Shown in pieces: positions 1 to 64,000 of a stretch of DNA of 64,000 bases (the stretch's first letter is position 1; each line of letters opens with the position of its first letter). The notes below the pieces were generated by a model. It was given only the letters and a program-made list of their open reading frames with translations. It searched no databases and was not told where the DNA came from. The stretch spans positions 1,857,260 through 1,921,259 of the forward strand of contig OZ243932.1 of the NCBI GenBank assembly GCA_965214035.1. The letters are read 5' to 3'. The position numbers and the translations under genes were made by a program. The stretch is from Gammaproteobacteria bacterium. GTDB lineage: Bacteria; Pseudomonadota; Gammaproteobacteria; JAJDYQ01.

Positions 1-2
1 GG

Positions 3-182
3 AATCATAATTTAAAAACAATCATTAAAAATGAAGGCGTCTCCTATGCTGAAGAAAATTTCAAGCTATCATTACTCGAATATCGACCAATGAAAACAGG
101 CGACAACGAAATTATAAATCGTGAAAAATACTGGAAAGAGGTTCTACTTTCTCAAGGCTGCTATGGTTACAACATAAATTGA
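3..182 (+). CDS. C-terminal fragment of a possible GIY-YIG-like nuclease (5' partial at window edge)
   Basis: Open frame from window start ending TGA at 180-182; tail ...REKYWKEVLLSQGCYGYNIN resembles GIY-YIG C-terminal motif; weak. Confidence 0.25.
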   Translation, partial: NHNLKTIIKNEGVSYAEENFKLSLLEYRPMKTGDNEIINREKYWKEVLLSQGCYGYNIN

Positions 183-580
183 AGTGGTTTCAAGTGGCGA
201 AGAGTATTCAAAATTTTGTACCAGAGAATTGCATATTATAGATCGACATATTCATCGGGTCTTCCTTAAAAATGGATAGCTAGCTGGGAAAGCGTGAGGT
301 TCCAGTTTTGTACTGGATGCGTCCACAGTCCCGAAATCTTAGGTGTGGCAATCCCCCTGTTTTCAGCTAAACTCAGGAGCATGGTTCAGCCCACTACAAC
401 CAGCGTACGTCAAACTCCTGTGCCTAGGCGATGAATTCAAACCGATCATGTATCATCCAAACACAGCGCAACGTTCGATTGTAACACTCAATTTAGATAG
501 TTGATGCACAATGCTATTTGCCCATAATCAAGGCTTTTTATCCCTCAACCATGAATAACCCGGAATAGCACAAAACAGAA

Positions 581-1210
581 ATGACAATCATTGATTTTGC
601 TTCACCAGAGTTTTCGCTGTTTTTTATAGCAGCCCTGGTTTTAGCTTTTACGCCTGGCGCCAGCATTACCTATGTTGTTGCCAGAACAGCGGCGGAAGGA
701 AAAGAGGCCGGCATAAACTCGGCTTTTGGAACAGCTACTGGCGGCCTGGTGCATGTGGTCGCGGCAGCTCTCGGCTTATCTGTAATTATCTCTGAATCGG
801 CATTCCTTTTTAGTGTCATCCGCTATGCTGGTGCCTGTTATCTCATCTACCTTGGCATACGTCTTTTTCTGGCTCATCAATCATTGAGAGTTTCAGAAAA
901 TCTACAACCTGCCGGAAAATTAAAATTATTCTGGCAGGGGTTTACGGTTGAGGCACTCAATGTAAAAACAGCGCTGTTTTTTCTGGCTTTTATCCCCCAA
1001 TTCGTTAATACCGAACACTCCGTCGTTCAGCAATTTATTATCTATGGTGTCATTTGTGTGGTGCTCAATGGGACTGCCGATTTAATAGCTGTCCTTGGCG
1101 CTCGTGTTTTATTAAACAAGCTAAACTCAGCAAGGTTTGTCAGCTTTACATCAGGTTCCGTACTGATTGGTCTCGGACTGTTTGTGGCAGTCAATGATGT
1201 GAAGCGCTAA
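581..1210 (+). CDS. LysE/RhtB family amino-acid exporter
   Basis: 209 aa, multiple TM helices, N-terminal LysE-type motif (FTPGASITYVV). Confidence 0.75.
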   Translation: MTIIDFASPEFSLFFIAALVLAFTPGASITYVVARTAAEGKEAGINSAFGTATGGLVHVVAAALGLSVIISESAFLFSVIRYAGACYLIYLGIRLFLAHQSLRVSENLQPAGKLKLFWQGFTVEALNVKTALFFLAFIPQFVNTEHSVVQQFIIYGVICVVLNGTADLIAVLGARVLLNKLNSARFVSFTSGSVLIGLGLFVAVNDVKR

Positions 1211-1465
1211 CAAACGCATTCACAGGATTCACTTCCTTCAATCGCCCCTTGTGAAGAAATGGCTAAATATAATGACATACTTGTTGAGGAGGCACCAAAG
1301 ATACAGGGAGAAGCACCAGAGCATGTCAAGAAGTTAAAAGCAGCTAACAAGGTGCTGTCACCAGGTATAAACTCCATTGCTCTCCACTGCTTATAGTGAT
1401 CTGACCATTAGGATTAAGGCAATACCATTAATTTTTTATTTTGAGCCGCACGCTGGAAATATATT

Positions 1466-2023
1466 ATGAATGAACAAGTTCTTCCGGATAATTTACCCAT
1501 ACCAGAGGACGATGGTGCCTGTGATCATCTTGAAGGAATGTGCCTTCCCTCGCTTTCGCTTGAGACAACCGAGGGTCCTGTTGTTCTGGCAAAACTGTCA
1601 GGGACAACCGTAGTTTACATCTATCCCAGATCCTCAGTCGATAGCGTTGACCCGGAGGGTTGGGATGCCATTCCAGGAGCACGGGGCTGTTCCCCCCAGG
1701 GTTGTGCTTTCCGCGATCACAAGTCCGAACTTTTAGCCCTTGGTGCCAGTGTATTTGGACTTGCCACCCAGGATATAACGTATCTGAAAAGCGAAGTGGC
1801 AAGGCTACATCTACCGTTTCCACTGATTAGTGACAGCGATCTCCAGCTCAAAGAGACATTAAATCTTCCACTACTGGAAATACAGATGAATGGCGTGAGT
1901 TTCTATAAACGTGCAACGCTCATCATTCGAGAAGGTCGCATTGTTAAGGTTTTTTACCCTGTATTTCCGCCTGATAAAAATGCTGAAAACGTCATTGCCT
2001 GGTTAGAGAAAAACCCGCCCTGA
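1466..2023 (+). CDS. redoxin/peroxiredoxin (AhpC-TSA family) thiol peroxidase
   Basis: 185 aa; thioredoxin-fold motifs, Cys pair GCSPQGC. Confidence 0.6.
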   Translation: MNEQVLPDNLPIPEDDGACDHLEGMCLPSLSLETTEGPVVLAKLSGTTVVYIYPRSSVDSVDPEGWDAIPGARGCSPQGCAFRDHKSELLALGASVFGLATQDITYLKSEVARLHLPFPLISDSDLQLKETLNLPLLEIQMNGVSFYKRATLIIREGRIVKVFYPVFPPDKNAENVIAWLEKNPP

Positions 2024-2247
2024 GCTCCTTGAGAGATGACCCGGCAGACTGTCTGGCAGCAGGTCATCAGGCCTCCAAACGCAATCAGCTTATCTCCATA
2101 ACCAGGAGAAATGTAAAAAATAAAATACGATGTAAGAGCGTCGGTTAAAGAAGGTATATTGTGCAGTTTATAGCGGATACATACTCAACATTGATGCCTC
2201 TTCATGGCCACAGCCCGATACCTATACCTCCCTGATAGGCCCGCAGG

Positions 2248-4161
2248 CTATTCAACGATAATGCGACCGGATTCTCCGGCATTGCTGAGTTCTGAAAGCA
2301 TTTTATTGAGGCGCTCAACAAAGGCATAGGGATCACCAAGCTCACCGCCTTCCGCCAATACTGCCTGTTCAAATAACAGGCGTATCCAGTCGGCAAAACG
2401 ATCATCATCTTTTTCGTTATTTAACCTTTTCACCAGAGCATGATCGACATTGATCTCAAGGGTCGGCTTACCTGAAGGCATATCATGACCGGCTGTCTTC
2501 AGTATCTTCTGCATGTGCATGCTCATATCATAGGCACCCTGAACAATGCAGGAAGGTGCATCGGTTAAACGGCTGGAAACCTTGACTTCATTAACATCAT
2601 CACCGAGCACTTCTTTCATGCGTTCCACCAGCCCTTTATGTTGCTCCTCAACTTTCTCCTGGGCCTGCTTTTCTTCTTTACCGGCAAGGTCGCCCAGATC
2701 AAGTTCTGTACTGGTGGCAGACTGGAAGTGCTTACCATCGAACTCGCTGATATGCGACATCATCCATTCATCAACACGTTCATACATCAGCAGCACCTCA
2801 ATACCCTTCTCACGAAATATACCCAGTGCCGGATTATTTTTCGCAGCATTGAAGTTTTCCGCTGCAACATAATAAATTTTATCTTGTTTTTCCTGCATAC
2901 GCTCGACGTATTCATCAAGCGTAACTGTCGGTACCGAGTTATCCTCATGGGTGGAACTGAATCGCAACAGCCTCAGAATTTGATCGCGATTCTTGAAATC
3001 TTCAACAGGCCCTTCTTTCAGGACATGGCCAAAATTTTTCCAGAACTCGGCATATTCCTGAGGTTTTTTCTTGGCCATCCTTTCCAGCATACCAAGAATT
3101 TTTTTAACCGAGGCGGCACGAATTGTGCCAATGAGTTTGTTACCTTGCAAAATTTCACGCGATACATTTAATGGCAGATCATCGGAATCAACAAGACCTC
3201 TGACAAAACGCAGCCATGTCGGCATCAAATGTTCAGCATCATCCATGATGAATACACGCTTGACATAGAGCTTGATGCCATGGCGTTTATCCCGCTCCAT
3301 CAGGTCAAAGGGAGCTCGTTTCGGAATATAAAACAGGCTGATATAGGATTGTTTACCCTCAACATGATTATGAATCCAATCCTGAGGATCTTCAAAATCA
3401 TGTGCGATATGCTTGTAAAACTCCTTGTATTCTTCCTTGCTGATGTCTTTTTTCTGCAAGGTCCAGAGTGCTGAGGCTTTGTTGACGGTTTGCCATTCGC
3501 CCTTGTTATCACCCTCGCTGGCCTTCATTTCAATTGGAAAGCCGATATGGTCCGAGTAGGTTTTTACGATGTTACGAATGCGAAACTCTTCCAGAAATTC
3601 CTTGGCGGCCTCTTTGTTCAAATGTAACGTGATTTCCGTGCCGCGTGTGTCTTTGGTGGTTTCTTCCAATGTGTAACTGCCCTGCCCATCTGATTCCCAG
3701 ATGACAGCCTGGTCAACCGATTCGCCTGCGGCACGACTGATAACTGTCACCTTATCTGCCACGATAAATGAAGAATAGAAACCCACGCCAAACTGACCGA
3801 TCATCTGTGAGTCTTTGGCCTGATCTCCGGTGAGGCTATGAAAAAATTCTTTTGTACCCGATTTGGCAATAGTCCCCAGATGTTCAATAATCTGCTCAGC
3901 GTTCATGCCAATACCGTTATCTGTAATCGTCAGTTTCTTTTTATTAAAATCAATACGAATTTTCAGATCAGGGTCGCCACCCAGCAAAGAATCATCGGAA
4001 AGAGCCTGAAAGCGCAGCTTGTCACAGGCATCCGAGGCGTTTGATATCAATTCCCGCAGAAAGATTTCCTGATTTGAATAAAGTGAGTGAACCATCAGCT
4101 TGAGCAGCTGGGTCACCTCAGCCTGAAATTCATGGGTCTTTTTTTCAGTAGTGGCGCTCAT
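2248..4161 (-). CDS. htpG: molecular chaperone HtpG (Hsp90)
   Basis: 637 aa; N-terminal ATPase motifs (LYSNQEIFLRELISNASDA, DNGIGM), full-length Hsp90 architecture. Confidence 0.95.
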   Translation of the reverse strand: MSATTEKKTHEFQAEVTQLLKLMVHSLYSNQEIFLRELISNASDACDKLRFQALSDDSLLGGDPDLKIRIDFNKKKLTITDNGIGMNAEQIIEHLGTIAKSGTKEFFHSLTGDQAKDSQMIGQFGVGFYSSFIVADKVTVISRAAGESVDQAVIWESDGQGSYTLEETTKDTRGTEITLHLNKEAAKEFLEEFRIRNIVKTYSDHIGFPIEMKASEGDNKGEWQTVNKASALWTLQKKDISKEEYKEFYKHIAHDFEDPQDWIHNHVEGKQSYISLFYIPKRAPFDLMERDKRHGIKLYVKRVFIMDDAEHLMPTWLRFVRGLVDSDDLPLNVSREILQGNKLIGTIRAASVKKILGMLERMAKKKPQEYAEFWKNFGHVLKEGPVEDFKNRDQILRLLRFSSTHEDNSVPTVTLDEYVERMQEKQDKIYYVAAENFNAAKNNPALGIFREKGIEVLLMYERVDEWMMSHISEFDGKHFQSATSTELDLGDLAGKEEKQAQEKVEEQHKGLVERMKEVLGDDVNEVKVSSRLTDAPSCIVQGAYDMSMHMQKILKTAGHDMPSGKPTLEINVDHALVKRLNNEKDDDRFADWIRLLFEQAVLAEGGELGDPYAFVERLNKMLSELSNAGESGRIIVE

Positions 4162-4225
4162 TTATCATCCTTCAATCCGTTCGTGAAAAAATATGGGCGC
4201 ATATATGGGAATATACTTGGGCTTT

Positions 4226-4699
4226 TCAAGAGATGCGGGCATTTTCATGCGTGAGCAACCAGCGTTTTCGGCGCAGTGCTTCGCCTTGCGTGTGTCCAGC
4301 GTACCCACCGAGACCTGAGGTGGATACAACACGATGGCAGGGGATAATGAGGATAAGCGGATTCCAGCGGCAGGCATTGCCTACCGCTCTGGCACCTGTA
4401 TTCAAATGAGCTGCCAACTCCCCATAACGCTGAGTCTCACCTGCCTTGATTTCACGTAATGCATCCCAGACAGCGCACTGAAAAGCAGTACCCTGTACAT
4501 TCAACGGCAAGTCAAAACGAAAGGCAGGGTCTGTAAAATAAGCCCTTAGCTGACGAATAACTTCCCGTGACAGGGCATCCCGTGGTTTCCTTGGCGATAC
4601 AGCCTTGCGCAGAAAGTCCACACCGGTTAATTTTTCCTGTTTAACGACAATTCCAATGGTCGTAACAGGCGAACCAAAAATGGCCGAGTATTCAGTCAT
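4226..4699 (-). CDS. ogt: methylated-DNA-protein-cysteine methyltransferase
   Basis: 157 aa; active-site PCHRVV motif. Confidence 0.85.
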   Translation of the reverse strand: MTEYSAIFGSPVTTIGIVVKQEKLTGVDFLRKAVSPRKPRDALSREVIRQLRAYFTDPAFRFDLPLNVQGTAFQCAVWDALREIKAGETQRYGELAAHLNTGARAVGNACRWNPLILIIPCHRVVSTSGLGGYAGHTQGEALRRKRWLLTHENARIS

Positions 4700-4735
4700 A
4701 TGCCGACCAATAGTGACCGGTGCTCGCTGCTGCCA

Positions 4736-5098
4736 TCACTTGTTGGTCACTTTCTTCAGCTTTTCCTTAATTCGCGCCGCCTTGCCTGTACGCTGACGCA
4801 GATAATAGAGCTTGGCCCGGCGCACATCGCCGCGACGCTTGACCCTGATCGCTGCGATTGCGGGGCTATGTGCCTGAAACACACGCTCTACACCTTCGCC
4901 ATGAGAAATCTTGCGAACTGTAAATGATGTATTCAGTCCACGGTTTCTTTTGGCGATAACCACCCCCTCATAAGCCTGAAGACGTTCGCGGTCACCTTCC
5001 TTTACACGCACATCAACGACTACTGTATCACCCGGGCCAAAAGCGGGGATGTCAGACTTCATTTGCTCGGCTTCGAGCTGTTGGATAATGTTACTCAT
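4736..5098 (-). CDS. rplS: 50S ribosomal protein L19
   Basis: Conserved L19 sequence; likely start at MSNIIQQ (6 codons inside track ORF). Confidence 0.9.
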
Positions 5099-5130
5099 TG
5101 TTGCATACCGTTGCATCCATTAAAGCATGT

Positions 5131-5865
5131 TTAATTTTGCTCATGAATAAACTCATTCAAGAGCAATCGTTCTTCGCCTGTTAAGGGCCTGTTTTCCAAC
5201 AGATCCGGCCGGCGCAGCCAAGTTCTTCCCAGCGACTGTTTAAGGCGCCAGCGTTCGATATGTTGATGGTGACCACTCATCAGCACTTCGGGTGTCGCCA
5301 TCTCTCTCCAGATTTCTGGTCGGGTATAGTGAGGGCAATCCAGCAATCCACTCATAAAGGAGTCTCTCTGCGCGGACTGACCGTCACCCAACACCCCCGG
5401 AATCAGCCGGCTTATGCCATCAATTACGGCCATGGCGGCAATTTCGCCACCACTCAGCACAAAATCACCCAGCGACCACTCCTCATCGGCCTGACTTTCC
5501 AGAAAACGTTCATCGATACCTTCATATCTGCCGCACAGCAAAATCAGATCATCTTTCTGCTCACCGAGCAATGACTGGGTGATCGGCTTTCCCTGCGGCG
5601 ACAGATAGATTAACCGCAAATTTCCTCTATTCAGCCTGATCCGATTCAGCGTCCTGATCAACGGCTCCGCCATCATCACCATGCCGGGACCACCACCAAA
5701 AGGCCGATCATCGACAGTGCGATGAGCATTGACTGCATCATCACGCGGTGTCCAGCAATCAACGTTTACCAAACCCTTTTTTATTGCCCTGCCGATAATG
5801 CCATAGGAGCAGGCATCCCGAATCATTTCCGGAAACAGTGTTATGACATTAAAGCATCGAACCAC
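5131..5865 (-). CDS. trmD: tRNA (guanine37-N1)-methyltransferase
   Basis: 244 aa; TrmD SPOUT motifs; rpsP-rimM-trmD-rplS operon order. Confidence 0.9.
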   Translation of the reverse strand: MVRCFNVITLFPEMIRDACSYGIIGRAIKKGLVNVDCWTPRDDAVNAHRTVDDRPFGGGPGMVMMAEPLIRTLNRIRLNRGNLRLIYLSPQGKPITQSLLGEQKDDLILLCGRYEGIDERFLESQADEEWSLGDFVLSGGEIAAMAVIDGISRLIPGVLGDGQSAQRDSFMSGLLDCPHYTRPEIWREMATPEVLMSGHHQHIERWRLKQSLGRTWLRRPDLLENRPLTGEERLLLNEFIHEQN

Positions 5866-5880
5866 TGTTTATAACCAACT

Positions 5881-6399
5881 CTAAAAATCAGGATCCCAAT
5901 CAACAGTAATCATACCGTCATCCAGATTCACATGCCGCACTACCTGCTTCTGAACATACGGGATTAGCCTTTGTCGGTCACCTTCAACCACAAGCACATC
6001 ATTAGACCCTGTTTCAAACAGATGATCAACCACACCAAGCCGAATCCCGGCACAGGTGCATACAGTCAGGCCAATCAGGTCCGACCAGTAAAATTCATTT
6101 TCAGCGGTTTCAGGCAGTTGTTCTCTCAGTATCGTCACCTGCCAGCCAATCAGGTCAAGCGCCTGCTCCCGGGTTTCACAATCTTCCAGACTGATAACAA
6201 GCCCTTTACCGCACCTTTGTCGTCCTCTGGCCGGCTTTCTGATCTCCCAGCGATTGCCCGACCCCAACCACCAGGGCGTGTAGTTAAGTATGTTTTCAGG
6301 AGGTCTCGTATAGGAAAAGACCTTAAGCTGTCCACGAACCCCAAATACCCCGATTATCCTGCCGACTACTATCCGGCCCGCAGAGTCAGGTTCTGCCAT
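5881..6399 (-). CDS. rimM: 16S rRNA processing protein RimM
   Basis: 172 aa; position between rpsP and trmD; RimM PRC-barrel-like sequence. Confidence 0.85.
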   Translation of the reverse strand: MAEPDSAGRIVVGRIIGVFGVRGQLKVFSYTRPPENILNYTPWWLGSGNRWEIRKPARGRQRCGKGLVISLEDCETREQALDLIGWQVTILREQLPETAENEFYWSDLIGLTVCTCAGIRLGVVDHLFETGSNDVLVVEGDRQRLIPYVQKQVVRHVNLDDGMITVDWDPDF

Positions 6400-6406
6400 G
6401 GAAATG

Positions 6407-6661
6407 TCAGGCTGCAGGCATTTTAGCCTGCTTCTTCACCAGAGATGCCACACGGTCAGACAATTTTGCGCCACGGGATTTCCAATGGTCAATACGGTCC
6501 ATCTTCAGCTCCAGACGCTTATCCTGCCCGTTGGCAATCGGATTGAAAAAGCCCAGACGTTCAATATAACGACCATCGCGCTTATTGCGGTTATCCGTTA
6601 CCACCACATGATAAAAAGGACGCCGCTTGGCCCCACCGCGGGCCAGTCGTATCACTACCAT
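6407..6661 (-). CDS. rpsP: 30S ribosomal protein S16
   Basis: 84 aa; [18 protein letters not shown]-terminus typical of S16. Confidence 0.9.
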
Positions 6662-7046
6662 TTCACGCTCTTCTAAAATTAGTATTCAAGGAAGCCCCGG
6701 ACGATCTCGGCCCGGGGCAGGAGGCACACTATACGGATTTAATCGGAAAAATAAAGCCCGAAATTACGCGATTCAAGACGGCAACAGACTTTCTCACAAC
6801 CGATCTGATCCGCACCCGCAATCTCATCATGGCACTTTCCAGTATCCAGGGCAAATCACGTGAAAAGCTTTTTTCGCCCCCTCGTCCAGGCTCGGTTAAA
6901 AAGGGAAAGCACCAAAATGGATGAGGGAAGACAACAAATAACATGACCACCCAGATGGAGTGATCCCACCTCAAACCCCTTGATAGCAACAAATATTCTA
7001 CTTTTACTCGCCCCTTCTGACAGGGAAGCTCATGGAAACTTTTGTC

Positions 7047-8162
7047 TCAATTCGCAAGCAGCGCAGTATAAACTGCGTTATATCCGGCTATCATTTTCCC
7101 GGCTGTAAATAATGTCTCGAACCGTTTGCGTGCCTGCTTTCCGAAGGCCTCGGCCAGCTCAGGTTCAGCGACGAGCCTGTTCATACAACAAGCAAGTGCG
7201 ACCGGGTCATCCGGTCGGCACACCAGCCCTGTTTCATTATCAATATTGACAAAACTGGTACCCGTACCAATTTCACAGGATATGAGAGGCAAGCCAAACA
7301 TGGCTCCCTCAATCAAAGTGACGCCAAAGGCCTCAGAACGCAAATGAGACGGGAAGACGACAGCGAATGCCTTATCGTAATACCGAAGTTTTTCCTCATG
7401 CGATAATCGCCCTGGGAAGCTGACATTTCGCAAACCAAGCTTTTCGACCTGGTCCTTAACTTCACGCTCAAGAGGTCCGCTACCGATCATGACGATATGG
7501 GCCGAAACATCACATGCGGCTTTAACCAGAACATGCAGGCCCTTGTAATATCGAAATTCACCGACAAAGAGAAAATAAGGCTGCTCTAGTGGCACCTCCC
7601 TTCTTCCATCTGTGCGCAAGGGTTTTAACCGATCCGGCGAATTTTGATCAGGCATACCGAGCGGCACGACATCCACTTTCTCCCTGAAGGTGTCCAGCAC
7701 CGGACTGGTTGCAAGATAGTTTGGTGAGGTCGCAACAAGACGATCCGCCTTCCTAAAAAAAAGCCTCATCAGCGGCCAGTAAAGAAAACGTAACCATTTC
7801 TGGTGAACGATATCGGAATGATAAGTCACCACAATCGGAGCATCACAGCCCGACAACAGTACACATAAATCCGCAAATGGATAGGGGAAATGGACATGGA
7901 CCACATCAGATTGGCGTGCCTTTCTAATCACCTCCATCAGAAATCCAACAGAAAAAGGATTTCGGCCGATAGAAAGCAACTGCTTTGCCATGGTGACCGT
8001 GTATCCGTTGAAACTGATCTGATTTGCCCGTTGCTCGGTAGTAGCAATAACCTCAACATCGTGCCCCAAGGCGGCCTGCCCCTGTGCCAGGCTATCAATG
8101 ACAGTTTCGATGCCACCACAATAATCAGGTGCCGCACGTTTGAAAATATGGAGAATCTTCAA
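7047..8162 (-). CDS. glycosyltransferase family 4 (GT1 fold)
   Basis: 371 aa; GT4 N- and C-domain pattern (E..G motif region FGLPLIS, EAMFGLP). Confidence 0.7.
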   Translation of the reverse strand: MKILHIFKRAAPDYCGGIETVIDSLAQGQAALGHDVEVIATTEQRANQISFNGYTVTMAKQLLSIGRNPFSVGFLMEVIRKARQSDVVHVHFPYPFADLCVLLSGCDAPIVVTYHSDIVHQKWLRFLYWPLMRLFFRKADRLVATSPNYLATSPVLDTFREKVDVVPLGMPDQNSPDRLKPLRTDGRREVPLEQPYFLFVGEFRYYKGLHVLVKAACDVSAHIVMIGSGPLEREVKDQVEKLGLRNVSFPGRLSHEEKLRYYDKAFAVVFPSHLRSEAFGVTLIEGAMFGLPLISCEIGTGTSFVNIDNETGLVCRPDDPVALACCMNRLVAEPELAEAFGKQARKRFETLFTAGKMIAGYNAVYTALLAN

Positions 8163-8400
8163 AATCTGTTGAACTATGATATAATACAGGCTTGGTACTG
8201 CCGATACCCAGAGTCATACCGGGATAGCCGGCTACATCGAAAAGACAATAACAAGCAAAACACTCTCATGGCTTGTTGCGCCCAACAACCCGTTCCCGGA
8301 TCTCTGGGTATAACATTGAAGCAAGGGACAGCAAGGCAATCATCAGCACCCTACATACCTGAATATCAAAACCAGCATCGACAATCCTGCCGCGACAAAA

Positions 8401-9489
8401 TCACCCTTGCCCGAACATTTTCATAATGCGGGAAACCATCTTGCTTACTGCCTCGTCATCATGCGCACAAACTGTTATATGCCCTGTCTTTCTGCCGGGT
8501 CGCGGCTGTTTCTGGTAGTGGTGATAATGGGCACCTGACAGCTTGAGCACATCAGGCAAAGCCGGATATTCACCTATGATATTACACATGGCGCAGGGCG
8601 CAAGCGCAGACGTATCGCCGAGCGGCAGATCGCATATCGCCCTCAGATGATTTTCAAACTGGCTGCATACCGCACCATCAATGGACCAGTGACCGGAGTT
8701 ATGGACACGCGGTGCAAACTCATTAGCCAGTAACTCTCCGTTATAATCAAAAAATTCGAGGCCGAGGACGCCCACATAATCCAGATCTTCCATTAGCCGA
8801 TGTGTATAGTCTTCCGCCTTGGCCTGCAGGGGGTCATTCCGGCGCACCACCGAAGCAATCAAAATACCATGATGGTGATGGTTTTCAGTAACAGGATAAA
8901 AGCGCACTTCCCCACCATGGCTGCGCACTGCAATCACGGAAATCTCTCGATCAAACTGCATCATGGCCTCAGCGATCAGATCGTTATTACCGAGCTCCAG
9001 CCAAGCGGCCCGAACATCTTCTACTGTATGGACACGCGCCTGCCCACGACCATCGTAACCCTGATAACGAGTCTTCACGATCAAGGGTGCCCGATTATCA
9101 TGCAGAGCATCCAGCAGTTCCTGTTCGCACCCGATGACATAATACTCCGGTACAGCGATACCCAATTTTTCCAGATATTGCTTTTCCGTGAGCCGGTCCT
9201 GCGCGGTCAATATGGACACAGCGGGTGGAGAAATACGCTCGGCGGGAATGGCATCCAGCGTAAACTGAGAGATGTTTTCATTCTCAAAAGTCACAATATC
9301 GACACTATCGACAAACCTCCCAAGGCGTTGGATATCATGAAACCCACCACAAACATGCTCTCCCAACACATTGGCACAACCGTCGGGATTAGGGCTGTAA
9401 AAGGCAAAATCCAGACCGAGTGGCCTACCGGCCAGAGCCAACATACGAGCCAGCTGACCATTGCCCAGAATACCGATTCTCATGGTCAC
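8401..9489 (-). CDS. purK: N5-carboxyaminoimidazole ribonucleotide synthase
   Basis: 362 aa; ATP-grasp; directly downstream of purE. Confidence 0.9.
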   Translation of the reverse strand: MTMRIGILGNGQLARMLALAGRPLGLDFAFYSPNPDGCANVLGEHVCGGFHDIQRLGRFVDSVDIVTFENENISQFTLDAIPAERISPPAVSILTAQDRLTEKQYLEKLGIAVPEYYVIGCEQELLDALHDNRAPLIVKTRYQGYDGRGQARVHTVEDVRAAWLELGNNDLIAEAMMQFDREISVIAVRSHGGEVRFYPVTENHHHHGILIASVVRRNDPLQAKAEDYTHRLMEDLDYVGVLGLEFFDYNGELLANEFAPRVHNSGHWSIDGAVCSQFENHLRAICDLPLGDTSALAPCAMCNIIGEYPALPDVLKLSGAHYHHYQKQPRPGRKTGHITVCAHDDEAVSKMVSRIMKMFGQG

Positions 9490-9494
9490 GCCGC

Positions 9495-9994
9495 TCAGGC
9501 AGAAGGATTCAAACGAGGGTCAGGATCGGCCAGAATCTTATCTGACTGCTGCCGACGGAACGCCATCAGGTTTTCACGAATATCTGGATATTTATTAGCC
9601 AACAGGGCAGTAGCCAACAAAGCGGCGTTACATGCCCCGGCCTGACCGATAGCCACACAACCCACCGGGATACCGGCCGGCATTTGCACGATAGATAGCA
9701 GCGAATCCAGGCCATTCAGGGCATCTGACTTAACAGGCACACCCAATACCGGCAGACAGGTCTTAGCGGCCACCATGCCAGGCAAATGAGCAGCACCGCC
9801 AGCGCCGGCAATAATAACTTCCAGACCACGATCAACAGCCGCAGCCGCATAATCAAACAGCTGATCAGGCGTGCGGTGAGCTGAAATTACCCTGATCTCG
9901 TGAGGAACATCCAGTAGCGACAGAATGTCCGCCGTGTGCTGCATGGTATCCCAGTCAGAGCGCGAACCCATGATAACACCTGCCAATGCCTTCA
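9495..9994 (-). CDS. purE: N5-CAIR mutase
   Basis: PurE motif GSRSDW; start chosen at [10 protein letters not shown] preceded by GGAGGA RBS (track ORF begins 23 codons upstream). Confidence 0.9.
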
Positions 9995-10222
9995 TACCGT
10001 TTCCTCCATGGCCTGAACTCGTATTTCGCGAACTAATCCCAGAAAAGCTTTGTATTATAACCACAACGATGGATCACGGCTATGCCCGACAAGACAGGTC
10101 AGCCGAACACTACGGTAATCAGCGGCAAAATACCTTGCCTCAACCATGCACACGGCGTATAAACGAACTTACCCACAGTTTGCCTGTCATTAGGGATAAT
10201 CCGATTCACATATATTAAAGCC

Positions 10223-10798
10223 ATGAACAACACAAAGACAATTTCCATAATAGGGGCAACTATTCTGATTGCAGCCCTGTTTACAGCCAGCCCAGCCATA
10301 GCGGAGGACGATACAGCCGCAGCAGCGGGCGCAACCTCGATCATGACCAGCCACAAAGACTACCAAAAGCCGACAGAAGCCGAACTGAGGAAAACCCTGA
10401 CACCGCTGCAATACGATGTCACACAAAACGAAGCCACCGAGCGACCCTACCAGAATGAGTACTGGGATAACAAAAAAGAAGGTATCTATGTCGATATCGT
10501 CTCCGGCGAACCCCTGTTTAGCTCAACCGACAAATACAAATCCGGTACCGGCTGGCCCAGCTTCACTCGCCCGATCAAGGAAAACGCTCTGACCACACAC
10601 GAAGACAGAAAGCTCTTTATGGTTCGCACAGAGCTGAAAAGTGCGATAGCTCAATCGCATCTGGGCCACGTATTCACAGATGGCCCCCGGCCGACCGGCC
10701 TGCGCTACTGCATCAACTCGGCATCTCTGCGCTTCGTACCCAAAGAAAACCTGATGAGTGAAGGGTATGCCGAATTTCTGGGCCTGTTTGAAAAATAG
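10223..10798 (+). CDS. msrB: peptide-methionine (R)-S-oxide reductase MsrB, secreted
   Basis: 191 aa; signal peptide; SelR motifs GTGWPSF and RYCINSA. Confidence 0.85.
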
Positions 10799-10810
10799 GT
10801 GGCGGCTGGC

Positions 10811-11686
10811 TTAACGACAGATACGTAGTGACAAATCAACCGCCGCGACATTCTTCGTGATACTGCCGGACGATAGATAATTGACCCCTGTTTCCGCCAC
10901 CGCCGCGACATTATCCGACGTGATGCCCCCCGAAGCCTCCAGCTGACAACGACCTCGATTGAAGCGGCAAGCGGCTTTCAGTTGCTCGACAGAAAAATTA
11001 TCCAGCAGAATTCGGTCCGGTTCAGCCGCCACAGCCTGCTTGAACTCGTTCATATTCTCAACTTCCACCTCGACAAACATCCCGGGAAATCGCCCACGGG
11101 CAGCAAGCACGGCCCCACGAACCGACCCGACCGCCGCGATATGATTTTCCTTGATTAAAATGGCATCAAACAGTCCCATGCGATGATTCGACCCCCCTCC
11201 GCAGCGCACAGCATACTTCTGAGCACTGCGCAGGCCGGGAATGGTTTTGCGGGTATCGAGCACGACACAGCCAGTATGCGAGATCGCCCTGACACAGTGG
11301 CGGGTTGCAGTAGCGGTAGCTGACAACAACTGCACAAAATTCAAGGCAGTACGCTCACCGGACAGCAAGCCGGAAACCGACCCATGAATCGAGCACAACA
11401 CATCATTTACCGAGATGGCGGCACCATCGTGATATTGCCAGCTCACCACAATGTCAGGATCAAGCTGCCGGAAAACCTCATCAAACCAGACCGTACCGCA
11501 CAAAACCGCATCCTGTCGACAAACCACACGGGCCTCAGCAGAGCTGGTCTTGAGCAAAGCAGCCGTTTTATCACCATCGCCGACATCCTCGCGCAGCGCA
11601 GCACGGACGACCGAAACAATATCGTGAGGCAGGGCAGCGTGAAAATCAACAGCATCCGGCGGACTTGACATAAAAATGGACCTCAA
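10811..11686 (-). CDS. nadC: nicotinate-nucleotide pyrophosphorylase (quinolinate PRTase)
   Basis: 291 aa; QPRTase family conservation. Confidence 0.85.
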   Translation of the reverse strand: MRSIFMSSPPDAVDFHAALPHDIVSVVRAALREDVGDGDKTAALLKTSSAEARVVCRQDAVLCGTVWFDEVFRQLDPDIVVSWQYHDGAAISVNDVLCSIHGSVSGLLSGERTALNFVQLLSATATATRHCVRAISHTGCVVLDTRKTIPGLRSAQKYAVRCGGGSNHRMGLFDAILIKENHIAAVGSVRGAVLAARGRFPGMFVEVEVENMNEFKQAVAAEPDRILLDNFSVEQLKAACRFNRGRCQLEASGGITSDNVAAVAETGVNYLSSGSITKNVAAVDLSLRICR

Positions 11687-11919
11687 AAAATCGAATGGTC
11701 CGGTATATTACAACGATTAACAAGATACCATTGACCGACTGATCTGATTGACCAAAAAACCATCTGCCACATCCTGTTATTGAGCAGACCGGCGGAATAA
11801 TGTTATGCTTTCGGGGCCTGTCAAGCCCAGCCTAACCGCTCGCATTTGAGGTCAGGAATCAATACACTGTACTGCCATCACCCACAGGTACTTTTTAGCG
11901 TAAGAACTGAGGAAATCCC

Positions 11920-12243
11920 ATGACATTCGTTGTCCTAGAAGACTGCATTATGTGCAAACACACAGATTGCGTCGAGGTCTGCCCTGTGGACTGCTTCCAT
12001 GAAGGCCCTAATTTTCTGGTCATTGATCCAGATGAGTGTATTGATTGTACGTTGTGTGAACCGGAGTGCCCTGTCGATGCCATTGTTTCGGAAGATGACC
12101 TGCCACCGGAGCAAGAGCATTTTCTTAAGCTCAATGCAGAATTATCCCAAGTATGGCCGGTTATCAACCAAATGAAGGAATCCCTGCCAAATGCAGAGGA
12201 TTGGCAGGGCAAGCCTGATAAATTGAAGCTGCTGGAACGGTAG
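11920..12243 (+). CDS. fdxA: 4Fe-4S ferredoxin (FdxA type)
   Basis: 107 aa; two Cys clusters CxxxCVEVCP and [12 protein letters not shown]. Confidence 0.8.
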
Positions 12244-12260
12244 CCATTGCAGGTAGTGTA

Positions 12261-13124
12261 ATGGTTGATTCATCCTGCATCTTTGAGGGAACTGTCGAGA
12301 ATTTCCAACAACTGGTCATCGAAGGTTCAAATAAACGCCCCGTCCTCGTTGACTTCTGGGCGGCATGGTGTGGCCCCTGTCAGATGCTGCTGCCTGTTGT
12401 GACCGGGCTTGCCGAGGAGTATCAGAGTAAATTTCATCTGGTCAAGGTGAATTCCGATGAGCAACAGGAGCTCGCTGCTCAGTTTGGAGTTCGCAGCCTG
12501 CCCACTTTAAAGCTCTTTTGCGATGGCAAGATCGTCGAAGACATCATGGGATTACAGCCGGAAACCGTTTTACGGGAGTTACTCGATCCGTATATTGAAC
12601 GGGAGTCTGATCAGATGGTGCAGGAGGCCATGTTGCTGGCCGAGCAGAATAATTTCGAGCAGGCAAAAGACCTGCTGGCACAAGCCATGCAGGATGACCC
12701 TGAAAACAAGCGTGTGCCACTGGCTCTGGCACGATTGGCCATGATGACGAGGCACCATGCAGAGGCAGAGAAAATAATTCTGGAGTTACCTCACGACCAG
12801 CGCGACAGTGATGAAGTAAAAGAGCTCAGGGCCAAAATTCAATTTACTGCCATCGTGCAGGATTGCCCGAAACCAGATGAACTGGAACGGAAGATTGCGA
12901 CAGATCCGAACGATTTTGAAAGCCGTTATCAGCTCTCTGCCTGGCGGGTACTTGAGGGCAATTATGAGGCCGCTCTGCAACAACTGCTTGAAATTATAAA
13001 AAATGATCAAAGCTGGAATGAAGAGGCTGGACGCAAAGGCATGTTGACTGTTTTTGATTTGCTCGGCAGTGAGGATGAGCTGGTCGCCCGCTATCGCCGT
13101 CAGATGTTCAATCTTCTCCACTAA
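12261..13124 (+). CDS. thioredoxin-domain plus TPR co-chaperone (YbbN/CnoX-like)
   Basis: 287 aa; WCGPC thioredoxin motif followed by TPR-like C-terminus. Confidence 0.7.
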   Translation: MVDSSCIFEGTVENFQQLVIEGSNKRPVLVDFWAAWCGPCQMLLPVVTGLAEEYQSKFHLVKVNSDEQQELAAQFGVRSLPTLKLFCDGKIVEDIMGLQPETVLRELLDPYIERESDQMVQEAMLLAEQNNFEQAKDLLAQAMQDDPENKRVPLALARLAMMTRHHAEAEKIILELPHDQRDSDEVKELRAKIQFTAIVQDCPKPDELERKIATDPNDFESRYQLSAWRVLEGNYEAALQQLLEIIKNDQSWNEEAGRKGMLTVFDLLGSEDELVARYRRQMFNLLH

Positions 13125-13152
13125 AAAGACTATTCCAAATAATTCGGATTTT

Positions 13153-15075
13153 ATGGTCATACAAAAGCTGACATTTATTTTTATCGTTCTGGCACCACTT
13201 GTTACACCGATTGGCTATAACGGTGCGATGATGCCTGACTTGTACCGCGGAGCTTATTTCCAAATCGGCATTTTATTTTTAGTAGCACTGTGGTTTTTTC
13301 AGCAGATCAATCTGAAAAAAAGACAAATTATCCGCAGCCATGTTGAGATACCGATTCTGCTTTTTCTGGCATGGGCAACGCTCAGTTTATTATGGGTTGA
13401 CGATTATTTTGAGGCGTTCAAATTATTGACTATATGGTGGTGTGCAGGGCTGCTTTATTTTCTGGTCACTCAGACATTCAGAGATCGACGGTCAATTGAA
13501 ACACTATCAATGGGTATTATCATATCAGGATTTCTTGTCTCATTGCTGGGAGTGAGCCAGCATTTATTTGACCTGGATTGGATAGCACAAACAGTTAAAC
13601 CGGCCGCCACTTTCGGCAATAAAAATATGGCGGTGCATTTTCTGGTCATGGTGATCCCCTTGAGCATCGGCTTATTATTGCATGTCCGGCAGAAAAATCA
13701 ACAAATGATTATCGCTGCCTGCCTGCTTCCAATGATGCTGTTTCTGTTTTATGCAAATAGCCGGGCAGGCCTTTTAGCTCTGTTAGCGGAGATAGCTTTA
13801 TTCGCTTTATTTATACTAAAAAACAGAAAGAACAGACTGCGTAGTACACACTATATTGTCGTTATCGCCGCTATTCTTATTCCTTTTCTCATCGCAGGTT
13901 TTAGTTATCGGTCTATTGAATTCTCTGATCGTTTTAGCCAAGTATATAAGAAGCTATCAAAGGATTATCGATATGCAAATCCACGTGTCTCCATGTGGAT
14001 GAATACTCTGGCAATGGCTAAAGATAATCCTGCTCTGGGGGTTGGTGCGGGCAACTGGCGTATTCATTATCCTCATTATCTGGACAGCGCTGTACGGGAT
14101 AGATCTGTGAACGAAGCCCGCATGCATCAACATGCCCATAATGACTGGCTGGAAATTCTTTCGAGCCTTGGTATTGTTGGTATTGTCCTGCTGATTTGGA
14201 TTATGTTTATGATAGGGCGGCCTGTTTATCGTCACTTGAGCCGTCATCAGGATTTTTTGGTATTAGGGCTACTGGCAGGCTTGGTGGGTCTATTAGTTGA
14301 CGGTTTTTTTACCTTTCCTTTGAAATTGGCTATAGCCCCTATTATGCTGGCTGTTTTTATTGCATTGCTGGCCGCACTGACTCAATCCGATCAAAACAAA
14401 CAGATGCTTCCGTTACCGTTACCATTAGCCGTTGTTGCAATGTCACTTTTTCTACTATCAGGTGTCTGGAGCATGGTGAAGAACGGTCAGCACTTGAAAG
14501 CGCAGGTTCATTACAGTAATTCTCTAGTGTATCAAAGAGATGGTTTATATAATCGCGCAAAAATAGAATCTGTTAAATCGGTTAACTTGAACCCTGGTCA
14601 GGCATTGTATCGTTTTACTTTGTCAGCCGTATTACTCAGACTAAAAGAATATAATGATGCAATCAGACATGGTTCATTAATTCTGGAGAAAAGGCCATAT
14701 CATTTTCCAACGATCGCTGTTATGGCACAGGCTTTTTTGGCAGCCCAAAGGCAGGATGAGGCGCTGGAGTATCTGGAGCGTTTAGCGGGAATCATGAAAA
14801 CACACAAACTGGCACAACGCTGGCTGCCTGTTTTATATGCCCAGAAAACAAAAGAGCAGATCACTCGGCAGGATTATCTGTCGCTTGAGCAGACCTACAG
14901 AAAATGGGCGGATATTACTCCAACTGCCAATATCTATCAGAATTTAGCTGTTATTTTATACAACCATCTGAATCGCCGGGAAGAGGGAGTTAAGTATTTT
15001 CAGAAAGCGCTAAACCTTGACCCCAATCTACCTCAGGCAGAACGCGTAAGAGCATTAATTCAGCGCCATAAGTAA
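13153..15075 (+). CDS. O-antigen ligase (Wzy_C)-like polytopic membrane protein with C-terminal TPR repeats
   Basis: About 640 aa from MVIQKLTF; >10 TM helices, Wzy_C-like loop (HAHNDWLEIL), TPR tail. Confidence 0.6.
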   Translation: MVIQKLTFIFIVLAPLVTPIGYNGAMMPDLYRGAYFQIGILFLVALWFFQQINLKKRQIIRSHVEIPILLFLAWATLSLLWVDDYFEAFKLLTIWWCAGLLYFLVTQTFRDRRSIETLSMGIIISGFLVSLLGVSQHLFDLDWIAQTVKPAATFGNKNMAVHFLVMVIPLSIGLLLHVRQKNQQMIIAACLLPMMLFLFYANSRAGLLALLAEIALFALFILKNRKNRLRSTHYIVVIAAILIPFLIAGFSYRSIEFSDRFSQVYKKLSKDYRYANPRVSMWMNTLAMAKDNPALGVGAGNWRIHYPHYLDSAVRDRSVNEARMHQHAHNDWLEILSSLGIVGIVLLIWIMFMIGRPVYRHLSRHQDFLVLGLLAGLVGLLVDGFFTFPLKLAIAPIMLAVFIALLAALTQSDQNKQMLPLPLPLAVVAMSLFLLSGVWSMVKNGQHLKAQVHYSNSLVYQRDGLYNRAKIESVKSVNLNPGQALYRFTLSAVLLRLKEYNDAIRHGSLILEKRPYHFPTIAVMAQAFLAAQRQDEALEYLERLAGIMKTHKLAQRWLPVLYAQKTKEQITRQDYLSLEQTYRKWADITPTANIYQNLAVILYNHLNRREEGVKYFQKALNLDPNLPQAERVRALIQRHK

Positions 15076-15162
15076 AACAGTAATAAACTGATTTCTGCCA
15101 GCAGAATCCAGGGATACAGACTGGTCAACGTCAGAGCCTTGCACCATGAACCTTCGCCATGG

Positions 15163-17055
15163 CTACTGGCTATTATCATTTATTAATTTTCGCATGATTT
15201 CCGCTTGATGAATATCAGGATTAAGCTCAAGAGCAATTTTCAAATGTTTGATCGCTTCTCTGGGCTGTTTCAAGTTATTAAGATATAAAACGCCGATATT
15301 TTTATGGGCTTTAGCCCAGTCAGGGTAAATTTTCAAGCTGCTTAAATATGTTTTTTCAGCACTTTCATAGTCGCCGTGTGCAATATATGCCTGAGCAAAA
15401 AAAGACATTGTATTAATATTATAGGGTGCCAGACTCAATGCCTGATTAAAATATCTTATTGCCTCCCGGGTCTGGCCCAGATGCATTTTTGCCTGACCGA
15501 TGTAAGCTGATATGCGTGTTCTATCGGGATTCAATCTATAAGACTGAAGGGCGACCTTGTGTAACTGCGGCCAATTCCTTTTGCGCTCCAGAACCTCTGC
15601 CTGAAAATACAAGTCCTCAGCTTTGATATGTCGGAGATTATTGTAAAAATAATAGATGCTGAAAACAAAACCAATGATACCAATAAGCATCGTTAGTTTT
15701 TTAGGCAATCTATAAAAGCCATCAGTTTTTATATTTTTATCTTCCCTGACAGCTTGATTGTCGGCAAATACAATAATGGCCAAATAAACCATAATGATTA
15801 CAGGTGGCAAATACATCGACAATGGAAAGCTAAACCCGGCATTTATTGAAAATCCAGTTAATGCCAGAATTAAAGACAGCGTTAAATAGTGCATCGCATG
15901 ATTTGGGTTTTTCAAAATAGGCCACATCTTTTTAATAATCCAAAAAGCCACTATAAGAAGCACTGAAAAACCAACAACTCCCAGCTCGCTTAATATGGTT
16001 AAATAGTCATTATGGGCGTTCTTGGTCTGACTTTCTTCTGTAAATGTATACCCCTCGGCTACACGATTATGATAAAGCGGATAGTAAATATCCCAGTTAG
16101 CCAGCCCTGTTCCTGATATTGGCCTGTCATAAATCATGGCCAGTGTATTTTGCCACGCATTGACTCTGAGAATGATACTTCCTCCTCTTTCTTCAAGTAT
16201 AGACTCCGTGAATTTATCTCTATTGTTGTATATAAAAAAGGCACTCAAAACTATCAATATTCCGAACACCACTGACAGGCTATGCTTTATTTTGGGGTCT
16301 TTTGAGACAAATCGTGTGGCCTGAAAGACGAGCAGCACGAGTATTTGCATTGAGAATGCCAGTATTCCAGCCCGTGTTTGGGTGAAATACAAATAAGTTA
16401 TCATTATAGATAAGCCAATTAAATACAATACCTGATCAGCTGTTTTCCGCGAGTCTATGGCAAGCCCTAATGCAAGTGGCAATGATAAAACTATGAAATG
16501 TATGGCCATATTTTTATTACCAAAAAAAGAAGCGGGTTTTCTGGCCTGTCGAATAGCTGTAAAATCAAATAGTTCCTGTAAAATGCCAACAAAAGCTACT
16601 ACTACGCCACTTATGAAAATTGACAACAAAAGCTTTGTTACATCTTGTTTATCCTGCAGCGTGTTTAGCACCAGAATAAATATAAAAAAAGCCATTAAAT
16701 ATTGCATCCATAAGATCATTGCATTATGTATATTATGCGCCCAGCTTATTGATATTAACGCCCAGATCAGAAATATAATACCCAGGTAATTAATAGGCGT
16801 TTTGATGATATGGCAATGCCCTTGAGAGCCATTATTTATGAAATAGAGACTCAGCAACAAAATAACGAAGGGACTGGATAGCAGGTACTTAAACAAATGC
16901 GGTTCCAGCAACAGGCCATCTTTCAGGGGTGCCAGCAATGGCAACAAAAATAGCCCTGCTGCCAGAATATTGATAAATGCTTTTCTAGTCATTTGCACTT
17001 CCGGGCTTATGCAGATAACGGGAACTGGCAATAGTATTCCACCGAGGTTGCTCAC
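15163..17055 (-). CDS. O-antigen ligase (Wzy_C)-like polytopic membrane protein with C-terminal TPR repeats (paralog, convergent)
   Basis: 630 aa; same architecture (NAHNDYLTIL loop, TPR tail); start may be at MTRKAF (16992). Confidence 0.6.
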   Translation of the reverse strand: MSNLGGILLPVPVICISPEVQMTRKAFINILAAGLFLLPLLAPLKDGLLLEPHLFKYLLSSPFVILLLSLYFINNGSQGHCHIIKTPINYLGIIFLIWALISISWAHNIHNAMILWMQYLMAFFIFILVLNTLQDKQDVTKLLLSIFISGVVVAFVGILQELFDFTAIRQARKPASFFGNKNMAIHFIVLSLPLALGLAIDSRKTADQVLYLIGLSIMITYLYFTQTRAGILAFSMQILVLLVFQATRFVSKDPKIKHSLSVVFGILIVLSAFFIYNNRDKFTESILEERGGSIILRVNAWQNTLAMIYDRPISGTGLANWDIYYPLYHNRVAEGYTFTEESQTKNAHNDYLTILSELGVVGFSVLLIVAFWIIKKMWPILKNPNHAMHYLTLSLILALTGFSINAGFSFPLSMYLPPVIIMVYLAIIVFADNQAVREDKNIKTDGFYRLPKKLTMLIGIIGFVFSIYYFYNNLRHIKAEDLYFQAEVLERKRNWPQLHKVALQSYRLNPDRTRISAYIGQAKMHLGQTREAIRYFNQALSLAPYNINTMSFFAQAYIAHGDYESAEKTYLSSLKIYPDWAKAHKNIGVLYLNNLKQPREAIKHLKIALELNPDIHQAEIMRKLINDNSQ

Positions 17056-17116
17056 TCAATACCATCATGGAGGAACGCAGGTGATGGCGGCACGATGGCA
17101 GTAGGGCTTGTTTTTG

Positions 17117-18481
17117 TCAGGCCTCAATACCGTCCGCACCCAATTCGGCATCTTCAGCTATGCGCGCTACTGTTCCTGTGGGATGCTTGTACCAACCCGG
17201 ATCCTTGTAGCTTGACAGCTTTTCTCTGACCTTGAATATGGTGAACAATCCACCCATTGTACCTTTACCATATTGCAGTGGCACACCTGCCATGGGGCGG
17301 GAATTTTCCGGCATATCCATCTGCATGAATGCCATGTCATACATGCCTTTTTCTCCCATGGGCATGTAGCCACCACCGATGACATTATTAATCTGCGATG
17401 TAAGACCAGCAATATCCATATCAATCATATTGGTCAGGCCATGCCCCATCTGGGTCATGGTATGATGAGTCATGTGGCAATGAGCAATCCAGTCTCCTGG
17501 CGCATCCGCGATAAACTCAATTTCGCGTGTCTGCCCTACCGCGACCAGCACCGAGGTTTCTGGCCATTGTGCGGATGCCGGAATACGCTCCCCGTCGGTA
17601 GCTGTTACCTTAAAGCGGTAACCATGAATGTGGAACGGATGGTGATCCATTGCCGACAGATTACCGATGCGCACGCGCACGCGCTGATTTTGTTTGATAA
17701 CCAGCGGTTCGGTGCCCGGAAACGACCGCCCATTCAGAGTTAGAACATTGAAATCAGTCATTTCATTCGGGTCAATTTTTCGTGTCCCGACTTCCAGTTT
17801 GTACTCATTCATCAACAGCACGAAGTCGCGGTCAACCTGATCGTCGGGCCCGGGATAACGTGGATGGACAATGAACATACCGGTGAGTCCCATGGCCTCC
17901 TGTGTCATGGTGTCGTAGTGTGCATGGTACATGAATGTGCCGAACTGGCGCAGCGTCCACTCATAGCGGAAGGTCTGACCGGGCTTTATAACCGGCTGGG
18001 TAACACCGGCCACGCCATCCATGCCGTTAGGTAAAAACAAGCCGTGCCAGTGTATCGTTGTGGGCACCTCCAGGTTATTGGTGACATAGATGCGGATGTG
18101 TTCACCTTCAACTGCCTCTATAACCGAGCTATTGATGCGACCATTATAGCCCCACATGTCCGCTTCCAGTCCCGGAGTGAACTCATGGGCAACCCTGCCA
18201 ACGGTAATATGAAACACCTTGACACCATTAACTATCCTGAATGGCATGGCTTCCCCATTGGGAACGATGACCGGGCGATAATGCTCACCCGGCAAACCCG
18301 GGGCCAGTGGTCTTGTATCCAACGGACCACCGCTGTATGACTTTTCCCAGCGTTTATAAACCACATCATCATCAATCAGGCTGGAAGCTATCGCAGGCTG
18401 ATTACCTGCGGTGGTGCCAGCCAGTGCTGCACCAGCCAGCGTTGTACCTTTGGTCAACAGACCTCGTCGTGTTATCTTCAT
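17117..18481 (-). CDS. multicopper oxidase (CopA/CueO-like), Tat-exported
   Basis: Twin-arginine signal MKITRRGLL; copper-binding HxH motifs (HWHG, HCHMTHH). Confidence 0.85.
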   Translation of the reverse strand: MKITRRGLLTKGTTLAGAALAGTTAGNQPAIASSLIDDDVVYKRWEKSYSGGPLDTRPLAPGLPGEHYRPVIVPNGEAMPFRIVNGVKVFHITVGRVAHEFTPGLEADMWGYNGRINSSVIEAVEGEHIRIYVTNNLEVPTTIHWHGLFLPNGMDGVAGVTQPVIKPGQTFRYEWTLRQFGTFMYHAHYDTMTQEAMGLTGMFIVHPRYPGPDDQVDRDFVLLMNEYKLEVGTRKIDPNEMTDFNVLTLNGRSFPGTEPLVIKQNQRVRVRIGNLSAMDHHPFHIHGYRFKVTATDGERIPASAQWPETSVLVAVGQTREIEFIADAPGDWIAHCHMTHHTMTQMGHGLTNMIDMDIAGLTSQINNVIGGGYMPMGEKGMYDMAFMQMDMPENSRPMAGVPLQYGKGTMGGLFTIFKVREKLSSYKDPGWYKHPTGTVARIAEDAELGADGIEA

Positions 18482-18482
18482 A

Positions 18483-19925
18483 TTAATGTCCTCCTTCATC
18501 AGCGCCGACCATGTCAATGGCTGCTGGGCCGGTCATATTTACCATTGTGACAGATCGACCGGCTAACAGTGTTTCCAGATCAGCTCTTGCCACCCAGTAG
18601 TCGCTTAACGCATTTACAAATCGCTGATAGCCATCTATCTGTTTTTCATGGGCCCTTAACAACCTGAATACATCAATCTGCATGGCATTATAGTTCAGTA
18701 ATGCAAAGTCTTTGATACGACGATTGAGCGGCAGGATAGTATCGACATATTGCTCAACCATCTCTCGGCTGAAACGCAGACGGTCCACCAGTAATCGTGC
18801 ATTGCTGCGTATGGAAGCCTTCTTGGCCGCATAAGTGGTCATGATCTGTTGTATCTGCGCCTCTGCACGGGCACGTCTGGCAAAGCCCGGATCGAAGACC
18901 GGCACTTTGAATTCAACAATCGGCCCGTCTTTCCAGTGACCGCTGTCTTCGCGATCCCAAGCATAGCCGAGTTCCAGATCATTGACTATAGACTCAATGT
19001 TTTCCACGCCGGCCTGATCAGCAATAGCCTGTATGTTATGCCTGAGCATGGCCAGATCGAGATTGCTATCGACTATGCGCTGCTCAATATCGGCCAGCTC
19101 AATGGCCTTAACAGGCAAGGGATTCAGACCACCCTCGATAACCCATCGGGCCTGGTCGCCGATCGTGCCCATCAGCTGGTCCAGCTTCTCACGACTGATA
19201 CGCGTCGCCATCTGTGCTTCGGCAAGAGCGAGATCGGCCTCGCTGTTCTGTAATTGAAAGCTGTCAAAAGTACCCTTATTGATATTGCCGATTCTGTGTA
19301 ATCGGGTTGCGGTTTCCAGTGCGGCCGCTGCCGATGCTCTGAATTCCTCAAACACACTCTCTATCTGCTGTGCCGTTTGTACAGCATAGAAAGCCTTGCG
19401 TGTTGCGGCAGCATGATCGAGTATGCTCGTAATAATCTGCTGTTTAGTAACCTCGTATTGTTGTGCAGCCACTTTCTTCCTCAATGGAATAAGCAAAATA
19501 TCAAGGAATGCAAAACGTAATTCTATATCCAGCGCACCACCTGATTCGCCACTCTCACGCGGCTTTAAGCGGGTCAGTTCCAGCACCGGGTTCTTCAACA
19601 GGCCCGCCTGTGCCAGATCAGCTTGAGATATGCCCAAGTCAGCATATTTCGCTTGCAGAGACTGATTGTTTAACAGAGCGATCTGAGTGGCCGACTTCGC
19701 AGTCAGCGGTTGTGCCAGCATTTTACTCACAGATTCTTTTACCCGGACATCTTCGACTCCTCCGGCATCCCAGTGCACATGGACGCCGAGCCGTTGTTTG
19801 ATATCAGCTGAAACCTCACCAAAGCCCTGTTGGGGATTGATGACGGCACAGCCGACCGCCAGCAGGCTGAGTGCTATAGGCAAAATAAATTTTTTGATGG
19901 GCATCTTTATCTCCTGACTAGACAT
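18483..19925 (-). CDS. TolC-family outer membrane efflux protein (CusC-like)
   Basis: 480 aa; lipoprotein-like signal with Cys; OEP repeats; adjacent to MCO. Confidence 0.8.
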   Translation of the reverse strand: MSSQEIKMPIKKFILPIALSLLAVGCAVINPQQGFGEVSADIKQRLGVHVHWDAGGVEDVRVKESVSKMLAQPLTAKSATQIALLNNQSLQAKYADLGISQADLAQAGLLKNPVLELTRLKPRESGESGGALDIELRFAFLDILLIPLRKKVAAQQYEVTKQQIITSILDHAAATRKAFYAVQTAQQIESVFEEFRASAAAALETATRLHRIGNINKGTFDSFQLQNSEADLALAEAQMATRISREKLDQLMGTIGDQARWVIEGGLNPLPVKAIELADIEQRIVDSNLDLAMLRHNIQAIADQAGVENIESIVNDLELGYAWDREDSGHWKDGPIVEFKVPVFDPGFARRARAEAQIQQIMTTYAAKKASIRSNARLLVDRLRFSREMVEQYVDTILPLNRRIKDFALLNYNAMQIDVFRLLRAHEKQIDGYQRFVNALSDYWVARADLETLLAGRSVTMVNMTGPAAIDMVGADEGGH

Positions 19926-19982
19926 TCAATACCAGCTCCCTCCGGGGGCTGGCCAATACCGGAACCAGACCGGCAGATTAAA

Positions 19983-20345
19983 TCAGGAAATACGAGGAGG
20001 TTTGAACAGGCTCTTGTGTGGTATGGACTTTATAGCTTCATGCCTTGTCTGAGGCTGTGGATATATGGCATGTTGCAGAGGGATGGCAACTTCATCAAAA
20101 GAGGCCATGGATACAAAGCAGTGCGTACAGCTATACGGTGAAACCGGTGTGCCATCACAACAATCATGGGTATTTCCTGCCTGTCGGCTTTGCTCATAAA
20201 GAATGGCTTTGGAGCGCTTATGACAGGGAGATTGGTTCGCCTCTGTATCCGCAGAGACAGCAAAAGCCAGTCCCGGCAGGGGCAGCAATAATACGGCTAC
20301 AGCCGTCAGGTACAATAATACTCTGGGCAATCGTGGGTTAGTCAT
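19983..20345 (-). CDS. small secreted Cys/His-rich protein (possible metal-binding)
   Basis: 120 aa from MTNPRLPRV; signal peptide ...GLAFA; mature part contains CH, HDCCDG and CTHC. Confidence 0.4.
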   Translation of the reverse strand: MTNPRLPRVLLYLTAVAVLLLPLPGLAFAVSADTEANQSPCHKRSKAILYEQSRQAGNTHDCCDGTPVSPYSCTHCFVSMASFDEVAIPLQHAIYPQPQTRHEAIKSIPHKSLFKPPRIS

Positions 20346-20423
20346 GATGAAACTTAAGATGAACCCGGAGACAAAAAGTTCAGAACTATATGAGTCTGGA
20401 AACTTCCAGCACCAGGAGTTGAA

Positions 20424-20500
20424 TGGTGGCCCCTCCAGGACTTGAACCTGGGACCAATCGATTATGAGTCGACTGCTCTGACCAGCTGAGCTAAGGGGCC
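20424..20500 (-). tRNA. ileX: tRNA-Ile2 (anticodon CAU, lysidine type) with encoded CCA
   Basis: Cloverleaf GGCCCCTTAGCTCAG...GTCGACTCATAATCGAT...GGTTCAAGTCC...GGGGCCACCA; close to E. coli ileX; immediately downstream of rpoD. Confidence 0.85.
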
Positions 20501-20550
20501 GGATAATCGTACATGCCACTCTAAAAGCACATGCCTTATCGGCCAGACCT

Positions 20551-22401
20551 CTATCCGGACTCCAGAAAGCTGCGCAGTTGTCCCGAGCGACTTGGATGAC
20601 GCAACTTGCGAAGCGCCTTGGCTTCGATCTGGCGGATACGCTCACGCGTAACATCGAACTGCTTGCCGACCTCTTCCAGCGTATGGTCGGTATTCATGCC
20701 AATACCGAAGCGCATACGCAATACCTTGGCTTCACGCGGAGTAAGGCCGGCGAGGATTTTCTGGGTTGCCTCTCCAAGATTTTCCGAAGTAGCCGAATCA
20801 ACCGGCGCGACTGTGTTGGCATCTTCAATGAAGTCACCGAGGTACGAGTCTTCATCGTCACCGACAGGAGTTTCCATGGAAACCGGTTCCTTGGCAATTT
20901 TGAGGACTTTGCGGATTTTATCTTCTGGCATGTCCATATATTTAGCCAGTTCTTCGGGTTTCGCATCGCGCCCCATCTCCTGCAATACTCGGCGTGAGAT
21001 ACGATTAAGCTTGTTAATGGTTTCAATCATGTGAACGGGGATGCGGATGGTACGAGCCTGATCAGCAATTGAGCGGGTTATAGCTTGACGAATCCACCAT
21101 GTCGCATAAGTTGAGAATTTATAACCACGACGATATTCAAACTTATCAACGGCCTTCATCAGACCGATGTTACCCTCCTGGATCAAGTCAAGAAACTGCA
21201 GTCCGCGATTAGTGTATTTTTTGGCGATGGATATAACCAAACGCAGATTAGCCTCGCACATCTCTTTTTTGGCACGGCGGGCCTTGGCCTCGCCAACAGA
21301 TAAACGGCGGCTGATATCCTTGATTTCCCGTACCGGTAGGCCGGCAGCCGTTTGCAATCTCAGTATTTTGTTTTGCAGGTAGATAATATCGTCCCTCAGA
21401 TGGACCATCGCTTCCGAAAAATTCTGGCCACGCCTTATCTGACGATCAACCCACATAAGATCGGTTTCGCTGCCGGGGAAACTGATAATAAATTCCTTGC
21501 GAGGCATGCCGGCATTCTTGACGCAGATGGTCATGACTTCACGCTCATAGCGGCGAATCATACGAACATCCTCACGCAGGTCGTTGATAAGCCGCTCCAT
21601 CAGACGGGGTGACAGCTTGAATTGAATGAACTGGTCACCGACCATGCTGCGCCATTTTATTGTGGCTTTATGGTCACAGCCTCGTCTCCTGATTGAGTCC
21701 ATGGCTTTGGCATGTGCTTTTGTCAGTTTGGTAAAGCGGGACTTGATCTCTTTAGGATCCGGTCCCGTAGGGCCGTTATTCCCTTTGGATTTACTACCGG
21801 CAGTGTTACCGGTTCTTTGAGCCGGTCTGGCAATTTCATCCGGCTCTTCACGATCAATAAAGCCGGCCAGAATATTGGTCAATTTGGCTTCTTCTCGGGT
21901 ATACAGCTCATACTGATCGAGAACGGTTCGGATGGTACGCGGATATTGGGCCAGAGTCTGCTGAACCTGTACGAGCCCTTCTTCAATTCGCTTGGCAATA
22001 GCGATCTCACCTTCACGAGTGAGGAGATCGGCTGTTCCCATTTCACGCATGTACATGCGCACAGGGTCTGTAGTGCGACCAAACTCACTGTCCAGTGTGG
22101 TTAATGTGGCTGCGGCCTCTTCAGCAGCATCGTCGTCGGTAATGTTCTCTTTGGTCAGCTCGATTACTTCGGCATCCGGGGTGTTCTCATATACGGTAAT
22201 GCCCATATCATTGATAACGCTGATAATGTCTTCGATCTGATCCGGATCGACGATACCGTCGGGGAGATGATCATTAACCTCCGCATAAGTCAGAAATCCC
22301 TTTTCCTTGCCCTTTGCAATCAGGTTTTTAATATCAGATTGCGGAGACTGTGGTTGCTGATGTTCTTCAATCACTGTGTATTCCCTTGTTGCGGTCTTCA
22401 T
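20551..22401 (-). CDS. rpoD: RNA polymerase sigma factor RpoD (sigma70)
   Basis: 616 aa; regions 1.1-4.2 conserved. Confidence 0.95.
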
Positions 22402-22550
22402 CTACGAAGACAGTCAAAGAAAAGCCTGCAAGCGAATTAACTCGGGCTAAAATAGTAGCGAGTCTCTTGCTCGGCAAACGAAACCAATAATTATAGCAGA
22501 TCTTTTTGAGACTTTCCAGTTATATGCACATTTTTACTAAAAATTTTCTA

Positions 22551-24278
22551 CTATCCCTTGGCATCTTTTCTGATAATACTCTTCTCTTGTGCGGTAAGAG
22601 GGCACCCTTGTATCATTTTTTTAATAATCTGGTCCCGATGCAGGGGAGCATATTTGCCGAGTTTACAGAAATTATCCTTGAATTCCGTCTCCAGCCGATG
22701 CTCCTCAAGCTTAACCGGGCGTTGGGCCAATTTAGCGAGATGTTGGCCATATTCGCTATTACGCCAGTGCTCGAGGATAACGCCCGGATGGATATCGGAT
22801 TTATCTTTCAGAAAATCGAGCAATTCGGCCAATAAGGCTGCCCCCGGCACATTGTATCCGGCAAGACCGTCTATGTTATGTGCCAACTGCGCCAAAGAAG
22901 GTTGCTGTAGCAGTAATGTGATGAGAAGGCGCACCGAGGGGTCTTCTTTGCGGATAATGGGGCTGCCGGGGTTTCCGGCCGTGGGCTGCTGAACCAGCGT
23001 GGTAATTTCAACCAGTCGTTCGACTGACAGCTCAGTACGCTTCGACAGCTCGTCGAGCATGAGATCATAAAATACCCCACCTGGTAGCTTTTGCAGCAGA
23101 GGTTGAGCCTGCTTCACCAGTTGCGCACGGCCATCAGGCGTGGATGAATTGATGCTGGCATCCAGATGGGCGAAGAAATACTCCGAAAGTGTCTGGGCCT
23201 CGCCGGTCAGTCGTTCAAATACATCCCTTCCGTGCTGCCGGATCATGCTATCCGGGTCCTCACCATCCGGCAGAAACAGAAATCGTACCATGCGACCATC
23301 ACGCATAACCGGCAGGGTGTTTTCCAGTGCGCGCCAGGCAGCGTCACGACCGGCGCGGTCACCGTCAAAGCAAAAGATGATTGCCGGTGCTATCTTGAAC
23401 AGTTTTTTCAAATGTTCGGCAGTAATGGCCGTGCCCATGGTGGCGACAACATTTCGCATACCATTTTGTGCCATGGCGATAACATCTATATAACCTTCAA
23501 CAATATAAAAACTTTCCAGCTTTCTGACCGCTTTACGTGCTTCATAGAGACCATAGAGTTCTCTGCTTTTATGGAAAAGAGGGGTCTCCGGTGAATTGAG
23601 GTATTTGGCAGGACTGCTGTCGGGCTTTGTGATACGGCCCCCGAAGCCAATGGTTCGGCCCCGTTGGTCCCGAATGGGAAACATCAGTCGCTCACGGAAG
23701 CGGTCATGCGTATCTCCGTTATCCCATCGGGTCAGCATGCCACTCTTTAGCAGTTCAGCGTGTTTGTCTTTCCCCAAAACAGGCGTGAGATTGTTCCAGC
23801 CAGATGGCGCATAACCGAGACCGTATTCAGCGGCAGTCTCGCCATTGAGGCCACGACTTTTCAGATAATCAATGGCGGCCTGGCTATATTTAAGTTGCTG
23901 ACAGTAATAAGCCGTGACCTGCTCCAATAGCTCATACAGGTCTGCATTGGACTGCCTTGTAGGGGTTCCTTGCTCACGAGGCACCTCCATACCCTGCTGG
24001 GAAGCCAGTGATTCTACGGCCTCAACGAAGTCCATGCGACCGTATTCCATCAGAAAGGTTAAGGCAGTACCGTGAGCACCGCACCCAAAGCAATAGTAAA
24101 ACTGTTTTACAGGGCTTACGGTAAAGGAAGGTGTCTTCTCATTATGGAAGGGGCAGCATGCGCTGTAATCGCGGCCTGTTTTTTTCAGGGGGACATGGGC
24201 ATCAATGACTTCGATGATATCAACGCGATTGATAAGATCATCAATAAAAAGCTGTGGAATCAGACCGGCCATTAGCAC
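22551..24278 (-). CDS. dnaG: DNA primase
   Basis: 575 aa; zinc ribbon CPFHNEKTPSF, TOPRIM EGYIDV...DGD. Confidence 0.95.
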   Translation of the reverse strand: MLMAGLIPQLFIDDLINRVDIIEVIDAHVPLKKTGRDYSACCPFHNEKTPSFTVSPVKQFYYCFGCGAHGTALTFLMEYGRMDFVEAVESLASQQGMEVPREQGTPTRQSNADLYELLEQVTAYYCQQLKYSQAAIDYLKSRGLNGETAAEYGLGYAPSGWNNLTPVLGKDKHAELLKSGMLTRWDNGDTHDRFRERLMFPIRDQRGRTIGFGGRITKPDSSPAKYLNSPETPLFHKSRELYGLYEARKAVRKLESFYIVEGYIDVIAMAQNGMRNVVATMGTAITAEHLKKLFKIAPAIIFCFDGDRAGRDAAWRALENTLPVMRDGRMVRFLFLPDGEDPDSMIRQHGRDVFERLTGEAQTLSEYFFAHLDASINSSTPDGRAQLVKQAQPLLQKLPGGVFYDLMLDELSKRTELSVERLVEITTLVQQPTAGNPGSPIIRKEDPSVRLLITLLLQQPSLAQLAHNIDGLAGYNVPGAALLAELLDFLKDKSDIHPGVILEHWRNSEYGQHLAKLAQRPVKLEEHRLETEFKDNFCKLGKYAPLHRDQIIKKMIQGCPLTAQEKSIIRKDAKG

Positions 24279-24351
24279 ATTTTAGCAGCCAATCGGGCAG
24301 GCATCACAAGAAGCAGCAAATGCGAACAGGTGCGCAGACGAGCGGGAGGAG

Positions 24352-24795
24352 TTAGCCCAGCTTTACTTTAACCCTGTCACTGACCGTGCTCATATCGGCA
24401 CGACCATGTAGCTGGTTCTTCAGTTTGCCCATGACTTTGCCCATATCTTTTATGGAAGCAGCGCCGATATCAATGATGGCCTGATCAATTATGGCATTGA
24501 TCTCCTCGTCTCCGAGCTGCTCAGGCAGATAGGCCTGAATGATTTCGATCTCAGCCTGCTCTTTTTCAGCCAGCTCAGGGCGGTTACCCCTGATGTATTG
24601 CTCAATTGAGTCCTTGCGCTGCTTGAGCATTCTGGTCAACACCATAATGGCATCAGCATCATTTAGCTTCCGGCGCTCATCAACCTCAACCTGCTTGAGC
24701 GCAGACAGGATCAGGCGCAATACTCCAGTCTTCTCTCTATCTCTGGCACGCATCGCCTCTTTGACATCATTATTAATGCTGTCTTGCAGGTTCAT
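24352..24795 (-). CDS. GatB/YqeY domain protein
   Basis: Start at MNLQDSINNDVKEAMRARD; conserved rpsU-yqeY neighborhood. Confidence 0.8.
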   Translation of the reverse strand: MNLQDSINNDVKEAMRARDREKTGVLRLILSALKQVEVDERRKLNDADAIMVLTRMLKQRKDSIEQYIRGNRPELAEKEQAEIEIIQAYLPEQLGDEEINAIIDQAIIDIGAASIKDMGKVMGKLKNQLHGRADMSTVSDRVKVKLG

Positions 24796-24865
24796 GGTCA
24801 ACTCATATTGGATACAGGAGATATCCCGGGGAAACGCCTGATACCGGGATGGTGATAATACGTGT

Positions 24866-25081
24866 TTAATACAGGCGGCGGCGCACCATACGTTCACGCC
24901 AGATTTTCTTTATATGGCGTTTTACCGCAGCAGCCTTTTTGCGTTTGCGAACCTGGGTTGGCTTTTCATAAAATTCGCGGCGCCGAACCTCGGCCAGAAT
25001 GCCGGCTTTTTCACAGGAACGTTTGAAACGACGCATTGCGATGTCAAAAGGTTCGTTTTCTTTGATTTTTACAGTTGGCAT
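24866..25081 (-). CDS. rpsU: 30S ribosomal protein S21
   Basis: 71 aa [21 protein letters not shown]... Confidence 0.95.
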
Positions 25082-25192
25082 TGATGCCTCATCTACAGTA
25101 ACCTAAATTTTTAAGGGGCGCACGATTATACAGATGGATAATGGCTAATGCAAAGAAAAAACCGTGCCCGAACAAAGCCTGAGGAAACTTCA

Positions 25193-26206
25193 ATGAAGGT
25201 GCTCGGGATTGAAACCTCCTGTGACGAGACCGGGGTTGCTGTTTATGATACCGAAGCCGGCCTGCTGGGACACTGTCTATACAGCCAGGCAATCCTGCAT
25301 AAGGAATACGGTGGTGTGGTGCCTGAACTGGCTTCGCGTGATCATATTCGAAAACTGACCCCGTTGATCCGTGAAGTGCTGGACAGATCCGGTCTGCAGC
25401 TGGCTGATCTGGGCGGCATTGCCTTTACCCGCGGGCCAGGGCTGATAGGGGCCTTGCTGACGGGAACTTCGCTTGGGTGTTCTCTGGCATTAGCGCTCGG
25501 CATTCCGGCAATCGGTGTTCACCACATGGAAGGACACCTTCTCGCACCAATGCTGGAGGAGAAACCACCGTCATTTCCATTTGTTGCCTTACTGGTCTCC
25601 GGTGGACATACGCAGCTCATGTCGGTGCAGGCTGTTGGCCGGTATGAAATTCTGGGGCAGTCTGTTGACGATGCAGTGGGCGAGTCTTTTGACAAAACAG
25701 CCAATTTACTTGACCTGGGTTATCCGGGCGGTCCGGCACTGGCGAAGCTGGCCGAGCAAGGTGACCTGAATCGATTTACCTTCCCGCGCCCAATGACTGA
25801 CCGTCCTGGTCTGGATTTCAGCTTCAGCGGACTGAAAACCTTTGCCATGAACACCCTGAAAAACAACGGCGATGAACCAGAGATAAAGGAAAATATTGCT
25901 GCCGCTTTTCAGCAGGCTGTGGTGGAAACGCTTGTGATTAAATGTCGGCGTGCACTCCGGCAAACCGGTTTTCAGACCCTGGTCGTCGCAGGAGGAGTGG
26001 GGGCCAACAAATGCCTGCGAAAGCTCCTTCAGATAGAAATGGAGAAAGTGGACGCACAGGTGTTTTTCCCCTCCATGGAATTCTGCACCGACAACGGTGC
26101 CATGATTGCCTATGCCGGTGCACTTCGGCTGGCTGTCGGGCAACGGGATAAAGCGGAACTTGCAGGCAGACCACGCTGGCCAATGGAGGAACTACCGGCT
26201 TTATAA
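25193..26206 (+). CDS. tsaD: tRNA N6-adenosine threonylcarbamoyltransferase
   Basis: Start [17 protein letters not shown] with GAGGAA RBS; Kae1/Gcp family motifs. Confidence 0.9.
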
Positions 26207-26293
26207 ACAATATCGGCGTAATTGCCCGGCCCTACCCAAGCCAGAAGAGGACTTTTCCGCAGGGCGGGATATTAACCCTGTTATCTACATCTT

Positions 26294-26899
26294 TCAGTGC
26301 TTCACTGTCCTGTTTTCGGCTTTATCCGAAGTGGTAATCCTGCCCTCTCTACCACCGATCAGATTCCGTATATTGCTGCGATGACGCCAGCAAAGCACCA
26401 TCGACATGCCGGCAAGGATCAGGGTTAATACTTCATCATGGTAAAAAAACCAGCTATAGACAGGTGCCAGAATCGCCATGGCGATTGAGGAGACAGAAGA
26501 TATTTTAAACACACCAGCAGCAAGCAGCCATGTGACAGCGGCAGCCAGCCCCAGCATCCAACCGATACCAAAAAGGGCACCGAGCATTGTTGCTACGCCT
26601 TTGCCGCCCTTAAATCTGAAAAATACCGGATACAAGTGCCCCAGAAATGCGGACAATGCAGCGAAGCCAGTGGTTAGTGGCGGCATTTCGAAGACCCGAC
26701 ACAGCAACACGGGAAGCAGTCCCTTCAGCATATCGGCGATCAGTGTGATTGCAGCGGCCTTTCTGCCTCCGATACGCAGCACATTGGTGGCACCCGGATT
26801 GTGCGATCCCTGCCGCCCCGGATTGGGCAATCCCATCAATCGGCAGACGATAATGGCGCTGCATATTGAACCTGACAGATAGGCACCAAGGATAAACAT
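26294..26899 (-). CDS. plsY: glycerol-3-phosphate acyltransferase PlsY
   Basis: Motif GSHNPGATNVLR; approx start at MFILGAYLSGS. Confidence 0.85.
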   Translation of the reverse strand: MFILGAYLSGSICSAIIVCRLMGLPNPGRQGSHNPGATNVLRIGGRKAAAITLIADMLKGLLPVLLCRVFEMPPLTTGFAALSAFLGHLYPVFFRFKGGKGVATMLGALFGIGWMLGLAAAVTWLLAAGVFKISSVSSIAMAILAPVYSWFFYHDEVLTLILAGMSMVLCWRHRSNIRNLIGGREGRITTSDKAENRTVKH

Positions 26900-27030
26900 G
26901 CCCTGTATGAATATAAGATCGTTCGCCACTATCGATAATGAACAGAAGATTTCCGGGCGCAGCATTGTACATTACAATATATGAGTACCGGCAGGCAATT
27001 TATGGTGTTACGCGAATAAAGCGTGAAATT

Positions 27031-27384
27031 ATGGACAAGATTTTTATTAACGACCTGAGAATCGACACCCTGATTGGGGTTTATGAATGGGAACGCCGTA
27101 TCCGTCAGACCATAATTCTGGATATTGAAATGAGTGTCGATGTGCATAAGGCCGCTGCCGGTGACAATATTGAAGATACGCTCAATTACAAGTCGGTCTG
27201 TAAGCGTCTGACAGAGTTTGTGCAAACAAGCGAATATCATCTTGTTGAGACCCTGATTGAAGAATGCGCCAGACTGATTATGGAGGAATTTTCCGTACCC
27301 TGGGTACGCATCAGGCTCAATAAAACCGGTGCCCTTCGCGGCGCACGCGATGTCGGTATTATTATCGAACGCGGTCATGCCTGA
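27031..27384 (+). CDS. folB: dihydroneopterin aldolase
   Basis: Start MDKIFINDLRIDTLIGVYEWER; FolB family. Confidence 0.85.
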   Translation: MDKIFINDLRIDTLIGVYEWERRIRQTIILDIEMSVDVHKAAAGDNIEDTLNYKSVCKRLTEFVQTSEYHLVETLIEECARLIMEEFSVPWVRIRLNKTGALRGARDVGIIIERGHA

Positions 27385-27874
27385 AGTTTTTGCCAGTCTG
27401 GGAAGCAACCGTGACCGGGAGCACAACATTATTTCTGCGGTTGCAGCGATTGGTCACTGTTTTGGCCCGCTGACCTGTTCAACGGTCTATCAGAACAAGG
27501 CGGTCGGGTTTGAAGGCGACGACTTTCTAAACATGGTGCTGTCTCTGCAAACCGAAATCAGCCCGATGGAGGTTCAAAAAAATTTTCGTCAGATCGAAGC
27601 TGCTCATGGTCGCACCCGTCAGGAAAAAAAATTTGCCCCCCGAACCCTGGATATCGACCTGATTCTTTATGGGGATCTGGTAATTAACGAAGGGCGACTG
27701 AGGCTGCCTCATGAAAATATTCTTGAATATGCGTTCGTATTGTGGCCCCTGACTGAAATAGCACCGGGATTGTTGCACCCCCACAAACAGCAAAGCTACC
27801 GGCAAATATGGCGTGAATACCAGAGAGGCCATGAGCTGCGCCCGGCAGATTTAACTCTGCCGGATACAAATTAA
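27377..27874 (+). CDS. folK: 2-amino-4-hydroxy-6-hydroxymethyldihydropteridine pyrophosphokinase
   Basis: Start MPEVFASLGSNRD overlapping folB stop; HPPK family. Confidence 0.85.
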   Translation: MPEVFASLGSNRDREHNIISAVAAIGHCFGPLTCSTVYQNKAVGFEGDDFLNMVLSLQTEISPMEVQKNFRQIEAAHGRTRQEKKFAPRTLDIDLILYGDLVINEGRLRLPHENILEYAFVLWPLTEIAPGLLHPHKQQSYRQIWREYQRGHELRPADLTLPDTN

Positions 27875-28033
27875 CTCAATTCACTATGATATTTGCCAGA
27901 AATGCAGTACACTTTAATGTACTGTATGAGAAACAATTGAACAGGACTTTTAGGTTTGAACGACAGCAACTACAGTATCCTGGCGACAGGGTGCAAGGCA
28001 GTCTCCGATCATTGGCAGGGAGGTGATTAACGA

Positions 28034-29047
28034 ATGGCCAGAAAAAAAACAACCGGTGTCTCTGGAGGCGTCTCCCGCGGCCAGATGCCACATTCTTTGG
28101 TTTGGTATATTCGTTTTCGCGAAAAAGGTTCGAATGCTGAAATTGCAAAGAGATACTTTACCAGCGCCGGCAGGATTGGTGACATCAGGCGCAATACAAC
28201 CTTTAAGGACATTACTGAAGACACCACATTTTCCGAAAATGAGCTTGACAGGGCCCGTGACCATATTAAAAGGAACTTCACGAAAAACAGCGCAGGGGCC
28301 ACCTTGCGAGATGCGGCTTACTCTTTGGCAAGGCTTGACGAGATCAGGGCGGGGACGACAAGTTCTCGCAAGGTCCGTAGAGGCACAAAATCCAGCAGCA
28401 AATCCGCGCACAGCTCATCCACAGTAACCGGCAGGCAATCAGCAAACAAGGATAGTGCCGCCGTTATAGCCACAGGTGAACAAAAAACAGACAAGCGACA
28501 AAAGGTATCTGAAAAACTGAAAAGCATGGGAGTCATGCCGGATGCCGATGCTCCGGCACCTGCTGTACCAGCAGAGAAAAATCCGCTTAACATCAGGGCT
28601 GAATTTATTTTTGTTGCTTTGGCTGTCGTGTTTTTGGTCGCGTTTCTGGTATTTTTTGGTGGCGATGACATCTCCCGACAAACAGATGATGCGACCACTG
28701 TCGATGTAGCAGCAACTGCTGATAATATCGGACAGGCAAGCAGCAGGATTTCCGATTCACCGTTGCCTCCGGCTGCCATGCCGTCCACCACAGGAGAGGA
28801 GACCACCCGCTCCATGATGTCGTCCGATAAGAAACATTCGTCTGTTGCCGGCATGACTGAGGGAACAGGAGTTATTTCTACATCGCGGCGGGGTTCCATG
28901 TCTCCCGTGGCTGGCGAAGGTGGGCAGTTCCCCACGGACTCCGGCAATACCGCCAGTGATTCCGGTCAGCGTTCAGAACCTCGGACACCTCCATCGTCGG
29001 AAAAACTGCTTCCGGCGCCGGTCTGGCGCTGGGGCCAGATACCGTAA
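28034..29047 (+). CDS. hypothetical protein, one TM segment, Ser/Thr/Ala-rich low-complexity regions
   Basis: 337 aa ORF; no recognisable catalytic motifs; TM helix FIFVALAVVFLVAFLVFF. Confidence 0.4.
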   Translation: MARKKTTGVSGGVSRGQMPHSLVWYIRFREKGSNAEIAKRYFTSAGRIGDIRRNTTFKDITEDTTFSENELDRARDHIKRNFTKNSAGATLRDAAYSLARLDEIRAGTTSSRKVRRGTKSSSKSAHSSSTVTGRQSANKDSAAVIATGEQKTDKRQKVSEKLKSMGVMPDADAPAPAVPAEKNPLNIRAEFIFVALAVVFLVAFLVFFGGDDISRQTDDATTVDVAATADNIGQASSRISDSPLPPAAMPSTTGEETTRSMMSSDKKHSSVAGMTEGTGVISTSRRGSMSPVAGEGGQFPTDSGNTASDSGQRSEPRTPPSSEKLLPAPVWRWGQIP

Positions 29048-29075
29048 AAAGCGGTATTGTTGTTTTCCAGAACAC

Positions 29076-29831
29076 CTATATATTCAGCAGCCTTCCTCCA
29101 TCAACCGGCAGTATATGCCCGGTGACATAGGCAGCATCGCGAAACAAAAACAGGACAGCAGCGGCGATATCTTCTGGTTGCCCGGATCGTTTGAGCGGGA
29201 TGCGGCCAAGTATATCGGCCTGCATCTCCTCGCTCTGCCCGCTTTCCGGCCAGAGTATTGCGCCAGGGGCCACTCCATTGACTCTGATATCCGGGGCAAG
29301 CTCACGTGCCAGACTTTTGGTTAAAGCCAGCAAGCCGGATTTGGCAATGCTGTAAACGATGTGATTTTTCATTGGTCGCTCAGCATGGATATCAATGATA
29401 TTAATGATACTACCCTGATGAACGGATAGCGGCCCTGCTGCTGCCTGAGACAAAAACAGAGGTGCCTTCAGATTACTGGTCAGCAGAATATCCCAGTCTT
29501 TTTCCGTTATACTGCCAATCGGTGTCGGATAAAATGCAGATGCGTTATTGACCAGCAAATCCAGCCGGCCAAAGTGTTTGACACATGAATCGACCAAGCC
29601 GGCAAGCGCACTGGTTTCCAGCAAATCGGCCTGCATGAGCTGCACTGAATTTGCCCGGATGCCGTTAAGTTCATCGGCAAGCGATTCGGCACTCACCGCG
29701 GAAGATCGATAATGCAGGCAGAGCCTCATGCCAACCTGATGGAGAGTACGCACAATGCCGGCACCGATTCGCCTTGAGGCACCCGTAACGAGAGCGACTT
29801 TGCCTTCCATGTCCTGCGGGGTTGAGTTCAT
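29076..29831 (-). CDS. short-chain dehydrogenase/reductase, FolM/pteridine-reductase-like
   Basis: 251 aa; TGASRRIG Rossmann motif and YSIAK catalytic motif; adjacent to folBK. Confidence 0.7.
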   Translation of the reverse strand: MNSTPQDMEGKVALVTGASRRIGAGIVRTLHQVGMRLCLHYRSSAVSAESLADELNGIRANSVQLMQADLLETSALAGLVDSCVKHFGRLDLLVNNASAFYPTPIGSITEKDWDILLTSNLKAPLFLSQAAAGPLSVHQGSIINIIDIHAERPMKNHIVYSIAKSGLLALTKSLARELAPDIRVNGVAPGAILWPESGQSEEMQADILGRIPLKRSGQPEDIAAAVLFLFRDAAYVTGHILPVDGGRLLNI

Positions 29832-29875
29832 CTGCGTAAAATGGCCGAGTAAAAATGCGACTATACTGATATTCC

Positions 29876-31075
29876 ATGGCTTTTTTTAGCACTTATTTGA
29901 ATCGGCTTCCCGAACCGGATACCGAAGCCAGTCGGCATGGCGACCGGGTGTTTGCTTCGCTTGAGCAAAAGATTGACAGTGCCGGCGGTTTCATCAGCTT
30001 TGCCGAGTATATGCAGCATGTGCTTCATGCGCCGGGCCTGGGCTATTACAGCACCGGCAGAGAAAAACTGGGTTCGGCGGGTGATTTTATTACAGCACCG
30101 ACGATTAGCCCGCTGTTTGGCCAGACGCTGGGGCAGCACTTCCTTTCCGCATTACCGGACAAAGGTTCTATCCTGGAGTTGGGCGCAGGTCTGGGAACAA
30201 TGGCGGCCGATATCCTGCTACACCTTCAAAAACACCGGGCATTACCTGATGCCTATTTTATCCTTGAGCCATCTGCCGACCTGCAGGTTCGTCAAAAGCA
30301 ATATCTTGCACAACACCTGCCCCCCGGTATTGTGGACAGGGTTGACTGGCTGGACCACCTTCCCGACGAACACAGCTTTACCGGAATCATAATTGCCAAT
30401 GAGGTCATGGATGCCATGCCGGTGGAGCATTTCCAGATTCAAGGAAGCTCAATCCACCAGTTGGGTATTGGTATGGAGGCATCACGACTCCACTGGAAAT
30501 CCCGCGCTGCCCCCACAGAGCTGGCGGCACGCATTGAAGCTGACCTGCCACTGGCGGTTACAGACTATCCGGATGGCTATAAATCGGAGATCAATCTGCT
30601 GCTGCCTGACTGGATAAAGGCATTGTCCTCCAGCCTTGCCAGAGGTGGGCTATTGCTGATTGATTATGGCTACGAACGTGAAATGTACTACCGACCCGAC
30701 CGGACACGAGGCAGCCTGAGGGCCTATTACCGGCACCATGATGTGGATGATGTATTGCTGTACCCAGGATTGGCGGATGTGACTGCCTGGGTTAATTTCA
30801 CAGCCGTAGCCGAATCGGCATTTGCAGCCGGACTGCGGGTATCAGGCTATACCACCCAGGCAAATTTTCTGCTTGAGAACGGCCTGCTGGACTTGATGCA
30901 ACCGGAGGTCGCCAACGATGACGGGCAAATTGACCCCGGCTATCTGGCTTCGGCTGAGGCCGTTAAAATACTGCTTGAACCAGCAGAAATGGGAGAAACG
31001 ATAAAGGTTATATGCCTGACCAGAAACAGCGAACCGGGCCCGGGATTCGAACATGACATGCGTCATAATCTTTAA
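29876..31075 (+). CDS. class I SAM-dependent methyltransferase, MidA/COG1565 (DUF185) family
   Basis: 399 aa; FITAPTISPLFG and LELGAGLGTMAADIL motifs. Confidence 0.7.
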   Translation: MAFFSTYLNRLPEPDTEASRHGDRVFASLEQKIDSAGGFISFAEYMQHVLHAPGLGYYSTGREKLGSAGDFITAPTISPLFGQTLGQHFLSALPDKGSILELGAGLGTMAADILLHLQKHRALPDAYFILEPSADLQVRQKQYLAQHLPPGIVDRVDWLDHLPDEHSFTGIIIANEVMDAMPVEHFQIQGSSIHQLGIGMEASRLHWKSRAAPTELAARIEADLPLAVTDYPDGYKSEINLLLPDWIKALSSSLARGGLLLIDYGYEREMYYRPDRTRGSLRAYYRHHDVDDVLLYPGLADVTAWVNFTAVAESAFAAGLRVSGYTTQANFLLENGLLDLMQPEVANDDGQIDPGYLASAEAVKILLEPAEMGETIKVICLTRNSEPGPGFEHDMRHNL

Positions 31076-31162
31076 GTATCGTGGTTATACTCCCATCTCG
31101 TTATTCCTTAATATCACAACAAGAATACTCATCATCCCTGCTAAAAAATAAAATTTCGATCC

Positions 31163-31549
31163 TCACTTTAAAACAATGTAATCAAACTGCATATCGATAT
31201 CGGGAAAATATCTTTGTAGCTTATTAATAACAAAATCGTGATCCTCGGGGTCTAGTAGAGAAGGGCAAAACGACACATCTTTATATTTACTACTCCAAAT
31301 GGACTGCGCCTTCTGTAAATTTTGGTCTAATGCCCTGGTGATTTCCAAACCGATTTGGCGCCGGTCATCAATTAAAATGTAATCTGGAGATTCTGATTTT
31401 TTTATTTCAATATTGTTTGTCTCAATATTCAAGTGCTGAGAGCAATTCTTAATAAACAGCTCTCTCAAATGTTCTTCAATTTTGTCTATTGCATAATAGT
31501 CCGCGCAATAAAAGCCTTTAATTCTATAGCCTGTAAGCTGATATGGCAT
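31163..31549 (-). CDS. hypothetical protein (terminal integron cassette ORF)
   Basis: 128 aa ORF between candidate attC sites; AT-rich. Confidence 0.4.
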   Translation of the reverse strand: MPYQLTGYRIKGFYCADYYAIDKIEEHLRELFIKNCSQHLNIETNNIEIKKSESPDYILIDDRRQIGLEITRALDQNLQKAQSIWSSKYKDVSFCPSLLDPEDHDFVINKLQRYFPDIDMQFDYIVLK

Positions 31550-31574
31550 TCACCACAACCATATTTCTTATTTT

Positions 31575-31680
31575 TATGCCTGCCTTTAGTCTCTTTTACG
31601 CTAACGAACTGCATAAGTAGCGTGGGCCTTGCCACATCCATGTCGAACGCACTGTCAGCGGAACCTTTGCGCAATACGCT
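31575..31680. other. candidate attC site (R-box-like GCGCAAC ... GTTAGCG with short terminal pairing)
   Basis: Box pattern only; internal pairing weak. Confidence 0.3.
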
Positions 31681-32645
31681 CAAACCAGTGTTGCGCTCTT
31701 GAAGGCTCCCATCGGTGCGATTGAATCGAGCGCTTGCAGAATCTCAAGGCTCAATGGCATATCAAGAGAGGTAAGATTTTCCTCGATACGAGAAATTTTG
31801 CGACTCCCTGGAATCGGAATAATATCTTCGCCCTGTGCAATTAACCATGCAAGAGCCAGTTGCGCTGGTGTCATGCCCAGCTCCGAAGCAATGTTTTTGA
31901 TGCCTTCGAGGCGCTCCAGATTGCTGCTGAAATTCTCACCCTGCATTTTGGGGTTGTGATTACGAAAGTCGTTAGCGCCAAGCTCCTTAATGGTGCCGGT
32001 TAGAAAGCCGGCACCGAGTGGCGACCAACACACAAGTACAGCTCCAATACTCCTGACAGCAGGTAAAATGTCGGCCTCAGCCTCACGGCGAAACAGTGAG
32101 TACTCATATTGAACTGCTGAAACAGGATGCACCCGATTTGCCTCAAGGATTTCATTTGCTTTCACATTAGAAAGACCGATTGCCTTCACCTTGCCCTCTC
32201 GGACCGCTTTCGCCATTGCCGAGACCGTCTCTTCAAACGGTGTTTCAGGGTCCAGGTAATGGGCGTAAAGCAGATCAATTCGTTCGATCCCAAGGCGTTT
32301 GAGACTATTGTCAATCGCACGCTTCACGTAATCCTTCCTGCCGTTTATTGTCAAGGGAAACCCCTAACCGGTGTCTAGTCGGCTCCCCGATTGACCTTCC
32401 TCGAATACGATTCCAAATTTGGTTGCAACAAAAGCACTTTTCCCTGCTTGCTTAATAGCCTGCCGGATCAGTTCCTCGTTGTGACCTGCACCATAGGCAT
32501 CGGCTGAATCGATCATCATATTTTGATCGATCACATGCACCAGAGTTTCTACAGCCACATGGTTATCACTCCGACCATAGTAATCCTCCAGCACCATTGC
32601 ACCATAACCGATTTGTTTCACTGGCTGTGAGTTGACACTGAACAT
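31680..32645 (-). pseudogene. aldo/keto reductase, frameshifted (integron cassette)
   Basis: N-terminal 93 aa (32364..32645) and C-terminal 224 aa (31680..32354) of one AKR in different frames; junction near 32355-32365. Confidence 0.75.
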
Positions 32646-32692
32646 GATGACTCCCTGTTATTGATAATCTCGATTTTCTCGACTCATGTTAA

Positions 32693-32766
32693 AACTAACG
32701 ACCAGACTCACCAGCAGCAATGGAGTTCAGCAGAGTTGCCGTCTGATGCAGTACCTTATTGTATGC
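32693..32766. other. attC-like cassette boundary repeat (family member X)
   Basis: About 75 percent identical to the repeat at 35582-35653; begins AACTAACGACCAG; lies between REase stop and AKR start. Confidence 0.5.
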
Positions 32767-32776
32767 TTTTTTTGTT

Positions 32777-33736
32777 TCACAGCTTGATTAACCAGTCGCA
32801 TAATGAAACAACTTGCTCTTCATTTGTTAAGTTTGCTCCATTTGAAAGAGTGCCATCATTTAATTGCTGATATATCTCTTTCGCCATAGCATTTTCAATC
32901 GCCGCACCAACAAAAAATGTTTCAGGCTTACAGCCTTCCACAGAAAATGCTGCTCTAATCCTATGCAGTGCCGAGTTTGCGGTTTTCCAGTGCTCGTCTG
33001 CTCCCGCAGGATCAATTTCACCCTTTAGTTCTCCCAAAGCAAGATATTTCTCTGGATTATAGTATGCTGAATCCTTATTTCCACCGAAAATAATTTCATC
33101 AGGCGAGCAGTCAAACAGACAAAGATCCACATTCTTTTCAACCGTTGTTACAGTTAAATTGTAAATCAGAGTGTGTTTCTTTTTATTAGTGACCCAGTGC
33201 AGGCCTTTAACCTGCTTCTCAATTTCAGGCTCAGAGCTGGAGGACACCCATTTCCTTTTATTTGAATCAAGGTATTCAAAACTTGTTCCGCTTATGGAAC
33301 AGGTGGACACGAAAATTCTTGCAAATCTCCATTCACCTAATGATCCAGCCAGATTTCTCATGCTGCCGCCCAATGAATCACCTCTGGTAAGCAAGAAACG
33401 ATAAACCAGCTCATCAATAAATGACTGACCAGAAGGTTCCAGAAAATTTTCGATTAAACCCTTTATTGCCTCTTGTTTATCCTCTTCTCGCAAATGGTTT
33501 TTCGCCTTGTCAGAAATCCCTGATGCTGTAAGTAATGAATTTTTGATTTCACGTACTTTTAACAAATCTTTTGGCATTTTTGCTTGTGACGCATAAATCT
33601 TGAGTGCCTTGGCTTCTTCAATAAACGGAGTTGCTTTCCTGTTCTTTTCTAATGCTAACGAAATAAACCCTGCCCGTGTTTCCTCATAAGGAGTTATCAG
33701 GCTTTTATATGATTTTAAGTGGCTGTTAAATGGCAT
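32777..33736 (-). CDS. putative type II restriction endonuclease (partner of adjacent methyltransferase)
   Basis: 319 aa; 4-bp spacing from the MTase gene, same strand; no recognisable family motif. Confidence 0.5.
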   Translation of the reverse strand: MPFNSHLKSYKSLITPYEETRAGFISLALEKNRKATPFIEEAKALKIYASQAKMPKDLLKVREIKNSLLTASGISDKAKNHLREEDKQEAIKGLIENFLEPSGQSFIDELVYRFLLTRGDSLGGSMRNLAGSLGEWRFARIFVSTCSISGTSFEYLDSNKRKWVSSSSEPEIEKQVKGLHWVTNKKKHTLIYNLTVTTVEKNVDLCLFDCSPDEIIFGGNKDSAYYNPEKYLALGELKGEIDPAGADEHWKTANSALHRIRAAFSVEGCKPETFFVGAAIENAMAKEIYQQLNDGTLSNGANLTNEEQVVSLCDWLIKL

Positions 33737-33739
33737 TTA

Positions 33740-35071
33740 TTACCCCTTTTTCCATACATACACACACTTCCTTAAAGAGGCCCGCCCATGCCTGCCCATT
33801 TGTTGAGAACTATTGCCTTTACCTTGAGGCAGGACAAGGATATTGACTACTTGAAAATCGATTGTTTCAGCTATTTTTGAAAGCATTGTATCCACAGATA
33901 TTGCTGCACCAGCATATCGAACATTGTCATTGACCATAAACATTAAGCCGCCACTGTTTAAAACTCGATAGCATTCCTGGATGATATAACCCATTTCATA
34001 GAAATAACCTCTGACCATACGAGCGATTCCACTATTATTAAGTTCTTTTTGGCCCTTCTTATAGTCTAAATAATTCAATATCTTCTGCAATAAAGGCAAA
34101 TTGTCACAAATGTCTATGGCTGTCTGCCAATTATGGTTAAAACAGATAAGCTCCTTTGATTTATTTTCTACCGTGCAACTTAACATTGCCTGTCGCAAGC
34201 CAAACAACTCATTTTCATTGATTCCCAGTATGGCATGTTCAAGCGCATAGGTGCGTGTATAGTCGTAACGATTACAGTAAGGAGGAGAGGTCATTATTCC
34301 TGAATAAGCACAATCTTTTAAGGTCGGCAGAATATCCAAACATGAACCTTTTGATAAATTAATTTCTCCGGCTCTTATATTCCTCCGCAAATCTGAGAAC
34401 AGATCCTCTTTGCCACTACCATGATCCATATCATTTTTTATTTCATTCAGCTTTTTTAGAATAGCCTCATCGAATGAAGAAATCCGTCTTTTATCAAAAG
34501 CGTTTTTACTATTCTTGCGCTCGGCTCTGTAATCCCATCGAAGATACTGCCCGTCTTTTCTTGTATAGCCAATGGACTCAAGCACACATAACAGAGCAAA
34601 TAGTAATATATCCTTTATTTTGAGGAGTTCATGTTCCAGTTCGTTTAGATATCGGCCTATTTTTTCATGTGTCTCTGAAGAATATGCTCCATCAGTGATG
34701 CGAAGTACTTCAAAATTTTTAATTTCGCCTTTAGTACTCCAGGGTTTCTGAAGCAGCCATTTTTCTAATCCATCAATAATATTTTGTTTATTCGCACCTC
34801 TGGCAAGGATATTTGCACTGATGATTTTTTGCCCAACGGGTAAGACCTCAATTCCCTCGGAGTCATAGCCCAATGAGGAAGATGCGAATAAGGCCGTACC
34901 TGCACCGGCGAAAGGATCAAGTATCTTACCGTGAATGACATGATATCTACAAAAAAGATATTCCACCAAATCTGCGGAAAAAGCCTCTTTATATTTATAC
35001 CACCTATAGTATGTGCGGGCTTTATTGGCCTGAAAACTAACCAGCTTTCTGGTCAGAGCATCATCAACCAC
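33740..35071 (-). CDS. DNA methyltransferase (N6-adenine or N4-cytosine, alpha-type motif order)
   Basis: 443 aa; motif I DPFAGAGT about 200 aa before motif IV SPPY. Confidence 0.8.
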   Translation of the reverse strand: MVDDALTRKLVSFQANKARTYYRWYKYKEAFSADLVEYLFCRYHVIHGKILDPFAGAGTALFASSSLGYDSEGIEVLPVGQKIISANILARGANKQNIIDGLEKWLLQKPWSTKGEIKNFEVLRITDGAYSSETHEKIGRYLNELEHELLKIKDILLFALLCVLESIGYTRKDGQYLRWDYRAERKNSKNAFDKRRISSFDEAILKKLNEIKNDMDHGSGKEDLFSDLRRNIRAGEINLSKGSCLDILPTLKDCAYSGIMTSPPYCNRYDYTRTYALEHAILGINENELFGLRQAMLSCTVENKSKELICFNHNWQTAIDICDNLPLLQKILNYLDYKKGQKELNNSGIARMVRGYFYEMGYIIQECYRVLNSGGLMFMVNDNVRYAGAAISVDTMLSKIAETIDFQVVNILVLPQGKGNSSQQMGRHGRASLRKCVYVWKKG

Positions 35072-35251
35072 AAAGGCATCAGAGAAATATTGAGTTAATA
35101 AACTGTCCAGCTCGTCTATTTCCCTTAAAAAATTTTCATCTCTTGAAACTTGGGCCTTATGATTTTTTTCTTCGATTAATTCGATTTGTATTTTGCAAAC
35201 ATCCCTTTCGAGTTAAGATTTATGTGCTCCGGCGCAGAGTTATTTGGCCTG

Positions 35252-35566
35252 TTATGTGCTGACACTAAACCAGAATTCAATTTCATCCGTTTCAACCTCA
35301 AACCGTGCGGCATGCTCTACATTGTCAGGTACGTGATACCATTGACCCACACCTATACGTTGAGTTTCATCATTCATTGTAAGTATCAGCTCGCCTTTTG
35401 TGATGACACCATGATTCTCTGTATCATGTGTATGAGGCGGGATTTCTGTTCCCGCTGGATAAGATGCAAAAAGCACATCACTATCTTTGGCTTCCAGTTT
35501 ATATGCGTCAAAACGACCATCATATAGCGGAAGTTGTTTTATTTTGTCAGGGTAATTTCCAGACAT
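35252..35566 (-). CDS. cupin domain protein (integron cassette)
   Basis: 104 aa; cupin motifs PPHTHDTENHGVITKG and WYHVPDNVEH; AAGGAG RBS. Confidence 0.75.
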   Translation of the reverse strand: MSGNYPDKIKQLPLYDGRFDAYKLEAKDSDVLFASYPAGTEIPPHTHDTENHGVITKGELILTMNDETQRIGVGQWYHVPDNVEHAARFEVETDEIEFWFSVST

Positions 35567-35581
35567 TCTTTTCTCCTTATG

Positions 35582-35653
35582 AAATAACGACCAGGCCCAC
35601 TAGCATCAATGGAGCACAGCGCAACTGCCGTCCGGTACAGCGCATTGTTAGAG
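35582..35653. other. attC-like cassette boundary repeat (family member Y; R boxes AAATAAC / GTTAGAG)
   Basis: Homologous to 32693-32766; cassette-strand R'' CTCTAAC exactly complements GTTAGAG formed with first bases of upstream cassette. Confidence 0.5.
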
Positions 35654-36126
35654 CTGACTCGATGACATACAGAATTTTAGCCCATGTTCTCCTCCGATAC
35701 GCCCAGAGAGTAAAACGAGTAATTCTCTGACAGGCTGCTGCATCAATCCAACGCCCCGTTTTGAATTCGATGGCGACCCGATGCCCTTTATTTCTCTATT
35801 CCCAAAGCCGATTGAATTTCGAGGCATCTCGTTTGTAGTTCGGATACCAATGCGGGACGAATTTGATTTCGATGACACTGAGGATAGTGCTGTCTTTGCA
35901 AAGGACAAGGTCAGACTTTAACTCGTAGCCTCCCCGTTGATTGAGGAGCAAACCTGATTCGACGAAGGGCTTAACGTCGGGCAGCTGATCACGTATGGCC
36001 CGGTATAGGCAGGCTTGCAGACATCGCTCAGAGTTTATGAAATCTATTGGTAATCTCCCTCCACTTTCTTCCAGGCCGTGTGCAGCTTTGAATAGTTCAT
36101 GGCATGGACCCCATAGCTCTAACTAT

Positions 36127-36182
36127 TAAACCCAGCGGCGGTGTAACCATCTTCTAGAGCTCCGGGTTATGTGCCAGGATTA
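36127..36182. other. short attC site (R boxes CTCTAAC / GTTATGT on + strand)
   Basis: Cassette-strand R'' ACATAAC exactly complements GTTATGT reconstituted with first 6 nt of its cassette; shares CGCCGCTGGG with attC at 37303-37401. Confidence 0.5.
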
Positions 36183-36783
36183 GCCTCGATCCAGGTGTAC
36201 CTGCGGCCATCCCTCAGTTCCTTCCATCGTATGACGTACTTGCCTTCAATCACTACCTCCTGATCCTTCGCTCCAGTTGGTTTTACGATCTTTCCATGCA
36301 ACGGTTCGCCACCTCGAAAGTACTTATAGATTCCGTTAGCACTTCCGGAATGGAAAGGACGCTGTTCAACGACCGCAAGGAAGAGGCAGCTTGAGAAGCC
36401 CGCCACCTTGAGCTCTTCCAAGAACGCGATGTCTTTGCAAAAACTGAACATCTGCTCCGAGCACTGACCTGCTCTCGGATACTTGAGCTCAACCGCCAAC
36501 CGTAGCTGATTCCGAGGCGTGTCAAAGCACGTAACATCAATCTCTCTTTTCACAAACGACGGGTGTGAAAACCGAAAATAGGACACATTCCTTTCGAACT
36601 GAACCAGCTTTGCCACATTTTTTCTCGAAGAAATATTCCGAATTCGTGCTGAAGACTGAATTCGTTGTAGATTTCGATATGGCCATCGTTCAGTCGCTGG
36701 GCGAACTCCCCGATCAGTGCTTCAGGCTTTACGGAGGCCGTCATCATGGTTGGGCGAGGCAGTGGTAGCACATAACGCTTCAT
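36167..36783 (-). pseudogene. hypothetical protein, frameshifted (integron cassette)
   Basis: Two adjacent minus-strand ORFs (36550..36783 and 36167..36616) overlap in different frames. Confidence 0.45.
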
Positions 36784-36834
36784 TCAGGTGCGCCGCAGGG
36801 TTCCGCAGGCATCACCTGGAATGACTTGTTATGC
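36770..36834. other. integron attC site
   Basis: ACATAAC-GC-TTCATTCAGGTG...CACCTGGAATGAC-TT-GTTATGC; imperfect palindrome with one extrahelical base, unpaired spacers, R''/R' boxes. Confidence 0.8.
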
Positions 36835-37281
36835 GTCTGGGACTTTTTGGGTGTAATGATCGAATGCTGTAATTTTTGTATAGCCTTCTGCCTCGTAGAG
36901 ACTTTTGGCTTTTAAGTTGTCAACTGCTGTTGCCAACTTAACTGTTGTGGCTTTTGTAGATTTTGCGTAGCTTTGAACATGCTGAAGTAATGATTTTGCT
37001 ATGCCCTGCTTTCTTGAATTTTCAGTTACGTACAGATCGTTGAGCAACCAAATACTTCTCATTGCCACTGAAGAAAATGAAGGATAAAGCTGTACGAACC
37101 CTAATGTTTCATTTGCTTCTGATTGAGCAAGAAAAATAACTGAGTCATTTTTAGTCAGTCTCTGCTCAATAAATTTGTGAGCTTTTTCTAAGTCAGACTC
37201 TTGCCCATTAAACTGACGATATAAATCGAAGAGATATGAAACGCTATTTATTTCTTCTTTTGTCGCTTCGATGATTTTCAT
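36829..37281 (-). CDS. GNAT family N-acetyltransferase (integron cassette)
   Basis: 150 aa; acetyl-CoA binding motif RKQGIAKSLL; flanked by attC sites. Confidence 0.85.
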   Translation of the reverse strand: MKIIEATKEEINSVSYLFDLYRQFNGQESDLEKAHKFIEQRLTKNDSVIFLAQSEANETLGFVQLYPSFSSVAMRSIWLLNDLYVTENSRKQGIAKSLLQHVQSYAKSTKATTVKLATAVDNLKAKSLYEAEGYTKITAFDHYTQKVPDA

Positions 37282-37302
37282 AGAACTTTCAATTTTCTTG
37301 AC

Positions 37303-37401
37303 GCATAACGCGGTGCTAAGCGGCGCCCAGCGGCGAAGCCGCGGTTTGGGCGTCCGGCGGAGGGCCGTAGGCCCGGAGCAAACTTGAGCACCTTGTTATG
37401 T
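37303..37401. other. integron attC site
   Basis: GCATAAC-GC-GGTGCT-AAGC...GCTTGAGCACC-TT-GTTATGT; GC-rich imperfect central palindrome; extrahelical base on minus-strand 5' arm. Confidence 0.85.
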
Positions 37402-37408
37402 GACGTAT

Positions 37409-38672
37409 TCAATCGATTGGCACCACGAGAATACCAAGCGTACCACAAAACAAACCCAAGATGTAGAGTGCCAACCACCAGCGAGAATTGAATTTCTCCC
37501 AAGAGTTCTTCCCTTTCCATGATTGAATCTCCCATCCTGCGCGACCGATCACTCCCCAAGCTACCATAAGAATAACTTTTCTTGATAGTACGAACTCTAG
37601 AATATTATTGTCTGGAGCCTTCATGAAAAATTTTGAAGTTGAGGATGATAGTTCATTTAGCTTAAGCGGCTTATCACTGTTGCTATTTAGAAGTATAGAC
37701 TTTCTTAAATCTAATCGAGTACTTATTAAACTACTGTGAGTTGCGATAATTATTTGATTTTGATGGGACTCTGATATTTTTGAAATAAGCCTTTTCATGT
37801 TGCTGTGGCTCAGATGATTTTCAGGTTCCTCTAAAAGGAGGGTATCTAACGTATTATTTTCAGCGTTACGATTCAGAGCGAATTCAGTTTTTATGAAGCA
37901 CTGCTGCCCTTGTCCTTTAGCATCTATCGGAATATCACCTTGAGTCAGAGTGATGTCAGCTTCCAGATTGTATTTTGACCCTGAGCGTATGGCCAGCTCG
38001 TAACTGCCTAATCCAGCATTAATATCTTTGAGTTTATTCTCTTTGAATTGTATTTTTTGTAACCGATATTCGTTGCTCAGGCTTACTCTATTTGCATGAT
38101 CTACAATGGAATCATAGACTGTTCTTATGTATTCGTTGTTTGCATGCTCGCTATTAATTTTTGAGCTATCTATTGTTAGACACCTAAGGAATCGGCGATA
38201 ACCGGAATATGTCTCACCATTAAAAGTAATGAATTTAACAATATAAAATTCAAATGGAAAATTTCCGTTATCTAATGCTAAGACCTGATTAATTTCATTG
38301 ATTAGCTCTTCATTAGGAATGACAAATCATATGCAGCCCGCTAGCATTGATATTTTTCGAATTGTGTTTTCCGTAAATATCGGGATTTGTTTCATCACTC
38401 AAATAAGCTTCGACATGAACTTCAGGTAAGTTCTCAAAAGTCTTTTCACCCGCTGAAAATTCAGTTATCGATCCCTTATTAAGAATGGACTCAATACCTG
38501 TAGTCTCAACTTTATGCCTGCTTCCGCTGGAAAGCAGTTCGATTGCTTGTAATATTGAGCTTTTGCCGGCTTCATTATCTCCAATGATAGTATTAATCTT
38601 CGAATCAAATTCGACTTCAAATTCTTTGAATCTTTTATAGTTAATGAGCTTTAGTTGTTTTATGTGTTGCAT
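37409..38672 (-). pseudogene. AAA/ABC-type ATPase (AAA_21 / OLD-like ATPase domain), frameshifted
   Basis: Walker A GDNEAGKSS (38672..38313), then one open frame to 37409 carrying Walker B LLLEEPENHL and H-loop QIIIATHS; single frameshift near 38313-38330. Confidence 0.7.
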
Positions 38673-38730
38673 GCTTTCCTTTTCCAGTTCTGTGGAAATG
38701 CTAGTAGATTAAGTTGAGCGTATAACGTCG

Positions 38731-38815
38731 GAATAACCTGCAGCTCACAGCGCATTTTGGAGATGTGAAAATACCAACACATTGGAAAAGTGCGCTGTGA
38801 GCTGTCAGGTTAATT
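38731..38815. other. integron attC site
   Basis: GAATAAC-CTGCAGCTCACAGCGCA...TGCGCTGTGAGCTGTCAGG-TTAATT; 18-bp stem with one extrahelical A. Confidence 0.8.
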
Positions 38816-38839
38816 CCCTGGTTAGGCAGCGCCCCTACG

Positions 38840-39651
38840 CTATAGATGCAATCTTCCATCAAACACAATCACTGCTTCTCCACGAATCATTAACTGGTCC
38901 CCAGCCAACTCTAAGCTCATTGAGCCTGTGCGTTTCGACGATTGGAAGGACTCTAGTTTGGTCCTCCCTAGACGGATAGACCAGTACTTAGCAAGGAAGG
39001 TGTGAGTGCCCCCAGTTACAGGGTCTTCTTCAGTGCCACTCCAAGGCCAGAAATATCGGGAATGGAAATCGAATCCGTCTGCGCTAGAGCGCGCAGTAAC
39101 TAATACGCCATTGATCGAATCATGGGACGCTAGGAGCGCCGCGAAATCAGGGCTGAGGCTCGCGAGTAGTTTCGTGTCGTCGATTTCAAGGAGAAGGATG
39201 CGTGTCTCTTCATTGTAAACCGCATTGCTGACACTATCGATTCCCAACGCTGCGAGTAATGGCCCTGGCACGTCGCATGGGTGCGTATCGTAAACAGGAA
39301 ACTCCATTTCAATCTTATTCGCGCGTTTAGTCGCGACCAGACGGAGCCCTTGAGTATTAACGAATGTTGTTTCCTCTACTCCGAATTCAGTAAACACGAT
39401 TTTCGCGCGATGCCAAGGTGGCATGGCCGCATAGCGGAATTTCCATTTTCGGAGAGAAGTACCGAATTGAGTACTCGCCCGTGCCGTTCAGTTCTGTAAT
39501 GAAGGCGGTTTCCGAAAGCATTTTGCTGCGTACCGTGTATCTCAGAAGTCCCAGAAGTTGATTTACGATGTCTAGGAAACCACCAGGCAAAAAATGCCAC
39601 TACTACTCCAAGAGCTGCAATTATCAATCCCGCAACTTCGATACTCATCAC
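38840..39651 (-). pseudogene. PhzF-family (phenazine biosynthesis-like) protein, frameshifted (first cassette)
   Basis: PhzF motifs split over three frames (LSETAFITE...LCGHATLAS in 39590..39387; PVTGGTHTFLAKYW in 39424..38840). Confidence 0.7.
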
Positions 39652-39654
39652 TTA

Positions 39655-39820
39655 GCCGCTAACTATTAATAGACATCCTAATCTATCACAAAATGCGGAT
39701 AAATGATACGGCTTTTCGCTATAATTATTTTAGCATTAAAATATATTGATACTATTGATTTAATGACGCTTTTTGTTTTATCAAATATTTGATGTTGCCT
39801 GAATTCTGGAAAACAAGAAA
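39655..39820. promoter_or_regulatory. candidate attI / Pint-Pc region upstream of intI remnant
   Basis: AT-rich 165 bp between first cassette and intI start; junction motif CTAACTATTAA (39659-39669). Confidence 0.35.
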
Positions 39821-40190
39821 ATGAAATCTCCCTTTTTGAACCTGACTCAAGAGCGCTTACGGCGATTGAACTACTCTCTCAGAACCGAAGAAAACTATTT
39901 AAGCTGGATTAAGCGCTATATCCTGTTTCATGGCAAACGCCATCCCACTGAGCTGGGCAAGACAAAAATGGAAGTATTTTTAACGAATCTGGCCGTTCAG
40001 AGAAAAGTGTCTGCTTCAATGCAAAGTCGGCATTGATATTTATGTATAAGCAAGTGCTGGATATGAAATCACCTTGGGTTGATGGCATGGTGCGAACCAA
40101 ACAGAAAAATAAAACCCGGTGATGTTCTCCCACCATGCTCAGATAGTGCGAGTTGTCCAATTTGATTATCTTGTAGGGCGCACCAGATAC
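39821..40190 (+). pseudogene. intI: integron integrase IntI, N-terminal fragment with frameshifts
   Basis: RLRRLNYSLRTEENYLSWIKRYILFHGKRHP...VFLTNLAVQRKVSAS aligns with IntI1 residues about 20-80; continuation (ALIFMYKQVLDMKSPW; PVMFSHHAQIVR) in other frames. Confidence 0.75.
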
Positions 40191-40561
40191 CAACTGACTA
40201 AAACCAGACCGCCAAAACCCGTATATAACACCATGAAAACCCATTCTGGAGCGTTGTAGTAAAGTAAGCTTTGCAACCAATGCTGTATAAACGAACCTGA
40301 ATATGTTTCTAACTGAGCTTCTTCCCTCAGGGCCATTTCCCAAATGGTTAAAGGACAAATGGCCCCAACCCATGATTGGATAACCACTATGGTAATAGCG
40401 ACCAGATGAGTTATTCGAAAAGCCCGATTTCTTATCCAGCACCATTTGAGGGCATATCCAAGATAAATTGCAACAAGCCCGAACACTACAAAAAAAACAA
40501 ATAGTACATGTATAATTAAAATGGCATCAGCCAGAAATATTAACAGCAATTCTTTCGGCAT
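40166..40561 (-). CDS. DUF2784-like small membrane protein
   Basis: 131 aa, 4 TM helices; 3' end overlaps intI N-fragment convergently. Confidence 0.5.
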   Translation of the reverse strand: MPKELLLIFLADAILIIHVLFVFFVVFGLVAIYLGYALKWCWIRNRAFRITHLVAITIVVIQSWVGAICPLTIWEMALREEAQLETYSGSFIQHWLQSLLYYNAPEWVFMVLYTGFGGLVLVSWYLVRPTR

Positions 40562-40753
40562 ACTTTTTTCACTTGGCGCCAGTAATAATCAGATCTAAAT
40601 CGGAGGTGATTTTCACGCAATCATACCGCAGGCATGCACACAATGGTGCGCTGAATTTGGAGTTTGCGTTGATCACATTGTGCAGAAGATACAATTGCAA
40701 TATCGTTTGGCTTAACGGTCGTTACCTACTCCTTACTTGATAGTTACCTGAGA

Positions 40754-40846
40754 ACATAACGATTGCGGCAACCGGCGCAGCCCACTGTCTGTCCCGCATA
40801 GCGTCAACCCTCGTTTCCCGGCGTCAGGCTCATTGCGTTGTTAGGG
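40754..40846. other. attC-like repeat (R boxes ACATAAC / GTTAGGG) downstream of GmrSD operon
   Basis: Same box pattern and partial homology (CTAACAA.GC, AGTGGGC) to repeats at 32693 and 35582; no strong internal palindrome. Confidence 0.4.
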
Positions 40847-41284
40847 CGCACGGCCCGAGTGCAGTATTTTCCATTGGAGATAACTTTTCAGTTGTGACGC
40901 CAACTTCTCGGGAAAACACTCCAGAATCTCAATCCACGACAACTGCTTGATGATGACATTAGTCTCAAGTTGCCAGTCCTCATCCCCGAAGACATTGGCC
41001 GAGCGACCAGCACCCAGTACGATAAAGTTGTTCACCCTCGGCATGGCCCGTCGCGCTTGAGTCTCACAATACCTTACTCGAAGATCTAGCTGGCTACGAT
41101 TTCCGGCGACACCCTGACCTGTGTTTAGCTTCGAGTTCCACTTCGCCTCGCCGAGAAGAAGCGTGGTGTCTGAACGAAGCGCGAAGTCGATCTCTGGCCC
41201 GCCACTTGACTCAGGCTTCTCAGGGTGAGGAAGTCTGCGCCAAAGCCAACAAACTGGGGCATCGGTAACTGTTGCTACGCCCAC
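40841..41284 (-). CDS. PD-(D/E)xK nuclease core (C-terminal half of split HsdR-N-like nuclease)
   Basis: 147 aa; IDFALRSD...LLGEAKW matches D-(x)n-E-x-K; in frame with upstream ORF, separated by a single TAA. Confidence 0.5.
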   Translation of the reverse strand: MGVATVTDAPVCWLWRRLPHPEKPESSGGPEIDFALRSDTTLLLGEAKWNSKLNTGQGVAGNRSQLDLRVRYCETQARRAMPRVNNFIVLGAGRSANVFGDEDWQLETNVIIKQLSWIEILECFPEKLASQLKSYLQWKILHSGRAP

Positions 41285-41806
41285 TTATTCGAGGATGCGA
41301 TTAAAGACGCTTAGCCGTGTGCTGGCGGGCGCATAGGCAAGACTCCCAAATACGCTCCATGTCACAGCGTCCTCGCTGTTCAGAGACTGTAGGTCCGTGT
41401 AGTGGCCCAATCCCGACGTTGCGGCCTCGGAGTCTTTCCCGGTACAACCCTCGAATTTGCTGCTCGCGTAGTATTTCTGGAGAAGCTCTGGCGTAGGCCA
41501 AGGAGAACATGTTCTGACCATGCTGTCGTCCGGGTGTGTAGTGACCAGCACACCGCCTCTGCTTTCAGCTAGAGAGATAGTCCTATCTTCGAGCCAAGGG
41601 TTGATGACATTGAGCCGCTCGCGCAGCACCGGCAGCATCACGACCTCGGTGAGGCTCTCCCGATGGGTGTCAGCCGGGGTCTGCTTCATACCCATCAGGT
41701 CGATGATCTCCCAACCCAAGCTCGCAAGCTGGTCGAGCAGCGGCTTCTCGACGTGGTTGCGCTCGTCAAGCTTAATCTGCTTCGGCGTTTTGCCTGGGGA
41801 GATCAT
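41285..41806 (-). CDS. HsdR-N-terminal-like domain protein (N-terminal half of split nuclease)
   Basis: 173 aa; EKPLLDQLASLGWEII...ESLTEVVMLPVLRERLNVINPWL resembles type I HsdR N-terminal helix. Confidence 0.5.
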   Translation of the reverse strand: MISPGKTPKQIKLDERNHVEKPLLDQLASLGWEIIDLMGMKQTPADTHRESLTEVVMLPVLRERLNVINPWLEDRTISLAESRGGVLVTTHPDDSMVRTCSPWPTPELLQKYYASSKFEGCTGKDSEAATSGLGHYTDLQSLNSEDAVTWSVFGSLAYAPASTRLSVFNRILE

Positions 41807-43920
41807 TCTGAAGCTTCTCCATTGGGCTTTTCGCCGTCGACTGTTCCAATAAACAGTAGTTTCTCCCGTGCCTTGTCATCGGCGAAATGAATGTTCCAAC
41901 GCTTCTCCATGAATTTCAGCAACTGAATGCCTCGCTCGCGAATTTCATCGGGGCCCCAATCCTTGTAATTAGAGACTTCGATTTCAGAGTGCGAACCATC
42001 TGCATAGCCGTTGCGGATCTTGCTGCCATCGCGATTGTACTTGGGCTTTTTCTTTTCAGCGAAGGCGTTGTTCTGTAGCGAAGAGTTGATCGCGGAAGAG
42101 AGGAGCAAAAGGTTCCCGAGGCTATTGCGGTACGCCTCCCGCTCTCGTTCGCGAATACCTTTGAAAGCTGGCTTCCAAGCCGCCGTCTCGGACTGCGGGC
42201 AAATGTGCTCGATGGATATCTTGTCCTTCGGCGACTTGAGCAAATCTGCCCAGTCAACCTTCTTGTCGCGACTCTTGGACAGCAACCCCAACTCGTACTC
42301 GTAGAGGAAATACCGCAAGCCGGGCCAGTCGTAGTAGCCCTGACCGTTCTCGAATTTCTTCTGAAGCAACAGATAGAAGTCATCATTCGCAAAATGGCCC
42401 TCATCCGTGAAAGTAAAGCTCATCCGGTCACGCAGTCGCTCCTTCAGTTCCGCCAAATCCATGTCGCCACGGTCGATCGCGCGTACCGCGTTGCTGAACT
42501 CCGAGCTGCGATAATTCGAACGGGTTTGGGTCAGCCGGAACACGACGAAGATAAACCGTTCGATCTCCTTGAATGTACCGATACGCTGAACGCGATCATT
42601 GCATTTCTTCAGAATCGCCATCAGCAACGGGCGAAAGTACGCCATGCCCAGCCGATTCAGACGTTGAATCCATTCAATTTCTTCCCGGGTCAAATCGCCG
42701 GACATTTCGGGGTAAAACGTGCAGAACCAGTGAACCGAAGACGCCTTGAGGCTCTTGACGTAGTCGCGAATCTCTTTCGGCCGCAACTCAGCGGCCATCA
42801 TCGGGTCGCTGCTTTCCACCTCGTCCAGTCCGTTCTCGTCGTCCGCTTCCAGGTCCGCGTCAGATGTCTGCTCCTCGGCTTCCTCCAGTTCAACCAGTTG
42901 AACGATCTTGCGATGAACGCGCTGCGGTGTGAACTGCTCCTCCAGCAGAAACTTGATGTAATCTCGCCCCGTCTGCCGAGAGTACTTGAAATACATCATC
43001 CAGTGGCCCCGCAGAAAGTCGTCGTCGTTCAGCGGCTTCGACTTGTTACGCCCCAACTGGAAGTAAACCTCCTTCCAAGCTTTGTTGATTAAGTCACGGA
43101 GATCGCTGCGCTCCGCGGGGTCCAGTTCCGCATCGGTATAGAGGGTCGTCAGGTAGATCAAACGATTCTTGAGCAATTCCAGATCTGAAAGCGTCTTGCC
43201 GCGGTTGTTCATCGTCTCGAAGGCGACGAAAACGTCGAACTCATCCTTGATGATGTACTCGTTAAACAGGAACCGTTTGGTCAGCATGCGGTACATACCT
43301 TGAAGCCCTGAGAGTCCTTCTTTTTCGTGCCAAGCTCGTAGTTGCTCTTTGAAGTAGTGTTTCCCATTGCTGAGATTGAGCGTATAGAACGTCTCGAACA
43401 CCGTGCCACCGCCCTCTTCGCCCAGAATTCGGTACCGCATGTACTGGTCACTGGGGTTGTCAACCGTGTAGCCGAACTTGTACGTCCGAAAGGCTTCCCC
43501 GGCCGGTTTCACCTCGAACAGAAACTTTCTTTCGACGGCCGCGATGCTGAGCGTATCGGTCAGGCAGATCGCGTCATCCACCTGACCCTTGTTTTCAGGC
43601 AAGCTGCGAAGCAACTCGATGAAGGCTTGCAGAAACAGCGTGAACGTCGTCAGCCGCTGCTGACCGTCGACGATGTGGTACACCTTGTACGAATGGTCAT
43701 CAACCAGCCAAAATTCCTTGTCATCCTGCTGAATGTCGGCGGATGGAATCTCCTTCAGAGTCAGCACACCGGTATAGTGGGAGCGACCGTCGGGCAGGTT
43801 GATGAGATCCTCCCAGAAGGCGTCCAGCTGCTCGCGTCCCCAGGCGTAACCACGCTGGTAGTCGGGAATTCGGAACAGCCTCTCCTTGAAGAGGCTATCG
43901 AGTGGTTTGGGTTCGTCCAT
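41803..43920 (-). CDS. GmrSD-like DUF262 (ParB/Srx-like NTPase) + DUF1524 (His-Me finger nuclease) protein
   Basis: 705 aa; DGQQR motif (IVDGQQRLTTF) N-terminal; HIEHICPQS...N HNH-like motif C-terminal; GC-rich by eye. Confidence 0.8.
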   Translation of the reverse strand: MDEPKPLDSLFKERLFRIPDYQRGYAWGREQLDAFWEDLINLPDGRSHYTGVLTLKEIPSADIQQDDKEFWLVDDHSYKVYHIVDGQQRLTTFTLFLQAFIELLRSLPENKGQVDDAICLTDTLSIAAVERKFLFEVKPAGEAFRTYKFGYTVDNPSDQYMRYRILGEEGGGTVFETFYTLNLSNGKHYFKEQLRAWHEKEGLSGLQGMYRMLTKRFLFNEYIIKDEFDVFVAFETMNNRGKTLSDLELLKNRLIYLTTLYTDAELDPAERSDLRDLINKAWKEVYFQLGRNKSKPLNDDDFLRGHWMMYFKYSRQTGRDYIKFLLEEQFTPQRVHRKIVQLVELEEAEEQTSDADLEADDENGLDEVESSDPMMAAELRPKEIRDYVKSLKASSVHWFCTFYPEMSGDLTREEIEWIQRLNRLGMAYFRPLLMAILKKCNDRVQRIGTFKEIERFIFVVFRLTQTRSNYRSSEFSNAVRAIDRGDMDLAELKERLRDRMSFTFTDEGHFANDDFYLLLQKKFENGQGYYDWPGLRYFLYEYELGLLSKSRDKKVDWADLLKSPKDKISIEHICPQSETAAWKPAFKGIREREREAYRNSLGNLLLLSSAINSSLQNNAFAEKKKPKYNRDGSKIRNGYADGSHSEIEVSNYKDWGPDEIRERGIQLLKFMEKRWNIHFADDKAREKLLFIGTVDGEKPNGEASE

Positions 43921-43986
43921 CGCGATACTCGTTGATTAATTATGGGAATTATATGGGAATTATATACTTGACTCCCTAGTGTCTCG

Positions 43987-44649
43987 TCATATTTCTTGTG
44001 TTGGATATAGTCGTTTTAGTTTGATGCGCGCGTCTTCAGTTGTGAACTGCCAATCCACCTGAGTCTGCAGGCGGTCCCGTGAGGCTTGCCAGGCAGCGAC
44101 CTCACGTGCGAGTATGTCCATACGGTCGATACGCCGATTCAGGCATTGGCGGTTCATGACATTGAGTTCGATTTCAGCCACATTCAGCCAACTACCGTGC
44201 TTTGGGGTGTACACGAACTCGAATCGGTCCCATAGTGCTTTGGCTTGTGCCGGTGGGTAGGCTTCATAGAATGCACCGGGGCGGTGGGTATTGAGATTGT
44301 CCATGACCAAGGTGATGCGGGTGGCATCCCGATAGCGTGCGGCGATGTCGGAGAGGAACTGCGCCCAATCGGTTCGGGTTCTACGTTCGGTTACTTGGGT
44401 CATCCGCTTGCCAGCCAAAGGTTCGGTGGCCATGAAGACATTACAGGTTCCACAACGCTGGTATTCGTAGTCGTATCGGGCTGGCTGTCCTGGACTCATG
44501 GCAACCGGCGTACGAGTCTCCCGAATCAGTTGGCGCGGTGTCTCGTCCATGCATACTACCGGGAAAGCGGCATCGTAGGGACGCCGGTAAACATCCAGCA
44601 CCTTTTCCATCGCGGCGACGAACTCGGCGTTGCCTTGTGGCGGAATCAC
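43987..44649 (-). CDS. IS630-family transposase, DDE catalytic part (orfB)
   Basis: 220 aa; DDE motifs (VVCMDE, VMDNLNTH, SWLNVAE). Confidence 0.85.
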   Translation of the reverse strand: MIPPQGNAEFVAAMEKVLDVYRRPYDAAFPVVCMDETPRQLIRETRTPVAMSPGQPARYDYEYQRCGTCNVFMATEPLAGKRMTQVTERRTRTDWAQFLSDIAARYRDATRITLVMDNLNTHRPGAFYEAYPPAQAKALWDRFEFVYTPKHGSWLNVAEIELNVMNRQCLNRRIDRMDILAREVAAWQASRDRLQTQVDWQFTTEDARIKLKRLYPTQEI

Positions 44650-45122
44650 CCATCCGACCCGCGGCCATGGTTTGAGTTCGTTTTTTTTAGAACCCGTCGC
44701 ACGGTTTCATGGGACACCGAATCAATGTAACCCAGTTCCACAACCCGGTCGGCCAAGAGCCGCAACGACCATTGCGCGTAACCCGCCGGAGCTTCATCAC
44801 AGGCCAAAGCCACCAGACGCGCCTCGAATTCGCCGTCGGCCTTACGAATATAGGTGAGCCTGCGCCCTTGGCGGCCTCCTAGCGCCGCATCCAGACCTTC
44901 CTCCACAAACCGCTTCTTCACTCGATCCACCTTGCGCATGCTGATGCGTAGTATGTCCGAGATGGCTTCCCCAGTGGAATGCCGATCATTGAAAACACCT
45001 TCATCGCAGTTGAGCAGGATCAACGCATTAATCACCTTTTGGGACCGATGCGAACCCTTGTTCGTGATACCTGTCAATTCATCTCGCTCCGCTTCGTCCA
45101 ACGTCACCCTATAGCGTTTCAT
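44646..45122 (-). CDS. IS630-family transposase, N-terminal HTH part (orfA), joined to orfB by frameshift
   Basis: 158 aa; HTH domains; A8 slippery run (coding strand) at 44684-44691 at the orfA/orfB overlap. Confidence 0.8.
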   Translation of the reverse strand: MKRYRVTLDEAERDELTGITNKGSHRSQKVINALILLNCDEGVFNDRHSTGEAISDILRISMRKVDRVKKRFVEEGLDAALGGRQGRRLTYIRKADGEFEARLVALACDEAPAGYAQWSLRLLADRVVELGYIDSVSHETVRRVLKKTNSNHGRGSDG

Positions 45123-45206
45123 ACATTCAACCTCGTCTTAAACAGAAAACAAGGAATCTATCATATTATATGCGACATATCATGTATGACGAGACACTAG
45201 TCTCCA

Positions 45207-46068
45207 TTAATTAAAGCACGAAGATTGGTTGCCAAGTGGTTTAAATCGAAGATGTAAATGCTTGCGGCCAGCATGATGCCAGACACCGTACAGCCCTCGG
45301 CGCAACAGTGCCCAGACGCTTTCGATGCTGTTCGTATGGATATCGTTCGCACCGACATACTCCCCGGCACTGTGCTTGACGTGTCCATGCTCGTATCCGG
45401 CCAGTCCTTGATAGGCGGTCGCTTCCTCCGTGTAGACCGATGATCCCTTCTTGACGTGTTGCTTGATGGTGCCCTGTAGCGTCTCCTTCTTGGTATCCCC
45501 TACTGGCATCGCCACGGTGCGTCCAGTCGCCCGTTCTCGCAACCCTACGACCGCTTGCTTACCGACCGCTCCCCGACCTTCATGTAACTTTTTCCATTCG
45601 TGTTTGTTCTTTTCCTTACCGCCGATATAAACCTCATCGACTTCGACTTCACCGGACAGCATCCCGCCATCACTGCCATCACCACAGGCCTCACGGATAC
45701 GCACCTGCATAAACCAAGCGGTCTTTTGTGTCACTCCAATCTGCTTTGATAATTGCAGACTGGATATCCCCTTGCGTTCCGTGACCGTCATGTAGATCGC
45801 GTAAATCCACTTGTGTAGGGGAACGGATGACCGCTCAAAGATCGTTCCGGTACGCACCGTAAATTCCTCGTTGCAGTCTTTGCATCGGTAGTACCCCAAC
45901 CGCTTTCCCTACCTGGCGTAGATGTTGCCAAAGCAACCGCAATGAGCACAAACGGGCGTACCTTTCCAGCGCTGTTGCTCAATGTAGCATCTGGCTGATT
46001 CAGCATTGGGAAACTGCTCAAACAGTTCGACCAGGGAAATTGTGATATTATCTTTCATTGTGCTTTCC
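45207..46068 (-). pseudogene. IS1595-family transposase with in-frame TAG
   Basis: N-terminal zinc ribbon MKDNITIS...CAHCGCFGNIYAR then in-frame TAG (about 45900) then GKRLGYYRCKDCNEEF...DDE region to 45207. Confidence 0.7.
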
Positions 46069-46129
46069 TATTGACATGACCCATTTTATAACGCAACAGC
46101 TAGGGAGTCAAGTATATAATTCCCAAAAG

Positions 46130-46520
46130 TTATTGGTTATGCGCAAAGCAGAGTTTGAAGAGGATTTGGCCGCCGGGTTAGTGGGGTTTTTATGCCCGAT
46201 GCTTTGATGCGCAAATATCCAGATGCACAACGTGAGTGGATTTGGCAATATGTTTTTTCCTCGCCAAAATTATCACAAGACCCAAGAACAGGAATAGTCA
46301 GGCGCCATCATATTTATGAGCAATCTATTGGACGAGCGATTAAACAGACAGCACGTGATGGACAAATAGCAAAAAGAGTGAGTGCTCACACCTTCAGGCA
46401 TTCGTTTGCCACGCATCTGCTTGAGGCAGGCTATGACATTCGTACCATTCAAGATTTATTGGGGCATAAACATGTAGAAACCACAATGATTTATACCCAT
46501 GTGCTCAAATCGGGGGGACA
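46130..46520 (+). pseudogene. intI: integron integrase IntI, C-terminal fragment (5'-truncated at IS1595 end)
   Basis: [25 protein letters not shown]...[16 protein letters not shown]...[45 protein letters not shown] matches IntI C-terminus including IntI-specific insert and catalytic Y; frameshift near 46180; no stop. Confidence 0.8.
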
Positions 46521-46596
46521 GGGGGGCAGTCGCCTTTGGATGTATTGTAATACTATCCTGACAAGCGAGGCTTTATTAAAATCCTGTCACTATCTT

Positions 46597-47307
46597 TCAG
46601 CGCACCACAACCACCGAGTCAGAAAGCAACGGCTGTATGATTTCAAGTACATCTTCTTTGGTGACCTCAGTGCGGAAAGTTTTGATGATCCTCTGATTCC
46701 GGTCAATGACAACGGTGTAGGGCAGGGTTGTCAGTTGGTTGCCATACTCCTGCATGATGGTCAGCCCTTCCAGTTCAGCAAGCAGGATCGGGTATTCCAC
46801 GCCGATTTCGTCAACAAAATCCTGTACGGGTTCGGCCTGATCAATGGCTACTCCGATAATCTCAAACGGCTCGCCTTCGAGTTGTTCGCGCAGCTCAATA
46901 AAATCCGGCATTTCCTTGCGGCACGGAGGGCACCAGATTGCCCAGAAGTTGAGCAGGATAATGTTGCCGTCCCATTCGCTCAGGCTGCGTCTGTCGCCTT
47001 CAAGACTGTTTAAGCTGAAATCGGGTCTGATTTCAGGTATGCCAACCTGCCGCTCTGTCTGTATCGGGGTGCTTTTATCGCCTTGCAGCCATTGTGCAGC
47101 CAGCACTCCCGCGACCATGGATATCAGGGCAACAGTACCATAGAGCAGTGCCGTCTTGTATGACGCTTTCATGAAGATAGTGACCCGCCACAACCGCGTC
47201 AGAGCTTCATCCAAAAGCATCGGTGTGTACTGTTTTATAGTTGAGGTGGCACTGTGACAGCATGTATCATTATGTACCTGTGCCCAAAATCCCCAAGACA
47301 GCCTCAA
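46597..47307 (-). CDS. TlpA/ResA-like thiol:disulfide oxidoreductase, membrane anchored
   Basis: 236 aa; N-terminal [13 protein letters not shown] thioredoxin motif. Confidence 0.75.
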
Positions 47308-47492
47308 GAACTTTTCTGACAGGAACCGATTTGCGAACAGTTCTTGTGGGAGGGCAAATAGTGCTTAATACGATCCCGGCTTTCACCTGTCAGCTTATTT
47401 ATGCAAGCAACGATACACTACTCTGAAAATAATTTGATTTTCAGATAGGTTCAATCAGATGTCAGGGCGATTACCGCACCTGACGGCGGCAA

Positions 47493-48281
47493 TCAACCGC
47501 CGGCATCCTCGCCAATCGGCTGCACTGTATTGTTGGATCTCGGTGTTGATACCTTTCGAAGATCGCGTATATGGTAGTTCGTTCCCTTTCTCTCCAGTTC
47601 GAACAAACCTACTGCACGGACCAGATCACTCAGCTTCGCGAAACCGTAGTTTCTCGGGTCGAAGTCAGCAGCAGTCCTGTTGACGTAACTGCCAACACGA
47701 GCCAAGGCAGTCCAGCCACTATCGTCGCACTCTGCGTCTATCGCAGCACGCAGTAGATTCACTAACCTGGCGTCGCCTCGCAGCTCATTCGATGTCCGTG
47801 AATGCACCCCCTGTTCTTCCCCTTGAGCTGCAAAATTAGCGAACACTTCAGTATATGTGAATCTGTCGCACGCAGCCACGAAGGGGCGCGGCGTCTTACG
47901 CTCGCCGAATCCGTAAACCTTAAGTCCTGACTCTCGAATCCGCGCAGCGAGGCGAGTGAAGTCACTATCGCTCGAGACCAGGCAGAATCCACTGAACACT
48001 CCTGCATACAGAAGATCCATTGCATCGATGATCAGTGCACTATCGGTGGCGTTCTTTCCGGTGGTATAGGCGAATTGTTGTATAGGCTGGATTGAATGCT
48101 CTAGCAGAACTGACTTCCACTGAGTGAGACCAGGAGTGGTCCAATCCCCATAAATTCGCTTTACACTAGCAATACCAAGCTTCGCAATTTCTGTGAGGAG
48201 TCCCTCAACAATCGACGCACTCACATTGTCCGCGTCTATGAGCACTGCAAGGGGATGATTGTCGCTATTGTCAGGCTGCAT
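47493..48281 (-). CDS. NYN (LabA-like) domain protein with C-terminal OST-HTH-like region
   Basis: 262 aa; AVLIDADN and SSDSDF NYN motifs. Confidence 0.7.
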   Translation of the reverse strand: MQPDNSDNHPLAVLIDADNVSASIVEGLLTEIAKLGIASVKRIYGDWTTPGLTQWKSVLLEHSIQPIQQFAYTTGKNATDSALIIDAMDLLYAGVFSGFCLVSSDSDFTRLAARIRESGLKVYGFGERKTPRPFVAACDRFTYTEVFANFAAQGEEQGVHSRTSNELRGDARLVNLLRAAIDAECDDSGWTALARVGSYVNRTAADFDPRNYGFAKLSDLVRAVGLFELERKGTNYHIRDLRKVSTPRSNNTVQPIGEDAGG

Positions 48282-48400
48282 ATCTATACGAGATATCTAG
48301 CGATCAAACTCAGCCGGATGCGGAAAATTGGGAGTGATAGAGAAAAAATTTTTCCCCGAATAATCAGTTACGTGATTCACCATATATCTAACACCTCTGT

Positions 48401-48721
48401 TCAGCGGCGCAGCTTTACTGCGTCGGGCTGCATGCGCTTGTTAGTGGTCACATCTTGTAAGCTCCCAGACACATACTTGTGCAAAATGCTGGACACCAAT
48501 GTTTGATACGGGATACCCTCTATTAATGCACGCTTTTGAATGGCGTCCAGATCACGGCTCGAAATGCGGATATTTATCCGTTTATCTTTTTTAAAGGTAT
48601 GTGTTGCCATTTCCTGAATCTTCTTCCTGCGTGCGGATGTTAGTTTCGACTTAAACTCACCGGCCTCATAAGCCTTTAAAAGTTTCTTTTCATCTTTATC
48701 CAGTTTCACTTTACTCATCAC
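48401..48721 (-). CDS. brnA: BrnA-type antitoxin
   Basis: 106 aa; overlaps brnT by 11 bp; RHH-like C-terminal region. Confidence 0.6.
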   Translation of the reverse strand: MMSKVKLDKDEKKLLKAYEAGEFKSKLTSARRKKIQEMATHTFKKDKRINIRISSRDLDAIQKRALIEGIPYQTLVSSILHKYVSGSLQDVTTNKRMQPDAVKLRR

Positions 48722-48992
48722 TCTCCCCCAGATACTGTCTGGTTGCTTTTCGGCTTGGGATAATGGTTTTCAAAAAAATACCTTCCCTGGATTCCACGTA
48801 TGGTACCAAATAGACATAGCCTTCAATGGCTACGACATACATCCTTTGGTGCCCATAAACCTCCTGATTAGGAGGTTCAACATCATCCAGCAAGCTATCC
48901 GACTGAAGATGGAAAATAACTTCCTCAAAAGAGACTCCTCTTTCTTCAATGAGCTGCTTGTTTTTCTCCAGATCCCAATCGTATTGCTTCAT
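48711..48992 (-). CDS. brnT: BrnT-type toxin (DUF497)
   Basis: 93 aa; MKQYDWDLEKNKQLIEERGVSFEEV N-terminus typical of BrnT. Confidence 0.7.
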   Translation of the reverse strand: MKQYDWDLEKNKQLIEERGVSFEEVIFHLQSDSLLDDVEPPNQEVYGHQRMYVVAIEGYVYLVPYVESREGIFLKTIIPSRKATRQYLGESDE

Positions 48993-49392
48993 GGAATGTG
49001 AGTATAGCAGAATGTGAGCCTTTTGGCATCATTTTCAAGTGACCGCTAAGGCCGCCAATAGAGGTCGAAAAATCAGAGCGAAGCGGCGGTATTACGATCC
49101 CTCTAGGGGCCTTACTATACGCTTTAATCAACATGCATTGCTGTTTCTGCATATTCCTTTTTTGGCATCAGGCGTGCCATTTGATTCCCAAGGTAGTTGT
49201 GACATATAGTGCCTAAATCAGGTGCGCCGCGGGCGTCACCCGGATTTACTTGTCAGGTATGTGTTTGTGGTCGATCTGAACTTGCTTTATTTTATAAATA
49301 AACTCTGGCTTGTTAACATAAGCCATAGCTCTATCCCATAAAGGATTTGTACGGTCATAAAGATTCTTCGCAAGTGCCTTTATTTCGGTAGC

Positions 49393-50693
49393 GTTCATAA
49401 TTTTGTGTCATTGACTTAAACTGATATGAACTGATTTGATTAAGGAGATGATAGATGAAAACCCACATTGGCTTTGATATGGAAGCGGCTATCAAGGATT
49501 TGCGCGAAGGCAAAGACCTCGGTGGCAAGGATGGCATTTTTACCCCGCTCATCAAGCAATTAACCGAGGCCGCCATGCAGGCCGAGCTGGAAGAACACCT
49601 GGCAGCCGAGGCGGCTCCGAACCGTAAAAACGGCAGCAGCACAAAAACCATGAAAACCCCGACCGGGGAGTTTGAGCTGAAAACCCCGCGTGACCGAGCC
49701 AGCACCTTTGAACCCCGGATGGTCAAAAAGCACCAAACCCACCTGACTGATGAACTCCAGCGCAAGGTGATGGGCCTGTTTGCACTGGGCAACAGCTATC
49801 AGGATATCCGCACTCACATTGCCGATATGTACGACATCTCGCTGTCCAACGGGACGATCAGCACGGTCACCGACAAGCTGTTACCCGAGTTACAGGCTTG
49901 GCGTGAGCGCGACCTCGAAGCCGTCTATCCGATTGTCTGGCTGGATGCTATCCATTACAAAATCAAGGAAAATGGCCGTTATCTGAACAAGGCAGTTTAC
50001 ACCATTTTGGGACTGAACATGGAGGGCAAGAAAGAACTCCTGGGTCTGTATCTGTCCGACTCCGAAGGTGCCCACCATTGGCTGAGCGTGCTGACCGACC
50101 TGCATAACCGAGGGGTCAAGGACATCCTGATCGTCTGTGTGGATGGACTCAAGGGCTTCCCTGAGGCCATTCACAGCATTTATCCTGACACCGAGATACA
50201 ACATTGCGTCATCCATCAAATCCGCCATTCCATGAAGTATGTGGCCTCGAAAAATCAATCCGCGTTTATGGCAGACCTCAAATGTGTTTACAAGGCCGCA
50301 ACCCTCAATGCCGCCGAGATCGCCCTGGATGAGTTGGAGGACAAATGGGGAGACAAGTATCCCCTGGTCATCCAGTCCTGGCACCGCAAGTGGCCCACGC
50401 TATCGGCCTACTTCAAGTACCCCGATTATGTGCGCACCGCGATTTACACCACCAATGCGGTAGAAGCCGTCCATCGACAGTTCCGCAAACTGACCAAAAC
50501 CAAAGGGGGCTTTGCCAATGAAAGCAGCTTGCTCAAGTTGCTCTATGCCGGCATACTCAAGGCCTCGGAGCGCTGGACACATCCGGTACAAAATTGGAAC
50601 TTGACGCTCTCGCAATTAACCCTTCACTTTGAGGGGCGACTCGACGATTACATTGCTTTGTAAATGTAAATGGCTGACACAGAATTTTGAACA
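49393..50693. mobile_element. IS256-family insertion sequence
   Basis: Terminal IRs GTTCATAATTTTGTGTCA (49393-49410) and rc-match TGACACAGAATTTTGAAC (50676-50693); 1.3 kb; single transposase. Confidence 0.8.
49455..50663 (+). CDS. IS256-family transposase
   Basis: 402 aa; MULE/IS256 DDE conservation (VWLDAIHYK, CVDGLKGF, IQHCVIHQIRHS). Confidence 0.9.
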   Translation: MKTHIGFDMEAAIKDLREGKDLGGKDGIFTPLIKQLTEAAMQAELEEHLAAEAAPNRKNGSSTKTMKTPTGEFELKTPRDRASTFEPRMVKKHQTHLTDELQRKVMGLFALGNSYQDIRTHIADMYDISLSNGTISTVTDKLLPELQAWRERDLEAVYPIVWLDAIHYKIKENGRYLNKAVYTILGLNMEGKKELLGLYLSDSEGAHHWLSVLTDLHNRGVKDILIVCVDGLKGFPEAIHSIYPDTEIQHCVIHQIRHSMKYVASKNQSAFMADLKCVYKAATLNAAEIALDELEDKWGDKYPLVIQSWHRKWPTLSAYFKYPDYVRTAIYTTNAVEAVHRQFRKLTKTKGGFANESSLLKLLYAGILKASERWTHPVQNWNLTLSQLTLHFEGRLDDYIAL

Positions 50694-51563
50694 CCCTCGG
50701 AATTTCATGTCGTGCGACATTCTGCGGCATTCCAATAAACTGTATATCAAACTTCAATGAAGGCTCAACCATTGACCGAGCACTGTGAAGCCGGAAAGAT
50801 AATTGCCAGCCACCCTCAAAAGTAACCAGTAGCGTGCTATTTGAGCTTGGCTTTCGCCGTATTTGTTCAATCCGGCTCGGCATCTTCCATCTCTTGCCCC
50901 ATTTCAGGGTTCCATTGATGTTCACGCTTGTAATGCTGGCACGGTCCGGAAAGCAGACAACCTTGTAATAGTCTTTTGTCCCAACCAAGTACTGGAAGAA
51001 TGGACTGATGAATTGCTTTGCGTAGTCCTCGCATAATCGCCGTAGCTCATCCTCAAAGGCGGCCAGTATGGGCAGGCAGCAGTACCTACCTTGTCTGGTA
51101 TATCGCGAAAATACTGCCCTTGCCTGCCCCTTAAATCCTCGAATACAGGCCTTACTTTCTGCCAGTAGACACTGCTGCATGGATGGTTTCCCCAGTCCTT
51201 GCCAAAGTCGATGCTATCCGATAGCTGTGAGTGCTTTACCCCTTGATGGTTGTGTTTGGCTGAAATGCCTATAGAACCATCTGGCTCCAGGTAAATAACA
51301 ATATCCCGAACATCTCCGGATTTCCCTTGAAAGTCATCCTGCAAGGCAATACGCGATATATGACTAAACTGATCATCGTGGCACAACAAAAAGATTGAGA
51401 CTTCATCTGCTGCCTTGTCAAAGCTTTTCCTTTCTGGCAAATCTTCGTAGTGAATCTTTGTTTGGAAATACGCTTTGTTTTGAACAATGTCGGCGTTCGT
51501 ATGCCTGCTTATCTCTCTGGCAAGCGCGTGCTCAAACGCCTTGCCGTTCCGAACCTGTTTCAA
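50694..51563 (-). pseudogene. putative restriction endonuclease (PD-(D/E)xK), frameshifted and 3'-truncated by IS256
   Basis: Two overlapping frames (51563..50922 and 51180..50557), second reads through into IS256 end; DVRDIVIYLEPDG...SAKHNH PD-ExK-like motif. Confidence 0.5.
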
Positions 51564-51949
51564 GACACCTTCACATAATCTTTTGACATAATCAGCACTT
51601 CCTTGCTGGACTTGTCGTTACTCATTCCGTAAGTCCATTCAGGCTCAATGATTTCATAGCCTTCATATAACTGCCTGACTCTCTGACAGTCATTATATGA
51701 CAACAACCAACCATCGCGCTCTTTAAGCAAGTCGGCAAGCCCTGTATGATTAAAGTCTGTATGTTGATCTCCACGGTTCCCGTATAATGAACCGCCGTTC
51801 ATGTACGGGGGGTCAAGATACATAAAATCGTCTCGATGCTTGCGTATAGAATCGTGGAAGCCTGCCATTTCTACCCGAAAGTTACCGACTTTGAATTTAC
51901 CTAGCTTCTCAATACAACTATCCGTAAATCGCGGATGACCAAGTGACAT
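51560..51949 (-). pseudogene. Dam-like N6-adenine DNA methyltransferase, C-terminal fragment only
   Basis: 129 aa; motif IV DPPY at residue 46; motif I region absent; in-frame stop 19 codons upstream. Confidence 0.65.
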
Positions 51950-52217
51950 TCCACCGGATAAAGAAACGGACCCGGCAGATAGTCTTTCACTTTTTGATAT
52001 ATGAATGACACCTTAAAAAAGCTGGCTTCACTTGTCATGGCAGAACATGAGATCAGTAACAAAGCAAAGCTATCTGAGTTAGTGCAGGAAAGATTTCAGC
52101 TTACAAAGGATTATTCAATTTATTAAAGCTAATAAAGCGAAAAAATTTCTGGAAAGAATCATCAATCTGTAGCAGGCCAGAATTGAAAATAGAAAATGGC
52201 AAAAAATATAAAACCAG

Positions 52218-53852
52218 CTATGGCCCCTTAAAGTATGTAATCGGGAAGCGCCAATCACGGCCAAAGGCCTTATCCGTGATTTTTATACCGGGCGGAGCCT
52301 GCCGCCGTTTATATTCATTGAGATCAACTCTTCGCACAATATCCCGAACCAGTGCAGGCGGATGGCCTGCATCAATAATTGAAGAGATGCTTTCATGCTC
52401 CTCGATATACCGCTTCAAAATATCATCGAGGATATCATACTCAGGCAGTGTATCCTGATCCGCCTGGCCTGGTGCCAATTCTGCTGAAGGCGCTCTATCA
52501 ATAACCCGGCCTAGTATAACATTTGATACTTTGTTACGATATTTCGCCAGACGATATACAGTCGTTTTATAAACATCTTTCAGAGGTGCATAGCCACCGG
52601 CCATATCTCCATAAAGTGTCGTATAACCTACAGCCATTTCACTTTTGTTGCCGGTAGTCAATAGCAGCCTTCCTTTTTTATTTGAAATCGCCATAAGTAT
52701 CGCCCCCCTGATTCTCGCCTGTATGTTTTCTTCGGTAGCATCTTTATCTTCATCCGCAAAAACCCCGCCCAATACCTGTTCAAACTCATTAAATATGCCA
52801 TCTATCGGCATTACATTATAATTCACTCCAAGGTTCGCGGCTTCCTCTTCAGCATCCTCCATACTCATATCCGATGTATATAGATATGGCATCATTACTG
52901 TACTGACCCTGTCCGCACCCAGGGCATCCACGGCGATGGCCAGCGTTAGAGCAGAGTCTATGCCCCCTGACAGGCCAAGCACCACCCCTGAAAATCCATT
53001 TTTTCTGACATACTCCGATACACCATAAACCAGAGCATCGTAAATCAACCGGTCATTCTCTGGCATGTATTCAATGCACCCGTTCAGTACAAGACCGGTA
53101 TCAGTCTGCCTGAGCGATACAAGCTGTCTGCTCTCGCTGAATACTTTAGAGCAGGCACACACATGACCACTGCCATCTACTGCTATTGAGCCGCCATCAA
53201 AAACCAGCTCATCCTGCCCACCAACCTGATTAACATATATCAATGGTATTTGACATTCACTGACTCTGGCATTGAGTACGCCGAGACGTTGAGCATGTTT
53301 CTCTGCATGAAATGGTGAGGCGTTTATATTAATGATAATATCAGCCTGCTTGGCTGCTGCCTTTGCAACCGGCTGAGGAGACCAAATATCTTCACAGACA
53401 GTAATCCCGCCCTTGATACCGGGGAACAGTTCCACAACCAGAGTATCGTCTCCCGCAGAGAAATAGCGATTCTCATCAAAAACCCCATAGTTGGGCAAAC
53501 ACTGCTTATACGCGACTCCGATCTTCCGGGTATCACGAATAACTATCGCCGCATTATAGATTAAGCCACTGATACACACCGGTGAACCGATAATGGCTGT
53601 TATATCGCGACAGCATAATGCAATTTCCTGAACCGCTCGTTCACAACGAGGAACAAAATCTGACCTGTAAAGCAGATCTTCAGGGGGATAGCCGCTTATA
53701 ATCAGCTCGCTGAATACAATAATATCGGCATGACGGTCTGTGCGAGCATGCTCGATAGCCTTGGACACCAGATTTTTATTTCCATTGATATCACCAACCA
53801 ATGGATTTAACTGGGCCATCATCAGGAGACAGTCCTGCTTCTGTACGGCCAT
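52218..53852 (-). CDS. nadE: glutamine-dependent NAD+ synthetase
   Basis: 544 aa; CN-hydrolase domain plus NAD synthetase PP-loop SGGIDS. Confidence 0.9.
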   Translation of the reverse strand: MAVQKQDCLLMMAQLNPLVGDINGNKNLVSKAIEHARTDRHADIIVFSELIISGYPPEDLLYRSDFVPRCERAVQEIALCCRDITAIIGSPVCISGLIYNAAIVIRDTRKIGVAYKQCLPNYGVFDENRYFSAGDDTLVVELFPGIKGGITVCEDIWSPQPVAKAAAKQADIIININASPFHAEKHAQRLGVLNARVSECQIPLIYVNQVGGQDELVFDGGSIAVDGSGHVCACSKVFSESRQLVSLRQTDTGLVLNGCIEYMPENDRLIYDALVYGVSEYVRKNGFSGVVLGLSGGIDSALTLAIAVDALGADRVSTVMMPYLYTSDMSMEDAEEEAANLGVNYNVMPIDGIFNEFEQVLGGVFADEDKDATEENIQARIRGAILMAISNKKGRLLLTTGNKSEMAVGYTTLYGDMAGGYAPLKDVYKTTVYRLAKYRNKVSNVILGRVIDRAPSAELAPGQADQDTLPEYDILDDILKRYIEEHESISSIIDAGHPPALVRDIVRRVDLNEYKRRQAPPGIKITDKAFGRDWRFPITYFKGP

Positions 53853-53876
53853 TAGAAAATCAAGCCTGAACGGCCA

Positions 53877-54746
53877 TCATGCCATCAGATTTTGCAGGGC
53901 ATTTCCAATTTCCGCAGGAGAGCGAGTTGTTGCTACTCCCGCTCTCTCCAATGCTGCGAACTTATCATCGGCAGTCCCCTTTCCACCCGAGATAATCGCC
54001 CCTGCATGTCCCATACGCTTACCGGGAGGGGCCGTGACTCCTGCAATATAGGCAACGACAGGTTTACTGACCTCAGATTGAATATATTCGGCTGCCTCTT
54101 CTTCAGCCGTTCCGCCGATCTCTCCAACCATGACAATGCCCTCAGTCTGTTTATCCTCATTAAACAGCCTGAGACAATCAATAAAGTTCATACCCTGAAT
54201 CGGGTCTCCACCAATACCGATACAGGTAGATTGCCCCTGACCAGTCAGGGTCGTTTGATACACGGCTTCATAGGTCAGGGTGCCGGAGCGCGAAACGATC
54301 CCGATCTTTCCCTTGCGGTGAATGGCTCCCGGCATAATACCGATCTTGCATTCGCCCGGAGTAATAATGCCCGGACAGTTTGGGCCGATCAGTGAAGCTC
54401 CGCTGCCGCCCAGCACGCTTTTTACTTTCAGCATATCGAGCACCGGTATCCCTTCGGTAATGCAGACAATGATTTTTATGCCGGCATCGGCAGCCTCCAG
54501 GATCGCATCGGCAGCAAAGCCGGCAGGCACGTAGATGACACTGGCATCGGCACCGGTCTCACGCACGCCTTCCAGCACGGTGTCAAAGATCGGCAGCCCC
54601 AAATGAATCTGACCAGCCTTGCCAGGCGTAATACCACCGACCATCCGGGTACCATAGGCAATCGCATGTTCGGAGTGAAATGTTCCCTGCCTACCGGTAA
54701 AGCCCTGACAGAGCACTTTGGTATCGCTGTTTACCAGCACACTCAT
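53877..54746 (-). CDS. sucD: succinyl-CoA synthetase alpha subunit
   Basis: 289 aa; CoA-binding and active-site His loop (GHAGAII). Confidence 0.95.
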
Positions 54747-55915
54747 GGCTTGCCTCCCGCCCGGGCAACCACTTTCCGGGCAGCATCTGTAAGCCCGTCG
54801 GCAGCGATAATATCGAAATCACATTCTTCCAGCATTTTACGCCCCTGTTCAACATTCGTGCCTTCCAGCCGCACAACAATCGGTACCGCCACCTGGACCT
54901 GATCCATCGCCTCGATAATTCCCTCGGCGATCAAATCACAGCGGACGATACCGCCAAAAATATTCACCAATATGGCCTCGACATTGGGATTGGACAGGAT
55001 CAGCCTGAAGGCTTCGCTGACTTTCTCTGCCGTAGTACCACCACCGACATCAAGAAAATTGGCCGGCTCTCCACCATGCAGCTTGATCAAGTCCATGGTG
55101 GCCATGGCCAATCCAGCACCGTTCACCATACAGGCAATATTTCCATCCAGCGAAATATAATTCAGCTCATGTCGGCGAGCGATGCGCTCGCGCTCATCCT
55201 CCTGACTCTCGTCCCGAAGCGCTACCAGAGCGGGGTGACGATACAGTGCATTACCATCAAGGTTAATTTTGGCATCCAGCGCGACCAGATCACCACCGGC
55301 AGTCACCACCAAAGGATTTATTTCAACCAGCGAGGCATCATTATCGATAAAGAGCTGATACAGTGCGCTCACTATCTGTACAAATTGTCCGACCTGAGCG
55401 CCGCTCAATCCCAGCGAGAAAGCCAGAGTACGGCCCTGATATGGCATTAATCCCGACTGGGGTTCGATATGCGCAGTATGAATTTTCTCCGGCGTAGCCA
55501 CAGCGACTTCCTCGATATTCATACCTCCCGCTGCTGAGCACATAACAACAACCCTGCGCTGTGCGCGATCAACCAGAAGTCCCAGATAAAGCTCCCGAAC
55601 AATATCCAGTGTCTGCTCTATAAGTACCCGATTAACAGGCAAGCCATTTGTATCGGTCTGCGGAGTCACCAGCCGGGAACCGATTAGATTGCCCACATAT
55701 TGACGCAGCTCACCAGGGTCATGCAGAACCTTTACTCCACCACCCTTGCCTCTTCCCCCGGCATGTATCTGGGCTTTGACCACACAGGCACCGGATGATG
55801 CCACGGATACAACCGCCTCATCCAAATCAGCGACATCTTCGATCATCCGGCCTTCCGGCACAGGAATTTCATATTTCCGGAATAATGCCTTGGACTGATA
55901 TTCATGCAGATTCAT
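54743..55915 (-). CDS. sucC: succinyl-CoA synthetase beta subunit
   Basis: 390 aa; [10 protein letters not shown]-terminus, ATP-grasp. Confidence 0.95.
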
Positions 55916-56310
55916 GGTTCCATCCTATTCTGGTATGCGTACTTAAAATACTCGCTCATTGCAGGCGACATGTCCAGCCGTAAAAGCCGCCGATGTGCGC
56001 AGATTATTTACAGACGGCACCAAAATCACAGCAACCGGAGTTTCCACACAGCCCGATAGCCGATAATATTGGTACCATACTTGCTTTTTATTTCGATACC
56101 ACAGAGTTAAATTATGGAAACAGTATATATGAATAACGGCAGCATACTCAGCCGCCCACTGATCATGTCTGCTGAACATGATCAGACAGAAAACGATGTT
56201 TGTTGTGGCGATGCCCTCTGTATTGCCTTATGGTCATGTCAGCACAATGCTCAACAGGATCCGGGGGGCTCTCAACGCTTCAATATGCAAACAGAACCCC
56301 TTCTTCGGTA

Positions 56311-57930
56311 ATGGGCACTTTAGCTGCCATATCTACCCCTGACAGCCCTGATAAGCCGTGGCGGGCGCTACATCTGTTCAACCTCTATCGGCTGATCATC
56401 GCCGGCGTTATTGCCATTATTTTTCATGCGAGTGAGGGCAATACCATTTTTGGCCAGCAGCTGCCCCGCCTGTTTGGCCATGCCATTATCATATGGCTGG
56501 CCATCATACTGCTGAGCGGATTCTCCAGCCGGCTCAGAGCACCACATTTTCATCTACAGGCATACGGCCTCATCATTACCGATATCGCCTTTATCAGCAT
56601 GTTGATGTATGCCAGCGGAGGAATTGCCAGCGGCTTTGGTGTCCTGCTGCTGGTCACTATCGCAGCCAGCGGCATTCTGTCAAGCCGCCATATTCCCTTT
56701 GCCTTTGCTGCCGCGGCCACGCTGGCAATATTTGCCGTGCAGTTCATAAAAGGTTTCCGGATGTTTGTCAGCGGGGAACCGCCGGAACTTGAATATGCAC
56801 AAAACGGCCTGCTCGGTGCAGCCTTGTTCGCTGTTGCATTACTCTCTCATCTGCTTGCGCAGAGAGTAAGGGTCTCGGAGATTCTTGCGGAGCAAAGGCG
56901 GGAGGAATTAACGGATCTGGCCACAATTAACGAACTGACCATCCAGCAAATGGAAACCGGCGTCGTTGTTGTCGATCCCCATAATATTATCCGGCTGTGC
57001 AACTCGGCAGCGCAGGATATGCTCGGGCGCGGTAGTGATGTTGTTTCTCACCCGCTTAACTTTATTGCGCCAAAGCTGTATGAGCAGCTGATGCGATGGC
57101 GACAGGGCACACAGGATATGCCCAAGCCATTCAGAAATACGCCAGAAGGCAAAGAGTTGCTGCCTCATTTTCGAAGTCTGGAAGCAAGGTCAAATCTCTC
57201 AATACTTATATTCCTTGATGATACATCGATGCTGTCGTATCAAGCCCAGCAATCCCGATTGGCCTCATTGGGCCAGCTGACCGCCAGTATCGCCCATGAA
57301 ATCAGAAATCCTCTCAGTGCAATCAGCCATGCCGGCCAGCTCCTGGGCGAAGTCAATACACTGGATGCGGCAGACCGTCGCCTGATTGAGATCATTCAAA
57401 ATCAGTCGGAACGGCTGGACACGATTATCAAGAGCATTCTGTCTCTTTCCCGAAAAAAAGAGTTCAGCCCCGAAAAACTGGAACTTACCGACTGGATACA
57501 TCAGTTTATCACCAGTGCCATTAACGAAAGAGGCATCGCCACCGAATCAATTCAACTCGAATGCCCGAAAACACCCCTCTATATTCATGCTGACCCGCTC
57601 CATCTGAATCAGATAATGTATAATGTGACCGAGAACGGAATACGGCATTCACAAATGCAAAATTCTGATACACTATTGAAAATCGTGTGCGGCCCCGGCG
57701 GTAATGACAAAACCGTGGAAATCAACATTATTGATTATGGTAGCGGCATCCTGGAAAAATACCGGGAAAAATTATTTGAACCCTTTTTTACCACACTTCC
57801 ACGGGGCACCGGCCTGGGGCTTTATATCGCCCGTGAGCTCAGCCAGATCAACCATGCGCATCTGCAATACATCGCTGACTCAAATTACGGTGCACACTTC
57901 AAAATCAGCTTCAGCCGAGTGCAGGAATAA
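56311..57930 (+). CDS. pilS: sensor histidine kinase PilS-like
   Basis: N-terminal 6-TM domain starting LFNLYRLII, HisKA H-box SIAHEIRNPL, HATPase G-boxes; start uncertain (track ORF begins 56200). Confidence 0.8.
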   Translation: MGTLAAISTPDSPDKPWRALHLFNLYRLIIAGVIAIIFHASEGNTIFGQQLPRLFGHAIIIWLAIILLSGFSSRLRAPHFHLQAYGLIITDIAFISMLMYASGGIASGFGVLLLVTIAASGILSSRHIPFAFAAAATLAIFAVQFIKGFRMFVSGEPPELEYAQNGLLGAALFAVALLSHLLAQRVRVSEILAEQRREELTDLATINELTIQQMETGVVVVDPHNIIRLCNSAAQDMLGRGSDVVSHPLNFIAPKLYEQLMRWRQGTQDMPKPFRNTPEGKELLPHFRSLEARSNLSILIFLDDTSMLSYQAQQSRLASLGQLTASIAHEIRNPLSAISHAGQLLGEVNTLDAADRRLIEIIQNQSERLDTIIKSILSLSRKKEFSPEKLELTDWIHQFITSAINERGIATESIQLECPKTPLYIHADPLHLNQIMYNVTENGIRHSQMQNSDTLLKIVCGPGGNDKTVEINIIDYGSGILEKYREKLFEPFFTTLPRGTGLGLYIARELSQINHAHLQYIADSNYGAHFKISFSRVQE

Positions 57931-59306
57931 TGCCACACCGCGCTCTGATTCTTGACGATGAGGCCGATATACTCGAACTCATTGACCTTACATTCTCGCG
58001 CATGGATATCCAGTGCACACTGGCTGAGACCCTGGCTGAGGCCTATAACTTTCTGGACAAGAATGAATATGATCTGTGTATCACGGACATGAGGCTACCG
58101 GACGGAAGCGGCATGGAACTACTGCACAGACTCCAGAAAAGCTATCCGGAATTACCGGTTGCTGTTATTACCGCATTTGGCAGTGCTGATCTTGCAGTGG
58201 AAAGCCTGAAAGCAGGCGCATTTGATTTTATTTCCAAACCTCTGGATCTGGTGAGACTGCGCAAACTCGCCACCAATACGCTTAAGCTGAAAAACGAGCG
58301 TCTGGAAACTACCTCAACCGACAGGCTTCTTCTGGGCGAATCACAGGCCATCAAGCATGTCAAGAAAATGATTCGCAAACTCTCCAGAAGCGAAGCGCCT
58401 GTTCACATCAGTGGCGAATCGGGTACTGGCAAAGAACTGGTAGCTCGGTCCATTCATCAACTCGGCCCAAGAGCGGAAGGCCCCTTTATCCCCGTTAACT
58501 GCGGTGCCATACCTGGAGAACTGATGGAAAGCGAATTTTTCGGCCATAAAAAGGGTAGCTTTACCGGTGCAACCCAGAATAAACAGGGTCTTTTTCATGC
58601 CGCCCAGGGAGGGACGCTGTTTCTGGATGAGGTTGCCGAGCTTCCTCCTCCAATGCAGGTCAAACTGCTGCGTGCCATACAGGAAAGGGCGATACGACGA
58701 GTGGGAGAGCATGACGAGCAACCGATGGATGTCAGGATACTCAGTGCCACTAATAAAGACCTTGCCGCCCTGGTGAAAAAGCAGGAATTCAGAGACGACC
58801 TGTACTACAGGCTGAATGTGATCAACCTGCCCATACCGCCTCTTCGAGAGCGGCATGGTGACATTCCATTATTAACCCGCCATTTCATAGGTCGCCTGAA
58901 AAACAGTCATGGAACGGATATCGAGATCACTGAACCGGCAACCCAAAAGCTGGAGGAATATCATTACCCTGGCAACATCAGGGAGCTGGAAAATATACTG
59001 GAGGGTGCCACCGCCATCTGCGAGGATTATACGATTCAGGCCCATGACCTCAACTTAACTTCCCCCCCACCCCAGACCCAGACTACCGACATGCCGGCAA
59101 AAGCCGATGACAGGCCGGAACGCCCAGTGCAGATAACAGCACGCGGCGAACAGGCACTGTCCGATTATCTGGAACAAATTGAACGATCCGAAATCACTTC
59201 AGTGCTGGAGCAAACACAATGGAATCGAGGCAGAGCAGCCCGAATATTAAAAATAACACAGCGCCAACTGAGGTATCGCATGACCAAACTGGGCATTCAA
59301 GGCTGA
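57930..59306 (+). CDS. pilR: sigma54-dependent response regulator PilR-like (NtrC family)
   Basis: 458 aa; receiver (DMRLPDG), AAA+ sigma54 domain ([14 protein letters not shown]-like [15 protein letters not shown]), C-terminal Fis HTH. Confidence 0.9.
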
Positions 59307-59337
59307 CAAAATCTGTCGCATCAGGACAGATTCTGTC
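59305..59337. promoter_or_regulatory. inverted repeat GACAAAATCTGTC-N7-GACAGATTCTGTC, candidate PilR enhancer
   Basis: Near-perfect palindrome directly after pilR stop, about 170 bp upstream of sigma54 promoter. Confidence 0.5.
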
Positions 59338-59476
59338 AATTCAATAAATAATATATACCCGCCAATTAACTCCTGGTTATCCATGAGGGGAAACGGCGTG
59401 GCCATCTGTTTCCAGACTACCATAGTGCAGAACGCCTTGGTACTGATACAGGATTCAGATGGATCGGTATAGAAAA

Positions 59477-59492
59477 TGGCACGCCACTTGCT
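59477..59492 (+). promoter_or_regulatory. sigma54 promoter TGGCAC-N5-TTGC
   Basis: TGGCACGCCACTTGC with 12-nt GG-to-GC spacing, about 65 bp upstream of pilin ATG. Confidence 0.7.
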
Positions 59493-59557
59493 TGCGATTA
59501 AGATAGCATACTGCTACTTGTTTACAACCTTTTATTATTGACTTTAGGGAGTCTGAA

Positions 59558-59980
59558 ATGAAAAAGATACAATCCGGTTTTACACTGATCGAAGTCATGA
59601 TCGTAGTAACGATCATTGCTATTCTCGCCGCTGTTGCGCTGCCTGCTTACCAGAACTACACCAAACGGTCCCATGTGTCCGAAGGGCTTTCTCTGGCCAG
59701 TGGCGTAAAGGCCTCAGTTGCTGAACACTATGCTGCCAGAGGCAGCTGGCCTGCAGATAGCACAGCCGCCAATATTCCGGGAAATATTGACGGTGAAGCA
59801 GTAACTCAGGTCTATGTATCCAATGGCATAGTCGTGGTCGAGTTCAACCAGAGCGTAGAGGCTGGTAAAAACATTGAATTATCACCTTATGCCGACACCG
59901 GTTCCATTAAGTGGGCATGCAGATCTGCCAATACTGATGGTGTCAGCACATTATACCTTCCCGAGCGCTGCCGTACCTGA
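59558..59980 (+). CDS. pilE: type IVa major pilin (copy 1)
   Basis: [16 protein letters not shown] prepilin leader; C-terminal Cys pair; GGAG RBS. Confidence 0.9.
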
Positions 59981-60002
59981 GTCTCATCCAGCCAAAAATA
60001 TG

Positions 60003-60031
60003 AAGGGGCTTCTTTAACGGAGCCCCTTTTC
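60003..60031 (+). terminator. intrinsic terminator after pilin 1
   Basis: GGGGCT-loop-AGCCCC followed by TTTT. Confidence 0.5.
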
Positions 60032-60367
60032 AGGGTGTGCAACAAAACTCTGCCACAGCATTCTGCAGCTGTAATATCTGCTGCACCTATTGGTCCTTTC
60101 ATACACAATAACCTATCAGGTTACTCCAGAAAGATTGCTCCTGCTTGATGATTTTTCAAAGTCAGGGACACTCGAAAAATACGATAACATCATAAAGCTG
60201 TGAGCTGTTTGCTTCTGATAGTGTCCCGGCAACCTGCCGAATAGCATGTCATCTTGAGATACTCCACGACCCAATCAGATACCAGGATAGACAAAATCTG
60301 TCACATAGCCCGCCAAACGACCTGCTGCCATAAAATATGGCATGACAAATCCAGACTATTCAGAATC

Positions 60368-60400
60368 GACAAAATCTGTCGCATTGGAACAGATTTTGTC
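60368..60400. promoter_or_regulatory. inverted repeat GACAAAATCTGTC-N6-GAACAGATTTTGTC, candidate PilR enhancer (half-site also at 60290-60302)
   Basis: Palindrome about 150 bp upstream of sigma54 promoter of pilin 2. Confidence 0.5.
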
Positions 60401-60542
60401 GGTTCAAACAAAAAAAGAGATTTCCCCCACCAAACATAGCCAGACTATTAATGATAGCATCACACAGTCATATATTCGCCGGCCGGCTATGACACCGAAT
60501 TATCGCCCATGATATGAAACCCAGAGCAGTTCGCATAAAAAG

Positions 60543-60558
60543 TGGCGCACTAATTGCT
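60543..60558 (+). promoter_or_regulatory. sigma54 promoter TGGCGC-N5-TTGC
   Basis: TGGCGCACTAATTGC, correct spacing, about 65 bp upstream of ATG. Confidence 0.7.
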
Positions 60559-60621
60559 TCGCTTCATATGACTTATTACTACTTACCATTTTTTATTAAC
60601 CTAGATTTGAAGGAGCCTGCA

Positions 60622-61053
60622 ATGAAAAAAGTACAATCCGGTTTTACACTGATCGAAGTCATGATCGTGGTAACGATCATTGCCATTCTTGCCGCTGTTG
60701 CGCTGCCCGCTTACCAGAACTACACCAAGCGATCTCATGTGTCTGAAGGACTTTCTCTGGCCAGCGGTTTGAAAGCCTCAATGTCTGAATACTACTCTGC
60801 CAAGGGTACCTGGCCGGCAAATAACCCTCAAGCAGGTGCTGCAATCAGTACTGATGTTGACGGTAGTGCAGTAAGAGAAGTTTATACGTATAATGGCGTT
60901 ATAACCATCGTTTTCAATGAAAAAGTGGACAACGGCAAGATCATTGAGCTATCAGCCGTTGCCGATGACGGTTCCATTGAGTGGGTGTGCAGGTCTGGCA
61001 CTGGCAGCAACCCGATCAACGAAGCATATCTTCCAGCGCGCTGCCGCACCTGA
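60622..61053 (+). CDS. type IVa major pilin (copy 2)
   Basis: [16 protein letters not shown] leader; variable central region; C-terminal Cys pair. Confidence 0.9.
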
Positions 61054-61075
61054 ATCTCACCTTTTTGCAAATATA

Positions 61076-61107
61076 AAAAGGGCTTCTTTCACAGAAGCCC
61101 TTTTTTT
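61076..61107 (+). terminator. intrinsic terminator after pilin 2
   Basis: AAGGGCTTCT-loop-AGAAGCCCTT then T7. Confidence 0.55.
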
Positions 61108-61268
61108 GATTATGCGTGATAACTTCAGGTCACAATGTGCTTGTCAGGCATAATATTTACCGTGCTTATCTTGTTATGCACAATAATCCACCATGTCACT
61201 TTAAGCAGACCGATTCTTAATGAAGAATTATCACTCCCGGATCTGACATGCAGAACACCTGAAAAAAA

Positions 61269-61284
61269 TGGCGCATTAATTGCT
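61269..61284 (+). promoter_or_regulatory. sigma54 promoter TGGCGC-N5-TTGC
   Basis: TGGCGCATTAATTGC. Confidence 0.7.
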
Positions 61285-61340
61285 TTACACTCCACAGGTT
61301 GTCAATACCTTGCTTTAATTTACTTCAGAGGGTGTCTGAA

Positions 61341-64000: not shown

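What the first reader, a model, noticed from the sequence alone, without database searches (positions are those of the whole stretch)
40841..43920. GC-rich operon: GmrSD-like DUF262/DUF1524 protein plus an HsdR-N-like PD-(D/E)xK nuclease, a candidate anti-phage system
A 705-aa protein with an N-terminal DGQQR (DUF262, ParB-like NTPase) domain and a C-terminal His-Me finger (DUF1524) has its start at 43920 and is co-oriented with two further ORFs; its stop overlaps the start of the next ORF (41803-41806). Together these ORFs form a roughly 320-aa protein with an HsdR-N-terminal-like helix and a D...EAK nuclease core. The segment is visibly more GC-rich than the surrounding AT-rich cassettes. 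It sits between an IS1595 element (38 bp upstream of the start codon) and an attC-like repeat. The pairing of a GmrSD-type modification-dependent nuclease with a standalone HsdR-N-like nuclease is not a standard named system.
Basis: partly seen in the sequence, partly recalled or inferred. Interest (0 to 1): 0.8.

Follow-up and report, generated by a model that had tools for sequence, protein, structure and literature searches.

The report
Orphan GmrSD gene beside chimeric pseudogene
The first gene is an ordinary, intact GmrSD-type restriction enzyme, but its supposed partner is a dead fusion of two unrelated gene fragments, so this is not a new two-gene defence system.

Summary
The 705-aa ORF (41803-43920, minus strand) is a genuine GmrSD-family type IV restriction enzyme. 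It has both Pfam domains, the DGQQR and EHICP motifs, 80-91% identity to hundreds of database proteins, and dN/dS of 0.08-0.16.

The "HsdR-N-like PD-(D/E)xK nuclease" downstream is not a gene. It is an in-frame chimera carrying a nonsense codon.
- Codons 1-74 are the 5' stub of the type I restriction gene hsdR. In other genomes hsdR follows this same GmrSD with the same ATGA overlap.
- Codons 75-321 are an unrelated 257-aa integron gene cassette that has lost its first 10 codons.
- The two parts are joined at a 5-6 bp microhomology (41585-41590).
- TAA at 41285-41287 replaces a conserved Ser codon (TCA).

Neither gene family is found near the other: 0 of 58 genome loci of the 257-aa family carry a GmrSD, and 0 of 16 GmrSD loci carry the family.

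The GC-rich block (40760-46124) is a mosaic. It holds a cassette remnant, the hsdR stub, GmrSD and a defective IS1595 with a nested IS630. It sits between two fragments of a dead integron integrase.

Low interest.

The parts
41803..43920 (-). Intact GmrSD-family (DUF262 + DUF1524) type IV restriction enzyme gene, 705 aa. DGQQR is at aa 85-89 (nt 43668-43654) and the EHICP His-Me motif at aa 571-575 (nt 42210-42196).
   Evidence: Pfam GmrSD_N E=4e-30 and GmrSD_C E=2e-20. The best PADLOC model is HEC-06, E=2e-47. It is 91% identical to the full-length proteins P0121 and P0122. dN/dS is 0.08-0.155.
41585..41806 (-). 5' stub of a type I restriction hsdR gene (codons 1-74). It starts with the native ATGA overlap with the GmrSD stop.
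   Evidence: About 90% DNA identity to the first 74 codons of the hsdR that follows the same GmrSD in L002 and L006. tblastn with the 1062-aa HsdR of L006 matches only aa 1-77, and nowhere else in the window.
41585..41590 (-). Junction between the hsdR stub and the cassette ORF. GAAGAT is shared microhomology (hsdR GAGGAC, cassette GAAGAG).
   Evidence: Homology to hsdR (L002, L006) stops here and homology to the L001 cassette starts here.
40841..41584 (-). Remnant of a 257-aa PD-(D/E)xK-fold cassette ORF (family codons 11-257 plus the stop codon). It is fused in frame to the hsdR stub.
41285..41287 (-). TAA nonsense codon (codon 174 of the chimera). It replaces TCA (Ser110) of the intact cassette, upstream of the catalytic PEID...EAK residues.
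40754..40848 (-). attC of the 257-aa cassette, with R' core GTTATGT at 40760-40754. It is degraded relative to the L001 copy.
   Evidence: Homology to L001 ends exactly after GTTA. The L001 copy folds as a long hairpin at -21.9 kcal/mol. The window copy reaches only -11.4 kcal/mol, no better than shuffled sequence.
43955..46124 (-). Defective IS1595-family element with perfect 25-bp inverted repeats. Its transposase has an in-frame stop and the flanks show no target-site duplication. It joins the GmrSD upstream region to intI codon 178.
   Evidence: Inverted repeats. Pfam DDE_Tnp_IS1595. In-frame stop and flanks AATTATAT versus AAAAGTTA. intI mapping.
43979..45197 (-). IS630-type element nested in the left end of the IS1595, flanked by duplicated TA. 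The transposase is split at an A8 run, and a -1 shift restores the frame. It is co-oriented with GmrSD.
   Evidence: Pfam DDE_3 and HTH_32. Inverted repeat I1. Junction sequences. A promoter-like site lies on the minus strand at 45192-45165.
40166..40561 (-). DUF2784 membrane-protein gene, the next cassette after the 257-aa cassette. Its 3' end lies within about 60 nt of the intI N-terminal fragment, and no attC was identified there.
   Evidence: Pfam DUF2784 E=4e-30. Sequence. intI mapping.
39821..40107 (+). Integron integrase pseudogene, N-terminal fragment (aa 1-99, one frameshift).
   Evidence: Pfam Phage_int_SAM_4. Matches VchIntIA 2a3v. tblastn with IntI P0386 gives 71% and 62% identity.
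46124..46547 (+). Integron integrase pseudogene, C-terminal fragment (aa 178-319, two frameshifts). It starts at the IS1595 right end.
   Evidence: Pfam Phage_integrase. 2a3v residues 183-312. 92% identity to P0386 over aa 196-311.

Best explanation
The region is a rearrangement scar in a decayed chromosomal integron, not an operon.

The only intact gene is a solitary GmrSD-family type IV restriction enzyme. By inference from the family, its DUF262 NTPase domain (DGQQR) and DUF1524 His-Me nuclease domain (EHICP) would cut modified phage DNA.

In its native setting this exact GmrSD sits inside a type I restriction-modification operon, directly upstream of hsdR, with an ATGA stop/start overlap. 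Here only GmrSD and the first 74 codons of hsdR were retained. At a 5-6 bp microhomology the hsdR stub was joined, in frame by chance, to codon 11 of an unrelated single-gene integron cassette. That cassette encodes a 257-aa PD-(D/E)xK-fold protein of unknown role. The fused frame has also acquired a TCA-to-TAA nonsense mutation ahead of its catalytic residues, so it is a pseudogene.

On the other side, 34 bp upstream of the GmrSD start, lies a defective IS1595 carrying a nested IS630. The IS1595 has no target-site duplication and abuts codon 178 of a dead integron integrase.

One single-step route would give one IS-anchored junction and one microhomology junction (inferred, not shown). Incoming [IS1595]-GmrSD-hsdR DNA could have undergone homology-facilitated illegitimate recombination, anchored on a resident IS1595 copy in intI. 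That would have deleted the 5' half of intI, attI and the first cassettes.

GmrSD has lost its operon promoter. If it is expressed, transcription would have to read through from the co-oriented IS630 (inferred).
For: - GmrSD identity and integrity. Purifying selection, dN/dS 0.08-0.155.
- Native context: L006 has hsdM-hsdS-(OLD/UvrD pair)-GmrSD-hsdR(1062 aa)-YgjP-Mrr. L068 also carries a full hsdR, and L002 carries an IS-truncated hsdR.
- hsdR stub: 90% DNA identity over 74 codons, then abrupt loss of homology. No other type I R-M sequence is in the window.
- Cassette origin: 94.6% nt identity to the P0001 cassette of L001, from codon 11 through the attC, ending exactly at the GTTA core.
- L001 is an array with 12 copies of a 102-nt repeat, and an attC hairpin lies immediately upstream of the P0001 ORF. 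The family is also a cassette in L029, which has 16 copies of a 111-nt repeat.
- Nonsense codon. dN/dS is 0.51 in the cassette part, and its attC is weakened.
- No co-occurrence. tblastn with GmrSD finds nothing in 58 genome loci of the family. No Pfam family is shared by more than 3 of 150 neighbouring ORFs. The family is absent from 16 GmrSD loci.
- No family member has an HsdR-like N-terminus.
- IS anatomy. intI fragments.
Against: - The stop codon could be a sequencing error. In that case a 321-aa chimeric protein with an intact nuclease core would be encoded, and I cannot exclude this without reads.
- The fusion is in frame, which happens by chance only one time in three.
- dN/dS for the cassette part rests on only about 39 substitutions.
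- The order and mechanism of the rearrangements are inferred. No relative with the ancestral arrangement was found.
- GmrSD expression and activity are untested. The consensus scan found no promoter-like site in the 34 bp left upstream of the gene.
Confidence: 0.85

Rival explanations
1. GmrSD and the downstream roughly 320-aa HsdR-N-like PD-(D/E)xK protein form a functional two-gene anti-phage operon of a new type.
For: The ORFs are co-oriented with a 4-nt stop/start overlap. Both halves have nuclease-related homology. The locus sits among mobile elements and other defence-type genes, such as a BsoBI R-M cassette.
Against: The ATGA overlap is inherited from the native GmrSD-hsdR junction. The downstream frame is a chimera with a TAA ahead of its catalytic residues. 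No homolog has this architecture. The two families never co-occur in 58 plus 16 loci.
Confidence: 0.03
2. The TAA is a sequencing or assembly error, or is read through. The HsdR(1-74)::257-aa fusion would then be an expressed neo-gene, translationally coupled to GmrSD, that provides an extra nuclease activity.
For: Apart from the stop, all invariant family residues are present: SEDA, WLWRR, GGPEIDF, GEAKW, Q..LR. The fusion is in frame and inherits the coupled ATGA start.
Against: TAA is a strong terminator and the change from TCA is a single substitution. The fusion has lost the family's first 10 residues, including strand 1 of the AF2 model. dN/dS is raised and the attC is decayed. Neighbouring features are also pseudogenised: intI has frameshifts, the IS1595 transposase has a stop, and several cassettes are truncated.
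Confidence: 0.07
3. The whole block, including GmrSD, is inert DNA. GmrSD lost its operon promoter when it was separated from the type I R-M genes and is silent, on its way to decay.
For: Only 34 bp of native upstream sequence remain before the IS1595 end. No sigma-70-like site was found there. Everything around it is decaying.
Against: The ORF is full length with intact motifs and a low dN/dS relative to its homologs. The co-oriented IS630 has a promoter-like site, and no terminator-like site lies between it and GmrSD. Orphan copies of this GmrSD with short hsdR stubs persist intact in several unrelated genomes.
Confidence: 0.3

Closest known systems
HEC-06 (GmrSD-like single-gene defence; Payne et al., bioRxiv 10.1101/2024.01.29.577857)
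   Same: It is the best PADLOC model for this protein (E=2e-47). It has the same DUF262-linker-DUF1524 layout. It shares the DGQQR motif and the EHICP nuclease motif, both shown by mutation to be needed for HEC-06 defence. The paper reports GmrSD-like genes as often embedded in Hma and type I R-M systems, which matches the native context seen in L006 and L068.
   Different: The window protein is 705 aa, whereas the HEC-06 models are about 560-570 positions, and the match comes in two stretches only. Here the gene is orphaned from its host system. Activity and target modification are untested.
GmrSD / BrxU / SspE family of type IV (modification-dependent) restriction enzymes
   Same: Both Pfam domains score above their curated cut-offs. 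There is weak sequence similarity to solved DUF262 and DUF1524 proteins (9jfl, 7dri) and to SspE (6jiv).
   Different: It is only distantly related to the characterised members (E=1e-6 to 4e-3 against PDB chains). It has no NCBIfam equivalog. No dnd/ssp or BREX genes lie nearby.
Type I restriction enzyme R subunit (HsdR)
   Same: Codons 1-74 of the downstream frame are 79% identical in protein and about 90% identical in DNA to the N-terminus of bona fide 1062-aa HsdR proteins that follow the same GmrSD.
   Different: Only positions 2-60 of the 198-position HSDR_N profile are present, and the score is below the cut-off (20.6 versus 25.1 bits). There are no ResIII or helicase domains. It is a stub, not an HsdR-N-like domain protein.
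Uncharacterised 257-aa PD-(D/E)xK-fold family (P0001 and relatives; no Pfam, NCBIfam or PADLOC model)
   Different: The window copy lacks the first 10 codons and its upstream cassette boundary, and it is interrupted by TAA. Elsewhere the family is a stand-alone gene with no conserved neighbour, sometimes an integron cassette.

Membership tests
GmrSD family (type IV restriction enzyme) | N-terminal DUF262/GmrSD_N domain with the DGQQR NTPase motif | tested here: met
   PF03235 scores 105.8 bits against a cutoff of 33.2. DGQQR is at aa 85-89.
GmrSD family (type IV restriction enzyme) | C-terminal DUF1524/GmrSD_C His-Me finger nuclease motif | tested here: met
   PF07510 scores 73.6 bits against a cutoff of 23. 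The motif reads SIEHICPQS...NLLLLSSAINSSLQN, aa 569-617. It aligns to the DUF1524 structure 7dri.
GmrSD family (type IV restriction enzyme) | NTP-stimulated cleavage of modified DNA, giving phage restriction | not testable with these tools
   This needs cloning and phage or enzyme assays.
HEC-06 (PADLOC) | Best match to the HEC-06 profile among defence-system models | tested here: met
   PDLC04154 E=2.2e-47, in two stretches, with the best stretch covering aa 12-316. The EHICP motif is shared. The protein is about 140 aa longer than the models.
Type I R-M-embedded defence gene | Flanked by hsdM/hsdS and a complete hsdR in the same orientation | tested here: not met
   Only a 74-77 codon hsdR stub is present in the 64-kb window, with no hsdM or hsdS. 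The feature is met in homologous loci L006 and L068.
HsdR / HSDR_N domain protein (claimed for the downstream ORF) | Complete HSDR_N PD-(D/E)xK nuclease domain | tested here: not met
   PF04313 scores 20.6 bits, below the cutoff of 25.1. Only profile positions 2-60 of 198 are matched.
PD-(D/E)xK nuclease superfamily (downstream ORF, family part) | Conserved D...(D/E)xK motif on a restriction-endonuclease-like fold | tested here: met
PD-(D/E)xK nuclease superfamily (downstream ORF, family part) | Uninterrupted coding sequence in this window | tested here: not met
   TAA at 41285-41287 replaces Ser110, and the first 10 codons are replaced by the hsdR stub.
Integron gene cassette | ORF followed by an attC whose homology ends at the G/TT recombination point | tested here: met
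   Window-to-L001 homology ends at ...AATCGTTA. The L001 attC forms a hairpin. The L001 and L029 arrays are documented. The 5' cassette boundary is missing in the window.
Two-gene defence system (GmrSD + PD-(D/E)xK partner) | Conserved co-occurrence of the two genes across genomes | tested here: not met
   0 of 58 family loci carry a GmrSD by tblastn. GmrSD domains are not among the Pfam families shared by the 150 neighbouring ORFs. 0 of 16 GmrSD loci carry the family.

The most novel reading that the evidence does not exclude
This highly conserved GmrSD (75-92% nt identity across the compared loci; close homologs, 80-91% protein identity, named from Gammaproteobacteria, Chloroflexi and Planctomycetes) may spread as a compact module tied to the conserved 5' end of hsdR.

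- Between unrelated loci, homology starts only 0-76 nt upstream of its ATG and ends inside the first codons of hsdR.
- Several loci keep an orphan GmrSD with an hsdR stub of 11, 17, about 32 or 74 codons.
- Others carry a second, diverged hsdR 5' fragment immediately upstream of GmrSD.

This pattern would fit insertion into, or replacement of, the 5' end of resident hsdR genes by homology-facilitated recombination. The window would then be one misfired example.
Probability: 0.15. Interest if true: 0.45.

Novelty: new member of a known kind. Interest (0 to 1): 0.15.

Why it matters
It matters mainly as a caution. Tight co-orientation and overlapping stop and start codons near mobile elements can mimic an operon. 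Here the overlap is inherited from a different, lost partner (hsdR), and the apparent partner is a fusion pseudogene. Filing this as a new GmrSD-plus-nuclease system would pollute defence-system catalogues.

There are three smaller positive points.
- It is a clean, base-resolved example of an illegitimate, microhomology-mediated junction beside an IS anchor inside a decaying integron.
- It gives evidence that this GmrSD lineage survives as an orphan after its type I R-M host operon is lost.
- It points to an unannotated PD-(D/E)xK family of 455 clusters that travels as an integron cassette.

Tried and rejected
- Source genome or close relatives. Exact-sequence look-ups of the window's GmrSD, RpoD and DUF2784 proteins, and of the nearest IntI (P0386), all returned nothing. 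The genome-contig scan did not return the source genome. The ancestral arrangement therefore could not be seen directly.
- Extending the intI N-terminal fragment beyond about aa 99. I tried by eye and with a PDB search of the frameshifted translation. There was no support, and tblastn with P0386 stops at aa 99.
- A strict attC scan (R''/R' cores plus a forced hairpin) over 29-47 kb. It found only one clear site in the cassette array, at 38827-38720. It was too strict to map the array and was not pursued.
- A conserved partner gene for the 257-aa family. None was found. A DGQ[QH]R motif scan of its loci gave one DGQHR ORF in L013 that is not adjacent to the family gene.
- PADLOC, NCBIfam and Pfam assignment of the 257-aa family. 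There were no hits, apart from a sub-threshold DUF7268 hit in one of 50 members.
- An HsdR-like N-terminus as a natural variant of the family. Members with N-terminal extensions (P0244, P0286, P0246, P0254, P0262, P0063) show no similarity to HsdR.
Full report
**What is at the coordinates.** On the minus strand there is a 705-aa ORF at 41803-43920. After it come two ORFs, 41285-41806 (173 aa) and 40841-41284 (147 aa), which are in fact one reading frame. Translating 41806-40841 gives 321 codons with a single internal TAA at 41285-41287. GC content is 0.535 for the 705-aa gene and 0.55-0.60 for the downstream frame. The cassettes to the left are at 0.42 and the whole window is at 0.48. The physical observation therefore holds, with the correction that the 'two ORFs' are one interrupted frame.

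**The 705-aa protein.**
- It matches Pfam GmrSD_N (105.8 bits, cutoff 33.2) and GmrSD_C (73.6 bits, cutoff 23).
- Its best defence-system model is PADLOC HEC-06 (E=2e-47), followed by the Orf5, SspE and mREase_IV models.
- DGQQR is at aa 85-89 and EHICP at aa 571-575. These are the two motifs shown by mutagenesis to be required for HEC-06 defence (bioRxiv 10.1101/2024.01.29.577857, read).
- It is 80-91% identical over its full length to at least 120 database proteins. The sources name these from Halomonadaceae, Xanthomonadales, Chloroflexi and Planctomycetes, among others.
- dN/dS against three of them is 0.08-0.155.
- Similarity to solved structures is weak: a DUF262 protein 9jfl, a DUF1524 domain 7dri and SspE 6jiv.
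- Overall it is an intact, ordinary member of the GmrSD family.

**Native partner of this GmrSD.** I looked at where close homologs are encoded.
- In L006 the gene sits in hsdM-hsdS-(OLD-type ATPase and UvrD-type helicase)-GmrSD-hsdR(1062 aa)-YgjP-Mrr. The GmrSD stop overlaps the hsdR start by 4 nt.
- L068 has the same arrangement with a full hsdR.
- L002 is the closest relative, at 91%. There hsdR is cut by an IS after 359 codons.
- Other loci retain only short hsdR stubs of 11 (L004), 17 (L067) or about 32 codons (L069, L070).
- The paper cited above notes that GmrSD-like genes are frequently embedded in type I R-M systems.

**The downstream frame is a chimera.**
- Window 41806-41585 (codons 1-74) is about 90% identical in DNA to the first 74 codons of hsdR in L002 and L006. 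Similarity then stops abruptly after ...NPWLED.
- tblastn with the 1062-aa HsdR, and with the HsdM, HsdS and YgjP proteins of L006, finds only this 77-residue stub in the whole 64-kb window.
- From codon 75 onward the frame is 94.6% identical in DNA to a single-gene integron cassette in metagenomic contig L001 (protein P0001, 257 aa). The match starts at the cassette's codon 11 and runs through the stop codon and the attC. It ends exactly at the recombination core ...AATCGTTA.
- L001 is a typical chromosomal cassette array with 12 copies of a 102-nt repeat. An attC hairpin ends 20 nt before the P0001 start codon.
- The junction is GAAGAT at 41590-41585. It is shared imperfectly by both parents (hsdR GAGGAC, cassette GAAGAG), which makes it a microhomology join.
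- The internal TAA corresponds to TCA (Ser110) in L001.

**The 257-aa family.**
- Homologs are about 257 aa and cover only about 79% of the chimera. None carries the HsdR-like N-terminus.
- A profile search of 1.84 billion representatives finds 455 clusters. The few members with N-terminal extensions have unrelated sequence there.
- The family has no Pfam, NCBIfam or PADLOC model.
- Its alignment has invariant SED (80-82), WRR (125-127), GPE-D (139-143), E156, K158 and W159.
In the window, however, the stop at codon 174 lies ahead of PEID (204-207) and EAK (220-222). Neither fragment can contain a complete core.
- dN/dS for this part is 0.51, from about 39 substitutions.
- Its attC has lost most of its pairing, at -11.4 kcal/mol against -21.9 for the L001 copy.

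- A scan of one genome per species found 58 loci encoding the family. tblastn with the window GmrSD finds nothing in them.
- The two ORFs on each side of the family gene in 41 loci (150 ORFs) share no Pfam family in more than 3 cases. GmrSD domains are not among the shared families.
- One DGQHR-type ORF occurs somewhere in L013 but is not adjacent to the family gene.
- Conversely, none of the 16 GmrSD loci contains the family.
- The family is a stand-alone gene and is sometimes an integron cassette, as in L001 and in L029, which has 16 copies of a 111-nt repeat.

**Surroundings.**
- Thirty-four bp upstream of the GmrSD ATG begins an IS1595-family element, 43955-46124, with perfect 25-bp inverted repeats.
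- Its transposase has an in-frame stop. Its flanks (AATTATAT and AAAAGTTA) are not a target duplication.
- Nested in its left end is an IS630-type element, 43979-45197. It is flanked by duplicated TA, and its transposase is split at an A8 run where a -1 shift restores the frame.
- Both transposase genes are co-oriented with GmrSD.
- The only promoter-like site on the minus strand is at 45192-45165, inside the IS630. No terminator-like site lies between it and GmrSD.
- The right end of the IS1595 abuts codon 178 of an integron-integrase pseudogene (46124-46547, two frameshifts).
- An N-terminal integrase fragment (aa 1-99, one frameshift) lies at 39821-40107, on the same strand.
- Between the two fragments lie, in order, a DUF2784 cassette gene, the 257-aa cassette remnant, the hsdR stub, GmrSD and the ISs.
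- Cassettes to the left of the integrase include several truncated genes and a BsoBI-type R-M pair.
- The rest of the window is ordinary chromosome: htpG, rpoD, dnaG, nadE, pilS and pilR.

**Most likely history and function.**
- Shown: GmrSD is intact and conserved, and its downstream neighbour is an hsdR stub fused to a truncated, nonsense-bearing cassette ORF.
- Shown: the block is bounded by an IS1595 without a target duplication on one side and a microhomology junction on the other, and the integron integrase is dead.
- Inferred: foreign or translocated DNA of the form [IS1595]-GmrSD-hsdR... replaced the 5' half of intI, attI and the first cassettes. One crossover would be in an IS1595 copy and one illegitimate crossover at GAAGA. 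This is the signature of homology-facilitated illegitimate recombination.
- Inferred: GmrSD may still act as a solitary type IV restriction enzyme, transcribed by read-through from the IS630.

**Comparison with the known, and verdict.**
- The first gene is a new member of a known and experimentally validated kind: the GmrSD/HEC-06-like single-gene type IV defence, typically embedded in type I R-M operons.
- The proposed pairing is an accident of rearrangement and the second 'gene' is a pseudogene.
- The most novel reading not excluded concerns the GmrSD lineage rather than the finding. It is described under 'noticed in passing' and in the novel case. Interest is low.

Noticed in passing
L002:9821-9970; L004:9898-9969; L005:6866-6937; L003 about 9950-9990; L068 and L065 about 70 nt upstream of the GmrSD start: In other genomes the same GmrSD is preceded by a second, diverged fragment of hsdR 5' coding sequence: HsdR aa 46-96 in L002 and aa 1-26 followed by a stop in L004, L005 and L003. 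It is followed by hsdR or an hsdR stub. Between unrelated loci, DNA homology starts only 0-76 nt before the GmrSD ATG. This might mean the gene spreads by recombination at the conserved hsdR 5' end.
   Followed up: partly
window 39821-40107 versus 46124-46547: The two integron-integrase fragments do not overlap (aa 1-99 and aa 178-319), but they differ sharply in similarity to the nearest full-length IntI, P0386: 71% for the N-terminal fragment and 92% for the C-terminal fragment. They may be remnants of two different integrases (two integrons in tandem) rather than one interrupted gene.
   Followed up: partly
window 32780-35071, with repeats at 32693-32760 and 35582-35649: A BsoBI-type restriction endonuclease (Pfam E=5e-143) and an adjacent DNA methylase, in low-GC DNA, are bracketed by two copies of a 68-nt attC-like repeat. 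This looks like a type II R-M system carried as an integron cassette.
   Followed up: no
window 38313-38672, 38840-39424, 31680-32354: Several cassette ORFs are gene fragments: the N-terminal 119 aa of an AAA_15/OLD-type ATPase, the C-terminal part of a PhzF-like protein, and an aldo-keto reductase starting at profile position 81. The array looks heavily eroded by deletions, which fits the dead integrase.
   Followed up: no
window 43979-45197 (IS630) and 45200-46124 (IS1595): The IS630-type transposase is split at CTAAAAAAAACG (about 44650). A -1 shift on the A run restores ...VLKKNELKPWPRVGWVIPP..., so this may be programmed frameshifting or a slippage mutation. The IS1595 transposase carries an in-frame stop (..GNIYAR*GKRLGYYRCKDC..).
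   Followed up: partly
L001:3365-4138; L029:9938-10771; proteins P0001-P0120: The 257-aa family is an unannotated PD-(D/E)xK-fold family (455 clusters at 50% identity, no Pfam, NCBIfam or PADLOC model). It is a stand-alone gene without a conserved neighbour and travels as an integron cassette in at least L001, L029 and the window.
   Followed up: partly
L006:6470-9923: In the full type I R-M operon of L006, an OLD/TOPRIM ATPase and a UvrD-type helicase (a Gabija-like pair) are embedded between hsdS and the GmrSD gene. That puts two different defence modules inside one type I operon.
   Followed up: no
window 43935-43965: The 11 nt just outside the IS1595 left inverted repeat (GGGAATTATAT) repeat the first 11 nt of the repeat itself. 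This is a tandem duplication of the IS tip at the junction with the GmrSD upstream region, and it is unexplained.
   Followed up: no
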